Below are positions 1 to 64,000 of a DNA stretch of 64,000 bases, piece after piece. Source of the DNA: Nitrosopumilus sp. (GTDB taxonomy: Archaea > Thermoproteota > Nitrososphaeria > Nitrososphaerales > Nitrosopumilaceae); contig OZ245003.1 in NCBI GenBank assembly GCA_965223425.1, forward strand, positions 1,952,001 through 2,016,000, in the 5' to 3' direction. A program made the translations under genes and the position numbers. The stretch's first letter is position 1. Each line of letters begins with the position of its first letter. The notes under the pieces are model-generated. The model was not told where the DNA came from, searched no databases, and worked only from the letters and a program-made list of their open reading frames with translations.

Positions 1-31
1 GACTGAAATCCGCAAGTCCGAGGGCAGCAGG

Positions 32-1108
32 CTACGGGTTAATCACGGCGCGGCCAATAATCTTTCGTGCCTTGAGATCCTCAAGTGCGGCATTTGCATC
101 ATCAAGAGAATATCGTTTGGATATTACAGGATTGATTACCCCTTTTCTTGCAAGATCGAGAAGCTCAACCATGTCACTGTAGTTTCCAGTGTAAGCGCCC
201 TGAATAATTATTGATTTGAGTGGAACCGTCACCAAGGACAGGTCAACAGAACCGCCAAAGAGTCCAACAAGCACCAGGTTGCCTCGCTTTCGTAAAACAC
301 CAAGTGCGGTTTTTACAGTTTGAGGTGCATTTACAAAGTCAATAACGCTATCTGCGCCCTTGCCGTTACAAATTGAAATAATTTTCTCTATTGAACCCCC
401 GGATCCTGTTGCTATAGAGCCGGCAACGTTGGTATTAACAACAGAGTCTGCGCCCATCTTCTTTGCAGTGTCAAATTTTTTGTCATCGTTATCAATGCAT
501 ATTATTTTGGCTTTTGTTATTGCTTTTGCAATTTGGATTCCCATTAATCCCAGTCCGCCAGCTCCGATTATCACTAAGAACTCTGGTGAATTTGCATTTG
601 CTTTTTTGACTGCATTGTATGCAGTAAGTCCAGAGCATGCAAGTGAGGTTGCAGAGTCTGGATCAACGCCATCAAGCTTTGCCAAGTATTTGAAATGAGG
701 AACCAAAGCGTAATCAGAATAACCACCGTCCTCAAAGACGCCCATTGATTTGGGAGTGTCACATAGGTTTTCGTTTCCCACTTTACATGCGGGACATTCT
801 CCGCAGCCTATCCAGGGAAAAACTAAGACCTCATCCCCTATTGATGTGTCAGAGACACTGTCGCCAATTTCTTCAACAGTGCCGACAATTTCGTGCCCCG
901 GAGTCACCGGATATTTTACACCCCTGTCTGTAACCTTCATGACTTGTCCGTCACCGAGGTCATAACCGCCTTCCAACAAGTGCAAGTCACTGTGACAGAC
1001 ACCAACGGACTTTACTTTAACAAGAACCTGATTTCCTTGAGGTTTTGGAGTCTCAAATTCAGATACCGTAATGGGTTCATTGGGGCCTGGAATTCGAGCA
1101 GATTTCAT
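32..1108 (-). CDS. Zinc-dependent alcohol dehydrogenase (MDR family)
   Basis: CHSD and GHE catalytic Zn motifs, CGECPAC..C structural Zn site, GAGGLG Rossmann motif. Start trimmed to MKSARI (ATG 1108; alternative 1126) to avoid overlap with scpA. Confidence 0.9.
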   Translation of the reverse strand: MKSARIPGPNEPITVSEFETPKPQGNQVLVKVKSVGVCHSDLHLLEGGYDLGDGQVMKVTDRGVKYPVTPGHEIVGTVEEIGDSVSDTSIGDEVLVFPWIGCGECPACKVGNENLCDTPKSMGVFEDGGYSDYALVPHFKYLAKLDGVDPDSATSLACSGLTAYNAVKKANANSPEFLVIIGAGGLGLMGIQIAKAITKAKIICIDNDDKKFDTAKKMGADSVVNTNVAGSIATGSGGSIEKIISICNGKGADSVIDFVNAPQTVKTALGVLRKRGNLVLVGLFGGSVDLSLVTVPLKSIIIQGAYTGNYSDMVELLDLARKGVINPVISKRYSLDDANAALEDLKARKIIGRAVINP

Positions 1109-1202
1109 AGGTTGGTTTTTGGTCATAACAATATAAGAGTTGACTGGAAATGAGAAAAAAATAGAGCCCTTAGATATTATTGGATGCGGCAAAAGATACC
1201 AC

Positions 1203-1880
1203 ATGAGCGAGTCAGAGACTCCCAAGAGTATTTCCCAGGAACCGGTAAACGTTCTGTTTAGTCCCTCATCTGTTGCCAAGAAAGACGTCTGGGAGATTGA
1301 CTTGATTCAGATTTTGAATTTGTTGGTAAAAATTCTGGAAAAATCAGGCAAGAAGGATCTCAAGGTCGCAGGAATGGCAGCACTGTCATCATCACTAATC
1401 TACAGAATGAAAGTTGAGAGTATTTTTGCATTACAAAAGGCAGCAATGGCAAAAAAACCAATACATCAAAGAACAGACGTAGATATCGAGTTGATTGATA
1501 TTCCATTTAGGCACGAATCAACATATCCCGTATCTTTGGATGATCTGTTGGGACTGCTCCAAAACCTCATAGGCACTATTGCAAACCCTCAATCAAGAAG
1601 AAACAGACAACTGGAAATAGAGCCAATTGAAGCTCCTGATTTTCAAGAATATTTTACTTCACTTGAAAGCATTATTGGAAAGTACGAAGACCTGGTAATG
1701 AAGAAAATTTCATCAGCAGGATTTGGACTATTGCAGGATATTATTGCAGAACTTGATGAAATTGACTCCATAAGATGCTTCTTTGCGGCGTTATTTTTAG
1801 CCAGAGACCAAAAAGTGAGCCTTGAACAAATTGAGGGGGACATCAAGATTACAGCAATTAAAGAAGGGTTAACAAACTGA
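1203..1880 (+). CDS. scpA: Segregation/condensation protein A (kleisin)
   Basis: DVWEIDL N-terminal motif and F.ALLFLA..Q winged-helix C-terminus; adjacent to scpB; start at ATG 1203. Confidence 0.85.
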   Translation: MSESETPKSISQEPVNVLFSPSSVAKKDVWEIDLIQILNLLVKILEKSGKKDLKVAGMAALSSSLIYRMKVESIFALQKAAMAKKPIHQRTDVDIELIDIPFRHESTYPVSLDDLLGLLQNLIGTIANPQSRRNRQLEIEPIEAPDFQEYFTSLESIIGKYEDLVMKKISSAGFGLLQDIIAELDEIDSIRCFFAALFLARDQKVSLEQIEGDIKITAIKEGLTN

Positions 1881-1933
1881 TCAAAAATGGAGAAAAGGCT
1901 TCTTTAACTAGATTTTAGAGGATTGATGAACAG

Positions 1934-2512
1934 TTGGCTAAAATTGAGAATATGGACGAAGCAACAGCAAGGGTAGAGGCTGCGTTATACTCAGCAGGAA
2001 GGCCCCTTAGAATAGAAGACATAATCAGAGCCTCAGGCACAGAATCTAGAACAAAGACGCTGGAATTGCTCAGCAATCTCATGAAAAAGACAAGGTCAGC
2101 ATTCAGAGCACTGGAGGTGGCCATACTTCCAGACGGCTCGTACGTATTCCAGCTAAAACCAGAATACAGCGCCACAGTGAAAAGATACGCCTCAAAGCCG
2201 GTTCTTCCAAACGCAACGCTCAAGACTTTATCCTACATTGCATATATGCAACCAATCTCATCAAAACAACTTGTAGAGACAAGGGGTACCGGGGTTTATG
2301 CGCATCTGAAAGAACTGCGACAGCTAGACTACATCAGTCATCAAAATGTCGGAAGGCTAAAAATTTACACAACAACTGAAAAGTTCCAAAAGTATTTTGG
2401 AATCAAGGGAGATGTGGAGGATCTGAAACAAAGACTGTTCTCCAAGGTGAGAAAAACGGCAAGCATGAATCACGCAAGCCCCACTACCCAGACTGTTACA
2501 GAATCGAACTAG
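1934..2512 (+). CDS. scpB: SMC-Scp complex subunit ScpB
   Basis: EAALYSAGRPL, TLSYIAYMQPIS and YTTTEKFQKYFG motifs. Confidence 0.92.
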   Translation: MAKIENMDEATARVEAALYSAGRPLRIEDIIRASGTESRTKTLELLSNLMKKTRSAFRALEVAILPDGSYVFQLKPEYSATVKRYASKPVLPNATLKTLSYIAYMQPISSKQLVETRGTGVYAHLKELRQLDYISHQNVGRLKIYTTTEKFQKYFGIKGDVEDLKQRLFSKVRKTASMNHASPTTQTVTESN

Positions 2513-2577
2513 CAGGTTTCAGCCCGAGGCCAATCTTTTGCGTTTTGTATAAATTAGAGTAATTCAGACAAGGCTTT

Positions 2578-2964
2578 GTGAGAAAGTCCGTAGAAAATTT
2601 AGCAACCAGTAAAACCACCGGGGGAAGAAGACGGCCACTCAGAAGTAGAAGAAAGTATGAAACCGACAGATATCCAAACGAGGCTGTAAACGGAGCTCAG
2701 GTAACCATTACAAGAAGAATTCGCGGGGACAGCAGAAAGACAGCCCTGAAATCAATTGATTTTGCCAATCTGGCAACAGGGGATGCCAAAGTTAAGAAAA
2801 CAAAAATTCTCAAAGTTTTAGAGAATTCAACAAATAACGACTATCAAAGACGGGGCATCATTACAAAGGGTGCAATACTAGAGACACAGGAAGGCAAGTG
2901 CAGAGTGGTTTCCAAACCAGGGCAGACCGGAATAGTTAACGCAGTCTTGCTAGGGATAAAATGA
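2578..2964 (+). CDS. rps8e: 30S ribosomal protein S8e
   Basis: TGGRR..R..RKYE, IITKGAILET and SKPGQTGIVNAV motifs. Confidence 0.95.
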   Translation: MRKSVENLATSKTTGGRRRPLRSRRKYETDRYPNEAVNGAQVTITRRIRGDSRKTALKSIDFANLATGDAKVKKTKILKVLENSTNNDYQRRGIITKGAILETQEGKCRVVSKPGQTGIVNAVLLGIK

Positions 2965-3260
2965 AAGATTACGAACATGTCGTAGTCTGGCTGGATTACT
3001 TTAACAAGAACTTGAAAAAGTCCAAAGGAAGAAGGCAGGGAATGGAAAAATGTGTTTTTGATCCCTCGCTAAAGGAATTAACGGATGCAACAACGGCCGC
3101 AGGATTTGAAATTACAGAGTCTGATGACAAGGTAAGGTTTCCCAAAAGGCCATATGTCAGATCAGGGTATGTTATTTTACCAAAAGGATCCTCCAAGACA
3201 AAAATTCTTGACAAAATTTCAGAAAAACTGATTTCAAAGAGAGCCAAACAGTCGAAATAG
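2961..3260 (+). CDS. srp19: Signal recognition particle subunit SRP19
   Basis: VWLDYFN......GRR motif, size, and conserved position after rps8e. Confidence 0.85.
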   Translation: MKDYEHVVVWLDYFNKNLKKSKGRRQGMEKCVFDPSLKELTDATTAAGFEITESDDKVRFPKRPYVRSGYVILPKGSSKTKILDKISEKLISKRAKQSK

Positions 3261-3332
3261 AATCAAATCTAGCTCTAGCTAAAGTAAAGTTGACAGAAGT
3301 GTATGATAGGAGTATATGATTAGTGTTTTTAA

Positions 3333-3602
3333 TTGCAGGAGGTAGGCGAAATAATGCACCTGGCCGGTAGTGGCAGGGTTATCGTTCAACTGTCTAACAA
3401 ACTAGTTGAAGGACAAATACTCTGTGACAAAAAAGGAACCAGGGTCGCAAAAGTAATGGAACTAATCGGTCCAGTAAAAAGACCGTTTGCATCAGCGACT
3501 CCGCTAACAAACAACATCAAAAAATACATTGGCAAAAGTGTTTTCGCATCTGAACAGTCTCCTGCAAATACCTACAAAAAACTTAGGAGAAGAAAAAATT
3601 GA
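3333..3602 (+). CDS. gar1: H/ACA RNP subunit Gar1/Naf1
   Basis: V.ELIGPVKRPFA motif; archaeal synteny with tfb. Confidence 0.85.
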   Translation: MQEVGEIMHLAGSGRVIVQLSNKLVEGQILCDKKGTRVAKVMELIGPVKRPFASATPLTNNIKKYIGKSVFASEQSPANTYKKLRRRKN

Positions 3603-4555
3603 ACATACTAGAAAAACAGAGCTGTCCTGAATGTAAATCAACGCTAGTTGATGACATGCAGAATGGCGAAATAATCTGCTCTGGTTGCGGCGTTGTAGTC
3701 GATGATCAGATTGCAGACTTTGGTCCAGAAACAGTTAGTTCAAATCTTGAAGACAAGATGAAGCTGGCAAGGGCGACCGGACAGACCACCTATTCCCAAC
3801 ACGATTTGGGAATAACGACTGAGATCTCAATTAGTGCAAGGGACTTTAGTGGAAAAACAATCAACCACGAAGTTGCAAATCAGATGCACAGTCTCAGAAA
3901 GTGGCAGCAAAGAATACGGGTTTCCTCACCAAGAGAGAGAAGACTGGCAAATGTTTTGTCAAAAATGGGCGAAACGTGTGACGGTCTTGGTCTTTCAAAA
4001 AATGTTTTGGAGACTGCTTCTATGATATACAGAAACATGGATGGACATGTTGATGTGAAGGGAAAATCAGTAGTCAGCATCACAGCTGCTACAGTTTACA
4101 TGGCATGCAAGCAATGTAACGTGGTAAGATCACTAGAAGAAATTTGCCGGGGAATATGTCTAGCAAAGGATGTCAAATCAAAAACAAAACTTGCAGCAAG
4201 ATACTATAGAATCATGGTAATGGAAATGGGGCAACTGACAGCCCCGGTTGTAACCATGGACAAATACATCTCAAAGATGGCAAACACCACACAAACTGAG
4301 GTCAAAGTCGAGAGACTGGCCTTGGAAATTGCAGAAAAAACCAAAAACAGTAACATTGCAGATGGAAAGGCTCCAAACGGAATTGCCGCAGCATACCTGT
4401 ATGTTGCATCAGTCCTGCTTGGACAGAACGTGCTACAAAGAGACGTTTCAAACATTGCAGGAGTTACAGAAGTCACCATCAGAAACAGATGCAAGGAGAT
4501 TCTAACAAGTTACAAACTCAAAATCGCTTTGAGGCCGTCTCTGACCAAAAACTAA
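3599..4555 (+). CDS. tfb: Transcription initiation factor IIB (paralog 1)
   Basis: CPEC..CSGCG zinc ribbon, two cyclin repeats, AGVTEVTIRNR. Confidence 0.95.
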   Translation: MNILEKQSCPECKSTLVDDMQNGEIICSGCGVVVDDQIADFGPETVSSNLEDKMKLARATGQTTYSQHDLGITTEISISARDFSGKTINHEVANQMHSLRKWQQRIRVSSPRERRLANVLSKMGETCDGLGLSKNVLETASMIYRNMDGHVDVKGKSVVSITAATVYMACKQCNVVRSLEEICRGICLAKDVKSKTKLAARYYRIMVMEMGQLTAPVVTMDKYISKMANTTQTEVKVERLALEIAEKTKNSNIADGKAPNGIAAAYLYVASVLLGQNVLQRDVSNIAGVTEVTIRNRCKEILTSYKLKIALRPSLTKN

Positions 4556-4664
4556 CCCACCACCCCCCCCCCCCTTCCTCTTTTTTCATTCTATTACCAA
4601 AAATGTACGTTAGGATCAGCTAAATTTCGTCGGCATTATATAACGAAACAAGACATTTTGCAAC

Positions 4665-5435
4665 ATGGGCATATTAGAAATCAAAGACCTTCATGTAACA
4701 AGGGAGGGTAAAGAGATTCTCAAGGGTGTCAATCTAAAAACAGAACCAGGCGAAGTTCATGCCATCATGGGGCCAAACGGTTCAGGAAAAAGTACGCTGG
4801 CTTGTACATTACTTGCACATCCAAAATATGAAGTTACGTCAGGAGATATTTTGTTGGACGGTGAAAGTATCTTAGATTTAACTGCAGATGAAAGGGCAAA
4901 GAAAGGGCTGTTCTTGGGATTCCAGTACCCAACCGAAGTTTCAGGTGTGGGATTTTCTCATTTTCTTAGAACAGCTTACAACTCGTTGAGTAAAGCACTT
5001 GAAGGGGATGACAGGGAGGTGTTCATAACAGTAAGAGAGTTTCAAAAATATCTAAAAGAAAACTTGGAAAAAGTTGGATTAAAAGAGGAATTTCTTTCAA
5101 GATATCTCAACGAGGGATTCTCTGGGGGAGAAAAGAAACGTGCCGAGGTTTTACAAATGGCAGTACTAAAACCAAAAATTTCAATTTTAGATGAACCAGA
5201 TTCAGGTTTGGACATTGATGCAGTTCAGGCAGTAGCAAAAGCAATCAGTCAGGTATCTGGCAAAGACGCAACAATTATTGTAATTACCCATTATGCCAGA
5301 ATTCTAAAGTTCCTAGACAAACTAGACTTTGTACATGTATTTGCCAAAGGAAAAGTCTTGAAAACCGGTGATGCATCACTTGCAGATAAACTAGAAAAAG
5401 ACGGTTATGATTGGGTCTTAGAGCAGACAGCCTAA
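4665..5435 (+). CDS. sufC: Fe-S cluster assembly ATPase SufC
   Basis: GPNGSGKST, FQYP, NEGFSGGEKKR, LDEPDSGLDID. Confidence 0.95.
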   Translation: MGILEIKDLHVTREGKEILKGVNLKTEPGEVHAIMGPNGSGKSTLACTLLAHPKYEVTSGDILLDGESILDLTADERAKKGLFLGFQYPTEVSGVGFSHFLRTAYNSLSKALEGDDREVFITVREFQKYLKENLEKVGLKEEFLSRYLNEGFSGGEKKRAEVLQMAVLKPKISILDEPDSGLDIDAVQAVAKAISQVSGKDATIIVITHYARILKFLDKLDFVHVFAKGKVLKTGDASLADKLEKDGYDWVLEQTA

Positions 5436-5466
5436 TCAAATCTAAACAAAATATTTTTCCAAAACA

Positions 5467-5688
5467 TTGTTGATTTACAAAGTTAATGTAGAATTTTCCA
5501 AAGGTTCCAGAAATAAAAGAAAATCAAACCAAATCAACATGGGAGCAAAATCAAAACCATCCAAAGGGAAAGCAGGTGAAGAAATCACGGAGAGCCCACC
5601 ACAGCATCGGTGCCAAAGTCTTGTCAAAGTAAAGTCGCGGCACAAATCCCGAGAAAAAATCACAGAGATTCTGCAATATGGAACCTGA
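5467..5688 (+). pseudogene. Probably degraded DUF167/YggU-family gene
   Basis: Residual KSKP.KGKA and KS.HKSREK motifs resemble DUF167, but the usual central AN..I...IA..F segment looks corrupted. Confidence 0.45.
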
Positions 5689-5725
5689 TTTTTTGTTTAA
5701 ATAGGGTTTCAAGTTTGGAAAAATC

Positions 5726-6400
5726 ATGTCAGAGGACGACGGCCAATATTATTTCAATTTCTCATTTTTCAAGGTAGATCCCAAATGGAGATGGATGGCA
5801 GACTTGGCTAAAGAAGAGTCTGCAAAAGAGGTTGAAAACATAATTAAAAATTCGGGAATAATGTTTAGATCATATTCAAATCTAGGACTGCGAGATGATT
5901 CTGATTTTTTGTTTTGGTTTGCCGCAAAAACAGTTGAGGAGATTCAGACTGCCATTGAGAAACTATACAAAACTGTGTTTGGAAAATACATCATACCATC
6001 TATGACATATCTCTCCTGTACCAGACCGTCAATTTATGCACAAGAGCAAAAAGCTCATGGGTTCATCACAGGCAATGATCCAAAAAGGCACGTCATAGTA
6101 TATCCATTTACAAAGACTAGGGAGTGGTATCTCTTGCCAAAAGAAAAACGCCAAGAGATTATGGATGAGCACATGGAGGCAAGCAAGAAGTACCCACAAA
6201 TTGTACTAAACACCACATACTCTTTTGGAATACACGATGAGGACTTTATGCTGGCATTTGAAGTAGACGATATCAGAGATTTCCAAGATCTTATCATGGA
6301 CTTGAGGGAGACCCGAGTATCATCATATGTAAAAAATGACATTCCAATGATCGTGTGCGTCAAAAAAGATCTGATTCCCCTGATATCCAGTCTGGGTTAG
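5726..6400 (+). CDS. Chlorite dismutase/coproheme decarboxylase (ChdC/HemQ) family protein
   Basis: YPF.K..EWYLLP...R..IM.EH and YSFGI.D.DF motifs; lies near heme genes. Confidence 0.85.
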   Translation: MSEDDGQYYFNFSFFKVDPKWRWMADLAKEESAKEVENIIKNSGIMFRSYSNLGLRDDSDFLFWFAAKTVEEIQTAIEKLYKTVFGKYIIPSMTYLSCTRPSIYAQEQKAHGFITGNDPKRHVIVYPFTKTREWYLLPKEKRQEIMDEHMEASKKYPQIVLNTTYSFGIHDEDFMLAFEVDDIRDFQDLIMDLRETRVSSYVKNDIPMIVCVKKDLIPLISSLG

Positions 6401-6497
6401 GATTTTACAAAAATAATTTTCCTTGAAAATTCCAGCATTACATTGAAAGTCTCGGATAAACATAAATGATGAAGTCAAAAGTATAGGAAATAGAAGA

Positions 6498-7496
6498 TTG
6501 GACTACAACAAACTTGGAAAAACAGACATCAAAGTATCAGAATTAGGATTTGGCGCATGGGCCATTGCCCTTGATTGGTGGGGCAAGAAAATTGAAGAGG
6601 ACGAGGCAAAAAGGATGCTAAAAAAGGCATACGATGTAGGAATTAACTTCTTTGAGACAGGAGACATGTATGGAAAGGGAAAAAGTGAGAGGCTGATCGG
6701 GGAGGTTTTCAGGGACATGAGAGACGAAGTTGTCATCTCTACAAAATATGGCTATGATTTTCGGGGAGCGGAGCAGATCGGACATGGCGAATTACCGCAA
6801 AAATTTGATGAGGACTTTACAAGAATGGCACTAAGGGACAGCTTGGAGAGACTGCAAACTGATCATTTAGACATGTACGGACTGCACAATCCAAAGCTAG
6901 CTCACATCAGGGATGATTCAATATTTAGTGCGCTTGATAGTTTTATTGCAGACGGGTCCATCAAGACATATCAGGTTGCATTAGGCCCTGCAATTGGCTG
7001 GATGCAGGAGGGTCTTGAAGCAATGGATAGGCCAAACATCAGCGCAGTCCAGACTGTGTATAATATTTTAGAACAGACTCCAGGAAACGAATTAATGAGA
7101 AAAGCCGAAGAGAAAAACGTCGGGATTCTAGTTAGGGTTCCCGAGGCATCAGGAATACTGACAGGAAAAGTAAATGCCGATACAAAGATTGATGAAAAAG
7201 ATCACAGATCAGTAAGAAAGGGCGAATGGATTAAAGCATCACTAGAAAAAGTCGAACAGTTAAGACCGATTGCAGAAAGAAACGGACTAAACATTACAGA
7301 GCTGGCAATGAGGTTTATCATGACAAAGAAGGGATTTGCATCAGTATTTCCAACGATGGTCAGCGAAGAAGAAATCATCACTAATGCAGAGATGGCAAAA
7401 GGCAGATACGTCTCAGCAGCAGACATGAAGGAGATAGAAGAGCTGTACGATGCCTGGCCGCCCTATGAACTAAAAGCGACACCCCAAGCAAGCTAA
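6498..7496 (+). CDS. Aldo/keto reductase
   Basis: LGFGAW, GINFFETGDMYG.G.SE, SLERLQTDHLD...LH. Confidence 0.92.
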   Translation: MDYNKLGKTDIKVSELGFGAWAIALDWWGKKIEEDEAKRMLKKAYDVGINFFETGDMYGKGKSERLIGEVFRDMRDEVVISTKYGYDFRGAEQIGHGELPQKFDEDFTRMALRDSLERLQTDHLDMYGLHNPKLAHIRDDSIFSALDSFIADGSIKTYQVALGPAIGWMQEGLEAMDRPNISAVQTVYNILEQTPGNELMRKAEEKNVGILVRVPEASGILTGKVNADTKIDEKDHRSVRKGEWIKASLEKVEQLRPIAERNGLNITELAMRFIMTKKGFASVFPTMVSEEEIITNAEMAKGRYVSAADMKEIEELYDAWPPYELKATPQAS

Positions 7497-7514
7497 TTTG
7501 CAAATGGACACTCC

Positions 7515-7841
7515 ATGGATTCGCAAAAAACGCTCGAAGTCATTGAAAGAATGAAACTGGCCAAAATTGGGGAGTATGGCAAATGGGAAGCAATCATTAA
7601 AAAAATCAAAAACCAGCAGCCGCTAAATCCAGGAGAACTCGAATATTACGCGAATCTAACAAGAATTTACAAAGACTCAGGCATTACCAGCAGAAGCAAG
7701 GTCTACCATACAAAACTATCAGAACACGACGAAAAGCCACCATGCAAGGCATGCGGGGAGGATTCCCTTTACTATTGCAACATGAATGATCAATACTTTT
7801 GTACAATCCATGTCGTCGGACACGATGAAAACGAACTCTAA
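7515..7841 (+). CDS. Hypothetical protein with C-terminal Cys/His zinc-binding cluster
   Basis: Intact ORF; C..C......C......C..H...H (B-box/HIT-like) tail. Confidence 0.7.
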   Translation: MDSQKTLEVIERMKLAKIGEYGKWEAIIKKIKNQQPLNPGELEYYANLTRIYKDSGITSRSKVYHTKLSEHDEKPPCKACGEDSLYYCNMNDQYFCTIHVVGHDENEL

Positions 7842-8854
7842 GACGCCGGAACTGTCTCTTCCAAAGTAAAGGAGTTTTCTACGAAATACTCAACCCGGGT
7901 CTTTTTGAATTCACGAGAGCTAAAGAGAATTCGGTACTCGTCAACGCTAATCTGGTCTTGTATTGTTTTTGCCATCTCATGGGCCTCATCATGAGTCTTG
8001 CAGTGAATCATTGAAAATACATTGTATGGCCAGTCAGAATACGTAGGTCTCTCATAACAATGGCTGACCTGAGGGAATGCGCCTAGCTTTGCTCCAACAT
8101 CAGATATTTTATCTTCTGGAACTCTCCAAACTATCATTCCATTAGCAGTGAATCCCACCTGCCTGTGTCTCAGGATTGCTGCAAAGCGTCTCATTACTCC
8201 AATGCTTTCGTAGTGTCGCATCCTTGCAAATAATTCATTTTCAGTGGTTCCAAGATTGTCAGCTGCCTTTGCAAACGGCTCGTCAATAATTTCCATATCC
8301 TTTTGTAATTCACGGACAAAGTCTTTGTCCTCTTCTGTGGGTTCAAACTTTACATTCTTGATCTCTTTTTTTTCTTCAGATGGCGCAACTTTGTGCTTCT
8401 TATCGTCAACCATGTCTAACTTTACACCAATTTTGAACAGTTGCAGGGTTGGAAGCATTCGAACTTTTTTGATTCCTTTTAGGACGTTAAATTTGTCAAG
8501 CTCTGTTTTCAAATCAGAGCCGGGGGGAACGGCCAAAGTGAACCAAAGATTGAATTGATGGTCACGCTCATAGTTATGACTGACACCGGGATGACAGTTG
8601 ATCTGACTTGCGACATGTTCTAGTTTGTCAGACTCGACCTCCATTGCAACAAGAGAGCTTGTGTAACCGAGTCTTCTTGTATCAAAAATGGCACTAAGTT
8701 GTCTTAGGACGCCAATCTCTTTTAGGTTGCTGAGATGTTCTTTTACAGTCTCCGGAGTAGTGTTAAATTTTTTAGCAATGGCATCAAAGGGCCTTCTCAC
8801 AAGTGGGAATGTCCATTGAATTTCGTTAAGAAGTTCTTTGTCCAGTTCATCCAT
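7838..8854 (-). CDS. Siroheme decarboxylase AhbA/AhbB-like fusion (Lrp/AsnC fold, NirDL type)
   Basis: Two tandem AsnC-type units with VSHNYER and VSHCYERP motifs; divergent from sirC-hemA-hemB. Confidence 0.85.
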   Translation of the reverse strand: MDELDKELLNEIQWTFPLVRRPFDAIAKKFNTTPETVKEHLSNLKEIGVLRQLSAIFDTRRLGYTSSLVAMEVESDKLEHVASQINCHPGVSHNYERDHQFNLWFTLAVPPGSDLKTELDKFNVLKGIKKVRMLPTLQLFKIGVKLDMVDDKKHKVAPSEEKKEIKNVKFEPTEEDKDFVRELQKDMEIIDEPFAKAADNLGTTENELFARMRHYESIGVMRRFAAILRHRQVGFTANGMIVWRVPEDKISDVGAKLGAFPQVSHCYERPTYSDWPYNVFSMIHCKTHDEAHEMAKTIQDQISVDEYRILFSSREFKKTRVEYFVENSFTLEETVPAS

Positions 8855-8954
8855 AGGTCAACAAGTCAATGACTTGACCATTCAATTAAAAATGTAGCTG
8901 GGATTTTACGCATTGTTTCAATACATAAATAGAAACCCGAGTCTTTTTGATCGG

Positions 8955-9608
8955 ATGATAGTTGATCTGAACCTTCAAGACAAAACGGTGATTGTGATTG
9001 GCAGTGGGAATGAGGCACAAAAAAGAATCAATTCATTGCCAAAACAAGGCTGTGAAGTTCTAGTGATTAGTGACTCTGTAAACTCTCAAATCAAAAAACT
9101 GGTAAGAACAAGGAAAATCAAATTTAAAAAACAAAAAGTTCAAGATACGAAATTTATTGCAAAGTTCAAGCCATACATGATCATTACAACAACTGATGAC
9201 AGAAGATTAAATCAGAGAATTGTCAACTGTGCAAGAAGACGCAAAATCATTGCATACAGCGCAGATAGTCCCGAAGATAGTGATTTTTCAAATCCGGCCA
9301 TAATTGATTTTGAAAATGTGGTTCAGATTGCAGTTTTTACAGGGGGTCAAAGTCCAGCAATGGCAAAGAAAATTAAAAACAAATCAGAGGGAATGCTCAA
9401 AAAGATAATTACAAGACAGGACGTTGCCCAAATCAAAATTCAAAGGATCGCAAGAAAACTAGCAAAAGAGGCCATACCAAATCAAATCCAGAGAAGGGAG
9501 TATCTCCGTGCCATCATGAATGACAATAAGATTGATCAGTTAATAAAAGACGGCCAGGTAAAAAAAGCTGAAAAGCAAGCCATTACAATATTGAGGGATT
9601 GGAAATGA
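8955..9608 (+). CDS. sirC: Precorrin-2 dehydrogenase/sirohydrochlorin ferrochelatase (SirC/CysG N-terminal type)
   Basis: VIG.G..A.KR, D.P..SDF..PA, IAVFTGG.SP; start at ATG 8955. Confidence 0.85.
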   Translation: MIVDLNLQDKTVIVIGSGNEAQKRINSLPKQGCEVLVISDSVNSQIKKLVRTRKIKFKKQKVQDTKFIAKFKPYMIITTTDDRRLNQRIVNCARRRKIIAYSADSPEDSDFSNPAIIDFENVVQIAVFTGGQSPAMAKKIKNKSEGMLKKIITRQDVAQIKIQRIARKLAKEAIPNQIQRREYLRAIMNDNKIDQLIKDGQVKKAEKQAITILRDWK

Positions 9609-10873
9609 ACCAAAATATCATCATCAATGCACGTGTAACTTTTCGTAACTCACCAATACACGTTCTTGAGCAATTTACAATAAAAGACATGCAAGATGCG
9701 TATGAGCAGTTCAAAAAACACTCAGGATTAGACGAATGTGTGATTATTCAGACATGTAACAGAATAGAACTGTTTGGCAAATCAAAGACACATGATTTGG
9801 ACAAGATCAAGAAAACGTGGGCATCACTAACTGGACTCGAAGAAGAGGTATTCAAAGACAATGTCGAATTTGTTGAAAATCAAGAAGCACTGCACCACCT
9901 CTTAAAATTAACATCAGGTCTGGATTCCATGGTATTAGGGGAAGAGCAAATTTTAGGTCAGATAAAAAATTCCATTACTTCTGCCAGAGAGACAAAGGCA
10001 TCGGGCCAGCATCTTAACACTCTGTTTGACAAGGCAATTAGAATTGGAACTAGGATTAGAAACTCGAGTGGGATTGGCAAGGGGGGGATTTCAGTTGGCT
10101 CTATGGCAGTAAAGCTTGCAGAAGAAAATATTGATGAATTAAAAACAAAGAAGGTTTTGTTGATTGGTACCGGAGAGGTATCAACCCTTGTTGCAAAATC
10201 ATTGCAGAGAAGAGGGTATGCATTTGATGTCACTAGCAGGACCATAAGAAGATCACAAATATTTTGTGAGACGATGGGAGGAAACCCAATTAAATTTGAA
10301 GAGGTTCTTTCAGGATTTGATAATTATGACGTGTTATTTGTGGCAACAACTGCGCCATATTTTCTCGTAACTCATGAAAGAATCACAAAAGCCATGAAAG
10401 AAAAAAGTAAGGGGATGATGATTCTGGATTTGTCAAACCCCAGAACAGTGGATGAAAAAGTTGCAACTATTGGCGGCGTAAAGCTAATGAATCTAGACCA
10501 AATTGCGGAAATGGTTGAAAAAAATATGAACACACGGCAAAACAAGGTAAAAACCATTGAAAACATAATTAACGAAGAAGTATCCGTATTAGAGGCCTCA
10601 ATGAAAAGACTAGATGCAGAACCACTTGTAAAGGACGTATTCAAGAATATAGACTCTCTAAGAGCAAAAGAACTGCAAAAGGCACTACAAATGCTTGATG
10701 AGAAAGATGAAGAAAAGATCAAAATTATTGACGAATTAACAAAAGCAGTTGTTGAAGGCATTGTTTCGACTCCAATGAACAACATCAGAAGGGCATCAGA
10801 ACAAGGCAAGCCTGACATAGTGGAGTTGGCAAGCAAACTGTTTGACTATAAAAAACAAGACGAGACAGACTAG
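9605..10873 (+). CDS. hemA: Glutamyl-tRNA reductase
   Basis: TCNR.E, SGLDSMVLGEEQILGQ, IGTGE, DLSNPR. Confidence 0.96.
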   Translation: MNQNIIINARVTFRNSPIHVLEQFTIKDMQDAYEQFKKHSGLDECVIIQTCNRIELFGKSKTHDLDKIKKTWASLTGLEEEVFKDNVEFVENQEALHHLLKLTSGLDSMVLGEEQILGQIKNSITSARETKASGQHLNTLFDKAIRIGTRIRNSSGIGKGGISVGSMAVKLAEENIDELKTKKVLLIGTGEVSTLVAKSLQRRGYAFDVTSRTIRRSQIFCETMGGNPIKFEEVLSGFDNYDVLFVATTAPYFLVTHERITKAMKEKSKGMMILDLSNPRTVDEKVATIGGVKLMNLDQIAEMVEKNMNTRQNKVKTIENIINEEVSVLEASMKRLDAEPLVKDVFKNIDSLRAKELQKALQMLDEKDEEKIKIIDELTKAVVEGIVSTPMNNIRRASEQGKPDIVELASKLFDYKKQDETD

Positions 10874-10904
10874 GATTATATTTTACCCAAAGAGAATTTC
10901 TAAC

Positions 10905-11885
10905 ATGTCATTTCCTGCCAGGCGCCTTCGCAGACTAAGAACCTCAGACAAAATGAGAGAGCTGATTCAACAGACCACGCTTTCTCCAAGGGATTTCATT
11001 TGTCCAGTATTTGTTCAAGAGGGTCTAAAGAGTAGAATCAAAATAGAATCAATGTCAGAGATGGAGAGGCTGCCGTTAGATGATGTTAATGACGAGGTAG
11101 GAACAATCAGTGATTTGGGAATTCCCGCAATCATGCTATTTGGAATTCCAGCTCAAAAAGATGACGCGGGTTCTTCTGCATTTGACGACAATGGGGTTGT
11201 TCAAAAAGCAATTTCCCAAATTAGGGAAAATTTTGGAGATAAGATGGTAGTAATGGCAGATGTCTGTCTATGCCAGTTTACATCAGCTGGACACTGTGGA
11301 ATCATTCAAGGGGATAAAATTGACAATGATGCCAGTATTGACACACTTTCAAAGATAGCAGTTAGCCAGGCAAAGGCAGGAGTTGACACGGTATCGCCAT
11401 CTGCAATGATGGACGGTCAAGTAGCTGCAATCAGAAAGGCACTTGATGACAAAGGATACACAGATACTTCAATAATGTCACACTCTGCCAAACACAGCTC
11501 AAGCTTTTATGCGCCATTTAGGAATGCTGCTGAATGTGCGCCAAGATTTGGAGACAGAAAAACCTACCAAGTTCCATATACAAATGCCAGAGAAGCAATG
11601 ATGGAAGTTGAGACGGACATTAATGAAGGAGTAGATATTGTGATGATAAAACCAGCATTGTCTTATTTGGATTTGATAGCAGAAACAAGAAGAAGGTTCA
11701 ACATTCCAGTTTCTGCATATAGCGTTTCTGGAGAATATGCATTGGTAAAAGCTGCAGCACAGCAAGGATACGTAGATGAAAAAGACATCACAGAGGAGAT
11801 TCTGTATTCAATTAAAAGAGCAGGGGCAGATATGATAGTCACATATTTTGCAAAATCAGCTGCAAAATTTCTTCAGGAATCATGA
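10905..11885 (+). CDS. hemB: Porphobilinogen synthase
   Basis: DVCLCQFT..GHCG, PSAMMDG, MIKPAL, AYSVSGEY; start at ATG 10905. Confidence 0.96.
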   Translation: MSFPARRLRRLRTSDKMRELIQQTTLSPRDFICPVFVQEGLKSRIKIESMSEMERLPLDDVNDEVGTISDLGIPAIMLFGIPAQKDDAGSSAFDDNGVVQKAISQIRENFGDKMVVMADVCLCQFTSAGHCGIIQGDKIDNDASIDTLSKIAVSQAKAGVDTVSPSAMMDGQVAAIRKALDDKGYTDTSIMSHSAKHSSSFYAPFRNAAECAPRFGDRKTYQVPYTNAREAMMEVETDINEGVDIVMIKPALSYLDLIAETRRRFNIPVSAYSVSGEYALVKAAAQQGYVDEKDITEEILYSIKRAGADMIVTYFAKSAAKFLQES

Positions 11886-12196
11886 GAAACGACGAACGTT
11901 TTGAGATTGAAAGGGCATTTGATTTATTGCCACATGTTGTAGGCTCAAGTTGGGCAGTTATTTGGTTTAGAATGAAAGGAATCAAGAACCCCACCAGAGA
12001 AGAATACAGGGAGAAGACATTAGAGTATCTAAAGAAAATCGAACCAGTTTTTGATTCTTATCCAAAAGAAGGAGAAGAATTTGCAGCGATTCGCAAGTAC
12101 ATTGAATTTAGAAAAAATGAGGCATATGAAAAAATAAAATCAGGTGAAAACAAAGAAGTCGAAACCAGGTACGACAGATATGTCGATTATGGCTAA
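11882..12196 (+). CDS. Hypothetical protein
   Basis: Intact ORF overlapping the hemB stop (ATGA); host-like codon usage. Confidence 0.7.
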   Translation: MRNDERFEIERAFDLLPHVVGSSWAVIWFRMKGIKNPTREEYREKTLEYLKKIEPVFDSYPKEGEEFAAIRKYIEFRKNEAYEKIKSGENKEVETRYDRYVDYG

Positions 12197-12813
12197 AGTT
12201 CCTGTTTTAGTTGTGTTAGATACTCCTTTAGCATCTTGGTTCTCTTTTTTGCTTCTGCCTTTCCAGATTTTGTGTTCATCAACGATTCTAGTTTGAGTAG
12301 TTTTTGAAAAAAGTGATCAACTGTCCAAGTTTTATCATCTGGGTTTCTTTTTTTACAAAAAGGATCATCAATGTTGTAAAATGGTCGCTTGAGAGAGCCG
12401 CCTGTAGCAAAAACTCTTGCAATTCCTATTGCACCCAACGCATCCAGCCTGTCAGCATCCTGGAGGATTTTTCCTTCAATGGTGTTAGGGGTTTTGCTTC
12501 GTGAAAAGCTGTGATCGCGAACTGCATCTGAGATTATTGTGATCTCTTCTTCATCAAAACCATATTTTTTCAAGATTTGTTTTGATTTTTTTGCGCTCTT
12601 AACAGAAGATGTTTTTGAGCGTTTGTCAGACTTGGGATATGATACTAGGTCATGCAGTAACGCAGCACTGAGAACTAGTTTTTCATTTGCTTTTTCTTTT
12701 TTGCAGATTTTTTGCGCGTTACTATACACTCTCATAATATGTTCAAAATCGTGTGCAGAATCATTTTCCATTCTTTTTTTTACATCACTTTTAAGGGAAT
12801 CAAGGACTTTCAT
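12193..12813 (-). CDS. HD-domain phosphohydrolase
   Basis: H...H..RV, LLHD, H, DADRLDALGAIG. Confidence 0.9.
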   Translation of the reverse strand: MKVLDSLKSDVKKRMENDSAHDFEHIMRVYSNAQKICKKEKANEKLVLSAALLHDLVSYPKSDKRSKTSSVKSAKKSKQILKKYGFDEEEITIISDAVRDHSFSRSKTPNTIEGKILQDADRLDALGAIGIARVFATGGSLKRPFYNIDDPFCKKRNPDDKTWTVDHFFQKLLKLESLMNTKSGKAEAKKRTKMLKEYLTQLKQEL

Positions 12814-13434
12814 TTAGAATCTCCATATTTTTGGCTTGACAAATTTTATTTTCTTCTGAGTAATTAAAACCGTCCAATTGATTGACGCAAAAAGAATAAT
12901 CACGCCGATTCCTGCACCATCAATTAGCAAAATTCCCATAAGGCGATCTTCAAATATTTCCAGAAATGGAGTCAGAACAGCATTTCCAAAGTATATCATA
13001 ATGACATAAGAGATGACTCTACCAAGCCAAAATCCAACATAGATCCCCATGCTCTTTGCCCGCATCAGCCCATAGGTGATAAACAAGAAATTGCTTGGAA
13101 GGGGCGTTGCTCCAAAGAGGAATGAGGCTATGACATAGCCGTGTTTTTTGTGATTTAGATAATCTCCAATAATGTCAAGGTTAGATTTCTGCTCCTGCCC
13201 AGCAAATCTCCTAAATAAACCACTAATCATTTTTAGGAAAAATCTGCCTATTGTTGCCCCGGTTGCGCCCACCATGGCAAGAATGACAACATTCAAGCTA
13301 GGATCAAGAAGATAAAATGATGTCAAGACAATCCAGCTAGGTGGCATCAAAATTGGGGCAGCATTTACACCAATCAGAACTAGAAAGATTCCAAGATACG
13401 AGTACTCTCCAAAAATTTCAAAGATATCCACCAT
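12814..13434 (-). CDS. DedA/VTT-like membrane protein
   Basis: Multiple hydrophobic segments; GA.GAT.GR and F..TPLPS motifs. Confidence 0.7.
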   Translation of the reverse strand: MVDIFEIFGEYSYLGIFLVLIGVNAAPILMPPSWIVLTSFYLLDPSLNVVILAMVGATGATIGRFFLKMISGLFRRFAGQEQKSNLDIIGDYLNHKKHGYVIASFLFGATPLPSNFLFITYGLMRAKSMGIYVGFWLGRVISYVIMIYFGNAVLTPFLEIFEDRLMGILLIDGAGIGVIILFASINWTVLITQKKIKFVKPKIWRF

Positions 13435-13620
13435 ATTTCTAAGGTTATGTCATGTTTTTTGTTTCTAAACCCTTGGATTTAGCTTTTAGTCAGAAGAAAA
13501 TTTCATTATGATCCAATAAATTAAAAAAATTACATGTTTTTCAAAACAATGATCATGTATTGCAACTAATAGAATCAATTATGCAATATATTTATAAGCA
13601 GTTTACGCTCATATTTAACC

Positions 13621-13743
13621 ATGTCCGAGATGGTTTGGAAGTGTTTTAGATGCAATCTGTCTTTCAAGGACGAGGATTTGGCTGAAATACACAAACAAAT
13701 TTCAGAACATTCTGTTACCAAAGTAAAGACACTAGCTGCATAA
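13621..13743 (+). CDS. 40-aa C2H2-type zinc-finger microprotein (below the ORF-track cutoff)
   Basis: ATG..TAA reads MSEMVWKCFRCNLSFKDEDLAEIHKQISEHSVTKVKTLAA; TTTATAA TATA-like box about 25-30 nt upstream. Confidence 0.75.
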   Translation: MSEMVWKCFRCNLSFKDEDLAEIHKQISEHSVTKVKTLAA

Positions 13744-13781
13744 TTTTTAAAAATTTTCTAAATATCATGAATAAAATTTAG

Positions 13782-13882
13782 TGCAGAGGGTGGGATTTGA
13801 ACCCACGAACTCCTGAGAGAAGGGATTTCCTATTTTGAGGATCTTGAGTCCCTCTCGGTTGACCGGGCTTCGATACCTCTGC
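13782..13882 (-). tRNA. tRNA-Leu(CAA) with about 16-nt anticodon-loop intron
   Basis: GCAGAGG/CCTCTGC acceptor stem, AGGGA-CTCAAG[intron]A-TCCCT anticodon arm, long variable arm, GGTTCAAATCC T-arm. Confidence 0.92.
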
Positions 13883-14204
13883 AATGAGGTTGGATAATGA
13901 CTGATATTTTTCGATTGCTATTATGGGAATTGGATACTCTAGCGGGATTAATTTTAGATCTTCTTTCTGTTTACTTTCGGGGGATACATTCATTCTTAAA
14001 AAAAATTGTTTGAAATTTATACACTAGACATTATGCATAATTGACCAGTCAAATTTTTTTTCTACAGCGCAAGCCATCAAGATACAAAGACAGGTCCAAA
14101 AAATGACCCGTCTGGCACAAAACATACGATCACTCAACAGATCCGGGAGAATTCAAGCGCACATGTGCGCACCATTCCATGCATCATGCACCCTGTATCA
14201 CATA

Positions 14205-15396
14205 TCAACAGTCAAGTGACGGCCGCTTTTTCTTTGCATCCCACAGCAAACCAAAGTTTGCAAGGCCGGTACACACAGCCAGCTCCTCGCGAAACTCCTC
14301 TACCGTGCCGTCGTACGGGTCTGTCATCCTCGCCCGCTGCTTTATTCTTCCGATGGCGTGCCCCGCCTTTACCCTCTTGGCGCTGATCCTTTTGTTCGAG
14401 TCCTTTTGCTGCTGCGTCAGCTCCGCTCGTGGCCTCTTTTTTTCCGGCATCTCAAGTGCTATTCCCTCGTAGTGATTGGCATCCCTGGTACCCCTTGTCT
14501 GCAAGCACCGTATCCTGTCCTTTTCCGGAGTGTCTTTTTTGTACATGGATTTAGACCACCTGCCAGTCTGTCGGATCCTCTCTTATCATGGCAAGATCGT
14601 GCGTCCCGCCCTCAAAGGACCTGCCTGCTGCAAGCATCGGGCCTGCCCTGTTTGTTGTTATGGTGGTGTTAATCGTAAAGCGCTTCTTTTTGCCAGAGTA
14701 CGTGTTTTTTCTTTTATCCCTGTCCTGCGGACGCTGCCTTGGCACCACCTCGGTGCCGTCAATTATGATGGTTCTGTCCGGCATTAGCTGCTCTAGCTGC
14801 CCTGATGTCTCGGCCTTTTTTACCAGACGGGTCATCCTGTCTGCAGTAGGCAGGATCCCTGCCAGCACGGAACCTGCGAACCGGAGGTACCTGCACACTG
14901 TGGACTGATCCGCATCAAACAGCGCCCCAGGGCGTCCTGCGTCACGTTTGAGCGCCTGCGGAACAGCGCAAGCAACAGGACGGATCTGCGGCCAGGCAGG
15001 CAGCGGTTTCCGGGATCCGGTGTTTCGTCCTCTGAAAAGAGCGGCGCGTCTTTGTTGTGCCTCTTTGACTCTGCCACAAAGTCGTTGCAGATGTAGTCAA
15101 ACTGGTCAAGGTCATACGGTAATCCCTGCAAGCTTTGCGCTGTTGTGCAGTATGCCGTGGATCACCTCCCTGCTGTGCAGCAGCGACGTGTCCGTATCAG
15201 AGCGGCCTGCATCTGTAACGGCCCACAGGCTGTCCTCGCGCAGCAGCTGCTGCTCGCGCAGCAGGCCAATCGTCTTCTCGCGCTTGCTGATTGCTCTGTT
15301 GTTCTGCTTGATTGCTGTGTCCTTTTGCCTGATTGCTGTGTCCTTTTGCTTGAGCTCTTTTTGCAGCCTGCGTATAGTCTGTTCTGAAGATTCCAT
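14205..15396 (-). pseudogene. Frameshifted IS5-family (ISL2-like, DDE_Tnp_4) transposase
   Basis: Split over four ORF pieces (15112-15396, 14832-15131, 14551-14898, 14205-14546); IDGTE...RP, YSGKKK, HD, YEGI, N...SAKR....HAIGRIK motifs; GC-rich relative to the host. Confidence 0.85.
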
Positions 15397-15551
15397 TACC
15401 TGTTGCGGCGATCAAAATGGATCTAAATCTTTCGGAAAAATTTTTATGATTCAATTATGCATAAAGTCTAATTTAATCAGATGCTTGCGTTTTTCATGTT
15501 TGTTCTCATTTAGAATATTTGTAAAGATTGGGTCTGTTGCTGTAATACCAT

Positions 15552-17306
15552 TCATGTGTTGGAATGAACCTCATATTTTAGATATATTGGTTTTTCCTTT
15601 ACGTCCAAAATATCTAATATTTTTTTGAATTCATCAAAATCCTTGATATCGTCTCTTCCTTCCTTGATAGCTTGATCTACAAAGGATTCTAGTGATTGCA
15701 TGCTATACATTACCGTATACATGATAAATAATTTTCTATTCAAGGTCAAAGATGTCTTTTCATGCATATAGTCTTGAACTATTCGTCTGCTCTGATTCCT
15801 GCTATCTGTCTTACAATTATCTTGCTCGAACTGCAAAATACGTTTTTCATGCATGATGATGCGATGATATAGTTCGCCAAAATCCTTAGAGGGTAGTAAA
15901 TCTTGGACGGATCTACCATGTTGTTTTTTATTGTATCTTGATAAGATATTGATTCTCTCTGATGCCTTTGAAAACTCGTATGTAAGTGATTCTGGATATA
16001 GCAATGCTTGTTTTTCATACGAATCCTTGGGACTGTGACCAAGAACATGATCTGCAACGTCAGGCCTGCATCCAGAATCAATCAGTGTGGATTTTAACAG
16101 ATCCCGCATTTCATGTGGAGTGCACCGATTCATTGTATGATCACCACGTAGTAATTCTACTCTTGCAACCAGCTTGTGAAATCTTCTTGATAGCCAGTTT
16201 ACTGTAATCGGTTTTTTGGCTCTGTTTACAAATAATGCCTCACCAACTTTTGGTTTTGCATGGCGGACATGCAGGTATTCTACTAGAGCAACAACTGCAT
16301 CTGTGTCAAGAAATCCCATATGCAAAAAATCTGTCTTTGTTCTTCTCAACTGTATTGGTACTGAAGTATTTTTGACATCCCATAATTCTGGTTTATCTGA
16401 TTGAAAGTGCTCTACAAGCTGTTCCCATACCTCAAAATTGAATCTGTCTGCAAACGTTGAGCTGTCAAGTCCCCTCTGGAATTTGCATAAAAATACCGCT
16501 TTCTCTATTGGCTGTATGTTTCTAATGGTGAGAATTTTTTGTAGAGTTTCAATGGATAGGGGAGCAGTTGGTATGTTTTTTGTTAATCTAATTCGAGATT
16601 TAAAATAAAATATAATCTCTGATTCGTTTTCCCGAAAAAATGATCTTATTGCATACATGGAATTTTTTACCAGATGTGGTTTCTCATCAAAGGCAATTTT
16701 ACCCAAATACTCCTTTATCTGCCGGGCACACTGACTCGGTACTATTTCGTCATGTACGGATCCCAGGCTTGCAGACTCCATCTGTTCTACGGCCTTTATG
16801 GCATACATCTCAGAGGCATCGATTTTCACATCGTATCTGTCAAGCAGGCTGTGGACGCGGTTTATCACGCGTGTCCTGTCCTGTACGGTCCTGATCCTCT
16901 GTCTGACCATGGCCCGGACTCCTCTTGTGTCAGCTGACGGCACATAACACTCTGGTATTGAATCCATCCTCAATACGTTTGCTATCTTTTGTGCGTCAAT
17001 CTTGTCTGTCTTCTTTCCCGTCTTTGCAATTATTGCCATCTTGTAGGTGTTGGCAAGCTTTATGTCGATTCCATGTCTCTCAAAGGCGCCGTATGTGATG
17101 TTCCACATGTTGCCCGTCGTCTCGCATGCTGCCTGACATCTTCTGGCAGAATACCTGAGTGCCGTCTGTTCTGCGAATCTGTCTGCATCTGAGACGGTGT
17201 TTTGATACTGGCCAGTATGCAAAACCTTTCCCTTCCCGTCCATGACGCATACGTCACATTTTCTCTTTCCAATGTCTATTCCTATGCTGATTGTTCCTTT
17301 GCTCAT
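15552..17306 (-). CDS. Chimeric ORF: IS110 transposase N-terminal DEDD domain fused to a tyrosine recombinase domain
   Basis: Start ATG 17306 with GGAGGTGA ribosome-binding site. GIDIG, ACETTG, KTDKID (IS110) to about 16715, then an AT-rich part with RGLD, R.KT, TPHEMR, LGH, SY (tyrosine recombinase motifs). Confidence 0.8.
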   Translation of the reverse strand: MSKGTISIGIDIGKRKCDVCVMDGKGKVLHTGQYQNTVSDADRFAEQTALRYSARRCQAACETTGNMWNITYGAFERHGIDIKLANTYKMAIIAKTGKKTDKIDAQKIANVLRMDSIPECYVPSADTRGVRAMVRQRIRTVQDRTRVINRVHSLLDRYDVKIDASEMYAIKAVEQMESASLGSVHDEIVPSQCARQIKEYLGKIAFDEKPHLVKNSMYAIRSFFRENESEIIFYFKSRIRLTKNIPTAPLSIETLQKILTIRNIQPIEKAVFLCKFQRGLDSSTFADRFNFEVWEQLVEHFQSDKPELWDVKNTSVPIQLRRTKTDFLHMGFLDTDAVVALVEYLHVRHAKPKVGEALFVNRAKKPITVNWLSRRFHKLVARVELLRGDHTMNRCTPHEMRDLLKSTLIDSGCRPDVADHVLGHSPKDSYEKQALLYPESLTYEFSKASERINILSRYNKKQHGRSVQDLLPSKDFGELYHRIIMHEKRILQFEQDNCKTDSRNQSRRIVQDYMHEKTSLTLNRKLFIMYTVMYSMQSLESFVDQAIKEGRDDIKDFDEFKKILDILDVKEKPIYLKYEVHSNT

Positions 17307-17488
17307 CCTTCTATCACCTCCTTTCGGATCTTTGACGGATCGGAAGCTGCATACACCTATCAGGGCGCAAGGCCCAGTCACACAGCAGCTCGGATTGCCC
17401 CATTCAAGATCAAGGGCGCATGGCCCATACGTACACAGGGGTCGATTCATCACTACAACTACGACGAGGTGGTTATCATGTGTTCAAG
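16715..17488 (-). mobile_element. Truncated IS110-family element (left non-coding end plus 5' half of transposase)
   Basis: DEDD RuvC-like motifs and GC shift; the C-terminal Transposase_20 domain and right end are absent; boundaries approximate. Confidence 0.8.
17322..17470 (-). ncRNA. Putative IS110 bridge-RNA-like structured RNA
   Basis: 5' hairpin with G-U pairs followed by two stems with large internal loops, each capped by a GGGC-N5-GCCC hairpin, directly upstream of the IS110 ATG. Folded by eye only. Confidence 0.6.
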
Positions 17489-18961
17489 CTAAGGAACATT
17501 CATGATTCCTTCTTTGATCAGAAACTGTATTCCTCGAATGAAAGAGTCATCGTCTATTTGTCCTGCTGCCCACCACTCTGCATTGTTTTTAATCCAAGAT
17601 GGGATTTCATTTGAACCAGAACCAGTATTGGATGTTGGCGGAATCTTTATGATTCCTTCTTTGATCAGAAACTGTATTCCTCGAATGAAAGAGTCATCGT
17701 CTATTTGTCCTGCTGCCCACCACTCTGCATTGTTTTTAATCCATGGCGGTATTTCAGAATAGGACACATCATTATCACTTGATTCTTCAAGAAGCGGATT
17801 CTCTGCAATCTCAACTTCCACTATCACATATCCGCCCAATTCAGAATTTGGTACTTCATATTCGTATCCTGTGCCGTGAACAAATATTGCATAACGGACA
17901 GTGCCTGCCTTTTCTTCTATTGGAAGAAGAATGTGGGCCTGGCCAAACCCGTTAAACAGATCTGCACGTCCAATGTCTTTGGCATACGAGCGAATTCTGT
18001 TGTTATCCTCATCTACTACCCAGATGTCATAATGAACCTGATCAACAAATTCCACTTCATTGTACTTGTTCATGAAATTTATTTTCCAGTCAATGTTGCA
18101 GCCCTCAATAGGTACCTCCGGAGAATAGTTGTACTGTACCAGCATGGAAAATGTGTTTGTGGATGCACGGCCACTCACATAATCATGAAATACGGTTGGA
18201 CATCCCAGCAGCTGTTCTTTTTTGACTGTTGATTCAACATCTCTGAAAGGATCATCTGTAACGTTTTCTTCATAATCTAACAAAGTGTACTGATGCATTA
18301 TTGGGGCAATGCCTGTTGTGACCCATGCAAAAGTAAGTGCCTTGAGGGGGAAAGGAAAATCATCCAGTATCCAAATCTCATTATTGTTTCCGCTGTACCA
18401 CCCAACTACAACGGCATCAGCAGTTCCTGCAGGAGTGTTTATCGTCTCCACTCGTTTTGGAATTAGCTGGGCGCCTCCAATGGCTGCAATCTTTCCCCAT
18501 GCGGCATCCCGGAATTCCTTTGGCCCGTGAACTCTATCATCTTCATTTGCAGTGGCAAAAGCAGACAGCCAGCTCAATGAGGACTTGAATCCAATTGCAT
18601 AGTCAAAAAGATCATCATCAAACAAAAAGGGGTTGGGGGCAACCTTGCCAAGCCCCATCGAGCCTTTGATGATCTTATTGCCGTCAATGACTACAACCTT
18701 TGCATCCCACAATGACTCACTTTCATTTTGTATCTCTCCTTTGATCCACATCTTCAGTTTGATTGGTGCACAGTCATTGAGATCTATTTCACACAAAGAA
18801 TACTCAAAGTAATCTCCAATTTTTAGTCCCTCGCCTGAATACCAAGAGCCGTCAACATCAACGCCGCCTGATGTTTGAACGCCCTGGCCAAAAGAGAGGT
18901 TTGAAAATGCAGGAATCGCACCTAAAATTAAAACTGACGCAACAATCAATACTAGTCTCAA
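17489..18961 (-). CDS. Secreted/surface protein with duplicated thaumarchaeal C-terminal IPxWIKNNA.WW..G.I.D..F..GIQ.LI domain
   Basis: Signal peptide; two copies of the characteristic Nitrosopumilus-type C-terminal motif. Confidence 0.85.
   Translation of the reverse strand: MRLVLIVASVLILGAIPAFSNLSFGQGVQTSGGVDVDGSWYSGEGLKIGDYFEYSLCEIDLNDCAPIKLKMWIKGEIQNESESLWDAKVVVIDGNKIIKGSMGLGKVAPNPFLFDDDLFDYAIGFKSSLSWLSAFATANEDDRVHGPKEFRDAAWGKIAAIGGAQLIPKRVETINTPAGTADAVVVGWYSGNNNEIWILDDFPFPLKALTFAWVTTGIAPIMHQYTLLDYEENVTDDPFRDVESTVKKEQLLGCPTVFHDYVSGRASTNTFSMLVQYNYSPEVPIEGCNIDWKINFMNKYNEVEFVDQVHYDIWVVDEDNNRIRSYAKDIGRADLFNGFGQAHILLPIEEKAGTVRYAIFVHGTGYEYEVPNSELGGYVIVEVEIAENPLLEESSDNDVSYSEIPPWIKNNAEWWAAGQIDDDSFIRGIQFLIKEGIIKIPPTSNTGSGSNEIPSWIKNNAEWWAAGQIDDDSFIRGIQFLIKEGIMNVP
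17502..17743. repeat. 95-bp identical direct repeat (17502-17596 and 17649-17743)
   Basis: Nucleotide-identical copies 147 bp apart encoding the duplicated C-terminal domain. Confidence 0.9.
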
Positions 18962-19177
18962 TATGAGATCAATTCAAATGCGTGCCTCATAAGTTATTCT
19001 ATGTTTTCTCACATATGACAATATTATGAATAGCAAAACCACAGTTTGAGCAGGCGGTTCTTAGAATCTAAAAGTATCAACATGGCAATCTTGAAACAAA
19101 ACACCGGTTGCTGGATTTTCTTGATACCAGACACACACACACATCATGCTTAATAATTATCAGCACGTATCTATGTA

Positions 19178-20251
19178 ATGAATGTTTTATTTCTTGGATT
19201 GCTGTTGATGATCTTGTTTTTGAGTACTGGAATGTATTCTGCTGATGCCGTAAAGGCCAAGGGAACCTATCTGCCTGAAATTAATTCTGACAAGGTCTGC
19301 GGTGACAGGCTGTGCTCTGAGATTAGCCAAGAGACAAAAGAGGCCAAATCCCAGATGTCAGAACAGGAAGATCCGGCAGTTGAGGACAAAGGGGAGGAAT
19401 CTGTCATGGATGATTCCCCGTACACCATAACAAATGTTGTGGGAAACATACATGTCCTCACAGACGGAAGATACAACTCGATGTTCATTCCAACTGGCGA
19501 GGGCGTGATAGTGTTTGATGCGCCCAACAATTTTGGTGAGAACCTCGTAGAGTTAATCCAGGGGACTACAGGCAAGTCAGTAACACATCTGGTGTATAGC
19601 CACGCACACAAAGATCATATAGGTGCGGCGCACGTGTTTGGAGATGGCGTGACAATCATTGCACACGAGGAGACCAAGGCATGGCTTGAGCGCTCTAATG
19701 ATTCACAGCGTCCAATACCTGACATAGCATTCTCAGACCAGTACACGCTTGAGCTTGGGGATACTATAGTAGAGCTGTCATACAAGGGGCCGGCACATGT
19801 AAGGGGAAACATCTTCTCATACATTCCAGAATACAAGACGCTGTTTCTAGTTGATCATGTGCAGCCTGGCTGGGTTCCATTTTATGCCCTTGGAATATCC
19901 GAAGACATAGGTGCATACATGGATGCATACGAATGGATTTTAGAGTATGACTTTGAATATTTTGTTCCAGGACACGGCATGGTAGGTGACAGGGACGATG
20001 TATTATTACACCAAAAATACGTCATGGATTTACGTGACAGTGCCCTTGATGCAATCCAAACAGTTGACTATGCAGAGGCCACTGCCAACGTGGATCCACA
20101 TGGATACAATGTCTTTGATGCGTATCTTACTACCTTGGCAGACAGATGCGCCAAGCTCAGCGACGATACATGGCGAGATGTGCTAATCGGCACGGATACG
20201 TGGACTGAGAGCAGCTGCAAGAGGATGATCCTGAGCATTTTTGTCGATTGA
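19178..20251 (+). CDS. Secreted metallo-beta-lactamase-fold hydrolase
   Basis: Signal peptide, SHAHKDH (HxHxDH), H, D and PGHG motifs; N-terminal KVCGDRLCSE motif. Confidence 0.88.
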   Translation: MNVLFLGLLLMILFLSTGMYSADAVKAKGTYLPEINSDKVCGDRLCSEISQETKEAKSQMSEQEDPAVEDKGEESVMDDSPYTITNVVGNIHVLTDGRYNSMFIPTGEGVIVFDAPNNFGENLVELIQGTTGKSVTHLVYSHAHKDHIGAAHVFGDGVTIIAHEETKAWLERSNDSQRPIPDIAFSDQYTLELGDTIVELSYKGPAHVRGNIFSYIPEYKTLFLVDHVQPGWVPFYALGISEDIGAYMDAYEWILEYDFEYFVPGHGMVGDRDDVLLHQKYVMDLRDSALDAIQTVDYAEATANVDPHGYNVFDAYLTTLADRCAKLSDDTWRDVLIGTDTWTESSCKRMILSIFVD

Positions 20252-20639
20252 TAAACTGGGACAGATGAGCAGATGCATGCAACCTTTGCAGGTATGAAAT
20301 ATGCAAAAGAGCCACATATACACACACACAGTAGCTGCTGTCTCAGGTCAGACGTGCCGCAGTTAATCAAAAAGGGTTGTGGGTAACGCTTCCCTAGCTC
20401 ATGATGGGACATTGCATAACAGGCATGGCACGGGTCAATGTTCTGGCGATCTGGGTTTTGGAAAAAGATAGCCTTACTTTTAGTGCGAGAATCTGAACAA
20501 GCATACATTGAATTAAGACATGCAAAAATTCGCAGACAGTGCAACTTTCCACACATCATATTTGCAACTCAGCTGAGTTAGGTGCAAGTTCCACAGTGAA
20601 CATCTTTTAGGCAGATCAGATGAATTCGTGCCATAAATT

Positions 20640-21650
20640 CTATGGAAAGTTTTTCAGAGTCATGTACCCGTGCGACTTTGCATTTGCATAGTGGTTTCTG
20701 ATAATTTTTTCAAAATCCGAGTCAAATCGGGTTAGAGATTTTTCCAGCATTGGTATTTTTTCCCGGTAATCTTTGTTTCTCTCAATGAGCTTATTGAGGT
20801 AATCCATTGGAGGCAGCGCACCTAGCTTCTGCAGATTACATTTTTGACACGCCAGGGTAAGATTCCAAATGTCATCTTCGGCAATGTAATCAAATGGAAT
20901 GACGTGCTCTACATGCGTGTCCCTTCCGTCCGGAAGGAGTTTTTTGCAATAAAAACAGTCTTTAAAATGAGGTTCCAATGATTTTCTGAACTTGGTCAGT
21001 GATTTTCTAGACATGTTCTTTCCTTCTGTTTTGGTTATTATTTTGGGAAGGCCAATGTTTAGCTTTTCAAGAAATTTGGCCCACTCTAGTATCACTGCCT
21101 TGAGCAAAACGGCATTGTACCTCTTGAAAAACTGTATTGCATTTGGATTAAGGTTTATACCATAATCAAGATCAACATATTTTCTGTTGGGATTCTTTAC
21201 TCTGGCAACTTTGTAGTCAAAGAACAGTCTAACTTCGGTGGCCTTGCTGACCTTGACTCTCTGAAACCTCCACACCACATTATGAAAGCACGACTTTACA
21301 ATTTTGTCAACGCAGTTTTGAATTTTTTCAGGCTCTTGCATCGCCATCTCCTTGAATGTTTGTGGGTAGTACGGCTTGGGAAATTCCTTTTCTATGATTT
21401 TTACTATCTCTGGTTTCTTTGTAGATTGGGGCGCATGCTTCATCTTTAGTTTGCATATCTGGGTCCAGTAGTATTTTAGAAAGTATTGTGCAATGACATT
21501 AAAATTCACATGTGTTTTGGTGTGGTCCCTGCTGTATTCTAACATAAACCGGGCTAGTGCAAACTTGTAAGTGTTGTCCTTGGCGCCATGACTTATTACA
21601 TTTAGAAATACCCTCTCAAATTCATCATCTGAGATAATATCGAAGATCAA
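20640..21650 (-). CDS. HNH endonuclease (McrA-like, putative defence)
   Basis: NTYKFAL N-terminal motif; CFYC...HVEHVIP......IWNL..AC..CN..K. Confidence 0.85.
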   Translation of the reverse strand: MIFDIISDDEFERVFLNVISHGAKDNTYKFALARFMLEYSRDHTKTHVNFNVIAQYFLKYYWTQICKLKMKHAPQSTKKPEIVKIIEKEFPKPYYPQTFKEMAMQEPEKIQNCVDKIVKSCFHNVVWRFQRVKVSKATEVRLFFDYKVARVKNPNRKYVDLDYGINLNPNAIQFFKRYNAVLLKAVILEWAKFLEKLNIGLPKIITKTEGKNMSRKSLTKFRKSLEPHFKDCFYCKKLLPDGRDTHVEHVIPFDYIAEDDIWNLTLACQKCNLQKLGALPPMDYLNKLIERNKDYREKIPMLEKSLTRFDSDFEKIIRNHYANAKSHGYMTLKNFP

Positions 21651-21974
21651 TGTTTTAAAAGATACACTAACAAAAATATGCGTTTCTCAAATACGTGTTG
21701 ATTTAGGATTTATGTTCACGACATCAATAAATAAGTTGGTTATTAATTTATACGGAGTTGCCCGATAACGCCGTAATTTGATCAAGGAGACCACCCCCCG
21801 GGATCGTCTCAAGGCATCCTGTCGTTATCCTATGACAGAATTGACTAAACATCTTTTCTGTTGCTTGTTGCCATTTGACGTGGCGGCACATATACAAAAA
21901 ATCCGAGATTTGTAATGTTTTTTTTCTTTAGTTGGTTTTCCTTCCTGTCCACTTGCATAAAGGGTTCCACTGTT

Positions 21975-23348
21975 TTAACTCATAGAGCGAACTTGTTCTT
22001 TGCAGATATCTGCATTGCAGCCACACGTAGCATCACATAGACAGGCGCCTTGCATTACACAATCACATTCGGAGCTCATATCTGCAGATGCTGCACAACC
22101 ACATGCTGCATCTTGAGTAGTGGAAGCTACTGCAGGTGGTGGTGGTGGTGGGCTTTGCTGTGTAGTTTCTTCATAAACGCTTCTGGTGTACTGATAACTA
22201 GCATCGTCTTTTAGTTGGGCCTCACCTCTGTTGGTCTGATAGCCACCAGATGATGAACTGGTTTCATAACCTACTAGTCTGCCGGGATCAATTCCCTGTT
22301 GGCCTTGTGCCTCGCGTTTAAGTGATCTATTACTGAAAATAAAGAACCCAATTCCTGCAATAGCTGCAAGGCCTGCCATTCCATAAACTATCATAATTGG
22401 AAATCCGCCAGTCGAAGTCGTTGCGTAACCTTCTGGAGGAGTTGGGGTAATGCCTGCAATTTCGATTCCATCTAAACTATCTAATGCGCCAAATCCTATT
22501 GCAGCAAGTGTACCTTGATCAGCAGACTGCACACTTCGAACAGTATATGGTTGATCTGCCATTACTTCAGCTTCAAAGACTCTTTCTACTTGCCTTCCTT
22601 CCCTTAGACTGCTCTCTCCCATAGTCCAACTAGACACAACAAATCCAGAAATTTCTTCATCTAATCCAAATGTTCCAGCATCCACATTGATTCCGGTTGG
22701 ATCAAACAAAAAGTGCCAGTTTGTTATCGGTTGTTCTAAAATAAAGTCCGCATCAATAAGATGCCTGTTCAAAACATCTTCTGCTGCAGTCCCAGCAAGG
22801 AAGGCATAAACTCCAGGTTCTTGGTCTCTAAGTAGATTTATTGGAATGTTAATCTCTACACCATCAACTACAATTTCATCAGTAACAGTTAGTCCTCTCC
22901 AACCCAAATCAACTAGCGTTCTTTGAGAGTCTTTTGTAATTACATAATTAGTTAATGTTCCCTCTATGATTACCTGGTAATCAATAGAGGTACTGACATT
23001 TCTTGCTTTAAGATGAAAATCATAAGTAACCTCCAAGTCAGAAACTTTTGCTTGACTTCCATCAGATGCAATTGATCCATTGAGTTTGTCTATCAAATTT
23101 TGAACTCCGGCATTTGACGAGTCAGCAGTTCCTGCTATTGTCCATTCTTTTCCTTGTAATTCATCAAACAGATCTCCCCCATTTGGATATTCAATAAAAA
23201 CAGTTTTTTGATAATTCATCTTAAATGGAGATGACTCATTATTTGGATTAACTCTAGCATCTAGTTGTGCAGCCCACGCAGCAGGGGCACTAGTACCTGC
23301 AACGATAAGACCAGCAAGTAAAACTGTTAAAACTATGGCCCTAGACAC
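21975..23348 (-). CDS. Membrane-anchored hypothetical protein with Cys-rich metallothionein-like tail
   Basis: Signal peptide from GTG 23348, one TM helix, Pro-rich linker, C-terminal CGC..CDC..CLC..CGC..C. Confidence 0.8.
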   Translation of the reverse strand: MSRAIVLTVLLAGLIVAGTSAPAAWAAQLDARVNPNNESSPFKMNYQKTVFIEYPNGGDLFDELQGKEWTIAGTADSSNAGVQNLIDKLNGSIASDGSQAKVSDLEVTYDFHLKARNVSTSIDYQVIIEGTLTNYVITKDSQRTLVDLGWRGLTVTDEIVVDGVEINIPINLLRDQEPGVYAFLAGTAAEDVLNRHLIDADFILEQPITNWHFLFDPTGINVDAGTFGLDEEISGFVVSSWTMGESSLREGRQVERVFEAEVMADQPYTVRSVQSADQGTLAAIGFGALDSLDGIEIAGITPTPPEGYATTSTGGFPIMIVYGMAGLAAIAGIGFFIFSNRSLKREAQGQQGIDPGRLVGYETSSSSGGYQTNRGEAQLKDDASYQYTRSVYEETTQQSPPPPPPAVASTTQDAACGCAASADMSSECDCVMQGACLCDATCGCNADICKEQVRSMS

Positions 23349-23462
23349 GAAAAAAATCAAGTTCAAGAAAGTAATAAACCTATCCAAATTATTGATCGCT
23401 GTTTTTTGAAAAAGTAATATTGAGCAAGACATGTAGACTTTGCAGTTTTAGGAGAAAATGGT

Positions 23463-24383
23463 ATGATCACAGTTTTGGCAGGAGGTACAGGTTCAGTCAA
23501 GTTAGTTAGAGGTCTGGTTTCCCAAGAATCCAAAGTTAATGTGATTAGCAATGTAGGAGACAATTACTGGCTTTACGGGTTATACGTATGTCCAGACATT
23601 GACACCATTGTTTATGGTTTGGCAGATTTACTTGATCAAGAAAAAGGATGGGGAGTAAAAAAAGATACTTTCAACTTTTTACGCCAGATGGAGGTTTTTG
23701 GAGAAGAGACCTGGTTTAGAATAGGGGACAGAGATGCTGCAACGCATTTGATCAGAACAAACATGCTAAAGAACGGAAAAAATCTCAGCGATATTACAAA
23801 ATGGATGTGTGAGAAATTTGCAGTTAGTGCCAACATCATACCAGTTACAGACAACAGTATTGAAACAAGAATTATCACAGACAAGGGAGAACTGCATTTG
23901 CAAGAATATTGGGTCAAACACAGAGGAAAAGACCCCGTTGAAGGAATTCAGTATATCGGGGCAGAGAAATCACGTCCAAACCCTGAAGCCGTAAATGCAA
24001 TACATGATGCAGACATGGTAATCTTGGCCCCGGGAAACCCACTAACGTCAATAGGGCCGATGCTCCAGATCAAGGGAATCAGAAAAGAATTATCAAAGAT
24101 AAAGAAGAAGGTAGTGGCAGTTAGCCCATTAATTGGAGACAATTCCATTAGTGGCCCGGCAGGAAAATATATGCAGGCTGCAGGAATAGAATCAAATGCG
24201 TATGGATTGGCAAAAATGTATTCAGACGTTTGTTCTAACATTATCGTAGACACTAAAGACAGAATGCTAATAAAGAAAATACAAAGCCTGGACATGAAAG
24301 TTTTTGAAACAAAAATCACTATGAAAAATAAACTGGCAGAAGACGCATTGGCAAATTTCATTTTAAAACAAGTACACGTATAA
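23463..24383 (+). CDS. cofD: 2-phospho-L-lactate transferase (F420 biosynthesis)
   Basis: LAGGTG, NVGDN, CPDIDT, GDRD.ATH, P.NP.TSIGP. Confidence 0.95.
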   Translation: MITVLAGGTGSVKLVRGLVSQESKVNVISNVGDNYWLYGLYVCPDIDTIVYGLADLLDQEKGWGVKKDTFNFLRQMEVFGEETWFRIGDRDAATHLIRTNMLKNGKNLSDITKWMCEKFAVSANIIPVTDNSIETRIITDKGELHLQEYWVKHRGKDPVEGIQYIGAEKSRPNPEAVNAIHDADMVILAPGNPLTSIGPMLQIKGIRKELSKIKKKVVAVSPLIGDNSISGPAGKYMQAAGIESNAYGLAKMYSDVCSNIIVDTKDRMLIKKIQSLDMKVFETKITMKNKLAEDALANFILKQVHV

Positions 24384-24384
24384 C

Positions 24385-25017
24385 TTGAAAATAGCGGCCA
24401 TAATTCCTGTAAAGGCTTTCTCTAATGCAAAAAACCGCTTAGATTTACCTCCGCATCAAAAAGAGGAGCTATGCAAAATAATGTTAGAGGAAATTTTATA
24501 CACAATATCAATATCGCCTAAAATCGAAAAAACAGTCATTGTAACAAAGGAGGAAAAAGCAATTGAGATGGGTAAAAAATTCAACGCCACAACCATAACT
24601 GATGAAAAAGAAGAAAGTGTCAACAGCGCAGTTGCGCTTGCAGACAAGTATCTTTTAGAGAACAACTTTGATGCCTCAATTGTATTTCCCCAGGACATCC
24701 CGTTTATGAAAACCCAAGACATTGATTTTATGCTAAACTATGTTGCCCCCCCAAATTTTGCCATAGTTGTTCCATCTAGAAGGTTTGATGGCACCAATGC
24801 GCTAGTCAGAATGCCAGTAAATTTGATGGAGACCCACTATGATGAGGACAGCTACAAAATTCACATGAATACAGCCAAGGAGCATACGCTAAATGCGGCG
24901 CTGGTTTTTGTGAAACGGATCATGCTGGACATAGACAATACTGAGGATCTAGGCTTTCTGCTAGGGCAAAGCGAAAAACCTCTGGTTGTGGAAAAAATCA
25001 AGAAGATTTTAGAGTAG
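24385..25017 (+). CDS. cofC: 2-phospho-L-lactate guanylyltransferase
   Basis: IIPVK....AK.RL, D.P, GTNAL, DID..EDL; follows cofD. Confidence 0.92.
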   Translation: MKIAAIIPVKAFSNAKNRLDLPPHQKEELCKIMLEEILYTISISPKIEKTVIVTKEEKAIEMGKKFNATTITDEKEESVNSAVALADKYLLENNFDASIVFPQDIPFMKTQDIDFMLNYVAPPNFAIVVPSRRFDGTNALVRMPVNLMETHYDEDSYKIHMNTAKEHTLNAALVFVKRIMLDIDNTEDLGFLLGQSEKPLVVEKIKKILE

Positions 25018-25215
25018 GTTCAGGAATATGCCAGGAGTAGCACAAAAAATTACAGTTTTCATGGGTTATCACACTCTAAATCTTCGGCGGGGGATCTTCT
25101 CAAAGTAACAGATCGGTTGGTTTTGCATTTTTGAGGGGACATCACCCAAGATGAATTTAGATTCTTGTTGAGGTAAACGCATATTTTTACTAAATCCTAT
25201 TCAGCATATGATTTT

Positions 25216-25421
25216 TTACAAATATTTTTTATTTTCTTTAATATAATATTTCATAAACCATTTTACAAAAAACATTTCATCGTTTTTCAGCTGTGATCTT
25301 TCTAATGATTTGAAATATTTTCTTCTATCTTTATTTTTGATTAACATGAATGGACAGTCAAATTTGAATAAAAGATAATTCATAATCAATCTGGACATCC
25401 TGCCGTTTCCGTCAACAAATG
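25216..25421 (-). pseudogene. Fic-domain protein, 3' fragment
   Basis: Reads PFVDGNGRMSRLIMNYLL (HPFxDGNGR motif lacking its His) immediately from the IS66 end. Confidence 0.85.
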
Positions 25422-25437
25422 GTAAGAGGCTAGGTCT

Positions 25438-26811
25438 CTAGTACAGTCTCAGTATCTCTTCTTGAATGCTGGTGCCCCTTTTCTGCCATGTCAGCAAGCA
25501 GCTCACAAGTATGCCAAATACCTTCATGCCTGCTTCGGTGACAAGACGCTGTCTAATCTTGCGCGATATGACGACCCGGCGAAGCATCCTTTCTGATTCG
25601 TTGTTTGTGGGATCCATTCCGGGATGCTTTAGAAACGTAAACAGGTTTGGTGTGGCCTTTTCCAGCTTGTCTCCGAACTTGCAGTCCGGACAGCCCTTGT
25701 ACGAATCCGCAATTGCCGTGCAGGAGATCACAAACGAGTCATAATGCGTGTGCGCGTCAGGCCGCAGCGCAACCTGCTTTGCATCGTGGTATAGCAAACG
25801 CAGTTTCTCATACAGCATGGTTTTTGGTTCATCACCATCATCACCATCATCCTGTTCAAATTCGGCATCACACAGTATGTGCGACCGGCACCGTTGAATT
25901 GTTCTGAAACGATTGTATGCCGCATAACCGTCGACTGTCACGGGAATATCCCAGTGAGGAAAGTGAAGATCCAGTACGGCAGCGGCCCTGCTTCTGTCCA
26001 CATGAATCAGTACCGCATCATCACCGATGCATACCCAGACATATCCCAGTTTGTCGTATATTGTATATGACGTCTCATCAAGTTTCAGGTATTTTGATCT
26101 GCCAATATTTTCTTTCCATGACTCTACCTCCGGCTCTAACGCTCCTCCTAATGCAAACAGCGCGTTTTGTATTGTTTTTTTGCAGATTGACGTGTCATAC
26201 AGGCTTGCTGCCTCCCTGATTGAGTTCAGGCTGCAGCCTTGTTTATACATCGACATGGTTATTGTCATGAGGTTCTTGCCAATCGATGTTCCGTCTATTC
26301 CGACCTGGGGTGTTGTGACATGTCCGCACCTGCAGGTGCAGTGCTGTATGACGTTGTTTGTGGATGCGGTCCTTGGAATCTCCGGAATGTCGACTGTCAT
26401 CTTTGTCGTGGTCTTTGTAACTGTAATGCCTTTGCTGCCGCACTTTGCGCATTTCTTTGGCCTGTGCACCGTTGTGTGATCAGGCCTTCTCTTGTGGGAT
26501 GCGCCGACGTGGCCTGCACTTGCTCCGCCCTTGTTTGGAGGAGGGGAGGAGGAGGAGGAGGAACCGCCTTTTGCACGGTCTGCCTTTTTTCGGCGCGTGG
26601 GAATGGAGTTTGCCGACGGCGGTGAGTGCGGATTCTCGTAGAACGCTACGCGCCTCTTTAGTTCCGCCATTGTCAAATCCTTCTCGGCTTCCCTTGCCTG
26701 TAATTTTTTTACATCGCCTGCCAACTGGCTGACAATCTTTCGCAAGCTGTCGTTTTCAGCAAATGATTTTGCCAGAGCATCCCGTAATATCTTGATCTCC
26801 GAGTCACTCAT
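25438..26811 (-). CDS. IS66-family transposase (TnpC-like)
   Basis: N-terminal coiled coil, NPHSPPS, C..CG zinc ribbon, DET, DGYAAY, TNNESERMLR. Start at ATG 26811. QRCRSH instead of the usual QRCWAH may indicate decay. Confidence 0.88.
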   Translation of the reverse strand: MSDSEIKILRDALAKSFAENDSLRKIVSQLAGDVKKLQAREAEKDLTMAELKRRVAFYENPHSPPSANSIPTRRKKADRAKGGSSSSSSPPPNKGGASAGHVGASHKRRPDHTTVHRPKKCAKCGSKGITVTKTTTKMTVDIPEIPRTASTNNVIQHCTCRCGHVTTPQVGIDGTSIGKNLMTITMSMYKQGCSLNSIREAASLYDTSICKKTIQNALFALGGALEPEVESWKENIGRSKYLKLDETSYTIYDKLGYVWVCIGDDAVLIHVDRSRAAAVLDLHFPHWDIPVTVDGYAAYNRFRTIQRCRSHILCDAEFEQDDGDDGDEPKTMLYEKLRLLYHDAKQVALRPDAHTHYDSFVISCTAIADSYKGCPDCKFGDKLEKATPNLFTFLKHPGMDPTNNESERMLRRVVISRKIRQRLVTEAGMKVFGILVSCLLTWQKRGTSIQEEILRLY

Positions 26812-26816
26812 TAGAC

Positions 26817-28118
26817 CAGTAGTTGGGATTGTACATTTTGGATAGCCCAAACTGATCATTTTGAGAACAAAACACGATCAACCAGATCCAAATACAAGGC
26901 ATGCTCACCCACCTTAACATGTACGAAAAAGATGGGCAAACACACCAACAGAACCAAGACATCAGGGGATTTAAAATCTTCCAGTCCGCACTGCAACACC
27001 TGAACCTTGCCTTTGGCACAAGACACAACACGCTGTACTGCCTCAGGGATGCAGCGCACATGCTTCTGGTCATGGCCAGCTCCAACGGATACGCCAACGG
27101 CGCGCGAGATCTCGGCTCTCCCGGCATCCGCATGCCGTCGGGCAGCTGGCTGCTCAAAAAGCTGCGCATCATAAAGCAGGACAAGATGAACCGCTTCTGC
27201 GACCAGATGATGCATGATACGGTCAACACGGCATGCCGCAGCATGAGGCGACGCATCAGCAACGAAACGGCAGTGGCTGCAATAGACAAGCACAAGATTC
27301 CGCACCATGACAAAAACCCCGACCTCAAACACCTCATACAGTCAAAATACGAGTCAGGAACGTACAGGTTTGAGTCATACATGACATCCAAGATAGTGCA
27401 GGGCGGCAAAGAGGCCAACCTGTGCTTCAGTCCGGTCACCCGGGGTACATCCAACGGCGAATTCGTGCGTAAAACCATCAAAAAGTGCTCCAAGCTGCAC
27501 CTTGGAATCAATCTTTACCTTCTTGACAGGGAGTTTTACGCAACAGACGTGATGCGGACTGTCAGATCGCTTCACAGGCATTTTATCATGCCGGCAAAAA
27601 AGAATGCCGGCATCAAGCGCGCCATTGTACAGCACGCCCAAGGAAAGCGCGGTGATGTCTCTAGGTACACCATAAAATCAGGCTCCGAAAAGTTCACGTT
27701 CAACCTGGTTCTGATCAGGGATGACGCCAGGAAAAAAGACGGCACCATGTTTGACAGGTACCACGCATTTGCAACGTCGCTGCCATACGAGAATGAAAGG
27801 GACGTTGTCAAGTACATCCCAGAGCAGTACAAAAAACGTTGGGGAATTGAAACGGGGTACAGGTCTGCAAAGAGCGTACGCGCGCGCACTGCCAGCAGGA
27901 ACCCCTCCGTACGGATGCTTTTGTTTGTCTTGTCACTGGTGATAAACAACATCTGGATAGGCCTGCGTCGCACGGTGTGCAGACAAAGATATCATGTGAC
28001 ACTTGCCGGTGTTTTAAACAGGATGATCCGCGTGTTTGCAGAATATGTGTATGCCAGGTGGCCACCGCCTATCGGGTGATTTGTGGGCTGTTTTGGAACG
28101 GTACAATCCCAACTACTG
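26817..28118 (+). mobile_element. ISH3-type (IS4-related DDE) insertion sequence
   Basis: 18-bp perfect IR CAGTAGTTGGGATTGTAC (26817-26834 / 28101-28118) with TTAGAC direct repeat on both sides. Confidence 0.9.
26901..28079 (+). CDS. ISH3-family DDE transposase
   Basis: AID, LLDREFY, Y.KRWGIETGYR motifs. Confidence 0.88.
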   Translation: MLTHLNMYEKDGQTHQQNQDIRGFKIFQSALQHLNLAFGTRHNTLYCLRDAAHMLLVMASSNGYANGARDLGSPGIRMPSGSWLLKKLRIIKQDKMNRFCDQMMHDTVNTACRSMRRRISNETAVAAIDKHKIPHHDKNPDLKHLIQSKYESGTYRFESYMTSKIVQGGKEANLCFSPVTRGTSNGEFVRKTIKKCSKLHLGINLYLLDREFYATDVMRTVRSLHRHFIMPAKKNAGIKRAIVQHAQGKRGDVSRYTIKSGSEKFTFNLVLIRDDARKKDGTMFDRYHAFATSLPYENERDVVKYIPEQYKKRWGIETGYRSAKSVRARTASRNPSVRMLLFVLSLVINNIWIGLRRTVCRQRYHVTLAGVLNRMIRVFAEYVYARWPPPIG

Positions 28119-28274
28119 TTAGACAGAATCAGGGATCATCGAATTTGGATCAGTATGATCTAGAATGTTTGAGTTCGTGACTAACCTAGCCTCTTACGAG
28201 CCGATCATCAGCAGACTTATAAGGAATGATTTAGAAAATGTTAAATATTATCATAAAAGGTTTTGATGAATATA

Positions 28275-29183
28275 ATGGTTAAAACAGTAAATCCAAAAGA
28301 CAAGTGTCCAAGATGCGGACAGAGCACTCTAGTTACAGATGCAAACACCGGGGAAAATTTTTGTGGAAAGTGTGGATTTGTAATTACAGACAAAGTAGAA
28401 GAGTCAGGACCAGAATGGAGATCATTTTCAAACGAAGGGGAAAACAAAAGCAGGGCAGGGGTTCCAACATCACTTGCTATGCACGATATGGGATTAGCAA
28501 CAGTCATCAATCCTCAAAACAGGGACGCAACGGGAAAACCATTAACAGCTTCTATGAAAAGTACGATTGAAAGACTTAGGACTTGGGACAGCAGAAGTCA
28601 AGTTCACGAACCAGTAGACAGGAACTTTAGACAGGCATTTAGCGAGCTAGACAGGTTAAAAGATAAGCTTGCAGTAGGTGATGCAGTTATTGAAAAAGCA
28701 GCATACATTTACAGAAAGGCACTTGAAAAAGGGCTAGTCAGAGGACGTTCTATTTCAGCGTTGATTGCATCTGCACTTTATGCAGCATGCAGAGACACAG
28801 AAACGCCTAGAACGCTAAAAGATATCGGACAGTCAAGCAACATTAAACGAAAAGACATTGCCAGATGCTACCGTCTATTATTAAGAGAGCTTAATTTGAA
28901 GATGCCAGTAGTTGATCCAGTCAAATGTATTTCAAGGATAGCAAGCAAGGCAGGATTATCTGAAAAAACAAAAAGAAAAGCTACAAAGATTTTACAGACA
29001 GCCGAAGAATTGAAAATTTCTGCAGGAAAAGATCCGATGGGGTTAGCCGCAGCTGCACTTTATGTTGCATGTGTAACTAACGGTGAAAATAAAACTCAAA
29101 GAGACGTGGCCGAAGCAGCAGGGGTGACTGAAGTTACCATCAGAAACAGATACAAGGGATTGAAAGTGGCGCTAAACCTCTAG
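28275..29183 (+). CDS. tfb: Transcription initiation factor IIB (paralog 2)
   Basis: CPRC..CGKCG ribbon, GPEWRSF B-reader, GKDPMGLAAAALY, AGVTEVTIRNRY. Confidence 0.96.
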   Translation: MVKTVNPKDKCPRCGQSTLVTDANTGENFCGKCGFVITDKVEESGPEWRSFSNEGENKSRAGVPTSLAMHDMGLATVINPQNRDATGKPLTASMKSTIERLRTWDSRSQVHEPVDRNFRQAFSELDRLKDKLAVGDAVIEKAAYIYRKALEKGLVRGRSISALIASALYAACRDTETPRTLKDIGQSSNIKRKDIARCYRLLLRELNLKMPVVDPVKCISRIASKAGLSEKTKRKATKILQTAEELKISAGKDPMGLAAAALYVACVTNGENKTQRDVAEAAGVTEVTIRNRYKGLKVALNL

Positions 29184-30161
29184 ATCAGGTCTTTTTTTAG
29201 AATAATATCTTTTTGCAAGCAATATAAAAATCGACAAAGCGCCCGTAACTAGGAACAGTGACTCTAGTGAGGACATCAATGAATGGGAAAATGCTTGCTC
29301 AATCGAAATGAGATTCAATTGTGAAATAAAATTTGCATATGAGAATACAAAATAGTTGGTGGCCCAGTGAATCAAAAGCGCGGCCACAAAGCCATATCTA
29401 AGATAGACCCACCCCAGAATAATTCCGCTTGCGGCAGCCTGTGCAAACTTGCCTTCACTCCAAGGTTCACCTAAAGCAATGTGGGCAAATCCAAAAATGA
29501 TTCCAACAAGGACAATCAGGAAAATTGCTTTTTTATAATCATGGATGTCTAAATTATATGGCCGCCACAAACATTTGATAAAATATTTTGCAGAAGATCT
29601 ACTAGAATACAGCGCAAATAAAGGGACTCCAATCAGAATCAAACGAAATCCAAATTCTTCTATCACAGGAGCAAGACTCACGTAAAAAAATTGGATGAGA
29701 TCATTTTCAACAAGAGGTGGATCAATCATAATTCCAAATCCTTCCTGAACATAATTGATCAATACAGAAACGAAGATCAAAATGGAAAACCATTTTGTTA
29801 CACCAATCATATAGTTTGATACAGTATCATATTTTCCAAAAGAAATTATTGGCAAGAGTGATTTTAGAAATCCATGTTTTGGACCCAGCATTGCAATTAC
29901 AAAGATTATTGCATAAAAAGTCCACAATACAACAAATACATCTCCAACACTTACATCAATTGTGGCCTGATAGAGTGCAGTGCCATCAAACAAAGCCAAA
30001 TGTGTAAACGGGTATTCATAATTGATGTCTCCGCCTATTTCACTCTCAAAAACAACAAAGAGCCCTATGGGAAAAGAGACAAGAAACAATCCAAAGATCA
30101 CAGATATTAGCGCAGTGAAAGGAATTCCAAGAGCTTGAAGTATTTTGTTTGAGCTTTGCAA
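29172..30161 (-). CDS. CPBP/CAAX-family intramembrane metalloprotease
   Basis: AP..EE..FR, FG.AH, HW..N motifs; polytopic. Confidence 0.88.
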   Translation of the reverse strand: MQSSNKILQALGIPFTALISVIFGLFLVSFPIGLFVVFESEIGGDINYEYPFTHLALFDGTALYQATIDVSVGDVFVVLWTFYAIIFVIAMLGPKHGFLKSLLPIISFGKYDTVSNYMIGVTKWFSILIFVSVLINYVQEGFGIMIDPPLVENDLIQFFYVSLAPVIEEFGFRLILIGVPLFALYSSRSSAKYFIKCLWRPYNLDIHDYKKAIFLIVLVGIIFGFAHIALGEPWSEGKFAQAAASGIILGWVYLRYGFVAALLIHWATNYFVFSYANFISQLNLISIEQAFSHSLMSSLESLFLVTGALSIFILLAKRYYSKKRPDLEV

Positions 30162-30167
30162 TTTGTT

Positions 30168-30476
30168 CTAATGTAGTTCTATACTCTCTTCAGGGAATCC
30201 CAAACCAATCAAAGTGTCTTTGATAGTGTCTCTATGATCACCTTGTAAAAAGATGTAGCCTTCTTTTGCAGTACCACCACAGGCATATTTATTTTTGAGT
30301 TCTTTGGCAACAGTTTCTAAATTATTTAGTTTAGGATCTAGTCCTTCAATCATTGTACCTTTTTTCTTAAATCGTCTTGTTTCCAATCGAATTATAATTT
30401 TAGTACTATCTTTGGCAAGTTCACCACATGCGCACAAGTCTTCTGGAAGACCACAAGTATTACAAATTACTGCCAT
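30168..30476 (-). CDS. yciH: Translation initiation factor SUI1/aIF1
   Basis: CGLPEDLC.C N-terminus, LK.K.ACGGT, LQGDHR. Confidence 0.93.
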   Translation of the reverse strand: MAVICNTCGLPEDLCACGELAKDSTKIIIRLETRRFKKKGTMIEGLDPKLNNLETVAKELKNKYACGGTAKEGYIFLQGDHRDTIKDTLIGLGFPEESIELH

Positions 30477-30573
30477 TCGTTCGAAATGATTTCAGTTATA
30501 CGCACTATTAAGCCTTGTTTGGTGAACTCAGAATTAAAATAATTGTACTTTTTAGATAGGAAATCAAATGAGA

Positions 30574-30909
30574 ATGGTGTCAAAAGATCTTACAAAAAAA
30601 GCTGCCGAAATACTGCTAAAAGGAGGAACGCTGCTTGGTGAAAAATGCCCATATTGCTCGGGAGTGAGGGTGATAAAAGACGGACATGCTTTATGCACAA
30701 GTTGTGGGCGTAAACCCGAAAAAAAAGAAATTCCAAAAGAGGCAGTACAACAAAGTACAAAATCATCATTAGAAGAAGCTTTAGAAAAAAAGATGGAGCA
30801 TCTATCAAAAGAGCTGGAACAGGAAAAGAACCATGAAAAGCAACAGGAGATTTTAAAATCGATCAACTCTTTATTGGAAACTTTGGAAAAAACCAAGAAC
30901 AGGCAATAA
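30574..30909 (+). CDS. UPF0148/Sjogren autoantigen p27-family zinc-ribbon protein
   Basis: AE.LLKGGTLL...CP.C.....C..CG motif followed by a coiled coil. Confidence 0.8.
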   Translation: MVSKDLTKKAAEILLKGGTLLGEKCPYCSGVRVIKDGHALCTSCGRKPEKKEIPKEAVQQSTKSSLEEALEKKMEHLSKELEQEKNHEKQQEILKSINSLLETLEKTKNRQ

Positions 30910-31074
30910 AGTTGATTGTTAAGTGGGGAACCGGCCTTAAAAATCACCCCAGCCTCGATATGTCAGGCCCTAAGATTCTTTTGCAGGAATAACTGAACTG
31001 CCTTTGATTCCTACACCTAACCTGGATTATCACATGGATGAAACTTTTTTCAAGAATTCCTAGCTAAAGTATTA

Positions 31075-31151
31075 TTTTTTTTTTTCAATCAAGTCAGGAC
31101 AGTTAATTTCATCAAATATTGCAATCACGTTGTCGCACCCAATACCCTCAA
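31075..31151 (-). pseudogene. Possible PIN-toxin N-terminal remnant
   Basis: LRVLGATT then, after a frameshift, VIAIFDEINCPDLIEK, resembling a PIN start (VLD....IA); runs into a poly-A tract. Confidence 0.3.
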
Positions 31152-31152
31152 T

Positions 31153-31740
31153 TTATCCTAGAACAGCTATTCCTTTTTCTTTCATTTTATCAATAATATG
31201 ATCTTGGGGCTTGTTCAACAACTCAGCTGCCCGTTGAGCACTAATTTTCTGTTTTTTTATCAAGGACAGAATATAATCTTCCATGTATGGTTTTAGATTT
31301 TCGTATTCTATAGATTCTTCAGTCATATCCGGATAGGCCAAATAAACATATGCCAACAATTCTTTACTGGTAAGATCATTTAGGAACTCCTTGTATTCAT
31401 CTAATGCTCTTAGGATGCTTTTATTCTCATTTTTCACAATTTCTTTTGCAATTTCTTTTCCTTCTCTGGTGACTGCGATTTCTTCAGGACTAATTGACAG
31501 CACTCCTATTTTTTCCAAATATTGTGACTCTTGATCAATGACTTTACTGTATGGCCCATAATTATCAGCATCATAACTGCCCTGCTCTTTAATTTCATCA
31601 ATTTTGTCAGATAGTAAAAACATCATTTTTTGAAGTTTAGTTTGTCCTTTGATTGGTTCATCACTAGCATACGCTAGCAAAATAATGTATTTCTGTAACT
31701 TGTCATTGTTTTCCAATACTTTTTCTTTGACTCCTGCCAT
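31153..31740 (-). CDS. YwgA/SocA-like winged-helix protein with C-terminal HTH (putative antitoxin)
   Basis: G.TKLQK..FLL, Y....YGPYS motifs; KISAQRAAELL UPF0175-like tail. Confidence 0.7.
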   Translation of the reverse strand: MAGVKEKVLENNDKLQKYIILLAYASDEPIKGQTKLQKMMFLLSDKIDEIKEQGSYDADNYGPYSKVIDQESQYLEKIGVLSISPEEIAVTREGKEIAKEIVKNENKSILRALDEYKEFLNDLTSKELLAYVYLAYPDMTEESIEYENLKPYMEDYILSLIKKQKISAQRAAELLNKPQDHIIDKMKEKGIAVLG

Positions 31741-32127
31741 TCTCCTAACAAAATAACTACTCGTCGGGCATATACATGCTCTTCAATATTTTATCTCATT
31801 TTCTGAATCTCTTTCCATTTGGCCATGCACAGGATACAAGGGGTTTTCAAGGCAGATTTGGCTCTAATTTGATAATTTTTGAGGGAGAGGTTATTTCTTG
31901 ATTGACAGTTGGGTTGCCTGATGACATAGGAAAAAAATTAGCTGTTATTGGAATCCTTTTTCTGCCTGCTTTAATTGCGTGGTCATCCAGCATTGAATTA
32001 CTGCCATGGCCAAAATGACTGTTTTTTACGCTTGAATTCAAATTTTGCTACAGGAGGTTCTGTGAAGTTATCGGGAGTTACATGTCAATTCCCAAAATGT
32101 ACAAGCCTCCAAACCGCAAGATATTCG

Positions 32128-33324
32128 CTGAAAGCGATAAAGCCAATATCACAGAAATATGCGCCGAACTCTGACCTAATGGATATGGCGGCTACATTCA
32201 CAAAGATGGCCAATCATTGCATCAAGATAGGGTTGAAAGAAGACACTCACGATATGAAGAGGCTGTCCATGTTATGTTGTCATGAATTGCGTAACTATGG
32301 CATTTTATCAACATACAAACTAAATGCAATATCAAGAGCTGCAGGCATATTATCAAACAGAAAACAATCAGTCAAACGAGGTGTCAGAATAAGAGGCCCA
32401 ATAGTCAAAAATCCCTTTATGACAAACTGTTACGGCATAAAACACAACGGTGCACTACTAACAATCCCATACAAGAAACATAACCCAATCAACATTTTAC
32501 TCAACGATCACACCCAAAAAATCCTGTCTGATCCCGCCCTGACGGTGCGCTCGTTTTCACTGACTGCCCTCAACATCAGTCTTTGTGTTTCAAAAAAAGT
32601 ACAAGAGATAGAGTGCACCAAGAAAGTTGGAATAGACAGAAACCTAAGAAATGTGACGTGTGGGAGCGAGGAAGGGGTGACAGTCTGCAAGACAAACAAA
32701 CTGTTATCCATAAAGGAGAACACAGTACACGCCAGGGCAGGCTTCCACAGAAATGACCGCAGGAAGAAAAATCAGTTCTGGAAGATAAAACAGCGAAGAC
32801 TGACCAATAGAACAAAACAATACATCCACAGAATATCAAAGGATATTGTGGATAATGCCGTCAAAGAAAAGGCTGCAACCGTTCTAGAAAACCTGAAAGG
32901 AATTAGAAAACTCTACAAAAAAGGAAATGGTCAGGGCAACAAGTACAGGCGCAGATTGAACGGGTGGCAATTCTACGAGCTGCAACGCCAAATAGAATAC
33001 AAAGCCCGATGGGTCGGGCTCCCGCCAGTCGAGACAGTAGACCCAAGAAACACGAGCACGCAGCGTCCGCAATGCGGAAAGAGACTCCAAGAGGACATGC
33101 AACAGCATCGTAAACTGTCGTGTAATAATTGCGGTTTGTTTATGGACAGGGATATTGTCGCTGCCATGAACAACATATCACGCAAGCTGCCCCCCAGGTT
33201 TAGGGGCAGTAGAGATGACATATGTGAAGCGCAGTCCGGCACTTTTGAGCCGGCGATGACGGAATCCGGCACACCATTGGCAATCCGAATAGCCGATATG
33301 TCAAAGTCGAGTTATGGGGGTTAA
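32128..33324 (+). CDS. tnpB: RNA-guided endonuclease TnpB
   Basis: RuvC D (GIDRN), E (LENL), D (DRD.VAA.N); YKA..G, P..TS. Zn ribbon RPQC/CNNC has lost its first Cys. Start uncertain (CTG 32128 or ATG 32179). Confidence 0.9.
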   Translation: MKAIKPISQKYAPNSDLMDMAATFTKMANHCIKIGLKEDTHDMKRLSMLCCHELRNYGILSTYKLNAISRAAGILSNRKQSVKRGVRIRGPIVKNPFMTNCYGIKHNGALLTIPYKKHNPINILLNDHTQKILSDPALTVRSFSLTALNISLCVSKKVQEIECTKKVGIDRNLRNVTCGSEEGVTVCKTNKLLSIKENTVHARAGFHRNDRRKKNQFWKIKQRRLTNRTKQYIHRISKDIVDNAVKEKAATVLENLKGIRKLYKKGNGQGNKYRRRLNGWQFYELQRQIEYKARWVGLPPVETVDPRNTSTQRPQCGKRLQEDMQQHRKLSCNNCGLFMDRDIVAAMNNISRKLPPRFRGSRDDICEAQSGTFEPAMTESGTPLAIRIADMSKSSYGG

Positions 33325-33346
33325 CTCCCGATAACTTCACAGAACC
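33185..33346 (+). ncRNA. Putative omegaRNA/reRNA scaffold overlapping the tnpB 3' end
   Basis: Stems CTGCCCC/GGGGCAG (33187/33203), TGACATAT/ATATGTCA (33216/33296) and CCGGC/GCCGG (33236/33249), at the position expected for TnpB guide scaffolds. Confidence 0.5.
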
Positions 33347-33390
33347 CTACAGGAATAAGGTTTTTATGTTAAAATCCGTGTTTCCGAATT

Positions 33391-33558
33391 ATGAGCAGTA
33401 GTAAAAAGTCAGCACCGCTTCCGGCATCAAGTGGGGGTCTCATGAGATTCTTTGAAGATGAGACCAAAGGGTTCAAGTTAGATCCAAAAATCGTAGTATC
33501 AATTCCTATAAGCTTAATTGTAGTCTCATGGGCAATCGACATATTTCTAGTTCCGTGA
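33391..33558 (+). CDS. secG: Preprotein translocase subunit SecG/Sec61beta
   Basis: MSSSKKSAPLPASSGGLMRFFEDETKGFKLDP plus one TM helix (55 aa, below the ORF-track cutoff). Confidence 0.92.
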   Translation: MSSSKKSAPLPASSGGLMRFFEDETKGFKLDPKIVVSIPISLIVVSWAIDIFLVP

Positions 33559-33565
33559 AAAAACT

Positions 33566-35314
33566 ATGGAAAAATATTCAGATGATGTTTCAAACATACA
33601 CAGTAGGTTCTCCCTTACCCTAATCAATCCTTCTTCACACTATTTTTCATTAGCAGGCTCGTTAATTACGGCGGCAGTAATCTCATTTACAATATATCTT
33701 GGATATTTGAAAGACTTTGGAATTGATGAGGCATGGTATAGAATTCCAGCAGTGATTGGAGTGCTGCTGCTAACCCAATTACTAGATACAAGATTTACAA
33801 AGAAAAAAGAATACTCAAAATCATTACATTCATCTCTTTTTGCAAACATGTTATGGGCAGTTACGCTGTTGATGGGGTTGCTAGCAAGTTTTGTTTTGGC
33901 AAAAGAGACATCATTGTTCTTTGTGACTTTTGGCATGTTTCTATTTGCAAGTTTCAGAATAGGAATTTACACGACAACCCTAGGAATCAGCATCAGAAAA
34001 GCATGGGCAATATGTTTTGTACAGCCATTGGCAATGTTTTTCACACTGATTCCACAAGATATGTGGTTTTCAATTTTAGGTGATCCTGTAGCATTAGGAT
34101 ATGGCGCATCATTTTTGATAGTTGCAAGCGTATGGTCAGTGCTTACTGATAGAGCGGGAAGGCCCGGCATGGACAGCACTCACAAAACCATTCAAGCATA
34201 TCTTGCATCACAGGGAAATGATCATACGGATGCTGAAGAGATTATGGAGCAGCGCTCAAGTGAGGCCAAAGTTTCTACTGCTCAAATAAGACTATCATCA
34301 CCAAATGGCAAAACAGAATTTCGAATGGTATTGCCAGAAATACATCCGGGCCCATATCACCCCGTAGGTGGAAGCAATATACCATACCTAATTTACAAGA
34401 ATCTGGGCTCGTCTGCGATGGTCATGCATAGCATATCAGATCATGCCCTGAACTTACCGTCAAAAAATGAGGTGGAAAGCTATCTAAAAAATTTAGAAAA
34501 CAGCCAAGTCAAAGAAGAGGGATTACAATGCACAGAGCCAGTAACAGTTCAAATAAACAAGACACGGGTCATTGGACTGCTGTTTGGAAACAACCCGCTA
34601 TTATTTTTGTCACTGTCCCCACATGGAATGGAAGATATTCCAAGTTATATGAAAACAGAAATTGAAACATATGCAAAGAATCGAAACTATGCTAGAACCC
34701 TGATAGTAGACTGTCACAATGCCATGGGAGAGGAAATTTCAAAAGAGGACGGAGAAGACATGCTAAAGGCTGCAAAATCTTGTTTAGACACTCTAATCAC
34801 AAAAGAGAGCTATCCAATTGAATTTGGCTACGCAAATTCAGACAATATGGACGTGTGGACAGAGGACTTGGGGATGGGGGGACTAGGAGTTGTTTGTCTG
34901 AAAATCAACGATAAGAAGTATTTTCTTGGATGGGCAGACGCAAACAACATGGAAAATGGCGTGAGAGAGAAAATTATCGATAATTTTGCAAAAAGGGATT
35001 ATCAGTTACTTGAAATTTGTACATCAGACACGCATTATGCTCCAGTCAAGGCCAGAAACAGAAATGGATACTATCAGTTAGGATTGATTACCGGGGCAGA
35101 CAAGCTTTCAAAATGGCTGCTAGAGATTGCAAAAAACGCAGAGACGAAAACCACATCTGCAAAATTTGAGATTTTGGAGAATGAGACCAAAGTGAAGGTC
35201 ATGGGACAGGGAATCTATGAGGATTACTCCAAAGCACTTGACAATTCCCTAAAGATCACCAAGTGGTTCCTAATTGGCGGAGTTTTGCTGTTTGTGACTA
35301 GTTTGTTTTTATAG
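33566..35314 (+). CDS. DUF2070-family membrane protein
   Basis: N-terminal TM bundle; HPGP..P.GGSN, DCHN, D.NNM and TSDTH motifs. Confidence 0.85.
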   Translation: MEKYSDDVSNIHSRFSLTLINPSSHYFSLAGSLITAAVISFTIYLGYLKDFGIDEAWYRIPAVIGVLLLTQLLDTRFTKKKEYSKSLHSSLFANMLWAVTLLMGLLASFVLAKETSLFFVTFGMFLFASFRIGIYTTTLGISIRKAWAICFVQPLAMFFTLIPQDMWFSILGDPVALGYGASFLIVASVWSVLTDRAGRPGMDSTHKTIQAYLASQGNDHTDAEEIMEQRSSEAKVSTAQIRLSSPNGKTEFRMVLPEIHPGPYHPVGGSNIPYLIYKNLGSSAMVMHSISDHALNLPSKNEVESYLKNLENSQVKEEGLQCTEPVTVQINKTRVIGLLFGNNPLLFLSLSPHGMEDIPSYMKTEIETYAKNRNYARTLIVDCHNAMGEEISKEDGEDMLKAAKSCLDTLITKESYPIEFGYANSDNMDVWTEDLGMGGLGVVCLKINDKKYFLGWADANNMENGVREKIIDNFAKRDYQLLEICTSDTHYAPVKARNRNGYYQLGLITGADKLSKWLLEIAKNAETKTTSAKFEILENETKVKVMGQGIYEDYSKALDNSLKITKWFLIGGVLLFVTSLFL

Positions 35315-35951
35315 TTTTCATCTGATTAATATTTCCATAAAACTCATCTATGAATGAAGAAAATTGAAAAATTGGCACTATGGGAACGTTTTCTATGAAA
35401 TTAACTTTATCCTGATATAATGTTACAATAACTGGAACGGCAGTTGCTCCTTGGGTTTTAGCAACATAGCGCTTTGTTCTTTCAATCTGCTTTTTGACAG
35501 CAGTTCTTAGGGATGAGGTGTTGTATCTCTTCCAATGTTTACAATCAATTAAAATCGCAATGCCCAACCTAATTCCAATGACATCAATTTCCATTCTAGG
35601 TTTAGTTAGAATCATATTTTTAATTACTGCAAAATCTTTTGAAGCCAGAATTGCAGCAGTTAATCCTTCAAAATCTTTCCAGTCCAATCCGACGGAGATT
35701 TCGTCAATAGGAAATCCCCTCTCAAGTAATGCAATAGCTATTTTTAGTTTGTCGCCATTTTCAAAATAATAGGAATTGTCCTGTTTTGTTCCAATGTCGT
35801 TTTTTAGGAATTCATCTAGAATGGTTTTCGAGTCTGTAGGATTTAGTTTTGTAACGGCAACAAAATCCTCAACTGAAATTCCACCAGAGATAATTCCTTT
35901 TAATCCAGCAATCATTTTAGGGTGAATTTTCAACTGAATAATTTGACTCAT
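35298..35951 (-). CDS. Mrr-like PD-(D/E)XK restriction-endonuclease-fold protein
   Basis: W.DFE, EIDV, IDCKHW motifs; start at ATG 35951. Confidence 0.8.
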   Translation of the reverse strand: MSQIIQLKIHPKMIAGLKGIISGGISVEDFVAVTKLNPTDSKTILDEFLKNDIGTKQDNSYYFENGDKLKIAIALLERGFPIDEISVGLDWKDFEGLTAAILASKDFAVIKNMILTKPRMEIDVIGIRLGIAILIDCKHWKRYNTSSLRTAVKKQIERTKRYVAKTQGATAVPVIVTLYQDKVNFIENVPIVPIFQFSSFIDEFYGNINQMKTIKTN

Positions 35952-35994
35952 GAAGTGAATATAGGTTTTATTACAGGCACTTGAAATTACAATT

Positions 35995-38451
35995 ATGAAA
36001 AAATTGCTAGTTATCATACTAGCTCTTTCAATTGCAACCATAATGTATAATGAAGCATTTGCAGAAAAAAATACATTCTTTGACTCAGTCAAATTCATAC
36101 AGTATTTAGACGAAAATACAGCACTAGAAGAAGTGCGTAATGGAAACCTGGACGTGTATTACTATGGAATCTCATCAGACAGGTTGGAGAATCACCAGGC
36201 AGGGGACGGTTTACAAATTTTTGATTCCACGGGAGGATCATACAGCATCCTTGTTAATCCTGCTGAATCTGAAAAATTCAATCCGTTTTCAATCAAGGAT
36301 GTCAGGTTTGCGTTAAACTATCTGGTAGATAGAAAATTAATTGTAAATGAGCTGATGGGCGGGTACGGGGCCCCAATCATTTCCTACTATAGCACGTCAG
36401 ACCCGGAATATCTTACAGTTATTGAACAGTTGGAGACATTTAATTTCAAATACAATCCTGCTCTTGCACAAGAGATTATTGATAAAGCACTCAAAGAAAA
36501 AGGGGCAGTAAAAGTCAATGACAAATGGCACATGGGTGAAAGCCCAATCGGGATTACAATTTTCATCCGAAGCGACGATCCGGTTAGAAAATCAATAGGG
36601 GAAATCCTAGTAGTTGATCTAGAAAAAATCGGGTTTGCCGTAGCAAAGGATTTCGGGGATCTGAACAAAGCATTTGTGGTGGTATACGGCTCAGACCCAT
36701 CTGATTTGAAGTGGAGTTTATACACTGAAGGATGGGGGCGTTCTGCGTTTGTAAGATATGATGCGGCAGGGTTAGGACAGATGTATTCTCCTTGGTTTTC
36801 AAACATGCCAGGATTCAACGACCCAACATATTGGAATTACAAAAATGAGATGTTAGACGAACTTACTCAGAAGATATACACGGGCGATTTTGAATCATCA
36901 GATAAGAGATCAAAATTAATTCAAGACGCAGTTGTTGAAGGGGTAAACGAGTCTGTCAGAATTTTTTTAGCAAGTAAAATTGATCAATATGTTGCAAATG
37001 AAAAGATTAGCGGCATAGTTAATGACTTTGGTGCCGGAGTTCCAAGCAGATTCACGCCCATTAATGCAAAAAGTGACAGTAACGAGTTTGTAGTCGGGGT
37101 CAAACAAATCTATCAAGGAGCGTGGAATCCAGTAATGGGGCTGACTGACAGTTATAGCAGGCATATCTGGGGAGTGGTGTCAGATCCTGGAACGTTTAAG
37201 CATCCCTTTACAGGGGAAACATTTCCAGTTAGGGCAAAATGGCAGGTTGAAACTGCAGGACCAAATGACAAGCTAGCAGTCCCCCAGGATGTGCGAATTT
37301 GGAAACCATCAATGCAAAAATGGGGCAATGTTGATGCTGACACGTTTGCAACAAGCAAAGTAACGTTTGATTTTGAATTTAGCAATTGGCACAACGGGGA
37401 AAAAATGGACATGAATGATATCCTACATTCATTATACTTTACAATAGAATGGGGAACACAGACTGATAAGAATGACAAAACTTTCGATACAGAGTTTACG
37501 CCAAGGGCTGCTCAAAGCATTCAAACAATTATCGGTGTAAAGCCAATAGATGAGAATACGATCGAAGTCTATGTGGATTATTGGCATTTTGATGAAGGGG
37601 AAATTGCAGACTGGGCAGCAATATGGAATACAATGCCATGGGAAGTCACATCTGCAATGGAAAGAGCAGTCATGGATGGAAAAGTATCATTTTCCAGATC
37701 CGGTGCTACAAGCAAAAATGTAAACTGGCTGTCGTTGATTATTCCAAACGATGCAAACCTTGTCAAAGACTATCTGCAAGAATTCAAAGACTCCAGCTAC
37801 ATTCCCACATCATTAAAAGAAAACAATGAAAACGAGTATTTCCAAAGCAGGTATGATTCTTCAATAAAATGGATTGAAGACAACAATCATGCGGTAATTA
37901 GCAACGGCCCATTTTATCTGGAATCATATGCGCCAGAATCGCGTACAATAACAGTTAGCGCATTTAATGACGGGTCATACCCATTTAAAATCGGAAGATG
38001 GTCTGAATTTGAAAAAGCAGAACTGCCAGTAATCAAAAACGTGGAAATTAAAAAAACCATTCAAAGAGGAGGGGAATTAGAAATAAAAATAGAGGCAGAT
38101 AACTCAGATTCCATACATTATTTTTTGACAGACAGCGAGGGCAAGATGATACTATCTAACAATATCCAAATGGAAGAAAACGAGATTACGATCAACATAC
38201 CATCAGAAAACACAGAAGCGTTGGGAATAGGGGCAAACAATATCAAAATATTTGCAACTTCAAACTCAGTATTAAAGCCGGATTTTTATGAATCAAGTTT
38301 TATTGCAACAGATGGCAAAACAGAATTGCCAACTAGTTTGCACAAAGACATAGAGTTTACAGAAAATGAATCAGAATACGGGGTTTGGCTGATAATACCA
38401 GTACTGATTATTATTGGAATTGTGATTTACTTGAAGAAAAGACGCCTATAG
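35995..38451 (+). CDS. ABC transporter substrate-binding protein (family 5, peptide/nickel)
   Basis: Signal peptide, NPF...VRFALNYLVDR, WH.G, SNGPF.L; C-terminal TM anchor. Confidence 0.85.
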   Translation: MKKLLVIILALSIATIMYNEAFAEKNTFFDSVKFIQYLDENTALEEVRNGNLDVYYYGISSDRLENHQAGDGLQIFDSTGGSYSILVNPAESEKFNPFSIKDVRFALNYLVDRKLIVNELMGGYGAPIISYYSTSDPEYLTVIEQLETFNFKYNPALAQEIIDKALKEKGAVKVNDKWHMGESPIGITIFIRSDDPVRKSIGEILVVDLEKIGFAVAKDFGDLNKAFVVVYGSDPSDLKWSLYTEGWGRSAFVRYDAAGLGQMYSPWFSNMPGFNDPTYWNYKNEMLDELTQKIYTGDFESSDKRSKLIQDAVVEGVNESVRIFLASKIDQYVANEKISGIVNDFGAGVPSRFTPINAKSDSNEFVVGVKQIYQGAWNPVMGLTDSYSRHIWGVVSDPGTFKHPFTGETFPVRAKWQVETAGPNDKLAVPQDVRIWKPSMQKWGNVDADTFATSKVTFDFEFSNWHNGEKMDMNDILHSLYFTIEWGTQTDKNDKTFDTEFTPRAAQSIQTIIGVKPIDENTIEVYVDYWHFDEGEIADWAAIWNTMPWEVTSAMERAVMDGKVSFSRSGATSKNVNWLSLIIPNDANLVKDYLQEFKDSSYIPTSLKENNENEYFQSRYDSSIKWIEDNNHAVISNGPFYLESYAPESRTITVSAFNDGSYPFKIGRWSEFEKAELPVIKNVEIKKTIQRGGELEIKIEADNSDSIHYFLTDSEGKMILSNNIQMEENEITINIPSENTEALGIGANNIKIFATSNSVLKPDFYESSFIATDGKTELPTSLHKDIEFTENESEYGVWLIIPVLIIIGIVIYLKKRRL

Positions 38452-38937
38452 CAATCCAAAATCTTTTAAAATCAATTCTATTTGATCTTCATTTTTGAGT
38501 TTAGTGTATTCATCTAAGAGGTTTTGATTTAATTCATAAAAAGTGTGTCCCCACTTGAATTTATCAAGCAATTCTAAAGCTTGTTCTTTGAAACCTAGAA
38601 CAAATAGCGACGCAGACAATGCCTCTACGGTGGTCAGTTTGTTTAACTTTGAATAATTTACAGGATTTCCTGCAAGTAGGGGCGGAAGCCTTCGTTTTAT
38701 TCCATTGAATTTTTTTGAAAATGCCTTGTCAGCAAGATTCCAAGAACAGTCAACTCCAACTATGGAATTGATCAGGGATTTGTCTTTGGGCAGCAAAGTT
38801 TTTTCAGAAAAAGGATCTAAAACTAGCCCGCTGTTGCTGATTTTTTTAATGTCTTGTGCAAGACCGAACTTTATCATCTTGGCAGCTGTGCATTTTTTAG
38901 GATCATCTTGATAAAACATCAATACTTGTAATTTCAT
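38446..38937 (-). CDS. tsr3: rRNA aminocarboxypropyltransferase Tsr3 (DUF367)
   Basis: DPKKCTA, DCSW, RLP.LLAGNPVNY, F.WGHTF.ELN. Confidence 0.93.
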   Translation of the reverse strand: MKLQVLMFYQDDPKKCTAAKMIKFGLAQDIKKISNSGLVLDPFSEKTLLPKDKSLINSIVGVDCSWNLADKAFSKKFNGIKRRLPPLLAGNPVNYSKLNKLTTVEALSASLFVLGFKEQALELLDKFKWGHTFYELNQNLLDEYTKLKNEDQIELILKDFGLL

Positions 38938-38970
38938 TGCATTTAATTACAACTGAGTGGTATTTTGAAC

Positions 38971-41900
38971 TTACTCCAAAGTCTTGTATGTAACTTTGTA
39001 ATAGAATCGCGAAACTTGATCATCCTTGATGACCTCAACATTCCAGTTTTGATCAGGCAAAAAGTCCACAGATGATTCAGGCAGAATGCTGAATTTTTCT
39101 AGGCGCACATCCGGTCCGCTGTACCTAACTTTAAGATCAATCCCATCAACTTTTACAATGTCATAAATTTGTCCTGGTTTTCTGGTGGATTCTCTCACTA
39201 GGCAATCAGCATCAGGGCCAATAATACAAGTCTCAGCAGCTGTAGAAACTCTGAGGTTAACGTCGGATTGATCTGCTCGTGAAGGGGTAAGCAAAGAACC
39301 TGAAATGACCCTAGGGGCAATAGTGCCGTTATCAGTTATTTTTTCTTCAGTAAAGATTGTAATGGTCTTTTCTGGAATCCTGTTTTCCTTTTCGATTATG
39401 GTGCCGGGTTTCTGACTTTGAGGCGTTTCCACTACATTGAATTGAATGGACTTTGTTTCAAAGCCTGCATCCACAGTAACTTCGTACAGGCCGACTGAGA
39501 AAGCAGAATCAGGAATTATAAATTCGTGGGTAAATGAGCCAGAAGAGCTTGGACTGATGGAGGATGCGGGAATGGCATAAATTCCACAAATGAGGGGACT
39601 GCATGCCGTCCCGTCATCTGTCTGTTGAATGATGCTCAGGTCGAAACTCTCTATATAGACTAGCTTGTTTGGCTTTCCAGCAATTATTACTGTCTCACCA
39701 GGATAATATTCTGGTTTATCAGTTGAGAGTAGCAAAGACAGGCCCTCATCAACGCCAGGAGCAAATTCATGTGCCACGCTAAATTCTGTTTGAGTCCTAG
39801 TGCCGATATATTCTGCCTTTACAGTGTATGAGCCCTCATCAAATATGGTGAGAGGCAATTCAAAGAAGCTTGAAAACTCGCCTCCCTGGTTGTGATAAAC
39901 AGATGCTTCGTGAATCTTTTTGTACGGGAATGTCCCGTCAAGTACTGTAATTTGTACTCTTTCGGGAACTATCAGCCCTTCATCGCCCTGTTCGCGTATG
40001 ATTACATTTCCAACTACTCTTAATTTTTCGCCGGCCTTGTACAGGGATTTTTCAGTCGATACGAAGATCGGGGTTGTGGATAACGAGTCATTTTCAGGAT
40101 CTTCGGAGACCTTGAAGAAGACATTCACGCTTTCTGAGTCAATTGAGACCTTAATTTTGTAGACTCCAAAGTTGGACTTTGTTATATCCCTGTTATCATC
40201 AGTTTTGATAGTTTGGTATGCTTCAGCTGTCGGAGTGGTCCAAGACCATGAGAATTTTTGGTTATTGATGGAAGTTCCGGAATTTGTAACGGTTCCATCA
40301 GGTCTGGTAAGTGAGATATCTACTGTGTTGGCGCCCGTAGGAGGAACTAGCCCAGTCAAAGTAACAGTTTCCCCTAAACCGTAAACTTTCTTATCAAGTA
40401 GAATCATTTGGCCGTCTGCCAAATCAAGAGAGTCAGCTATTTCAAAAGTTGCCGTCGCCGCATTATCCTGATATTGCGCTTTTACCACATAGCTTCCCAC
40501 AGAAAATACAGTTCGAGTGACAGGAATCTCTATAGAATATCTACCGGAGGTTTCTGGAACGGCAGTAAAGGCATACCCAACAACTACGCCATCATTTACT
40601 CCAGTCTTGGATCCTGATGGCAGCGTGATAATTTCCAGAGGATTCCTATCTTCATCGGATATGGTTATGCTTACTACCGTACTTGTACCATAACTTGAAT
40701 TCTCATAAGGATCCCTCACAAATCCGCTGACAACCATCGTCTCGCCAAGGTCATAGGAGCCCTTGTCAGATTCTACAGTCAGCGGCTCAGTTGATGCAAC
40801 AAAGTTTTCAGGATCATCTACTGCATGGACTATAAGACTTGCAGAGCCAACATTCTTTGAAACATTAATTCTGTAATCACCCAGTCTATGTTCGCTATTT
40901 GGAATTGTGAATGTGTAACTAAAGGTACCATCGCCCATAATTGAAATTCCGTCTAGAATTTTAAATCCAACATCGCCTCCAGAAGATGGACTGGCAATCG
41001 ATGCCTGTTTTGTTTGTACAATCTCTAAATCCATGGTACCCACCCAAACTTGGTTTAATCTGCCAGTAATTTTGACTTTATCGCCTAGACCATAAGCTGG
41101 TTTATCAGACCAGAGTGAGATAGGAACATCTTCTTTGATGTCTTTTACCACTTCAAAAGTAGCTGAAGTGGACTTGTCAGAATATTCAGCGTTGATGACA
41201 TAGGTTCCAAATTCAGGATTCACAGTTGTAATGTAGATGTCAGTTGTGAATTTGCCGTCAGTTGGGTATAGGTTGCCGTCATAGATTTCGACACCGCTAG
41301 AATCTGTTACAGTAAACTTCATGCCTGCAAATGGGACAATTTCAGAAGCAGTCCCAACAATTGAGACTGTTTGGCCAGGAATGTATTGGGGCTTGTCAGT
41401 GACTATACTTAGTGATGAGTCTTCTTCTTGTTGCTGCTCTTCAATTAATTCAAATCCGACAGAAAAGCTTGTGCTTGCCACAGCACCGGCATAATTTACA
41501 GACACGTCATAAGTTCCTTCATTAATTCCAAGAACTTGTTGTAGTCTTATGGTTGTTTTATAATTTTTATCAAGATCAGGATACATGGTTACAGTTTCGT
41601 CAAAGTTTGGACCGGTGATGCGTATTACAATTTGTTCGGGTTGGTAAGAGGGCTTTACAACAAAAACCTCTTCAGAAACACTTCCGCGAATTACCGCAGT
41701 CTCACCAAACACATATGAAGGTTTGGCCGGTGCAGCTGTAACAACAAGTTCTTTTGCCTCTTGTACTTTAACTGGTTTTCCATTTGAAGAACCAATTGTT
41801 GATTTAACAAACTTCCAATCATCAGGACTGTCCAGATCATAGCCATCATAGACTCTCTGCCATGTGGTAAAGTCGTTTTGAGTATCAGTGAGCATGGGAG

Positions 41901-42258
41901 TCTTGTCAACTACGACGCCGTCAAGAGTTCTAAGCTCAACGGATTCGGCCGAGTCGGTAAACCAGATGCTTTGATATGAATAAGTCAGGAATTCTCCAGA
42001 CTCAATAATTGTTCCAAAAGGAATCGTCATTGTTTTTTTATGGGCAGTTGTAGATGCGATCTCCCATCCACTTAGATCAATGTCAGAATCTGTGGGGTTG
42101 TAAAGCTCTACCCATTCGGATATAGATGCTGAATCATCTCCAAGAGGGTTAGTGTCAACTTCGTTAATTACGACATTTTCTGAAGTTTGGGCATATGCTG
42201 GAACTATGATTCCTGCAAGTAGGAATATAGAAAATGCAATAGACAGGTTACGATTCAT
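38971..42258 (-). CDS. Large secreted surface protein: lamin-tail domain plus Ig/MG2-like repeats
   Basis: Signal peptide, VVINEV..NP...EWVELYNP, repeated (T/S)DK..Y..G(E/D)TV.I.G modules. Confidence 0.85.
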   Translation of the reverse strand: MNRNLSIAFSIFLLAGIIVPAYAQTSENVVINEVDTNPLGDDSASISEWVELYNPTDSDIDLSGWEIASTTAHKKTMTIPFGTIIESGEFLTYSYQSIWFTDSAESVELRTLDGVVVDKTPMLTDTQNDFTTWQRVYDGYDLDSPDDWKFVKSTIGSSNGKPVKVQEAKELVVTAAPAKPSYVFGETAVIRGSVSEEVFVVKPSYQPEQIVIRITGPNFDETVTMYPDLDKNYKTTIRLQQVLGINEGTYDVSVNYAGAVASTSFSVGFELIEEQQQEEDSSLSIVTDKPQYIPGQTVSIVGTASEIVPFAGMKFTVTDSSGVEIYDGNLYPTDGKFTTDIYITTVNPEFGTYVINAEYSDKSTSATFEVVKDIKEDVPISLWSDKPAYGLGDKVKITGRLNQVWVGTMDLEIVQTKQASIASPSSGGDVGFKILDGISIMGDGTFSYTFTIPNSEHRLGDYRINVSKNVGSASLIVHAVDDPENFVASTEPLTVESDKGSYDLGETMVVSGFVRDPYENSSYGTSTVVSITISDEDRNPLEIITLPSGSKTGVNDGVVVGYAFTAVPETSGRYSIEIPVTRTVFSVGSYVVKAQYQDNAATATFEIADSLDLADGQMILLDKKVYGLGETVTLTGLVPPTGANTVDISLTRPDGTVTNSGTSINNQKFSWSWTTPTAEAYQTIKTDDNRDITKSNFGVYKIKVSIDSESVNVFFKVSEDPENDSLSTTPIFVSTEKSLYKAGEKLRVVGNVIIREQGDEGLIVPERVQITVLDGTFPYKKIHEASVYHNQGGEFSSFFELPLTIFDEGSYTVKAEYIGTRTQTEFSVAHEFAPGVDEGLSLLLSTDKPEYYPGETVIIAGKPNKLVYIESFDLSIIQQTDDGTACSPLICGIYAIPASSISPSSSGSFTHEFIIPDSAFSVGLYEVTVDAGFETKSIQFNVVETPQSQKPGTIIEKENRIPEKTITIFTEEKITDNGTIAPRVISGSLLTPSRADQSDVNLRVSTAAETCIIGPDADCLVRESTRKPGQIYDIVKVDGIDLKVRYSGPDVRLEKFSILPESSVDFLPDQNWNVEVIKDDQVSRFYYKVTYKTLE

Positions 42259-42394
42259 TGCTGCTCCTGATTTTGTTGCATAGGAGACTCATTTTAGAAT
42301 GAAATTGAGGAAAAGTTGAGCTTGTTGTTAAAGTCATATATCTTAAAACCGTCAAAAACAAGCCTGATTTTCCAGTATCAAGCATACGTGGGAA

Positions 42395-42649
42395 TCATTC
42401 TTGAGAATAGTCACAATTTGGGCATTTCTTATTCTGGATTTTAGAGCCGCATTCCATGCAGATTCCTTCTCCAACATCACGTTTAATCAGCTGCTTTCGC
42501 TTTCCCACATACACTTTGATTCCAAAATACATGAGAGTCACAATAAGAATTGCATAAATGGGCTCCATAAATGGAATCAATCCAATCATAAAAAGTAAAA
42601 GGCCTGCAAGTAAGATTATGTCCCGTCTTTCAAATTTCAATAAAATCAA
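42395..42649 (-). CDS. Small membrane protein with zinc ribbon
   Basis: Two TM segments followed by CMECG...CPNC. Confidence 0.7.
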   Translation of the reverse strand: MILLKFERRDIILLAGLLLFMIGLIPFMEPIYAILIVTLMYFGIKVYVGKRKQLIKRDVGEGICMECGSKIQNKKCPNCDYSQE

Positions 42650-42783
42650 AGCAACACAGAATTAATAAAAACATGCCGGAGCTCAGAGCCAATTAGTTTA
42701 CTTCATTCAAGTCATTACTCTAACTCTTCTTCATCGCTCGGCAGTAATATTATGCAGTAATTTGATAATAAGATAATGATTAG

Positions 42784-42860
42784 TGGTGGGATCGGCGAGA
42801 TTCGAACGCGCGACCTCTGCGTCCCAAACGCAGAATCATACCAAGCTAGACTACGATCCC
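42784..42860 (-). tRNA. tRNA-Pro(TGG), CCA encoded
   Basis: GGGATCG/CGATCCC acceptor stem, CTGCG-TTTGGGA-CGCAG anticodon arm, GTTCGAATC T-loop, ACCA end. Confidence 0.95.
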
Positions 42861-42932
42861 AGTAAATCCTAAAAGTTGCCCAATTTAAGCTTCACAGATA
42901 ATCATTTTAAAGGCACTCAAAGGATCACAAAT

Positions 42933-43829
42933 GTGCAAACCGAAGATTACGTCAAGGCAGGAAAAATCGCCGCTGAAGTAAGAGAGGTGGTCAGAGTAAA
43001 AGATTGGACTGGCAAAACAGTTTATGAAATTTGTGAAGAAGTTGAGGGGGAAATCAGAAAGCGAGGAGCAAAATGTGCTTTTCCAGTAAACACCAGTATT
43101 AATGAAATTGCAGCTCACTACACTGCAGAACCAAATGACCCAATCACAATCAAAGACACTGATTTAGTAAAAATTGATCTTGGTGCACAGATTAATGGTC
43201 ACATCGCAGATACTGCAGTAACTGTTTGCTATGATGCACAGTTTGAGGGATTGGTTCAAGCAGCTGAAGAAGCACTGGCAAATGCAATGTCAATGATAAA
43301 GTCAGGAGTAAAAGCAAGTGATGTTGGACGAACTATTGAGACCACAATAAAACAAATGGGGTTCATACCGATTGCAAATCTGAGTGGGCATTCATTGGAA
43401 CAATATACAATACACGCCGGAAAATCTATTCCAAATATTTGGTCAATTGGAGGTTTTTTACTTTCAGAAAATTCAGCATATGCATGTGAACCGTTTGTAA
43501 CAACAGAACAGGGCGGAGGATTCGTCAGAAACGGACAAATAAAAAATATTTTTGCCATTAATTCACGAAAGAAAACAAAAAACACCGAAGCTGATAGGTT
43601 ACTTGATTTTATTTGGGAAAATTTTAACATGTTACCATTTGCATTAAGATGGATAACAAAAGAATGGGAAGAAAAGAAAGCAAGAGAATTGATGGAAATT
43701 TTGATAAGGAAGAAAGCAGTGCAGGCATATCCTGTTCTAGTCGAAGTTAATGAACAAAGAGTTGCACAAGCTGAGCATACGTTCATTCCAAATGAAAATG
43801 GAGTGACAGTAACTACTATTGCTCCATAG
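42933..43829 (+). CDS. map: Methionine aminopeptidase type II
   Basis: AFPVN, AAHYT, KID.G, DTA, GH, EPF, EHT; probable GTG start at 42933. Confidence 0.95.
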   Translation: MQTEDYVKAGKIAAEVREVVRVKDWTGKTVYEICEEVEGEIRKRGAKCAFPVNTSINEIAAHYTAEPNDPITIKDTDLVKIDLGAQINGHIADTAVTVCYDAQFEGLVQAAEEALANAMSMIKSGVKASDVGRTIETTIKQMGFIPIANLSGHSLEQYTIHAGKSIPNIWSIGGFLLSENSAYACEPFVTTEQGGGFVRNGQIKNIFAINSRKKTKNTEADRLLDFIWENFNMLPFALRWITKEWEEKKARELMEILIRKKAVQAYPVLVEVNEQRVAQAEHTFIPNENGVTVTTIAP

Positions 43830-43995
43830 TTTCACCAAATATCTTTTCTATACTTGTCATACCATCACATGATGTACATTGTGAGGATTCGGCAAACAAA
43901 GTATCACCATCAGTGAATTTTCTTTTTCTTAGCATTTCACATTTTTGACATTTCTCAACAGTGTATGCCATAGTAATTTTTTTCTTATCAAACAC
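43816..43995 (-). CDS. 59-aa double-CxxC zinc-ribbon microprotein
   Basis: GTG start overlapping the upstream stop; MFDKKKITMAYTVEKCQKC...CTSC...IEKIFGETMEQ. Confidence 0.7.
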   Translation of the reverse strand: MFDKKKITMAYTVEKCQKCEMLRKRKFTDGDTLFAESSQCTSCDGMTSIEKIFGETMEQ

Positions 43996-45128
43996 TATTG
44001 GGGCACCCCAGCAGTGTTGCCAACACCAATTATCAGTACAGATTGACCTTCTTTGGTGTTGTCTTGAATCATTTCATAAACTTGAGAGCGTACATCCTCA
44101 GCTTGATCAGCAATTTCTTTTGTCATCAAAGTTACTGCCTCTTTGACTGACTGCTTGATCACTATTGAAAAGACAGGAATTTTGTTGTTTGTTGCAACTG
44201 CCTCAATTTGGAACCTGTCAGTTCCAATTCCACCAATGGCTGCACCAAAACCTTGTGCAACAGATGCAGAGTCTTCGCCTTCCATTTTTAATGCAGCATC
44301 AATCATAATTATTGCATCAAGCTTGTTATCAGAAACGATTGCCTCTAGCGCATCAGCAGGTCTGCCTACAGTGGAGCCAGGTCCTTCTGCTTTTAAAAGA
44401 AATAATTTTCTGTCCTCAAATTCAGTTTTTGCAAGAACAGTTTGAAACGCTACAGTCTCTTTTTCACTATTTAACATCATTTTTCCTACAATCATTGGGC
44501 CAATTCCATCACCGACAGGTTGTCCTGCTTTAAATGCGGAAATTGCGTCTTTCATCGCTTCTGCTTGCTCCAGTATAAAAGGAAGAAGCATCTGAAGCGG
44601 TAAAATCAGCGGATAATTGTTTTGTTTTTTAGCAGTCAAGTACATGTGGTTGACGATTTTGTAAATGATTTGCAATGAAGAGGCAATTTCAAGTAAAGTT
44701 TGGGCTTTGGCCAATTCCAAATCATTAATTCCTGGAAAAAGTGATTTTACGTGTTCTCTAGTATAGTCTTCTCGAGATCTAACTGTATGTTTTACTTTCT
44801 CAACTATCCCATTAGGATCCATATCAACTGGCATGATCGTAAAGTAATCCAAAAACCTGTCAATTTTTTTTGTTGAGCCGTCCTTAGGATTCAGATTTTT
44901 TTTAGCATAGTCAATCAATTCATTTTTTGATTCCTCTTTAAAACTATCTAATTTTTTAATTGCTTTTTTAATTTCACCAGAAGTAACATACAGTTGAATT
45001 CTTTGTCCATAAAAAATAAAGAGAATTATTGGAAGAATCCAGATCAACATCATTAGAGGATTAGTATCATCGCCCATTCCAAACAACTGCTCAAAATCAA
45101 AATTTGTAAAATCCACTAGACTCAGCAC
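43995..45128 (-). CDS. DUF1512-family protein
   Basis: PVGDGIGP, KAEGPG, IDAALK.EGE, GVGNT motifs. Confidence 0.85.
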   Translation of the reverse strand: MLSLVDFTNFDFEQLFGMGDDTNPLMMLIWILPIILFIFYGQRIQLYVTSGEIKKAIKKLDSFKEESKNELIDYAKKNLNPKDGSTKKIDRFLDYFTIMPVDMDPNGIVEKVKHTVRSREDYTREHVKSLFPGINDLELAKAQTLLEIASSLQIIYKIVNHMYLTAKKQNNYPLILPLQMLLPFILEQAEAMKDAISAFKAGQPVGDGIGPMIVGKMMLNSEKETVAFQTVLAKTEFEDRKLFLLKAEGPGSTVGRPADALEAIVSDNKLDAIIMIDAALKMEGEDSASVAQGFGAAIGGIGTDRFQIEAVATNNKIPVFSIVIKQSVKEAVTLMTKEIADQAEDVRSQVYEMIQDNTKEGQSVLIIGVGNTAGVPQ

Positions 45129-45263
45129 TTCTCAGATCTAAATTAAATCATTCGTCCTACCCACAACGACCAAAAATATACAAAAAAGTGCAGAAAAATC
45201 TAGACTGGAGGCCAGAATGGTGGCGAGTGCTTTTATTATAGTTAAAATACAAAAAAATCTGAA

Positions 45264-45824
45264 ATGCCACAAACAAAACCCATCGTAAGCGTGGAGAACG
45301 TTGTAGCATCAGCTTCTGTAGACCAGAAGATGGACTTGAATGAAATTACTAAAACATTTCCAGATGTAGAATATCATCCTGATCAATTTCCAGGGCTGGT
45401 TTTCAGATTAAAGAGTCCGAAAACTGCAACGTTGATTTTCACTTCAGGTAAAATGGTATGTACCGGTTCTAAATCAGAAGAGATGGCAAGAAAAGCAGTA
45501 AAAACTGTTGTGCAAAAACTTCGCAAAGGCGGAATTAAAGTCAAAAAGGACGCAGTTGTTGAAATTCAAAATATTGTAGCTTCAATCAATTTAGGCGGAA
45601 AAATTCATTTAGAACAAGCAGCAAGAACATTACCACGAAGCATGTATGAACCAGAACAATTTCCAGGACTTATTCATAGAATGCTAGATCCAAAAACAGT
45701 CATTTTGTTATTTTCCTCAGGAAAACTTGTCTGTACGGGTGCTAAAAAAGAACCAGACGTTTACAGATCCGTAAACAACTTGCATTCATTGCTAGAAGAA
45801 AAAGACCTAATGATTTATGATTAA
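45264..45824 (+). CDS. tbp: TATA-box binding protein
   Basis: Two repeats of NVVAS...Y.P.QFPGL..R...PK...LIF.SGK.V.TG. Confidence 0.97.
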   Translation: MPQTKPIVSVENVVASASVDQKMDLNEITKTFPDVEYHPDQFPGLVFRLKSPKTATLIFTSGKMVCTGSKSEEMARKAVKTVVQKLRKGGIKVKKDAVVEIQNIVASINLGGKIHLEQAARTLPRSMYEPEQFPGLIHRMLDPKTVILLFSSGKLVCTGAKKEPDVYRSVNNLHSLLEEKDLMIYD

Positions 45825-45874
45825 TCATAAATCAAATCCATTTTCACTAATTTTTGGTCACAAGGCCAATCAGG

Positions 45875-46204
45875 CTACTTAATAGGACTTCCCAAAGGAA
45901 TGTCTTCATTCACTGTAAGCCAAAACGGTTTGTCATCGACATCTGCTGCCAGCAGCATTGCGTTTGATTCAACTCCTGCCATTTTTTTTGGTTCTAAATT
46001 TGCTATAACAATAACAGTTTTTCCTACAATGTCTCCGGGTTGATAGTATTGTGCACCGCCAATTATCACGTCTCGTTGATCATCATTTCCCAAATCAATT
46101 CGTCCCTTGATAATTCTCGACTTGCCTTCAATAGGTTCGGCTGCAATGACTTTTGCGACTCGAAGATCTAGTTTTGCAAAATCATCATATGAAACATCTG
46201 ACAT
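45875..46204 (-). CDS. OB-fold tRNA-binding protein (Trbp111/CsaA family)
   Basis: DF.KLDLRVAKV, NLEPKKMAGVES..MLLAA. Confidence 0.9.
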   Translation of the reverse strand: MSDVSYDDFAKLDLRVAKVIAAEPIEGKSRIIKGRIDLGNDDQRDVIIGGAQYYQPGDIVGKTVIVIANLEPKKMAGVESNAMLLAADVDDKPFWLTVNEDIPLGSPIK

Positions 46205-46243
46205 AACAAACCCTAATCGTTCCTGTTAAAATGAATTTCGAAT

Positions 46244-46459
46244 TTATTGTAATTCTTTTTTATCAATTCCGCTAGTTTCAATCTCATATCTCAGAGCAGC
46301 AGGAAGTTCCATGTACTTTTTGTTGACTAGTAAGATAATTTGATCCTCTGGAACGCTGACTTTTTTCAACAACTTTCCACGTTGGTGGGCATATGCGTTT
46401 TTCCAAAACTTTGCGCCATCAAGGGTTTCAATTTTTGGCATGTATTTTGAGGGTTTCAT
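46244..46459 (-). CDS. Hypothetical protein
   Basis: Intact 71-aa ORF co-oriented with its neighbours. Confidence 0.6.
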   Translation of the reverse strand: MKPSKYMPKIETLDGAKFWKNAYAHQRGKLLKKVSVPEDQIILLVNKKYMELPAALRYEIETSGIDKKELQ

Positions 46460-46613
46460 TTTCTTTCAAGTTTAATTGACTGTGATGGAAGAATGGCAAA
46501 TGCCATTGGAACTGGAGTTAATGTTCCGGATTTTAGGCATGTTGCCCACCACAGTCTATTTGAAATGGAATGAGAATCTAATATATTTAACGCGGATCAA
46601 AAGTTTGTAGGGC

Positions 46614-47030
46614 ATGGCCAGAATTGAGGTGGAAGTAGAAATCAATGCTTCAATTGACAAAGTATGGGATGTTGTTTCAGATATTGATGATGAGCCAAAG
46701 TTTTGGAAAGGAACAAAAAAAGTCAATAACTTGTCAAGGGATGGAAACACGATAAACAGAGAAATCACAATAGCGTTTAGAGATCAAAAATGCTTGCAGG
46801 AGGTAAAACTTCAACCTAAAGAAAAGATAGAAGCAAAATTCACAAAGGGCATCATAGATGGAGAGAAAATAATATCTCTTATCCCTAAAGATGAAAAAAC
46901 AATACTACAAACAATTTGGGATATAAAACTGACAGGAATGATGGGGGTGTTTACTGGGATGATAAAAAAACACATCAAAAGTGGTACAGAGCAAGCAATG
47001 CAAAGCATCAAAGACGAAATCGAGGGATAA
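46614..47030 (+). CDS. SRPBCC/polyketide cyclase-family protein
   Basis: INASIDKVWDVVSD....PKFW motif. Confidence 0.85.
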   Translation: MARIEVEVEINASIDKVWDVVSDIDDEPKFWKGTKKVNNLSRDGNTINREITIAFRDQKCLQEVKLQPKEKIEAKFTKGIIDGEKIISLIPKDEKTILQTIWDIKLTGMMGVFTGMIKKHIKSGTEQAMQSIKDEIEG

Positions 47031-47034
47031 TTCA

Positions 47035-48246
47035 ATGGAGTTAATTATTGATATATTCAATTACTCACTGACAGCAATTCTAATTGGAATATGTGGAGCA
47101 TGGGTATTTCTCATCAAATCAATGGCAAACTCATTTAGATTGACGCCACACCTTGACAAGTTTGAAAATACGTCAAAAACATCTCCAATGGTCTCTGTAA
47201 TTCTTCCGGCAAGGAATGAAGAAGAGTTTGTCGGCAAATGTCTAGATTCGTTGATTGAGCAAGATTATGAAAATTATGAAATTATAGTTATTGATGATTC
47301 GTCAGACGATGCAACAGGAAAAATTATTTCAGAATATGCAAAAAAATCTTCTAAAATTGTCCCTGTTTTGGCAAAACCCAAACCAGAAGGATGGATTGGT
47401 AAAAACTGGGCATGTATGGAAGGGTACAGAAAGGCAAAAGGGGATCTTTTGTTATTTACTGATGCAGATACAAACTATTCTAAAAACGTAATATCACTTG
47501 CAGTTGCTCACTTGATTTCATGTAACTTGGATGCACTATCTGTAATTCCAAGAATGCTGACATTTGATTTTTGGACAAGGATTACGCTTCCAATGATTTC
47601 CACGTTTTTGCATACTAGATTTTCAGCGTTAAACGTCAACAATCCTGCAAAAAAAACAGGTTATTTCTTTGGAAGTTTTTTTATCCTGAAAAAGGAGACA
47701 TATCAAGATGTGGGAATGCACGAGGGGGTAAAACAAGAAATTATCGAAGATGGCGCACTCGGTAAAAAAGTGAAAGAGGCAGGATACAAAGTAAAGATGG
47801 TAAGAGGAGAGCATTTGATTGAGGCAGTTTGGGCCAGAGACAGGACTACACTATGGAATGCGTTAAAGAGGCTGATGGTTCCATTGTATCTTCAAAGTGG
47901 AAAAATTGCCATCGGAATTTTCTTTGCAGTGGCATTTTTGCTATTTGTCCCGTTTCCAATATTTGCCGCATCAGTGTCATTGCCAATAGAGGCCACGTCT
48001 GCAAAAACACTTTGCATTACGGCAGGTATTGCCTCAATTCTGATTTACACAGGTGCGATAATTGAGGTGAAAATTGGGCTTGGATTAAAAATTGTCCATG
48101 CGGCATTTGCACCATTAGGAAGTTTAGTAGTAGTTTTGGGATTTCTAAATGGATTACTTCAGGCAAAAAGTACGTCTTCAGTTACATGGAGAGGTAGAGT
48201 GTATTCAATGAAAGACCACCACACTCAAAATTCAATTCGAGTATAG
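47035..48246 (+). CDS. Glycosyltransferase family 2 (membrane-bound)
   Basis: PARNEE, DD.S.D.T, GW.GK.WA, FTDAD, EDG; TM segments. Confidence 0.9.
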   Translation: MELIIDIFNYSLTAILIGICGAWVFLIKSMANSFRLTPHLDKFENTSKTSPMVSVILPARNEEEFVGKCLDSLIEQDYENYEIIVIDDSSDDATGKIISEYAKKSSKIVPVLAKPKPEGWIGKNWACMEGYRKAKGDLLLFTDADTNYSKNVISLAVAHLISCNLDALSVIPRMLTFDFWTRITLPMISTFLHTRFSALNVNNPAKKTGYFFGSFFILKKETYQDVGMHEGVKQEIIEDGALGKKVKEAGYKVKMVRGEHLIEAVWARDRTTLWNALKRLMVPLYLQSGKIAIGIFFAVAFLLFVPFPIFAASVSLPIEATSAKTLCITAGIASILIYTGAIIEVKIGLGLKIVHAAFAPLGSLVVVLGFLNGLLQAKSTSSVTWRGRVYSMKDHHTQNSIRV

Positions 48247-48284
48247 TAAGCCTTTTACATAGAAAATTAGAAACAAAAAATCTC

Positions 48285-49427
48285 ATGGACAGATCAGGAG
48301 TGTTTGTAGGTGGTGCCATAGGAGCTGCAATGGCGGCAGTCATATTTACGGTGTTATTTGTGTCACCGCCAGAATTTATGAAACCAGAAATTGTTGCAAG
48401 TAACGGACATTCAGTAAGTACAGTTGGAGAGACAACGCCTGTTTATTCAACAAATTTATCATTAATTGAAATTTTTGAGAAAACAGAACCAGGAGTTGTA
48501 AGAGTAAATGTACAAAGAAATGAGAGTCCAGATGGAACAAACGGGGTAGGCTCTGGTTTTGTTTTTGACAAAAAAGGGCACATTGCTACAAACGCTCATG
48601 TCGTTGACGATGCTAAAAAAATTGTAGTGACGTTTCTTGACGGAAGATCATACAATGCAGACGTTGTTGGGATAGATGACTATACAGATCTTGCAATAAT
48701 CAAAGTCAACGTTGATTCAACACCGTTAAACCCAATACTAATTGGGGATTCAGCTAATCTCAAAGTCGGGGAAAACATAGCTGCAATTGGCAACCCGTTT
48801 GGATTATCAGGCTCTATGACTTCAGGAATAGTAAGCCAGCTAGGAAGGTTGCTTCCATCAGGCTTGGGGTATTCGATACCAGATGTAATTCAGACTGATG
48901 CGGCTATCAATCCGGGTAACTCTGGAGGGCCACTGCTGAACATGAGGGGGGAGGTTGTTGGCATAAATACAGCAATTCAATCAGCAACAGGCGAGTTCAC
49001 GGGAGTCGGTTTTGCAATACCATCACAAACAGTTGCAAAAATCATACCAACGCTAATTGAAAAAGGGGAATACAAACATCCATGGATTGGAATATCGGGT
49101 CTTGACATTAATCCAGATCTGGCAAAAGCATTAAAGTTAAAAGAAGCAGTGGGATTTCTGGTCATAACAGTTGTAGAAGACAGTCCAGCCTCCAAGGCAG
49201 GGCTGATTGGCTCTGAAAAAACCATCCAAGTTGAGGGAGTCAAGTATCAGATAGGAGGGGACATCATTTTAGCAGTAGACGGAATTGAGGTAAGAAAAAT
49301 TGACGATATTTTGATACATCTTCAGAGGGCAAAATCTGTCGGAGATGAAATGGTTTTGGAGGTTCTCAGGGATGGAAGAACAACAAACGTTACAATCATT
49401 CTCCAAGAGAGGCCAAACGGAAACTAG
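48285..49427 (+). CDS. HtrA/DegP-like serine protease with PDZ domain
   Basis: TNAHV, DLA, TDAAINPGNSGG; C-terminal PDZ. Confidence 0.93.
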   Translation: MDRSGVFVGGAIGAAMAAVIFTVLFVSPPEFMKPEIVASNGHSVSTVGETTPVYSTNLSLIEIFEKTEPGVVRVNVQRNESPDGTNGVGSGFVFDKKGHIATNAHVVDDAKKIVVTFLDGRSYNADVVGIDDYTDLAIIKVNVDSTPLNPILIGDSANLKVGENIAAIGNPFGLSGSMTSGIVSQLGRLLPSGLGYSIPDVIQTDAAINPGNSGGPLLNMRGEVVGINTAIQSATGEFTGVGFAIPSQTVAKIIPTLIEKGEYKHPWIGISGLDINPDLAKALKLKEAVGFLVITVVEDSPASKAGLIGSEKTIQVEGVKYQIGGDIILAVDGIEVRKIDDILIHLQRAKSVGDEMVLEVLRDGRTTNVTIILQERPNGN

Positions 49428-49468
49428 CACAATACAAGCATAAATACTTCAAGTCAAAAACCTTTCTG

Positions 49469-50638
49469 TTGAACACGCTTGTGTTAGATTCTGAAGGTTT
49501 AAACAATGTTTTAGAAAACAGAACAATTGCCCGTCAAGACATTATTGAGATTTATCAGAATTCAATGAAAGACCCTAGTGAATTATTTTTAGCGGCACAG
49601 AATTTGAGAAGCAAGTTCAAAGGAAACTCAGTCACGTTTTCTAAAAAGGCGTTTTTTAACATAATCAATTTGTGCAAGGACACCTGTTCGTACTGCACAT
49701 ACAAAGCAGAGCCAAAAGAAGAGAAATTATCATTGATGTCAAAACAACAAATTACAGAACTATTACAACTAGCAAAAAAATACAATTGTGTTGAAGCACT
49801 TTTTGTGACAGGAGAAAAACCAGAAGAGCGATATCAAGAAGCACGCGACTGGCTTGAGGAAAATGGATTCAAGTCAACTTCTGAATATCTGATTCGTGCA
49901 TCAGAACTGGCCTTAGAATTAGGATTATTCCCACATACTAATGCTGGAAATCTGAATTTTGAAGAGATGAAAGAATTGAAGAAGACAAACGTTTCCATGG
50001 GAGTTATGCTTGAAAATGTCAGTGAAAGATTAACAGAAAAAGGAATGCCGCATTATTTGGCTGCAAGTAAAAAACCAGAAACAAGGCTAGAGGTTTTAGA
50101 GAATTCTGGAAAATTACGAATTCCCATGACAACAGGAATTCTTGTAGGAATTGGAGAGACGGTTGAGGAGATAATTGACTCGATTCTAGCGATAAAACAG
50201 CTGCACCAAAAATACGGTAACATTCAAGAAGTAATCCTGCAAAATTTTCAACCCAAACCAGACACAGGCATGAGAAACAAGCCATCAGCTGATGAGACCT
50301 ATTTCAAAACAGTGGTTGCATTGTCAAGAATCATAATGCCAGAAATGAACATACAGATTCCTCCAAATTTATCTCTAAAATCATATCAAAGTTTCTTATC
50401 AGTTGGAATCAATGATTGGGGGGGCATATCGCCACTAACTCCAGATTTTGTCAACCCTGAATTTTCGTGGCCAGAAATTAACAAGATAGATGAAAACTCA
50501 AAGAAGGCAGGATTTGAATTAAAATGTAGATTTCCAGTATATCCAGAATTCTATTCTTTTGTTAACAAAGAGTTAAGAGAAAAGATATCAGTTATTGAAA
50601 ACGAGGAAGGGTTGGTAAAAGAGGAATACTGGAGATGA
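49469..50638 (+). CDS. cofG: FO synthase subunit 1
   Basis: CxxxCxxC, PHTNAG, TTGILVGIGET, IQEVILQNF, DWGGISP.T.D. Confidence 0.93.
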   Translation: MNTLVLDSEGLNNVLENRTIARQDIIEIYQNSMKDPSELFLAAQNLRSKFKGNSVTFSKKAFFNIINLCKDTCSYCTYKAEPKEEKLSLMSKQQITELLQLAKKYNCVEALFVTGEKPEERYQEARDWLEENGFKSTSEYLIRASELALELGLFPHTNAGNLNFEEMKELKKTNVSMGVMLENVSERLTEKGMPHYLAASKKPETRLEVLENSGKLRIPMTTGILVGIGETVEEIIDSILAIKQLHQKYGNIQEVILQNFQPKPDTGMRNKPSADETYFKTVVALSRIIMPEMNIQIPPNLSLKSYQSFLSVGINDWGGISPLTPDFVNPEFSWPEINKIDENSKKAGFELKCRFPVYPEFYSFVNKELREKISVIENEEGLVKEEYWR

Positions 50639-51900
50639 CAATAAACATAGACTCGCTTTTTAAAAATGCAGACCCCATAGTGTCTGAAATCCTAAACAAC
50701 GCATTATCAGATAAGGAAATTTCCATAAAAGACGGATTAGAACTATACCAAGCAACTGGGATTGACTTTCACCTGGTGGGACTGGTTGCAGATGAGATCA
50801 GAAGAAGAAGAGTGGGAGATATTGTATCATATGTAGTGAATCGAAATATCAACTTTACAAATGTCTGTATCAAGCAATGTGGTTTTTGTGCATTTAGCAG
50901 AGATTTTAGAGAAGAAGAAGAAGAAGGATATTTCTTGCCTACCGAAGAGATTGTGCAAAGGGCAAAAGAGGCACATCAGCTAGGAGCAACTGAGGTCTGC
51001 ATTCAGGCAGGACTTCCACCAGATATGAAAGGGGATTTGTACGAAAACATATGCAGAGAGATCAAAAAAGAGGTTCCTGACATCCACATTCATGGATTCT
51101 CACCTGAAGAAATTCTATACGGTGCAGCAAGATCAAATGTGTCAATTGAAGAATTTCTAAAAAAGATGAAGGAAGCAGGAGTAGATACACTCCCAGGAAC
51201 GTCCGCTGAAATTCTTGATCAAAAACTCAGAGACAAAATTTCTCCAGGAAGAATCAGCGTAGAGGACTGGGAGAAAGTTATCAAAACTGCACACAAAATG
51301 GGAATTAATACCACATCAACTATGATGTTTGGACATTTAGAAACACTAGAAGACAGAGTAAAACACATTGCAAAATTAAGAGAGATTCAAAAAGAGACCG
51401 GGGGATTTACAGAATTTGTCCCACTAAACTTTATTCCATCTGAGGCACCAATGTACAAGCACCAACTACATGAAGGGATCAGAGAAGGCGCAAACGGAAA
51501 TGATGTTTTACTAACTCATGCAGTTGCAAGAATAATGCTGAATAGTTCTATTGACAATCTTCAGATGTCATGGGTAAAGGAAGGACAAAGGATGTCTCAA
51601 CTGTTATTGATGTGGGGGGCAAATGACTTTGGAGGGACGCTGATCAATGAAAGCATATCAACATCAGCAGGTTCGGAACATGGTCAACTGCTAAGACCAA
51701 AAGAGATAAGGAGGATGGTAAAAGAGATTGGAAGAATTCCTGCAGAGAGGAATACAGAATACAGCATTCTAAAAAAGTTTGACGGAATAAATGATGTTGA
51801 AGACAAACTTGACAAGGTTACAGATACGTCACAATTTGGTTCTTATGTAGAACTAATTAAAATTAACAAGTTTAATTATAAAAATCCAAGGGGAAAATAG
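50635..51900 (+). CDS. cofH: FO synthase subunit 2
   Basis: NRNINFTNVC...C.FC, PGTSAEIL, FTEFVPL, GANDFGGTL.NESI. Confidence 0.93.
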   Translation: MTINIDSLFKNADPIVSEILNNALSDKEISIKDGLELYQATGIDFHLVGLVADEIRRRRVGDIVSYVVNRNINFTNVCIKQCGFCAFSRDFREEEEEGYFLPTEEIVQRAKEAHQLGATEVCIQAGLPPDMKGDLYENICREIKKEVPDIHIHGFSPEEILYGAARSNVSIEEFLKKMKEAGVDTLPGTSAEILDQKLRDKISPGRISVEDWEKVIKTAHKMGINTTSTMMFGHLETLEDRVKHIAKLREIQKETGGFTEFVPLNFIPSEAPMYKHQLHEGIREGANGNDVLLTHAVARIMLNSSIDNLQMSWVKEGQRMSQLLLMWGANDFGGTLINESISTSAGSEHGQLLRPKEIRRMVKEIGRIPAERNTEYSILKKFDGINDVEDKLDKVTDTSQFGSYVELIKINKFNYKNPRGK

Positions 51901-53259
51901 TTGTCTGCCTTGGACAAGGCATTAAACCACTCAAAGAACATAGGAATAAACGAATGCGAGGTGGTTGCTGTAAAAAAGAAAATCACAACTGTAAGAATTA
52001 CTGATTCTGAAATTTCAGAAATTAAACAAAACTTTGAGGAAAGTTACGGCATACGGTTAATTCATGATAAAAAAATTGCATCAATTGAGACAACCAGCCA
52101 AGAAGACATAGAGAAATCAATTGATAACGCATTTGAGACATCATCAAAACTCAAAGTACGAAACTTTTGGCAAGGATTACCCCATGAAACATCCTTCAGC
52201 CGACTCGATGGCACATTTGATGGAAAAATAGAGAAGATTTCAGGCACAGATGCCATGGATATCGCCCAAAATATGATAAATTCAGCAAATAATGATACAA
52301 TAAAAACGATTACAGGATCACTGAATATTGTTTCAGAAAACTTTGAGATGGCAAACTCAAACGGGTTGGATCTAAAGGACAAGGCCACATACATTTCAGG
52401 AATCATTAATGCAGAATCAGAACAAGGATCATTACCAGTATCAGGAATAGGACATGCAAGTTGTAGGACATTAGCAAATTTTTCTGCAGAGCAAGTTGGA
52501 AGTGATGCACAGATCATGTGCACAGAATCAATAAATCCACAAAAAATTGACTCAGACAAGTATTCTATAATTTTTGAACCGTATTCGGCAGGAGAGTTAT
52601 TGGCATTTGTTATAGCATCAAATTTTAATTTTAAAACATTTTCAGAAAAGAAGAGTTGTTTTTCAAATAATTTTGAAAAAATAATTGCAAATGAACAATT
52701 TAGCTTAATTGATGACCCTCACATTCCAGAAGGAATTGGAACAAAATCTGTAGATGATGAAGGAACAAAAACTCAAAAAAGACATTTGATAGAAAATGGA
52801 ATTTTTAAAAACACTTTTTCAAATCTTTTTGATAGTTACAAAGAAGGAAAACAATCCTCAGGCAATGCATCAAGGCCGGGCTCCCCCATGGGAAGAAGCT
52901 CAGACCCAATTCCGGTTTCAGCACCTCATAATCTCAAAATAGATTCTGGGAAAATTTCTCAAGAAGACATGATAAAGGACACAAAACACGGATTGTTAAT
53001 TGGAAGATTGTGGTACACATATGCAGTAAATCCAATCAAAGGGGATTTTTCATGTACAGCAAGAAGTGGAATACGAATTATTGAGAATGGAGAGATAAAA
53101 GATCCTGGAAAATCAGTTAGAATAACACACAGTCTTCGGACCATGATAAAAGACATTTCAGAAATTGGAAACAATCAAAAAAATGTAATTCAGTGGGCAT
53201 CGCTTCCATCCATTGCTCCATCAATCAAGGCTGAGAATATCATGGTAAACTCCATCTAA
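51901..53259 (+). CDS. TldD/PmbA-family protein (PmbA-like)
   Basis: DDP, DDEG...Q...LIENG, GNA.R, N.IKGDFS motifs. Confidence 0.88.
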   Translation: MSALDKALNHSKNIGINECEVVAVKKKITTVRITDSEISEIKQNFEESYGIRLIHDKKIASIETTSQEDIEKSIDNAFETSSKLKVRNFWQGLPHETSFSRLDGTFDGKIEKISGTDAMDIAQNMINSANNDTIKTITGSLNIVSENFEMANSNGLDLKDKATYISGIINAESEQGSLPVSGIGHASCRTLANFSAEQVGSDAQIMCTESINPQKIDSDKYSIIFEPYSAGELLAFVIASNFNFKTFSEKKSCFSNNFEKIIANEQFSLIDDPHIPEGIGTKSVDDEGTKTQKRHLIENGIFKNTFSNLFDSYKEGKQSSGNASRPGSPMGRSSDPIPVSAPHNLKIDSGKISQEDMIKDTKHGLLIGRLWYTYAVNPIKGDFSCTARSGIRIIENGEIKDPGKSVRITHSLRTMIKDISEIGNNQKNVIQWASLPSIAPSIKAENIMVNSI

Positions 53260-53279
53260 ATGCCAAATTTAGGCACAAA

Positions 53280-54215
53280 TTATTTGAAAAATGTGATTAT
53301 TAGGTAGGCAACATATCCAATAGCTAAACAGACACCCATAGCTCTGTTTATGATTCCAGTCCTCAAAGCAAGGAGCAGCGAAAGACTGAAGACAATCATT
53401 ATTGCATAATCAACGTAGACATCAGATGCAATCACCACGCCACCAAGCGCAGCACCAACACCCATTATCATCAAAATGTTATAGATGTTACTCCCAATGA
53501 TATTTCCAACGCCAATATCGGCATGTCCTTTTCTAATTGCCATAATTGATGTTATTAATTCTGGAAGAGATGTTCCAATTGCAATTACAGTTAAACCAAT
53601 GATTTTTTCTGATAGCCCAAATTCTTTTGCCAAAATTACAGCATTATCAACGGTTAGAATTGCGCCAACATACAAAAGAACAACTCCTATTCCAATTAGC
53701 CCAATAGACTTTAGATATATGCTATTTTTCCCCGGTTCAGTTTTCTCTTTGTTTTCTTTTCTTTGTTTCATTGCATCTTTGCAGGTATAAAATCCAAACA
53801 CACCTAAACCAGCAAGTAACAAGATTCCATCATAAACAGAAAGCTCGCCATCAATTGAGATTAAAACCAGTAAAAGAGAAACGCCTAACATAATTGGAAT
53901 TTCTTTTCGTAATACAGATTTACTAACTACTAAAGGTACAATAATTGCAGCAATGCCAATTACCATTCCAACATTTGCAATGTTGCTTCCAATCACATTT
54001 CCTAAAATAATTGCACTATGTTCTCCAGCGGCGGCAATACTGGCAGCAAGTTCGGGAGTAGAAGTACCATACGCTACTACAGTCATTCCGATAACGAGAT
54101 TGCTTATTCGGAATTTTCTTGCAATGGCAACACTGCCACTGACTAGCCAATTTCCGCCAAAACATAGTAGGACTAGTCCAACTATCGTTAATGCTGCACT
54201 TGCTACTACTTCCAC
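53280..54215 (-). CDS. Calcium/sodium antiporter (CaCA family)
   Basis: Two alpha repeats GTS.PE and GN.IGSNI.N. Confidence 0.93.
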   Translation of the reverse strand: MEVVASAALTIVGLVLLCFGGNWLVSGSVAIARKFRISNLVIGMTVVAYGTSTPELAASIAAAGEHSAIILGNVIGSNIANVGMVIGIAAIIVPLVVSKSVLRKEIPIMLGVSLLLVLISIDGELSVYDGILLLAGLGVFGFYTCKDAMKQRKENKEKTEPGKNSIYLKSIGLIGIGVVLLYVGAILTVDNAVILAKEFGLSEKIIGLTVIAIGTSLPELITSIMAIRKGHADIGVGNIIGSNIYNILMIMGVGAALGGVVIASDVYVDYAIMIVFSLSLLLALRTGIINRAMGVCLAIGYVAYLIITFFK

Positions 54216-54398
54216 AATAAAATTTCAGGTTTTGACTGCTTAAAGGAGGTGATTTATTATAATTTCACAATTCTAACAACTGCAGTAAACCTGAACTTAT
54301 CAGTTAGGCACAAACAGAGGTGTAAAAAAACCATCCAGAAAGATCAATAAAGCTCAAGTTAAAGACTAATAAGGTAATGTACCGTACCATACAGTATA

Positions 54399-54743
54399 AT
54401 GCGGGCAAGACTGACATACGTACCAATAGAAGTGGCAGACCAATTCGAAGACTTTATCATAAAAAGAGGCGAGCAAGTACTTGATGCAGTAAAAGCAAGG
54501 ACAAGGGACTATAGCACGTTGTCTTTGTTGAAATTATTGTATCAGCTTCGAGGAAATCCCATGACATTTTCTGATCTATATTCAAAGTCAAAGATCAGAA
54601 TGAAAAAATCATTTTTGAATTATCTGCATCTATGTGTGGATTACAACTTTGTAAAAAAAGAGCCGGTTGGACCAAATGTGATTTATTCGATCACAGACAA
54701 GGGACGAACTATGTTGAATCTCTTTATGCAGAAAGGTAATTAG
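54399..54743 (+). CDS. Winged-helix DNA-binding protein
   Basis: wHTH C-terminus Y.IT.KGR..L. Confidence 0.75.
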   Translation: MRARLTYVPIEVADQFEDFIIKRGEQVLDAVKARTRDYSTLSLLKLLYQLRGNPMTFSDLYSKSKIRMKKSFLNYLHLCVDYNFVKKEPVGPNVIYSITDKGRTMLNLFMQKGN

Positions 54744-54765
54744 ACAGAGAAAATCGACGTAAACC

Positions 54766-55491
54766 GTGCAAAAGGAATTTCCAGAAGCCGAAGTCTTTGA
54801 GATAAAGAAAGTAGAGTTAAAGAATCCAATAATTTTTGCAGGTTTTGTAGGAGCTGGTCTTGTAGGTCCTGTCGCAATTAACCACGTTATTGAAAAATTA
54901 GAAATGGAGGAAATTGGAGTGATGAGATCAAAATATCTTCCCCCATCAACAGTTTTCATGAGAGGCAGATTGCGTCACCCATTTAGATTCTATGCAAATC
55001 AAGATGGAACAATATGTGCAATAATCTGTGAGATAACATTGAAGATGGAGGGACTGTATTGTTTGGTATCATCAATTTTGGATTGGGCAGCACAAAAAGG
55101 ATCCAAGGAGATCGTTATTCTAGATGGAGTTGCAAGCACTGAACATGATGAGAAGGCATATTGTGCTGCTGAAGAAGATTTGATAAGAACCATGGCAGAC
55201 AAGGACATCAGCATGATTCCACAGGGATTTATCACTGGAATCCCAGGAGGCATACTAAATGAATGCCTGGTAAGGAAGATTCAGGGGTTGACACTGTTGG
55301 CAAAAGCAAACGAAGGAGCGCCAGACTCAGCCGCAGCTGCAACCCTGATTGAGGCACTAAATCGATTTTATGAAATGAACATAGACACAACAGAACTGCA
55401 AGAAAACAGAGAGAAAATCAACTCAGAATTTAGCGAATTATCTCAAAAATATACAGAGCATAGAGAAGAGACATCTGGAATGTACATGTGA
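54766..55491 (+). CDS. PAC2-family proteasome assembly chaperone
   Basis: GF.G.GLVG, P.RFY, G.ITG..G.IL, PD..AAA motifs. Confidence 0.88.
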   Translation: MQKEFPEAEVFEIKKVELKNPIIFAGFVGAGLVGPVAINHVIEKLEMEEIGVMRSKYLPPSTVFMRGRLRHPFRFYANQDGTICAIICEITLKMEGLYCLVSSILDWAAQKGSKEIVILDGVASTEHDEKAYCAAEEDLIRTMADKDISMIPQGFITGIPGGILNECLVRKIQGLTLLAKANEGAPDSAAAATLIEALNRFYEMNIDTTELQENREKINSEFSELSQKYTEHREETSGMYM

Positions 55492-55769
55492 TCAAAAGAT
55501 TTTGCCAAGTTATCAGGCGTCAGTCACAAATCTTGACACTTCAAAACTCGGGACATTTGTCCCTCTTATCCTCGGATTGCTTCTCTTCGTATATGAATTG
55601 TTCTTGCTTGTTTGTTATTTTAGAATATTGGCTACAACACGGATAAATCTGGTAGCAATTACATCAGTAGTTCCCAGATGTAGATTTACCGCAACCACAA
55701 CTAGCATCGGTTCTGCTTGCCTCGATCATTGACAAACAACTCGTTTCTGCTTGTAATGTGCACGATAAA

Positions 55770-56125
55770 CAACTAGAGTAATTCATGTTGGAAAAGTAGA
55801 ATATTTGGATTATGAAAATGATTCATTTGGAACTGACAATGTTTTGCTACCCTTTTTACATAAACGAAAAAGTTTTGAATATGAAAATGAAATACGAGCA
55901 ATAGTAGAAGATTACCCTTCAGAATTAACAGAATCAGAATTTGAAAAAAATTACAAAGTAGGCATTAACATTCCAGTTGATATGGACAAATTAATTGAGA
56001 ATATATTCATCGCTCCATCGGCACAGTCATGGTTCAGAGATTTAGTCAAATCAATCGTGCCACGTTATGGATTAAAAAAACCAATAACAGATTCAAAGTT
56101 AGACGAAAGACCGCAATTAATATAA
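55770..56125 (+). pseudogene. DUF2971-like protein, C-terminal fragment
   Basis: V.Y.DY...FLHKRKSFEYENEIRA...LIE.I.IAP motif; in-frame stop just upstream, N-terminus missing. Confidence 0.55.
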
Positions 56126-56142
56126 TTTTGGACATTTCAGAA

Positions 56143-56360
56143 GTAACAGGATAGGTCTCCAATACGGTTTCAGTATCTCTTCTTGAATGCTGGTGCACCT
56201 TTTCTGCCATGTCAGCAAACAGCTCATCAGTATGCCAAATACCTTCATGCCTGTTTCACTGACAAGGCACTGTCTGATCTTGCGCGATATGACGACGCGC
56301 CGAAGCATCCTTTGTGACTCGTTGTTTGTGGGATCCATTCCGGAATGTTTTAGAAATGTA
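56143..56360 (-). mobile_element. IS66 3'-end remnant (copy 1)
   Basis: High identity to 25422-25640, including IR-like GTAACAGGATAGGT. Confidence 0.85.
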
Positions 56361-56365
56361 AGGAG

Positions 56366-56830
56366 CTATTCTTCTGGTTTTTGCGTGTTGTTAGGAGGGT
56401 TATTGAAAGTGGGTTTTTCAATTATATCTATTGCGTTTATAGACTGATATCTAAGTATGGGATTATTGGTGACATCCGTTTTATTGGTAAGAAATATTTT
56501 TTCAACCTTGATGCCTGAAAAAATAAAAAACTTCTCTGTTTCATAGATATTGATAATCTCACGAATAGGTTTAAAATTTAATTCTCTTATTTGATCTTGC
56601 TCAGATGCTGGACCTATTTCATATTCTACTTCATATCGTTCTACATCAGAGGGTGTTATTACATAAGAATAGGAATTTGTTGCAACAGAACCTTTTTTCT
56701 CACTATCACCATCAAAAGTATACATCACATCTACCGTAGATAATTTCACTTTTAGAATTTGACCATTTTCTACTTCGTAAGAAGAAAAATCGTCTCTTAT
56801 TGTATTATAGTCAATTCGTTCTTCTCTCAT
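56366..56830 (-). CDS. Hypothetical protein (AT-rich cargo)
   Basis: Intact 154-aa ORF, third of three tightly coupled ORFs; possible internal duplication of an (I/P)I.(D/E)..(S/N).YE motif. Confidence 0.7.
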   Translation of the reverse strand: MREERIDYNTIRDDFSSYEVENGQILKVKLSTVDVMYTFDGDSEKKGSVATNSYSYVITPSDVERYEVEYEIGPASEQDQIRELNFKPIREIINIYETEKFFIFSGIKVEKIFLTNKTDVTNNPILRYQSINAIDIIEKPTFNNPPNNTQKPEE

Positions 56831-57060
56831 TTTTTCGTATCTCCATCTAATAATCGAATATCAGGTTCTCCTTTATCACGATAATGGACTAACCAAACCT
56901 CTTCTTTACTATGCCAATGTTTTTTTGTTGTAATGTGTTTTGGTTGACAAATTTTAAGTTCATTACTTCTAAACTCAATAATGAGATGCTTTTTTTTGTT
57001 TGAATATTCGTATCCAACTTTGCCACTAATTTTAAAAGGTGAAAAAGAATCGTCTGACAA
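56827..57060 (-). CDS. Hypothetical protein (AT-rich cargo)
   Basis: 77-aa ORF, TTG start abutting the upstream stop, ATGA overlap downstream. Confidence 0.55.
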   Translation of the reverse strand: MSDDSFSPFKISGKVGYEYSNKKKHLIIEFRSNELKICQPKHITTKKHWHSKEEVWLVHYRDKGEPDIRLLDGDTKK

Positions 57061-57357
57061 TTAATCTCTCAATTCATACAACTTGATGCTATCAACTGTT
57101 TTTGTTATGACATAATCTTTATCATTATATTGAAAGGCATATGGTTTGTTTACTTCTAATAGACGTTCTTTTATTTTGATAGCATCATCAACAACCTTAA
57201 CAGGTTGTAAAGTTTGGGAACATGATCCAATCAAAAATCCAACCCATGCGGTGATAGATGATGTAGTTAATTCATTTTCATTGGTACTACAAATTAATCT
57301 AGATTTTATTAATTCTTGTGGTTTTTGAGGATTATCAAATTTTTCTAATTGGCTCAT
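57061..57357 (-). CDS. Hypothetical protein (AT-rich cargo)
   Basis: 98-aa ORF with a TTTAATAT TATA-like box upstream. Confidence 0.6.
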   Translation of the reverse strand: MSQLEKFDNPQKPQELIKSRLICSTNENELTTSSITAWVGFLIGSCSQTLQPVKVVDDAIKIKERLLEVNKPYAFQYNDKDYVITKTVDSIKLYELRD

Positions 57358-57474
57358 AGAATATTATTTCCACATTCAATATTAAATCTTACGTATACCT
57401 CACCTATCCTGTCTAATCAAAAAAATTGATCATCTGATCCATATACTGCCCATTCCGATGTGGTGGGTTTTAGT

Positions 57475-57666
57475 GTAACAGAATAGATCTACAATACAGT
57501 TTCAGTATCTCTTCTTGAATGCTGGTGCACCTTTTCTGCCATGTCAGCAAACAGCTCACCAGTATGCCAAATACCTTCATGCCTGTTTCACTGACAAGGC
57601 ACTGTCTGATCTTGCGCGATATGACGACGCGCCGAAGCATCCTTTCTGACTCGTTGTTTGTGGGAT
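57475..57666 (-). mobile_element. IS66 3'-end remnant (copy 2)
   Basis: Near-identical to 56143-56335; encodes PTNNESERMLRRVVISRKIR. Confidence 0.85.
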
Positions 57667-57794
57667 GCAAACACATATGAAAAATAGATAAGGTGGCCAG
57701 GTAGTTTGATGCTCGGATCTTGTATTTGTGCCTCTCAGCTAAGATTCCTTGATTTGGACTATTTTGAAGAAAACTACACTGTGCATATCCTAGA

Positions 57795-57943
57795 CAGTAG
57801 TTGGGATTGTACATTTTAGATTAGGCCAAACTGATCATTTTAAGAACAAGACACGATCAATCAGATCCAAATACAAGGCATGTTCACTCACCTTGACTTG
57901 CGCAGAAAAGATGGGCAAGCACACCAACAGAACCAAGATATCA
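57795..57943 (+). mobile_element. ISH3-type left-end remnant
   Basis: Begins CAGTAGTTGGGATTGTAC and matches 26817-26963. Confidence 0.85.
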
Positions 57944-58081
57944 ACCCCAAACTCCTCAGAAATTTATGAAAAATACCGCAAGTTTCCAGTGCAAAGATAG
58001 ATAGGCGCGTCCCTGTATCTTGACAGAACCGATCGAAACTGCAGGCAAATTCTTTTATTCACAGCAAAAGTGCATCAAACC

Positions 58082-59104
58082 ATGGTTCTAACCTACAAAA
58101 AAGCAGGGGTGGACATTTCTAAAATTAAACAAAGTCAAAAGGCAATTGGAAAATTGATTGCATCCACTCACAAGCTTCAGAAAAAAGCAAAGATAGCACA
58201 TGGGTTTGGACATTATGCAGGAATTGTAGAGATTTCAGGTGGAAAACTTTTGGCCACACACACAGACGGCGTGGGAACCAAAGTAGTGATTGCAAATATG
58301 ATGAAAAAATACAATACAATTGGAATCGACTGTGTTGCAATGAATGTAAATGATGTAATCTGCATTGGTGCAACACCTGTTTCATTTGTAGACTATATTG
58401 CCGCAAACAAAAATGATCAGCAGATATTCAAAAAAATTGTAGAGGGGCTAGTAACAGGTGCAAAGAAATCTTCAATGCCAATAGTTGGAGGAGAAACTGC
58501 AATAATGCCAGATGTAATTGAAGGCAAGGGATTTGCATTTGATTTGGCAGGAATGGTGGTCGGACTAGCAGAGAAAAAAGACATGGTTCTTGGAAATAAA
58601 ATAAAATCAGGAGACATCATCATCGGTGCAAAAAGTACCGGCATTCACTCAAATGGATACTCACTAGCACGAAAAGCACTGTTAACAAAATACTCTGTCA
58701 AAGACAAAGTCAGAGGGATAGGAACAATAGGGGACGCATTGCTAAAACCCACTGAGATCTATACAAATCCGGTATTGGAGATTATTCAAAGATGCAAAGT
58801 AAGCGGTCTTGCCCACATAACAGGAGGGGCATTTACCAAGCTATTGCGCCTCAAACAAATAGGCTATCAAATAGATTCACTGCCAAAAATCCCACCAATT
58901 ATGGGACTAGTGGAAGAGCAGGGGGTAAAACCCGAAGAGATGTACAAGACATTCAACATGGGAGTAGGATTCTGTGTGATTGCACCAAAAAACCAAGCAA
59001 CAAAAATCAAATCAATATTCAAAAAACATAAAATTTCAAGTCAGGAGATAGGACAAATCATTTCAAAGAAAGGGGTTTTTGTAAATTCTAAAAAAATTGC
59101 TTAA
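58082..59104 (+). CDS. purM: Phosphoribosylformylglycinamidine cyclo-ligase
   Basis: TY..AGVD, TDGVGTK, VAMNVND, GGETA, G.HSNGYSL, AHITGG, FNMGVG. Confidence 0.96.
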   Translation: MVLTYKKAGVDISKIKQSQKAIGKLIASTHKLQKKAKIAHGFGHYAGIVEISGGKLLATHTDGVGTKVVIANMMKKYNTIGIDCVAMNVNDVICIGATPVSFVDYIAANKNDQQIFKKIVEGLVTGAKKSSMPIVGGETAIMPDVIEGKGFAFDLAGMVVGLAEKKDMVLGNKIKSGDIIIGAKSTGIHSNGYSLARKALLTKYSVKDKVRGIGTIGDALLKPTEIYTNPVLEIIQRCKVSGLAHITGGAFTKLLRLKQIGYQIDSLPKIPPIMGLVEEQGVKPEEMYKTFNMGVGFCVIAPKNQATKIKSIFKKHKISSQEIGQIISKKGVFVNSKKIA

Positions 59105-59175
59105 TTTAACAACAACAAAATAATTTTCAACCTAGCATCACCTTATATTACATATTTCTAGTCCTAACAGTAGAA

Positions 59176-60423
59176 ATGGCTGTAGAAGGGCAATTCATTG
59201 AAACAATTATCGGAGTAGGAATTCTTCTTTTTGCAGCTAAATTAATGGCAGAGCTTTTCCTTAGACTGAAACTTCCAATTGTTTTAGGTGAACTTTTGGC
59301 AGGAATGATCGTGGGCCCGTTTGCATTAGGGGGATTCTTTGTAGTGGATGGAAGACATCTGCTTCAGATTAATGATGAAATAAGAATACTTGGAGAAATG
59401 GGCGCAATCGTAATTTTGTTTATGGCAGGACTGGAAATGACTCCAAAAGAATTTCTCAAAGGAGGAAAAGCAGCGTTTACTGTTGGAACACTAGGAGTAG
59501 TGGTGCCGTTCTTTGCAGGCCTTGCAATTTTCCAAATGTTTGGATTTGATGCATTACAATCAATGTTGATTGCTACGGCGCTTACAGCAACAAGTATTGC
59601 AATTTCAATTCAAGTGCTAAATGAGTTCGGGAAAATCAAAACTCCAGAAGCTAGACTCATCATTGGCGCAGCGATTGTAGATGACATTTTAGCAATTGCA
59701 GTACTATCAGTTGTCACATCTATTGCAGGAACAGATGGGGGAATAGACAACATAGACATTACTGAAGTTACAATTACAATTTTACAAGTATTAGGATTCT
59801 TTGCAATAATGCTTGCTGTGGCAGTGGTAGTTATTCCAAGAATAATTACGCCGAGATTATGGAAGGCAAAAGGTAGTGTTGAGGGAATAGCTACTGCGTC
59901 GTTCTTTGGTGCCGCAGCTCTTGCAGGATCTATCGGGCTATCACCGATTGTAGGGGCGTTTGCTGTGGGAATGGCGCTATCAACTACCAAGGTCTTTGAA
60001 AAAATAGAAAATTATGTCAGTAAGATAGGCTTGATTTTTGCACCGCTATTCTTTGCAATTATTGGGGCACAAGTAGACCTAAGAGCAGTCGATTTGAATA
60101 TTTTGATGCTAAGCGGAGTTGTCATTTCAGTTGCAATTGTTACAAAATTGTTTGGATGTGGACTGCCTGCAATGATGTTTTTGAAAAGTAGGGCACAGGG
60201 GATGAGAGTAGGAATCGGAATGATATCAAGAGGAGAGGTAGGACTCATTGTGGCAGGAGTTGGGGTTACTGCAGGAATACTTACGTCTGAAGTATATTCG
60301 ACAATTGTGATCATGGTAGCAGTAACAACGATCATAACACCAATCTGGTTGAAGATAGAATACAGAAAAGAACAGAAGACGGGAAGCAACGCAGATGCAA
60401 GCACCAAAGTAAAGTCAGAATAA
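59176..60423 (+). CDS. Cation:proton antiporter (CPA2/NapA-like)
   Basis: LF.AGLE, ATS, GAA.VDD, SRGEVGL; about 12 TM helices. Confidence 0.92.
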   Translation: MAVEGQFIETIIGVGILLFAAKLMAELFLRLKLPIVLGELLAGMIVGPFALGGFFVVDGRHLLQINDEIRILGEMGAIVILFMAGLEMTPKEFLKGGKAAFTVGTLGVVVPFFAGLAIFQMFGFDALQSMLIATALTATSIAISIQVLNEFGKIKTPEARLIIGAAIVDDILAIAVLSVVTSIAGTDGGIDNIDITEVTITILQVLGFFAIMLAVAVVVIPRIITPRLWKAKGSVEGIATASFFGAAALAGSIGLSPIVGAFAVGMALSTTKVFEKIENYVSKIGLIFAPLFFAIIGAQVDLRAVDLNILMLSGVVISVAIVTKLFGCGLPAMMFLKSRAQGMRVGIGMISRGEVGLIVAGVGVTAGILTSEVYSTIVIMVAVTTIITPIWLKIEYRKEQKTGSNADASTKVKSE

Positions 60424-60555
60424 ATTGTATGAGTTCACCTACTCTGCGTAAACAACACAAATTCCGTAAAATTCGCGCCTATTTGTAAGGGGACGTGAAC
60501 TCGTACAATAAATTCTCAAAAAGTCTTAAATCATATAGAAAGTTGAGTACAAGAC

Positions 60556-61114
60556 ATGTCAGTAAACATAAACAGCGATTCATTCAAAACAGAAGTACTT
60601 GCAGAGATCAAAAGAATCCAAGAGGAATTATCCGAATTAAAAATTGTTAAAAAAAATATTGTAAAGAAATCAAAGAGAAAGCCAGCTAGAAAGACTGTAA
60701 AGAGAAAACCAGCTAGAGGAACTGCTAAAAGAAAGGTAAAGAGAAAACCAGCTAGAAAGACTGTAAAGAGAAAACCAGCTAGAAAGACTGTAAAGAGAAA
60801 ACCAGCTAGGAAGACTGTAAAGAGAAAACCAGCTAGAAAGACTGTAAAGAGAAAACCAGCTAGAAAGACTGTAAAGAGAAAACCAGCTAGAAAGACTGTA
60901 AAGAGAAAACCAGCTAGGAAGACTAAAGAGAAAACCAGCTAGAAAGACTGTAAAGAGAAAACCAGCTAGGAAGACTGTAAAGAGAAAACCAGCTAGAGGA
61001 ACTGCTAAAAGAAAGGTAAAGAGAAAGCCAGCTAGAAAGACTGTAAAGAGAAAACCAGCTAGGAAGACTGTAAAGAGAAAACCAGCTAGGAAGACTGTAA
61101 AGAGAAAAAGATAG
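60556..61114 (+). CDS. Histone H1/Hc2-like basic repeat protein, frameshifted near 60925
   Basis: About 15 KRKPARKTV units. A 2-nt loss in unit 9 causes the stop at 60942; the repeats continue to TAG 61112-61114. Confidence 0.8.
60673..61108 (+). repeat. 27-bp tandem repeat (AAGAGAAAACCAGCTAGAAAGACTGTA) x about 15
   Basis: Directly visible; two variant GGAACTGCTAAAAGAAAGGTA units. Confidence 0.95.
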
Positions 61115-61169
61115 CCTCGATTGAGCCAAATTATTTAACGAATTTATGTCCATATCAGTATGAGCAGGC

Positions 61170-62756
61170 ATGAGCAAGCTAGATTCTGTTTTTTCTAAAG
61201 CATGTAGTGAAATCACTCAAAATCTACTTACAATTAACGAGCCCAGTAAAAAACAGGTAAAAGATGAAATCATAAAAATCTGTGCTAAATATTCACTAGA
61301 AAGAATTCCCAGAAATTATGAAATTCTGTCAATGGCAAAAGAATCAGATTTCAATAAATTAAAAAAAGTTTTGTTAAGAAAACCAGCTAAAACCGCATCA
61401 GGTGTTGCAGTAGTAGCATTAATGCCAAAACCATACGCTTGTCCACATGGACGGTGCACATATTGTCCGGGAGGAATTGAATTTAATTCTCCAAACAGCT
61501 ATACAGGCAAAGAACCATCTTCACTTAATGCCATTGAAAATGAATTTGATCCTAAATTACAAATCACATCAAAGATTGACAAACTAGTTGCATTTGGTCA
61601 TGAACCGTCTAAAATGGAGATTGTAATTGTTGGGGGCACTTTTCTGTTTATGCCAAGAGACTATCAAGAAAATTTTATCAAATCATGCTATGATGCTCTA
61701 AATGGAATAGATTCAAAAAATTTGCAAGAAGCAAAATCAAACAATGAACATGCATCAATAAGAAATGTTGGATTTACAATCGAAACAAAACCAGACTATT
61801 GTAAGAAAGAACACGTGGATTGGATGTTAAATTATGGAATCACAAGAGTGGAAATCGGAGTTCAGTCATTACAAGAAAGAGTTTATGAAATAGTCAACAG
61901 GGGCCACAACTATAATGATGTAACAGAATCATTTCAAATTTCTAAAGACGCAGGATACAAAATTGTCGCACATATGATGCCAGGATTGCCTACAGTGACA
62001 CCAGAAGAGGACATTGCAGATTTTAAAAAACTGTTTTCTGATTCACAGCTACGTCCAGACATGTTGAAGATTTATCCATCATTGGTAATTGAAAACACGC
62101 CACTCTATGAGGAATACAAGCAAGGAAGGTACACCCCATATTCAGACGAGGTCATGATCAAAGTGCTAACAGAAGCAAAAAAAAATATCCCAAAATGGGT
62201 CAGAGTCATGCGTGTACAAAGGGAGATCTCCCCAAATGAAATCATTGCAGGGCCAAAATCAGGTAATCTAAGGCAAATCGTGCATGAAAATCTGGCCAAA
62301 CAGGGAATTTCATGCAAATGTATCAGATGCAGAGAGGCAGGCCTTGCTAACAGAAAATCAGATGGAAAAGATGTCAAACTAAACAGAATGGATTATGATT
62401 CTTCAGACGGAAAAGAAGCATTCCTATCCTATGAAGACAAAAATGAATCAATTTATGGGTTTTTGAGATTAAGAAAACCAAGTGGCAATGCTCACAGAGG
62501 CGAAGTGAAAGAAAATTCTTGCATTGTAAGAGAACTTCATGTCTATGGAAAATCATTGAAGATTGGAGAAAAAGAGGAAAATGAGATTCAGCATTCAGGG
62601 TTGGGGAAAAATTTAATGAAAGAAGCAGAAAAAATTTCTAAAGAAGAATTTGATGCAAAGAAGATTCTAGTAATCAGCGCAGTGGGTACAAGAGAGTACT
62701 ATCAAAAATTAGGGTATTTGTTATATGGGCCATACATGTCTAAAACATTGAACTAG
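61170..62756 (+). CDS. elp3: Elp3 tRNA uridine(34) acetyltransferase (radical SAM + GNAT)
   Basis: KP.KT.SGVAVVA, CPHGRC.YCPGG, LKIYP, RELHVYG, QH.G.G. Confidence 0.95.
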   Translation: MSKLDSVFSKACSEITQNLLTINEPSKKQVKDEIIKICAKYSLERIPRNYEILSMAKESDFNKLKKVLLRKPAKTASGVAVVALMPKPYACPHGRCTYCPGGIEFNSPNSYTGKEPSSLNAIENEFDPKLQITSKIDKLVAFGHEPSKMEIVIVGGTFLFMPRDYQENFIKSCYDALNGIDSKNLQEAKSNNEHASIRNVGFTIETKPDYCKKEHVDWMLNYGITRVEIGVQSLQERVYEIVNRGHNYNDVTESFQISKDAGYKIVAHMMPGLPTVTPEEDIADFKKLFSDSQLRPDMLKIYPSLVIENTPLYEEYKQGRYTPYSDEVMIKVLTEAKKNIPKWVRVMRVQREISPNEIIAGPKSGNLRQIVHENLAKQGISCKCIRCREAGLANRKSDGKDVKLNRMDYDSSDGKEAFLSYEDKNESIYGFLRLRKPSGNAHRGEVKENSCIVRELHVYGKSLKIGEKEENEIQHSGLGKNLMKEAEKISKEEFDAKKILVISAVGTREYYQKLGYLLYGPYMSKTLN

Positions 62757-62765
62757 TGAAAAGAG

Positions 62766-64000
62766 ATGTCAGAACAAGAAACTATTGGAAAAGGAACATG
62801 GATAGACAAATTAGCTCATGAATTACTTGAACGTGAAAAGACGCTTGGTAGAAATTTGGATAACATCAAAGTGGAAAGTGGTCTTGGTGCATCAGGAGTT
62901 CCGCACATTGGAAGTCTAGGAGATGCAGTAAGGGCATACGGAGTCAAATTAGCATTAGAGAATTTTGGTTACAAATCAGAACTAATTGCATATTCAGATG
63001 ATCTTGATGGCTTGAGAAAAATTCCCGAGGGGCTTCCTGATTCCTTAGAAGAACATTTGGCAAAACCGGTATCGTTGATTCCAGATCCATATGGATGTCA
63101 TGACTCGTATGGAATGCACATGAGCAGTATTCTTTTAGATGGACTAGACAAGGTAGGAATAAAGTACGAGTTTAGAAGGGCAGCTGACACTTACAAACAA
63201 GGACTGCTAAAGGATCAAATCCACACAATCTTACAAAACAGCACAAGGATTGGAGAAAAGATTGCAGAGCTTGTAGGACAAGAGAAATATCAAAAATATC
63301 TCCCATACTTTCCTGTTTGTGCAAATTGTAATCGCCTATACACAGCAGAATCAACTGAATACATTTCTGATGAAAGAAAAGTAAAGTACAGATGCCATGA
63401 CGCTGAAATTGGCTCAAAAATGATCAAGGGCTGCGGCCATAAAGGGGAGGCAGACATTGGAAAGGACCTTGGAAAATTAGCCTGGAAGGTAGAATTTGCA
63501 GCCAGATGGACGGCATTTGACATTAGATTTGAAGCATATGGAAAAGACATTATGGATTCTGTAAAAGTAAATGATTGGGTGGCAGATGAGATTCTAGGGT
63601 ATGCACATCCCCATCACGTGAAATATGAGATGTTCCTAGACAAAGGTGGAAAAAAGATTTCAAAATCACTTGGAAATGTCATAACTGCACAAAAATGGTT
63701 AGAGTTTGGCAGTCCAGAATCAATTTTGTTACTATTATACAAAAGAATTACAGGTGCGCGAGAACTGGGATTCGAAGACATTCCATCATTAATGAATGAA
63801 TACAATGAACTAGAAGACGTTTACTTTGGAAGAATCAAAATAGACAATCAAGCAAAACTGACAAAATCAAAAGGGCTCTACGAGTATGTTAATCTGCTCA
63901 ACCCGCCAAAGCAACCAAGCACACATGTCAACTATCGACTTTTGATTGAATTAGCAAAAATCTTCAAAGAAAACAGAGGAGAAAGAGTAGTGAAAAAATT
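62766..64000 (+). CDS. lysS: Class I lysyl-tRNA synthetase (runs off the window end)
   Basis: ATG 62766; SG..ASG.PHIG, SDD.DGLRK.P, GKL.WKVEF.ARW, KISKSLG. Confidence 0.95.
   Translation, partial: MSEQETIGKGTWIDKLAHELLEREKTLGRNLDNIKVESGLGASGVPHIGSLGDAVRAYGVKLALENFGYKSELIAYSDDLDGLRKIPEGLPDSLEEHLAKPVSLIPDPYGCHDSYGMHMSSILLDGLDKVGIKYEFRRAADTYKQGLLKDQIHTILQNSTRIGEKIAELVGQEKYQKYLPYFPVCANCNRLYTAESTEYISDERKVKYRCHDAEIGSKMIKGCGHKGEADIGKDLGKLAWKVEFAARWTAFDIRFEAYGKDIMDSVKVNDWVADEILGYAHPHHVKYEMFLDKGGKKISKSLGNVITAQKWLEFGSPESILLLLYKRITGARELGFEDIPSLMNEYNELEDVYFGRIKIDNQAKLTKSKGLYEYVNLLNPPKQPSTHVNYRLLIELAKIFKENRGERVVKK

Follow-up and report, generated by a model that had tools for sequence, protein, structure and literature searches.

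An open reading frame joining an IS110 recombinase to a tyrosine recombinase in Nitrosopumilus sp. is very probably a deletion scar

A single reading frame joins parts of two recombinases

Does an open reading frame that joins half of an IS110 recombinase to the body of a tyrosine recombinase encode a new kind of enzyme, or does it record an accident between two mobile genes? The question is raised by a locus in a 64,000-nucleotide stretch of Nitrosopumilus sp. DNA (hereafter the window, whose coordinates are used for all positions given without a contig prefix). The features on which it turns are:

15552..17306, minus strand: fusion ORF (P0001), 584 aa, ATG at 17306, stop at 15552; an IS110 RuvC-like DEDD domain with coiled coil (residues 1-197) precedes a tyrosine-recombinase body (residues 198-584)
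16716..17306, minus strand: 5' half of an IS110 recombinase gene, coding for the RuvC-like DEDD domain and the coiled coil and ending before the PF02371 Tnp domain
16715..16718, minus strand: junction, ..SQCARQI/KEYLGK.., where ATAA is common to both parents
15552..16715, minus strand: tyrosine-recombinase (integrase) gene lacking its 5' end, from a family carried by thaumarchaeal mobile elements; catalytic domain complete

In the first half of P0001, Pfam family PF01548 (DEDD_Tnp_IS110) matches residues 8-158 (E 8.9e-29), and the NCBIfam profile transpos_IS110 aligns residues 8-204 with its positions 2-193 of 343, so that roughly the family's first half alone is represented, and scores 110 bits against a cut-off of 140. 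The DEDD residues (D11, E62, D101 and D104) align with the GID, mEat and KTDxxDA blocks of the ISCro4 transposase (PDB 9t56). PF02371, the Tnp domain carrying the serine nucleophile, has no Pfam match in P0001. In the second half, PF00589 (Phage_integrase) matches residues 310-426 (E 2e-10); this part, joined in frame, is the equivalent of residues 102-422 of full-length relatives and ends in a C-terminal extension of about 59 aa without counterpart in them. It carries K324, H398-E-M-R401, L-G-H424, Y430 and Y437, with K324, H398, R401, H424, Y430 and Y437 all on invariant columns of a 79-sequence family alignment. No disabling mutation was seen in either half, the conserved integrase residues and the DEDD set all being intact. 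The longest reading of the frame, from a GTG at 17453, would give 633 aa.

A first-pass annotation had read much of this from the letters of the window: one frame joining an IS110 DEDD domain and coiled coil to an integrase (on which the ORF, Pfam and NCBIfam agree), a junction near 16715 with an abrupt drop in GC content (from 0.51 in 16700-16899 to 0.305 in 16500-16699), the K, HxxR, LGH and Y motifs, and a missing Tnp domain, which is present in the intact copy of the element described below. These descriptions stand. The open frame by itself, however, is not beyond chance expectation, because a join falls in frame about one time in three and each half keeps its native frame.

The junction is real DNA

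At the joint, the IS110 sequence reads ..CAGATAAGGAGCC.., the window ..CAGATAAAGGAGTAT.. and integrase relatives ..ATAAAAGAGTAT.. or similar; the ATAA microhomology is based on an invariant I-K at the protein level and on the DNA of more distant integrase relatives. A join at the edge of a six-copy repeat, with a sharp GC step, is also what an assembly chimera of the IS110 repeat and an unrelated integrase contig would give, and the first-pass annotation had offered this alongside accidental deletion and had suggested looking for sequence that spans the junction. Contigs and unitigs of four public runs were compared with the window, and sequence crossing the junction was found in X4, X1 and X3; stretches left uncovered in X3 and X6 carry no weight. 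In run X4, from another study, a 3055-nt contig spans 15300-16913 with one changed letter. In run X1, a 1295-nt unitig covers 15443-16737 at a depth of 998, against 1000 in flanking unique sequence, and in both X1 and X3 unitigs at single-copy depth lead out of unique integrase sequence and across the joint as far as 16737, some 20 nt inside IS110. The same fusion is encoded, moreover, in a second assembly (P0002, 581 of 584 residues identical); its three differences are variants found in other IS110 copies, and may reflect gene conversion or repeat collapse. The genome itself is dense with nested insertion sequences and is assembled in two contigs. The junction is real DNA, and we attach a practically negligible probability to an assembly chimera.

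The annotation had also proposed a search for the same architecture in other genomes. Only one of the 120 listed matches carries both Pfam families, and this is P0002, the organism's own protein; one of nine matches spans residues 140-260. ESM Atlas returned integrase clusters only (scores <=0.83), which count as no more than leads, with both families together in none of the clusters listed.

The IS110 parent and its left end

Six copies of a 1.41-kb IS110 element with its 5' part are present in the genome, the window copy included. One is intact (C1:2063368-2064777) and encodes 364 aa with both PF01548 and PF02371, the Tnp domain lying at residues 222-308. The four further copies are broken by nested insertion sequences and encode N-terminal stubs of 149-201 aa. 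The window copy is 98.6% identical to C1:2063368-2064149 of the intact copy over 783 aligned columns, and the IS110 half of the fusion diverges by 1-2% from the other copies in the genome. The window copy has the layout of the others through ..ARQI, where it stops; it matches them at 98-99% up to window position 16710-16715 and not beyond. The fusion locus has the left end of the element, at 17488, but no right end (which reads ..ACATAGGTG in complete copies). A whole-genome search paired each IS110 3' half with its own 5' half and revealed no orphan 3' half.

The break lies near the border between coiled coil and Tnp domain, at profile position 193 of 343; in IS621 these domains occupy residues 123-188 and 189-326, respectively (PMC11208158). 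The N-terminal part is therefore a tidy RuvC plus coiled-coil module, such as a designed swap would use.

Upstream of the fusion, the following features are recognisable:

17307..17488, minus strand: non-coding left end of IS110, containing a bridge-RNA-like gene identified by motif and by comparison of flanks between copies
about 17441-17398: target-type loop, with a hairpin at 17426-17414 and the guide-like word GATCTTG at 17411-17405
about 17389-17346: donor-type loop, with a hairpin at 17375-17363, TGTGT at 17384-17380 and ATAGGTG at 17360-17354
17489..18961, minus strand: intact 490-aa host gene, directly after whose stop codon the IS110 left end starts

The words in the donor-type loop correspond to the ends of the element, TGTGT being the reverse complement of the left-end ACACA and ATAGGTG the right end. 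The target-type loop differs between IS110 copies and matches their flanks: the 7-nt guide-like word agrees with the copy's own flank plus TG at six or seven of seven positions in four of eight copies and at four or five in the other four, the window copy among the latter with 5/7. There are four types of left flank, each matched at six or more of seven positions by the guide-like word of some IS110 copy. Rfam, searched over 15300-17700 at E<=1, returned no family, and the leader, folded as a single sequence, does not outdo shuffled sequence (MFE z-score 0.93). The IS110 family of this genome forms a small natural series of bridge-RNA-like target-loop variants.

The first-pass annotation's suggestion of a link to a bridge-like RNA is thus correct in that a bridge-RNA-like gene is there, but it is there merely because the IS110 left end was retained. 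With this native upstream region the promoter was probably retained too, and expression of the fusion is possible for that reason.

The integrase parent

The integrase half belongs to a family with 472 relatives at E<=0.001, whose full-length members have about 420-430 aa and are up to 89% identical to it. The nearest among the matches listed are P0003 (426 aa, 89%), P0005 (86%) and P0004 (81%); each has about 100 extra N-terminal residues and reads ..VRLI-KEYLGK.. where the window reads ..ARQI-KEYLGK... When these three proteins were searched against the whole genome by tblastn, only their residues from 98 or 108 onward were recovered at the fusion locus, together with a 38%-identical paralogue. 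In an AlphaFold model of P0003 (79-sequence alignment, pLDDT 89.3) the N-terminal domain of the relatives consists of helices and a hairpin over residues 1-130; about 100 of these roughly 130 residues are missing from the fusion, and the break, at I101/K102, falls inside the helix formed by residues 95-111. An unfused locus of a close relative was sought in the genomes of 40 relatives, where the best copy, in G009, is 56% identical; the integrase relatives in G009 are open frames of 430-582 aa covering query residues 2-377. A P0003-based search of genome contigs for related loci gave 13 pattern matches, none of which was confirmed.

One feature of the integrase half could be taken for damage. 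In canonical tyrosine recombinases the first catalytic arginine (Arg I) lies in a G-L-R motif, and at that position P0001 reads G-L-D (QRGLD, residues 277-281). The first-pass annotation had reported this reading correctly, and it is no lesion: all 79 sequences of the alignment keep R, G, D and T of the motif Q-R-G-L-D-S-S-T, which in P0001 include D281 and, three residues before it, R278 (R182 in P0003), and GLD is thus a family-wide invariant motif and not a sign of decay. The integrase-family profile found no close counterpart among PDB sequences (best E 0.86, with the Arg I region outside the match), and a search for the XerA family in the genus at 1e-40, too strict a threshold, gave none in 13. 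With an invariant R-G-L-D-S-S-T where Arg I would be expected, this family prompts one to ask how its active site is built.

The position of the break, in the N-terminal quarter of the integrase gene, also brings to mind the SSV-type integrases, in which the att site lies within the gene and integration splits it; PMC6563490 describes one such element in Thaumarchaeota. Under this reading the integrase half would be an Int(C) piece left by off-target integration of the element into an IS110 copy. However, undivided members of the family occur on contigs of about 2 Mb (P0012, P0020, P0021 and P0023) and in near-complete genomes of relatives; this family is therefore not split by integration. 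Neither an Int(N) piece nor an orphan IS110 3' half is found in the genome, and the P0003 fold is Xer/lambda-like, matching the two-domain recombinases XerA (5hxy, E 3.9e-7), Tn1549 Int, XerH and lambda Int, with SSV1 Int a weak match only (E 0.099). We consider an SSV-type origin very improbable.

Origin of the fusion

Taken together, these observations make it very probable that the fusion is a chimeric pseudogene resulting from one illegitimate, microhomology-level deletion. We infer the following order of events. A 1.41-kb IS110-family copy would have inserted just downstream of the 490-aa gene, near an AT-rich integrated mobile element and its integrase gene. A deletion would then have run from one ATAA, following codon 197 of IS110, to another, at codon 101/102 of the integrase gene, and would have removed the IS110 Tnp domain and right end, the intervening DNA and the first hundred or so integrase codons, the frames of the two halves being joined by a one-in-three chance. 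The missing IS110 and integrase halves are nowhere else in the genome, and the first-pass annotation's accidental deletion is borne out: both parents have been found, each is truncated and they share microhomology at the joint.

The surroundings of the locus are rearranged as well. The 8.7-kb interval 13435-22147 is flanked by two blocks that in a relative (G007) are swapped in order and separated by about 100 kb. Of 30 other genomes in the genus, 28 have an orthologue of the 490-aa gene (E<=1e-30), and many of these orthologues reach query residue 489-490. On the other side, 80 nt downstream of the fusion stop codon, is another insertion sequence:

14025..15472, minus strand: frameshifted DDE_Tnp_4 insertion sequence, its family numbering more than 30 copies genome-wide

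This copy contains a 21-bp tandem repeat at 15284-15353.

Three other routes to the joint were considered. An inversion would leave a reciprocal Int(N)-IS110(3') junction; no reciprocal product is present in the genome, which points to a deletion, and inversion was rejected. Bridge-RNA-guided recombination was rejected as the cause since the sequence of the joint is unlike the target or donor words of the element. A model in which two copies of a TA-targeting nested insertion sequence recombined and the remaining one then excised precisely is without direct support. It would fit the TA within ATAA, and also copy C1:1871987, in which a DDE_3 element is nested.

Certain observations seem at first to speak against a scar, namely the tidy RuvC plus coiled-coil cut, the intact residues, the presence of the fusion in at least two samples or assemblies and the retained upstream region. 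All are equally expected for a recent neutral event, and such an event fits because the IS110 copies are 98-99% identical.

Could the product nevertheless do something? IS110 enzymes need their serine nucleophile domain, and tyrosine recombinases clamp DNA with their core-binding domain. As the fusion is without the former and without most of the latter, we infer that its product would have no recombinase activity. The alternative that the first-pass annotation called exciting is a working domain-swapped recombinase, in which the RuvC and coiled-coil part binds bridge RNA and the tyrosine-recombinase domain supplies the nucleophile. An open frame with the catalytic residues of both halves intact, a bridge-RNA-like gene directly upstream and a cut near the coiled-coil/Tnp border would suit it. 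Yet tyrosine recombinases differ in chemistry and geometry from IS110 enzymes, the integrase side is cut in mid-helix so that a stump of the N-terminal domain remains, the Tnp domain is missing, the architecture is confined to one organism among the matches listed, and the fusion event is very recent. In IS621, moreover, RuvC and the S241 loop of Tnp together make up the active site, and bridge RNA is recognised by the full tetramer (PMC11208158). The proposal finds no support here, and we regard it as extremely unlikely.

A more modest role would be that of a poison subunit or regulator. Transcribed from the promoter of IS110, the fusion, or simply its RuvC plus coiled-coil part, would use the coiled coil to pair with the full-length recombinase of the intact copy and so reduce IS110 transposition, with the integrase part along as a passenger. 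The coiled coil does mediate dimerisation in IS621 (PMC11208158), residues 1-197 are kept (matching profile positions 2-193), an intact IS110 copy is available as partner and the upstream region is intact. However, the four other copies already give N-terminal stubs, so the fusion is not singled out, nothing points to selection, and we think this putative role very unlikely. A broader reading joins several of these ideas: the chimera, expressed from the IS110 upstream region, would enter IS110 complexes through its RuvC and coiled-coil part and either poison the intact copy or bring the tyrosine-recombinase domain to DNA bound by bridge RNA, and separately the truncated copy, whose target loop is a variant of its own, may provide the intact recombinase with a functional bridge RNA in trans. 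We hold this, too, to be quite improbable.

Comparison with known systems

If the fusion is a deletion scar, the protein itself is of little importance, being a by-product of genome churning during insertion-sequence expansion in an archaeon. Annotation pipelines will nonetheless call it a two-domain 'recombinase', and a pseudogene flag is needed. Of greater use are the bridge-RNA target-loop variants and the active-site question posed by R-G-L-D-S-S-T in the integrase family.

Three known systems invite comparison. With the IS110 bridge recombinases (IS621, ISCro4 and NF033542, 'IS110 family RNA-guided transposase') the locus shares residues 1-197 of the fusion and a left end resembling a two-loop bridge RNA, but in contrast to them it is without Tnp domain, serine nucleophile and right end, and is no transposable unit but a truncated copy of one. 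The integrase part resembles the XerC/XerD-like integrases of thaumarchaeal integrated mobile elements, a group described by Krupovic et al. 2019 (PMC6563490); over residues 198-584 identity to full-length members is 81-89%, and the fold neighbours of the family are XerA (5hxy/4a8e), Tn1549 Int (6en2), XerH (5jk0) and lambda Int. Unlike full-length members, the fusion is without the first hundred or so residues and has an extra tail of 59 aa. The third comparison, with deletion chimeras associated with insertion sequences in genomes where these have expanded, reveals the same combination of truncated insertion sequence, truncated neighbour, microhomology and broken synteny, and nothing essential is different; what is unusual is only that both partners are DNA recombinases and that the frame was kept. 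The fusion looks like an ordinary rearrangement scar, not a new enzyme.

Structure of the fusion gene

A single reading frame on the minus strand joins part of an IS110 transposase to part of a tyrosine recombinase, and we consider it very probable that this is a chimeric pseudogene, produced by one illegitimate deletion which joined the 5' part of an IS110 element to the 3' part of an integrase gene.

15552-17306, minus strand: fusion open reading frame, 584 aa, ATG at 17306 to stop at 15552

The longest reading begins at a GTG at 17453. Pfam matches are DEDD_Tnp_IS110 over residues 8-158 (E 8.9e-29) and Phage_integrase over 310-426 (E 2e-10). A change in sequence character is seen at ..SQCARQI-KEYLGK.. 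(window 16715-16718), where GC falls from 0.51 to 0.31; together these confirm the in-frame fusion reported in the first-pass annotation. Residues D11, E62, D101 and D104 form the DEDD set and align with the ISCro4 transposase (PDB 9t56). The NCBIfam IS110 model covers residues 8-204, equivalent to model positions 2-193 of 343, and scores 110 bits where the cut-off is 140; the fusion therefore contains roughly the first half of an IS110 enzyme and no more.

The IS110 parent

The genome (2 contigs, 2.64 Mb, completeness 99.99) has six copies of a 1.41-kb IS110 element that include its 5' part. One of the six is intact, and nested insertion sequences break four others at differing points.

C1:2063368-2064777: intact IS110 copy on the main contig, encoding 364 aa with PF01548 and PF02371
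C1:1871987-1874298, 2133301-2135839, 850532-853072 and 273452-276306: interrupted IS110 copies

One nested element encodes a DDE_3/HTH transposase and is flanked by TA(T), and two interrupted copies have a 1.13-kb insert at an identical site. The window copy shares 98.6% identity with the intact copy between its left end (17488) and 16710-16715; beyond this the intact copy reads on as ..ARQI-RSLTEEIRHMDE.., and the window copy has lost the Tnp domain (PF02371, residues 222-308 of the intact protein) and the right end. For IS621, PMC11208158 delimits RuvC (1-122), coiled coil (123-188) and Tnp (189-326) domains. The second contig (123,097 bases) has 46.9% GC, against 41.2% in the main contig; candidate explanations are a plasmid, some other large mobile element or contamination.

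The integrase parent

Residues 198-584 retrieved 472 proteins at E<=0.001. Among the best 120, from which we describe the family, the closest relatives are P0003 (426 aa, 89% identical), P0005 (422 aa, 86%) and P0004 (428 aa, 81%), and the named ones are thaumarchaeal (e.g. 'tyrosine-type recombinase/integrase' of Candidatus Nitrosotenuis cloacae). In alignment, about 100 residues precede ..VRLI-KEYLGK.. in full-length relatives, where the window protein has ..ARQI-KEYLGK... The fusion frame extends some 59 codons past the end of P0003 and P0004 (window 15552-15730, minus strand); the C-terminal tail is variable within this thaumarchaeal family.

An AlphaFold model of P0003 (79-sequence alignment, pLDDT 89.3, pTM 0.76) has an N-terminal domain, built of helices plus a beta hairpin and ending at residue 130, then a linker, then the catalytic domain, and in Foldseek searches of the PDB its fold matches two-domain recombinases: XerA 5hxy (E 3.9e-7), 4a8e, Tn1549 Int, XerH and lambda Int. 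Because the break point, I101/K102, falls within helix 95-111 of this two-domain fold, the model predicts that the integrase half retains a whole catalytic domain and a mere stump of the DNA-clamping domain.

The GLD reading at the first catalytic position, earlier taken for a missing arginine, is a family trait and not decay: in Q-R-G-L-D the R, G and D are invariant in 79/79 aligned members, and the same holds for H, R, H and two tyrosines. R-G-L-D..T is found in all 79, at P0003 residues 181-188 (fusion residues 277-284, window ~16455-16478, minus strand). Canonical tyrosine recombinases have G-L-R..E at this position.

Reality of the junction

A 3055-nt contig from sequencing run X4, of a different study, spans 15300-16913 with one changed letter (P190L). 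Two unitigs, one of 1295 nt at depth 998 from run X1 and one of 696 nt at depth 2 from run X3, follow unique integrase sequence to 16737; these reach only ~20 nt into IS110, fewer than the 31 letters required, so the full bridge is that of X4. In X1 the junction unitig is as deep as the unique DNA beside it (1000), and IS110 segments are about five times deeper. A second assembly encodes the same fusion (P0002, 581/584 identical), its three differences all lying in the IS110 half and all being variants of other copies in the genome. The X4 contig across 16700-16730 and P0002 thus dispose of the suggested assembly chimera, the chance of which we regard as negligible.

Probable origin by deletion

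By tblastn, the first 97-107 residues of P0003, P0004 and P0005 have no match anywhere in the genome; the only other match to these proteins is a 38%-identical paralogue (C1:1579333-1580499). Each IS110 3' half is joined to its own 5' half, and searches with these halves and the integrase N-terminal part found no reciprocal junction in the genome, on which ground inversion is rejected. At the joint, the sequence is ..CAGATAAGGAGCC.. in intact IS110 and ..CAGATAAAGGAGTAT.. in the window, and the invariant I-K of integrase relatives is encoded by ATA/ATC-AAA/AAG (e.g. ..TTGATAAAAGAGTAT.. in a relative's gene); from these readings, at least ATAA appears to have been common to both parents at the crossover. 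With the lost halves absent, no reciprocal junction and a shared ATAA, the earlier, sober reading of an accidental deletion was right. Since family members are whole on ~2-Mb contigs and in relatives' genomes, we reject an SSV-type split of the gene by integration, which is very improbable.

The surroundings are themselves rearranged. Genes up to 13434 are colinear with 1062258-1067851 in a relative's genome (G007), where the next genes, after a VTT-domain gene, correspond to 762-811 kb here, ~1.15 Mb from the window locus; window 22147-37000 matches G007 949373-958675. Against G007 C1:949373-1101000, window 13435-22147 is a synteny break at which blocks separated by ~100 kb in G007 lie next to each other with their order exchanged, so the fusion lies within the 8.7-kb interval between them. 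G007 has no DNA matching the MBL-fold and HNH genes at 19178-21650. The upstream 490-aa gene is intact, and IS110 starts right after its stop codon.

14025-15472: frameshifted copy of a DDE_Tnp_4 insertion sequence, directly downstream of the fusion frame

More than 30 copies of this element are present in the genome; here its transposase is split over two frames and it contains a 21-bp tandem repeat (15284-15353, 3.4 copies), whose number, judged from staggered BLAST hits, varies among copies.

Functional or neutral?

Among the best 120 of the 472 integrase relatives, both Pfam families occur together only in P0002, this organism's own protein. Residues 140-260 gave nine matches among 52 candidates, of which one, again the organism's own, covers the whole query; seven cover 55% on one side only, and the ninth is an integrase (75% coverage, 45% identity). 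ESM Atlas clusters listed are integrase only (scores <=0.83). The architecture was thus not found elsewhere in these searches.

Four points speak against a deletion scar: the cut in IS110 lies close to where the coiled coil meets Tnp, neither half has a visible disabling mutation, the upstream region is intact, and the fusion is in more than one sample. All four would equally be expected of a recent neutral event, and on the integrase side the break does not coincide with a domain border. The proposed domain-swapped recombinase has no support, and a working enzyme of that kind is extremely improbable; a regulatory or poison-subunit role is unlikely. The fusion is genuine, but as a rearrangement product it is ordinary.

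The bridge-RNA-like leader

17346-17441, minus strand: IS110 leader loops; copies also at C1:2063368, 1871984, 2135842, 850529, 276306, 2362873 and 129390

For the fusion, this leader shows no more than that the left end survives in the truncated copy; its presence does not turn the chimera into an RNA-guided enzyme. Rfam gave no family for the leader region, and its fold is no better than that of shuffles. Within the 182 nt of the leader are two internal loops, both with a GGGCC-WTGC-GCCC hairpin as cap. All eight copies or relatives in the genome share an unchanged second, donor-type loop, in which TGTGT is the left end ..ACACA.. in reverse complement and ATAGGTG is identical to the right end ..ACATAGGTG. 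The first, target-type loop is variable, with a 7-nt word (GAGCTTG, GATCTTG, GAGTTTG or GTTTCTG) to be set beside five flank bases and a shared TG at the left boundary (TAGCT-TG, CATCT-TG, TAGTT-TG or GTTTC-TG). Word and own flank agree at 6-7 of 7 positions in four of the eight copies and at 4-5 in the other four, the window copy included; for each of the four flank types, some copy has a word that agrees at 6 or more of 7. The opposite side of this first loop has TATGCA, whose reverse complement, TGCATA, is the right flank of the intact copy; the second variant matches at 5/6, shifted by one base. Across this handful of related copies, the leader fits a bridge RNA, and the pattern of words and flanks hints at bridge RNAs that have been reprogrammed and may work in trans among IS110 copies.

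Follow-up and report, generated by a model that had tools for sequence, protein, structure and literature searches.

A truncated insertion-sequence copy and its relatives

The window, by which we mean the whole stretch of 64,000 nucleotides that was analysed (Nitrosopumilus sp., an ammonia-oxidising archaeon, GCA_965223425.1, contig OZ245003.1, positions 1,952,001 to 2,016,000), contains part of an IS110-family insertion sequence on its minus strand, which is the RNA reading strand for all structural features. The features are as follows, in window coordinates.

17487–17491, minus strand: left target flank TAGCT, overlapping the stop codon region of the upstream open reading frame 17489-18961
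17485–17486, minus strand: core dinucleotide TG, which an empty site carries once and a filled site carries at each junction
16710–17484, minus strand: truncated IS110-family copy, with the left end and the first ~60% of the recombinase gene, lacking the right part and right end
17468–17479, minus strand: left subterminal inverted repeat ATGATAACCACC, with its partner GGTGGTTAACAT in the right end of intact copies
17447–17467, minus strand: 5' hairpin UCGUCG-UAGUUGUAG-UGAUGA, with two G-U pairs
17335–17450, minus strand: long-range closing stem around both modules, AUG.AUC (17450-17448, 17446-17444) with GAU.CGU (17341-17339, 17337-17335)
17398–17441, minus strand: module 1, with outer stem CCCC/GGGG, inner hairpin GGGC-CAUGC-GCCC and two guide strands
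17427–17437, minus strand: module 1 5' strand UGUGUACGUAU, putative right-target guide, GUACG(+U) complementary to top-strand bases on the right of the core
17402–17413, minus strand: module 1 3' strand UUGAUCUUGAAU, with putative left-target guide AUCU, core UG, then AA, equal to the first two element bases (handshake-like)
17345–17390, minus strand: module 2, with outer stem AGCUGC/GCAGCU, inner hairpin GGGC-CUUGC-GCCC and two guide strands
17376–17384, minus strand: module 2 5' strand UGUGUGACU, UGUGU complementary to left-end bases 2-6 (ACACA)
17351–17362, minus strand: module 2 3' strand UGAUAGGUGUAU, AUAGG-UG equal to the last five right-end bases plus the core
17304–17321, minus strand: ribosome-binding motif GGAGGUGA (17321-17314) and ATG (17306) of the recombinase-derived open reading frame 15552-17306

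The 5' hairpin, both modules, the GGAGGUGA motif and the ATG all lie on the minus strand where the first-pass annotation of this DNA had placed them. The window copy aligned to bases 1 to ~775 of an intact 1403-bp copy in the same genome (G000:C1:2063375-2064777, G000 being this genome) with a 98.6% match, and the left end occurs in eight copies genome-wide, one of which is intact. Pfam detected only DEDD_Tnp_IS110 in the window copy, without Transposase_20, while the intact copy carries both domains (99.6 and 65.5 bits) and thereby belongs to the IS110 family. The recombinase has 363 amino acids and the GL-P----SG motif in the form GLCPAIRQSG. The left end holds the RNA in the 179 nt upstream of the ATG, where the GGAGGUGA motif is kept in most homologs of the alignment, and the right end is 129 nt long and holds TATA-like strings.

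The apparent left boundary in the first-pass annotation proved real. Across an alignment of 12 genomic copies and fragments, 17484 was the first element base, TG stood directly ahead of it, and the flanks of the copies differed from each other right up to the left target flank. Comparison of filled and empty sites for the intact copy fixed the element ends and the TG core: the empty site reads ...TAGCT-TG-TTGCATAAC... and the filled site ...TAGCT-TG-AACACATG...CATAGG-TG-TTGCATAAC. TAGCT-TG, which also precedes the window copy, is the left half of a target of the terminal-inverted-repeat type, with unoccupied examples elsewhere in the genome. The subterminal inverted repeats are 11-13 bp long, and their left and right partners covary across homologs (e.g., ATGTAAACATCC, ATGAAAGACGCCC and ATGTAAAAGTCTT).

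At the other side, the window copy breaks off at 16710, directly after ...AGATAAAGGAG. Guided recombination as the cause of this truncation was unsupported, the breakpoint having no TG core or guide-like signature. A search of the window for a right-target remnant near the truncated copy returned two occurrences of TTGCATAAC, equal to chance expectation and neither at a relevant place.

Comparative support for the RNA structure

Folding and covariation, the checks proposed in the first-pass annotation, diverged. The single-sequence fold gave no signal (minimum free energy −53.9 kcal/mol, z = +0.66, with 150 of 200 shuffles folding equally well or better), whereas the stems covary across homologs; we therefore judged the structure to be above chance on the comparative evidence, thermodynamics alone providing none. 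Rfam returned matches at chance level only, the best being a trypanosomatid snoRNA model (20.1 bits, E = 2.8).

Two alignments were used, one of which (35 hits) was fitted to our covariance model, R1. On this model-fitted alignment 91.8% of cells pair, a value matched by none of 500 shuffles and compared with 23-50% in slid controls, and in 15 of 24 pairs both partners vary. RNAalifold recovered all four module stems from the independent MAFFT alignment of 27 sequences, on which module-stem pairs were 90.7% paired and again no shuffle of 500 reached as high; in this count pairs 58-105 and 120-186 are in the wrong register, which lowers the percentages of helix 1 and helix 3 and leaves the conclusion unaffected. 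The module 1 stems covary, as do the inner stems generally, with all four pairs of the module 2 inner stem doing so. Among the 11 closest sequences the module stems were invariant and hence uninformative on covariation, such that structural support comes from the more distant homologs only.

The long-range closing stem was predicted by RNAalifold on the MAFFT alignment and showed pairing in 88% of cells, with both-side changes in all six pairs, no equal among 500 shuffles, and 21-34% in slid controls. Its 3' side is formed in part by the 5' arm of a small GAUC/GAUC hairpin that the first-pass annotation had drawn downstream of module 2; this hairpin is unconserved in the alignment and competes with the covarying closing stem, and was dropped. 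The annotated 5' hairpin is present in the sequence, and bases of its 3' arm also belong to the outer part of the closing stem. Pairing in the hairpin amounted to 76.5% of cells on the model-fitted alignment, but on the MAFFT alignment the value was 66.4% compared to 62.5% in shuffles and 54% for a slide of −3, and as drawn it is weakly supported.

Guide strands, insertion sites and element ends

No part of the RNA varies more than the module 1 loops (30 of 35 sequences distinct per strand), which follow the insertion site. Among 34 non-redundant elements of Nitrososphaeria, 27 had a common string of at least 8 nt between the left junction and the module 1 3' strand, compared to 17 of 1110 non-cognate pairs, and right-target matches of at least 5 nt occurred in 8 of 16 elements versus 7 of 236 non-cognate pairs; this leaves 7 of 34 elements without a match to the left and 8 of 16 without one to the right. 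The first-pass annotation had asked for such a correspondence of loops with donor and insertion sites. It had also pointed to CTTGAA, found both at 17488-17483 and in the module 1 3' loop, as a shared hexamer that it considered weak evidence, and this string turns out to be part of a real guide match that spans left target, TG and the first two element bases. On the 5' strand, UA stands opposite the TG core by way of a G-U pair. A sister copy with the same module 1 loop (850532) is inserted at TG-CGCACA, where five of six positions pair, and in homologs the 5' loop ends in CAU adjoining the guide (L045, TG-CGTAAT; L055, TG-CTGGAA; L063, TG-GTTAT). These patterns support module 1 as the target-binding loop, following the insertion site on both strands around the TG core.

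Module 2 loops are less variable (22 and 20 distinct sequences of 35) and follow the ends of the element. The left end and the 5' strand change together (AAGACA/UGUCU, AATACA/UGUAU, ACTTTA/UAAAG, ACCTTA/UAAGG), with a cognate match of at least 5 nt in 15 of 24 elements compared to 54 of 486 non-cognate pairs. In intact copies this element closes with ...AACATAGG-TG, and right end and 3' loop likewise change in step in homologs (ATAGA-TG, ATGAG-TG). At 18 of 35 loci the 7-mer of the 3' loop was found again 1.26-1.55 kb downstream, beside the right inverted repeat. Module 2 is thus supported as the donor-binding loop, and the first-pass proposal of an archaeal bridge RNA with two programmable loops is borne out at the level of sequence for this genome, the 34 non-redundant Nitrososphaeria elements and one haloarchaeal relative.

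Within this genome, the left guide has three alleles (AGC, AGU and AUC before UUG), and the same three trinucleotides occur at the left flanks of the copies and at natural sites. The window RNA is predicted to target ATCT-TG-CGTACA, to which the nearest natural site is a repeat, GGCATCT-TG-CGCACAAAGG, with two copies occupied and three empty. For the sister alleles (AGCU or AGUU with AUGCA) the target is TAG(C/T)T-TG-TTGCATAAC, the terminal inverted repeat of a DDE-type insertion sequence and its MITE-like derivatives, where the fit of AUGCA needs a one-base shift or bulge. By parasitising the ends of other elements in this way, the element explains part of the nested insertion-sequence landscape of the genome. 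The guide of the window copy, ATCTTG, matches its own flank, AGCTTG, at five of six positions, and the same class of mismatch occurs in four of the nine own-genome copies or fragments that still have the loop.

Model R1 detected the RNA in 20 of 151 class-level genomes, or about one in eight sampled Nitrososphaeria, a count that takes in this genome and one unpublished genome. A relative with 34.7% identity over the aligned stretch lies on a megaplasmid of Halorubrum ezzemoulense Fb21 (NZ_CP034941.1, 330.5-331.9 kb), where it is annotated as 'IS110 family transposase' and nothing more. At this locus the best match to R1 had E = 0.17 and was at an irrelevant place, and guide matches were located by eye and folding. 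The left end folds with z = −4.3, the core is TG, and a 17-bp subterminal inverted repeat starts with ATG. UCUGU-UG-ACU in its loop has the sequence of the left junction, TCTGT-TG-ACT; the right junction has TG-AAATCC, to which GGAUUU-CA is complementary; and AUAGG-UG equals its own right end. As in the window family, the code lies in the upstream non-coding region, the 3' strand combines left target, TG and element start, and the 5' strand, which ends in CA, complements the right target; unlike in that family, there is an extra hairpin within module 2 and the left end is longer. Judged by these matches, the Halorubrum element is an independent case of the same guide code. The ends and guides of an Afipia plasmid relative (32.6% identity) were not readable by eye. 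The plasmid relatives carry either the bare name 'IS110 family transposase' or names of other insertion sequences.

Proposed mechanism, alternatives and relation to known systems

We conclude that this part of the window very probably encodes a bridge (seek) RNA, carried within the left end of a Nitrosopumilaceae IS110-family insertion sequence. Comparison across homologs shows two internal-loop modules held by the closing stem, of which module 2 reads the joined ends of the element and module 1 the insertion site. In module 2, AUAGG-UG would pair to the bottom strand and UGUGU is complementary to left-end bases 2-6; in module 1, the 3' strand corresponds to left target, TG and the first two element bases, and the 5' strand complements the top strand directly right of the core. 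By analogy with IS621 and ISEc11/ISEc21, the element would excise in circular form, with right end, TG and left end joined as ...AACATAGG-TG-AACACATGAT..., and the DEDD/Ser recombinase would bind the RNA. The two loops would bring circle junction and target together, with strand exchange at TG. We infer recombinase binding, circle formation and TG cleavage from the same analogy. The truncated window copy is probably an orphan; it has lost its right end and the C-terminal domain of the recombinase, cannot move by itself and could at most supply RNA in trans to the one intact copy.

The family may be real and the RNA gene in the window nevertheless a dead relic, a fossil with no role today; we consider this a serious possibility, falling just short of an even chance. 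The copy stops at 16710 without right end or Transposase_20, and just one copy of eight is intact. In the parts of the IS621 and ISEc21 reports compared, joining of the ends in the circle restores the promoter, and the window copy may lack a promoter because, being truncated, it cannot form a circle junction. Set against this, all stems and both loops are intact and differences from the intact copy are confined to loops and linkers. The same-strand open reading frame stops three bases before the element, making read-through transcription possible, and guide alleles that mismatch their own flanks suggest RNAs acting in trans between copies.

Two further readings dispense with a guide RNA altogether. 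The structure could be a cis-acting 5' leader for translation or stability of the recombinase mRNA, as its position directly upstream of the ribosome-binding motif would allow; CUUCC (17346-17342) could pair with GGAGG, and the minimum free energy fold pairs that region. Yet loops that co-change with target flanks on both sides and with both element ends serve no purpose in a leader, and the covarying stems enclose exactly the guide loops, making this highly improbable. We regard as extremely improbable that the loop-to-end matches act as DNA, with internal copies of the ends serving as recombinase binding sites without RNA. The loop strings AUAGGUG and UGUGU are indeed copies or reverse copies of end sequences, and a left-end fragment at C1:367312 breaks off within the DNA coding for the module 1 3' loop. 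But the stems covary through G-U intermediates, which pair on the minus strand only, the variable loop tracks the target flank, a sequence outside the element, and the same layout was RNA-based by experiment in the accounts of IS621, ISEc11 and ISEc21 compared.

It is an evenly balanced question whether Nitrososphaeria and Halobacteria share a distinct RNA-guided recombinase lineage, which would combine a left-end RNA with two internal loops (as in IS621), IS1111 strand order and long subterminal repeats, a TG core and a closing stem. In this genome the guide would have been naturally re-aimed at least three times, to inverted repeats of other insertion sequences, to MITE-like elements and to one other repeat. 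Action of the RNAs in trans is suggested by several copies whose sites match the guide of a sibling and not their own. If true, the family would amount to a programmable recombinase system of archaea, compact and naturally multiplexed, and to evidence that recombinase lineage, not RNA gene position, sets guide order.

Recombination guided by bridge RNAs is known from bacteria. To our knowledge, bridge/seek RNAs are the only guides that specify both recombination partners, and those characterised so far come from bacterial elements only. The family adds no new principle, and large surveys may already list such RNAs. It does provide a well-supported archaeal example in Nitrososphaeria genomes and one haloarchaeon, a natural test of what determines guide order, since RNA position is of the IS110 type and order of the IS1111 type, and a readable set of natural retargeting events within one genome. 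The literature matches listed included no bridge/seek RNA paper for Thaumarchaeota/Nitrososphaeria; Supplementary Table 5 and Data 2 of Durrant et al. and Table 3 of Vaysset et al. may hold predictions.

Compared with the IS621 bridge RNA of the IS110 group, in the parts of its descriptions available (Durrant et al. 2024, PMC11208160; Hiraizumi et al. 2024, PMC11208158; see also 10.1101/2024.06.21.599552), the window family likewise encodes its RNA in the left end, upstream of a DEDD and Transposase_20 recombinase. As in those accounts, each of two stem-loops has an internal loop, which is variable in the first (for the target) and conserved in the second (for the donor); each loop would read both DNA strands around a core dinucleotide, and two 3'-strand bases after the core match the partner DNA, as handshake guides do. 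Guide order is reversed: the bottom-strand guide of IS621 (LTG, A50-U58) is described as lying 5' of the top-strand guide (RTG, G77-G80), whereas in both loops here it is the top-strand guide that comes first, on the 5' side. In the same descriptions the core is CT rather than TG and the subterminal inverted repeats of the IS110 group are 2-3 bp rather than 11-13 bp, and those compared mention no closing stem like the covarying one around both modules here. The host is also different, being an archaeon.

The target, a terminal inverted repeat of another mobile element, is IS1111-like, and IS4321 and IS5075 reportedly also target such a repeat (Partridge & Hall 2003). The recombinase shares the GL-P----SG motif, on which its likeness to that group was judged. 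In the parts of Siddiquee et al. 2024 (PMC11187229) that describe IS1111-type seekRNAs or bridge RNAs (ISEc11, ISPa11, ISKpn4), the top-strand match likewise lies 5' of the bottom-strand match, and the subterminal inverted repeats of the window family fall inside the 7-17-bp range given. Unlike in IS1111, the RNA is upstream and not downstream of the recombinase gene and a long downstream non-coding region is absent; upstream cases appear as exceptions in the same source (ISMtsp17, plus ISHvo10 and ISAcp5, whose two ends each have a non-coding region). The recombinase is also longer, at 363 compared to the 330-350 amino acids given there, and donor guides lie in a simple internal loop, rather than the multi-loop that the relevant part of Durrant et al. 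(PMC11208160) describes for many IS1111 members. In these sequence features, the window family is a mix of the two described types, IS110-group and IS1111.

RNA structure and its conservation

The first-pass annotation had read a bridge RNA in the left end of an IS110-family element, and all of its helices and loops were recovered in the minus-strand reading of the window. Module 1 is the target-binding loop and module 2 the donor-binding loop, each with a 5′ and a 3′ guide strand.

Features of the RNA in the window copy
17467-17447, minus strand: 5′ hairpin, present in the sequence
17441-17398, minus strand: module 1, present in the sequence
17390-17345, minus strand: module 2, present in the sequence
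17450-17444 pairing with 17341-17335, minus strand: closing helix around both modules, from RNAalifold on the MAFFT alignment
17321-17314, minus strand: ribosome-binding motif GGAGGUGA, with ATG at 17306

The folding check proposed with the annotation gave no signal when the 201-nt stretch was taken alone (z = +0.66; 150 of 200 shuffles equal or better), and a search of Rfam release 15 returned chance-level matches only, so the argument depends on comparing this copy with the others and with homologs. When genome contigs were searched at the protein level, three loci sharing the leader turned up in Nitrosopumilaceae MAGs (best segment 69-70% identity). Module stems were invariant among the 11 closest sequences, from which we built a covariance model (R1). 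Matches to R1 occurred in 20 of 151 class-level genomes (15/80, 1/3, 1/9 and 2/17 by family), a count that takes in the genome of the window and an unpublished genome (G132) whose locus was not used.

In the model-fitted alignment of 35 hits, 91.8% of cells were paired and 15 of 24 pairs had changes on both sides; none of 500 shuffles did as well, and slid controls were 23-50% paired. Because this alignment was fitted to the model, the analysis was repeated after aligning 27 of these 35 sequences with MAFFT alone, leaving out near-duplicates and the degenerate hits L057, L059 and L068. RNAalifold recovered all four module stems and added a long-range helix enclosing both modules, which was 88% paired with all six pairs compensatory (0/500 shuffles as good; slid controls 21-34% paired). 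Module stems were 90.7% paired, with two of the counted pairs out of register. The annotated 5′ hairpin, present in the window sequence, was weak on this alignment (66.4% paired vs. 62.5% in shuffles), and the small hairpin placed after module 2 was not conserved, its 5′ arm being taken up by the closing helix. Right after module 2, CUUCC (17346-17342, minus strand) is complementary to GGAGG of the ribosome-binding motif (17317-17321), and this region is paired in the minimum free energy fold of the stretch; through such pairing, recombinase translation may be linked to folding or processing of the RNA.

Element copies, ends and target sites

The left end is present as eight copies and four short fragments in the genome (2.64 Mb, two contigs). 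The sole intact copy (G000:C1:2063375-2064777 on contig 1, 1403 bp) encodes a 363-aa recombinase with both Pfam domains, while four of the remaining copies are broken up by other insertion sequences and another two are truncated. The window copy, whose first element base is 17484 by alignment of the copies, aligns with the intact copy as far as 16710 and then stops; having neither right end nor C-terminal domain, it cannot excise. Its RNA gene is intact and immediately downstream of a co-oriented ORF, so the RNA may or may not still be produced. The ORF starting at 17306 (15552-17306, minus strand; 584 aa) joins the IS110 DEDD half (DEDD_Tnp_IS110, residues 8-158) to a tyrosine-recombinase domain (Phage_integrase), and Pfam found no Transposase_20 in it. 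This fusion looks like an accidental truncation rather than a designed hybrid recombinase: its junction at 16710 is the point of departure from the intact element, no TG-core or guide-like signature was found there, and the fusion is missing from the seven other copies.

Upstream of the element, a 490-aa ORF ends with a ~45-aa segment repeated in tandem (IP.WIKNNAEWWAAGQIDDDSFIRGIQFLIKEGI twice; 17489-17760, minus strand), and its stop codon TAG falls within the left target TAGCT. Nested insertion sequences are abundant throughout the genome. One of 1,132 bp, with two transposase-like ORFs and 24 BLAST matches in the genome (~20 full length), splits two bridge-RNA element copies at an identical position (L005:2106-3237, equal to G000:C1:851137-852268, and G000:C1:2134103-2135233); two other copies carry different inserts of ~1.1-1.35 kb.

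The insertion point of the intact copy lies within the opening bases of a DDE-type insertion sequence of ~1.22 kb (Pfam DDE_Tnp_1). Empty copies of that sequence start TAGCT-TG-TTGCATAAC, and the filled site reads TAGCT-TG-AACACATG...AACATAGG-TG-TTGCATAAC. TG thus stands singly in the empty site and borders the inserted element on either side when the site is filled, which from these sequences makes it the core. The far end of the target carries an inverted copy, TAGTG-TG-TTGCATAAC, and the target is therefore the terminal inverted repeat (TIR) of the DDE element. Two further copies, 850532 and 2135839 (named by position), lie in another repeat, GGCATCT-TG-CGCACAAAGG, which also has three empty occurrences. 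Subterminal inverted repeats are present in the element itself: ATGATAACCACC starts at base 6, and GGTGGTTAACAT precedes the last five bases.

Allowing up to one mismatch, 28 unoccupied sites of the TAG(C/T)TTGTTGCATAAC type were counted in the genome. Inverted pairs of TAGTTTGTTGCATAAC ends ~80 bp apart (G000:C1:128844-128921, 459247-459324, 948568-948645, 2098312-2098389 and others) are MITE-like and derive from the DDE element, whose inverted repeat is the natural target of the AGUU/AGCU guide alleles. A solo left-end fragment (L037, G000:C1:367312-367434) ends within the DNA for the module 1 3′ loop (…AGTTTGAAT) and runs straight on into GCATAACACGCCTAAGCC, the right half of a TIR-type target; the arrangement resembles a deletion running from the guide-encoding DNA to the right junction, but its join is one or two bases off a clean exchange at TG. 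In the 129-nt right end of the intact copy (L002:2782-2910; also L026-L028, ~2620-2710), a conserved AGCTATAAAT precedes the end by ~100 nt; TTAACATA, inside the right inverted repeat, would stand ~25 nt upstream of the 5′ hairpin start in a circle. Either could be a candidate archaeal TATA box, tying RNA expression to the circle junction.

Correspondence of guides to target and donor

The annotation had pointed to CTTGAA at the element boundary (17488-17483), and its second occurrence proved to lie in the module 1 3′ strand. In the intact copy this strand reads AGCU-UG-AA, that is, left target, core and the first two element bases, while AUGCA in the 5′ strand is complementary to TGCAT of the right target, a fit that requires moving by one base from the register observed in homologs. 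The module 2 3′ strand UGAUAGGUGUAU includes AUAGG-UG (right end and core), and its 5′ strand begins with UGUGU, complementary to ACACA at bases 2-6 of the left end. Copy 850532, with guides AUCU-UG-AA and GUACG-UA at the site ATCT-TG-CGCACA, matches perfectly on the left and pairs at five of six positions on the right.

Left-guide alleles across copies have AGC, AGU or AUC before UUG, trinucleotides that also occur at the left flanks of copies and at natural sites. Own guide equals own flank in just five of nine copies or fragments retaining the loop, and the window copy is among the disagreements (guide AUCUUG vs. flank AGCTTG). RNAs acting in trans between copies, inter-copy recombination or mismatch tolerance are possible explanations.

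Across homologs, guide strands followed target flanks and element ends, as the annotation had anticipated for its two loops.

Guide-DNA matches in cognate and non-cognate combinations
Module 1 3′ loop vs. left junction, at least 8 nt: 27/34 elements; non-cognate, 17/1110 pairs
Module 1 5′ loop (reverse complement) vs. TG and right flank, at least 5 nt exact, G-U pairs left out: 8/16 junctions; non-cognate, 7/236 pairs
Module 2 5′ strand vs. left end, at least 5 nt: 15/24 elements; non-cognate, 54/486 pairs

By reading of the match list, the 27 left-matching elements represent 24 of 30 distinct loops. Two or three bases past UG in module 1 track the first element bases (AA, AAU, ACU). In more distant homologs the module 1 5′ loop ends CAU, placing CA opposite the TG core, with the guide directly adjacent (right targets TG-CGTAAT, TG-CTGGAA, TG-GTTAT). 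The module 2 5′ strand tracks the left end (AAGACA/UGUCU, AATACA/UGUAU, ACTTTA/UAAAG, ACCTTA/UAAGG) and its 3′ strand the right end (ATAGG, ATAGA or ATGAG before TG). Right ends, searched as a module 2 7-mer 0.9-1.7 kb downstream, were located in 18 of 35 loci, with the complement of the left inverted repeat adjoining in all 18; subterminal repeats covary between the two ends.

Among plasmids, the top match was a gene of the IS110 family carried by the megaplasmid of Halorubrum ezzemoulense Fb21 (34.7% identity across the alignment). An R1 scan detected no RNA at this locus; its 230-nt left end folds with z = −4.3. The left junction TCTGT-TG-ACTCG corresponds to a loop UCUGU-UG-ACU and the right junction CATAGG-TG-AAATCC to a loop GGAUUU-CA, the second module has AUAGG-UG-AA, CGAGU is complementary to the element start, and the subterminal repeat is 17 bp. 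This element is an independent case and obeys the same guide code.

These comparisons establish the RNA structure, the TG core and the match of the four loop strands to target and donor. By analogy with bacterial systems, the element would be excised as a circle, the RNA would be expressed, possibly depending on the circle junction, and would bind the recombinase, junction and target would be brought into synapsis, and strands would be exchanged at TG.

Comparison with known systems

Our literature searches turned up no paper describing this kind of RNA from Thaumarchaeota/Nitrososphaeria, though supplementary tables of large surveys may list it. In the portions of the IS621 reports drawn on here (PMC11208160, PMC11208158), the bottom-strand guide (LTG A50-U58, LDG) is on the 5′ side of each loop, the 3′ side holds the top-strand guide (RTG G77-G80, RDG) together with the handshake bases, CT serves as the core, and IS110-group subterminal repeats are 2-3 bp. 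In the archaeal family, by contrast, the top strand is paired by the 5′ strands and the bottom strand by the 3′ strands, which hold the core and handshake-like bases; the RNA-DNA geometry is therefore IS621-like only when the DNA is reversed with respect to the genes of the element.

This guide order is exactly the reversal between families described in passages of Siddiquee et al. (PMC11187229), in which the top-strand match lies 5′ of the bottom-strand match in IS1111-type seekRNAs and 3′ of it in ISEc21 (IS110 type). The same passages give IS1111-type elements 7-17-bp subterminal repeats and an RNA downstream of the gene, and mention upstream RNAs only as exceptions (ISMtsp17; ISHvo10, with regions at both ends). 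With its RNA upstream of the gene and an IS1111-like guide order, the archaeal family thus departs from each described type in one defining feature. On sequence features we would file it as a variant: its polarity and ends resemble IS1111, the position of its RNA and its pair of simple internal loops resemble IS110, and a closing stem is added.
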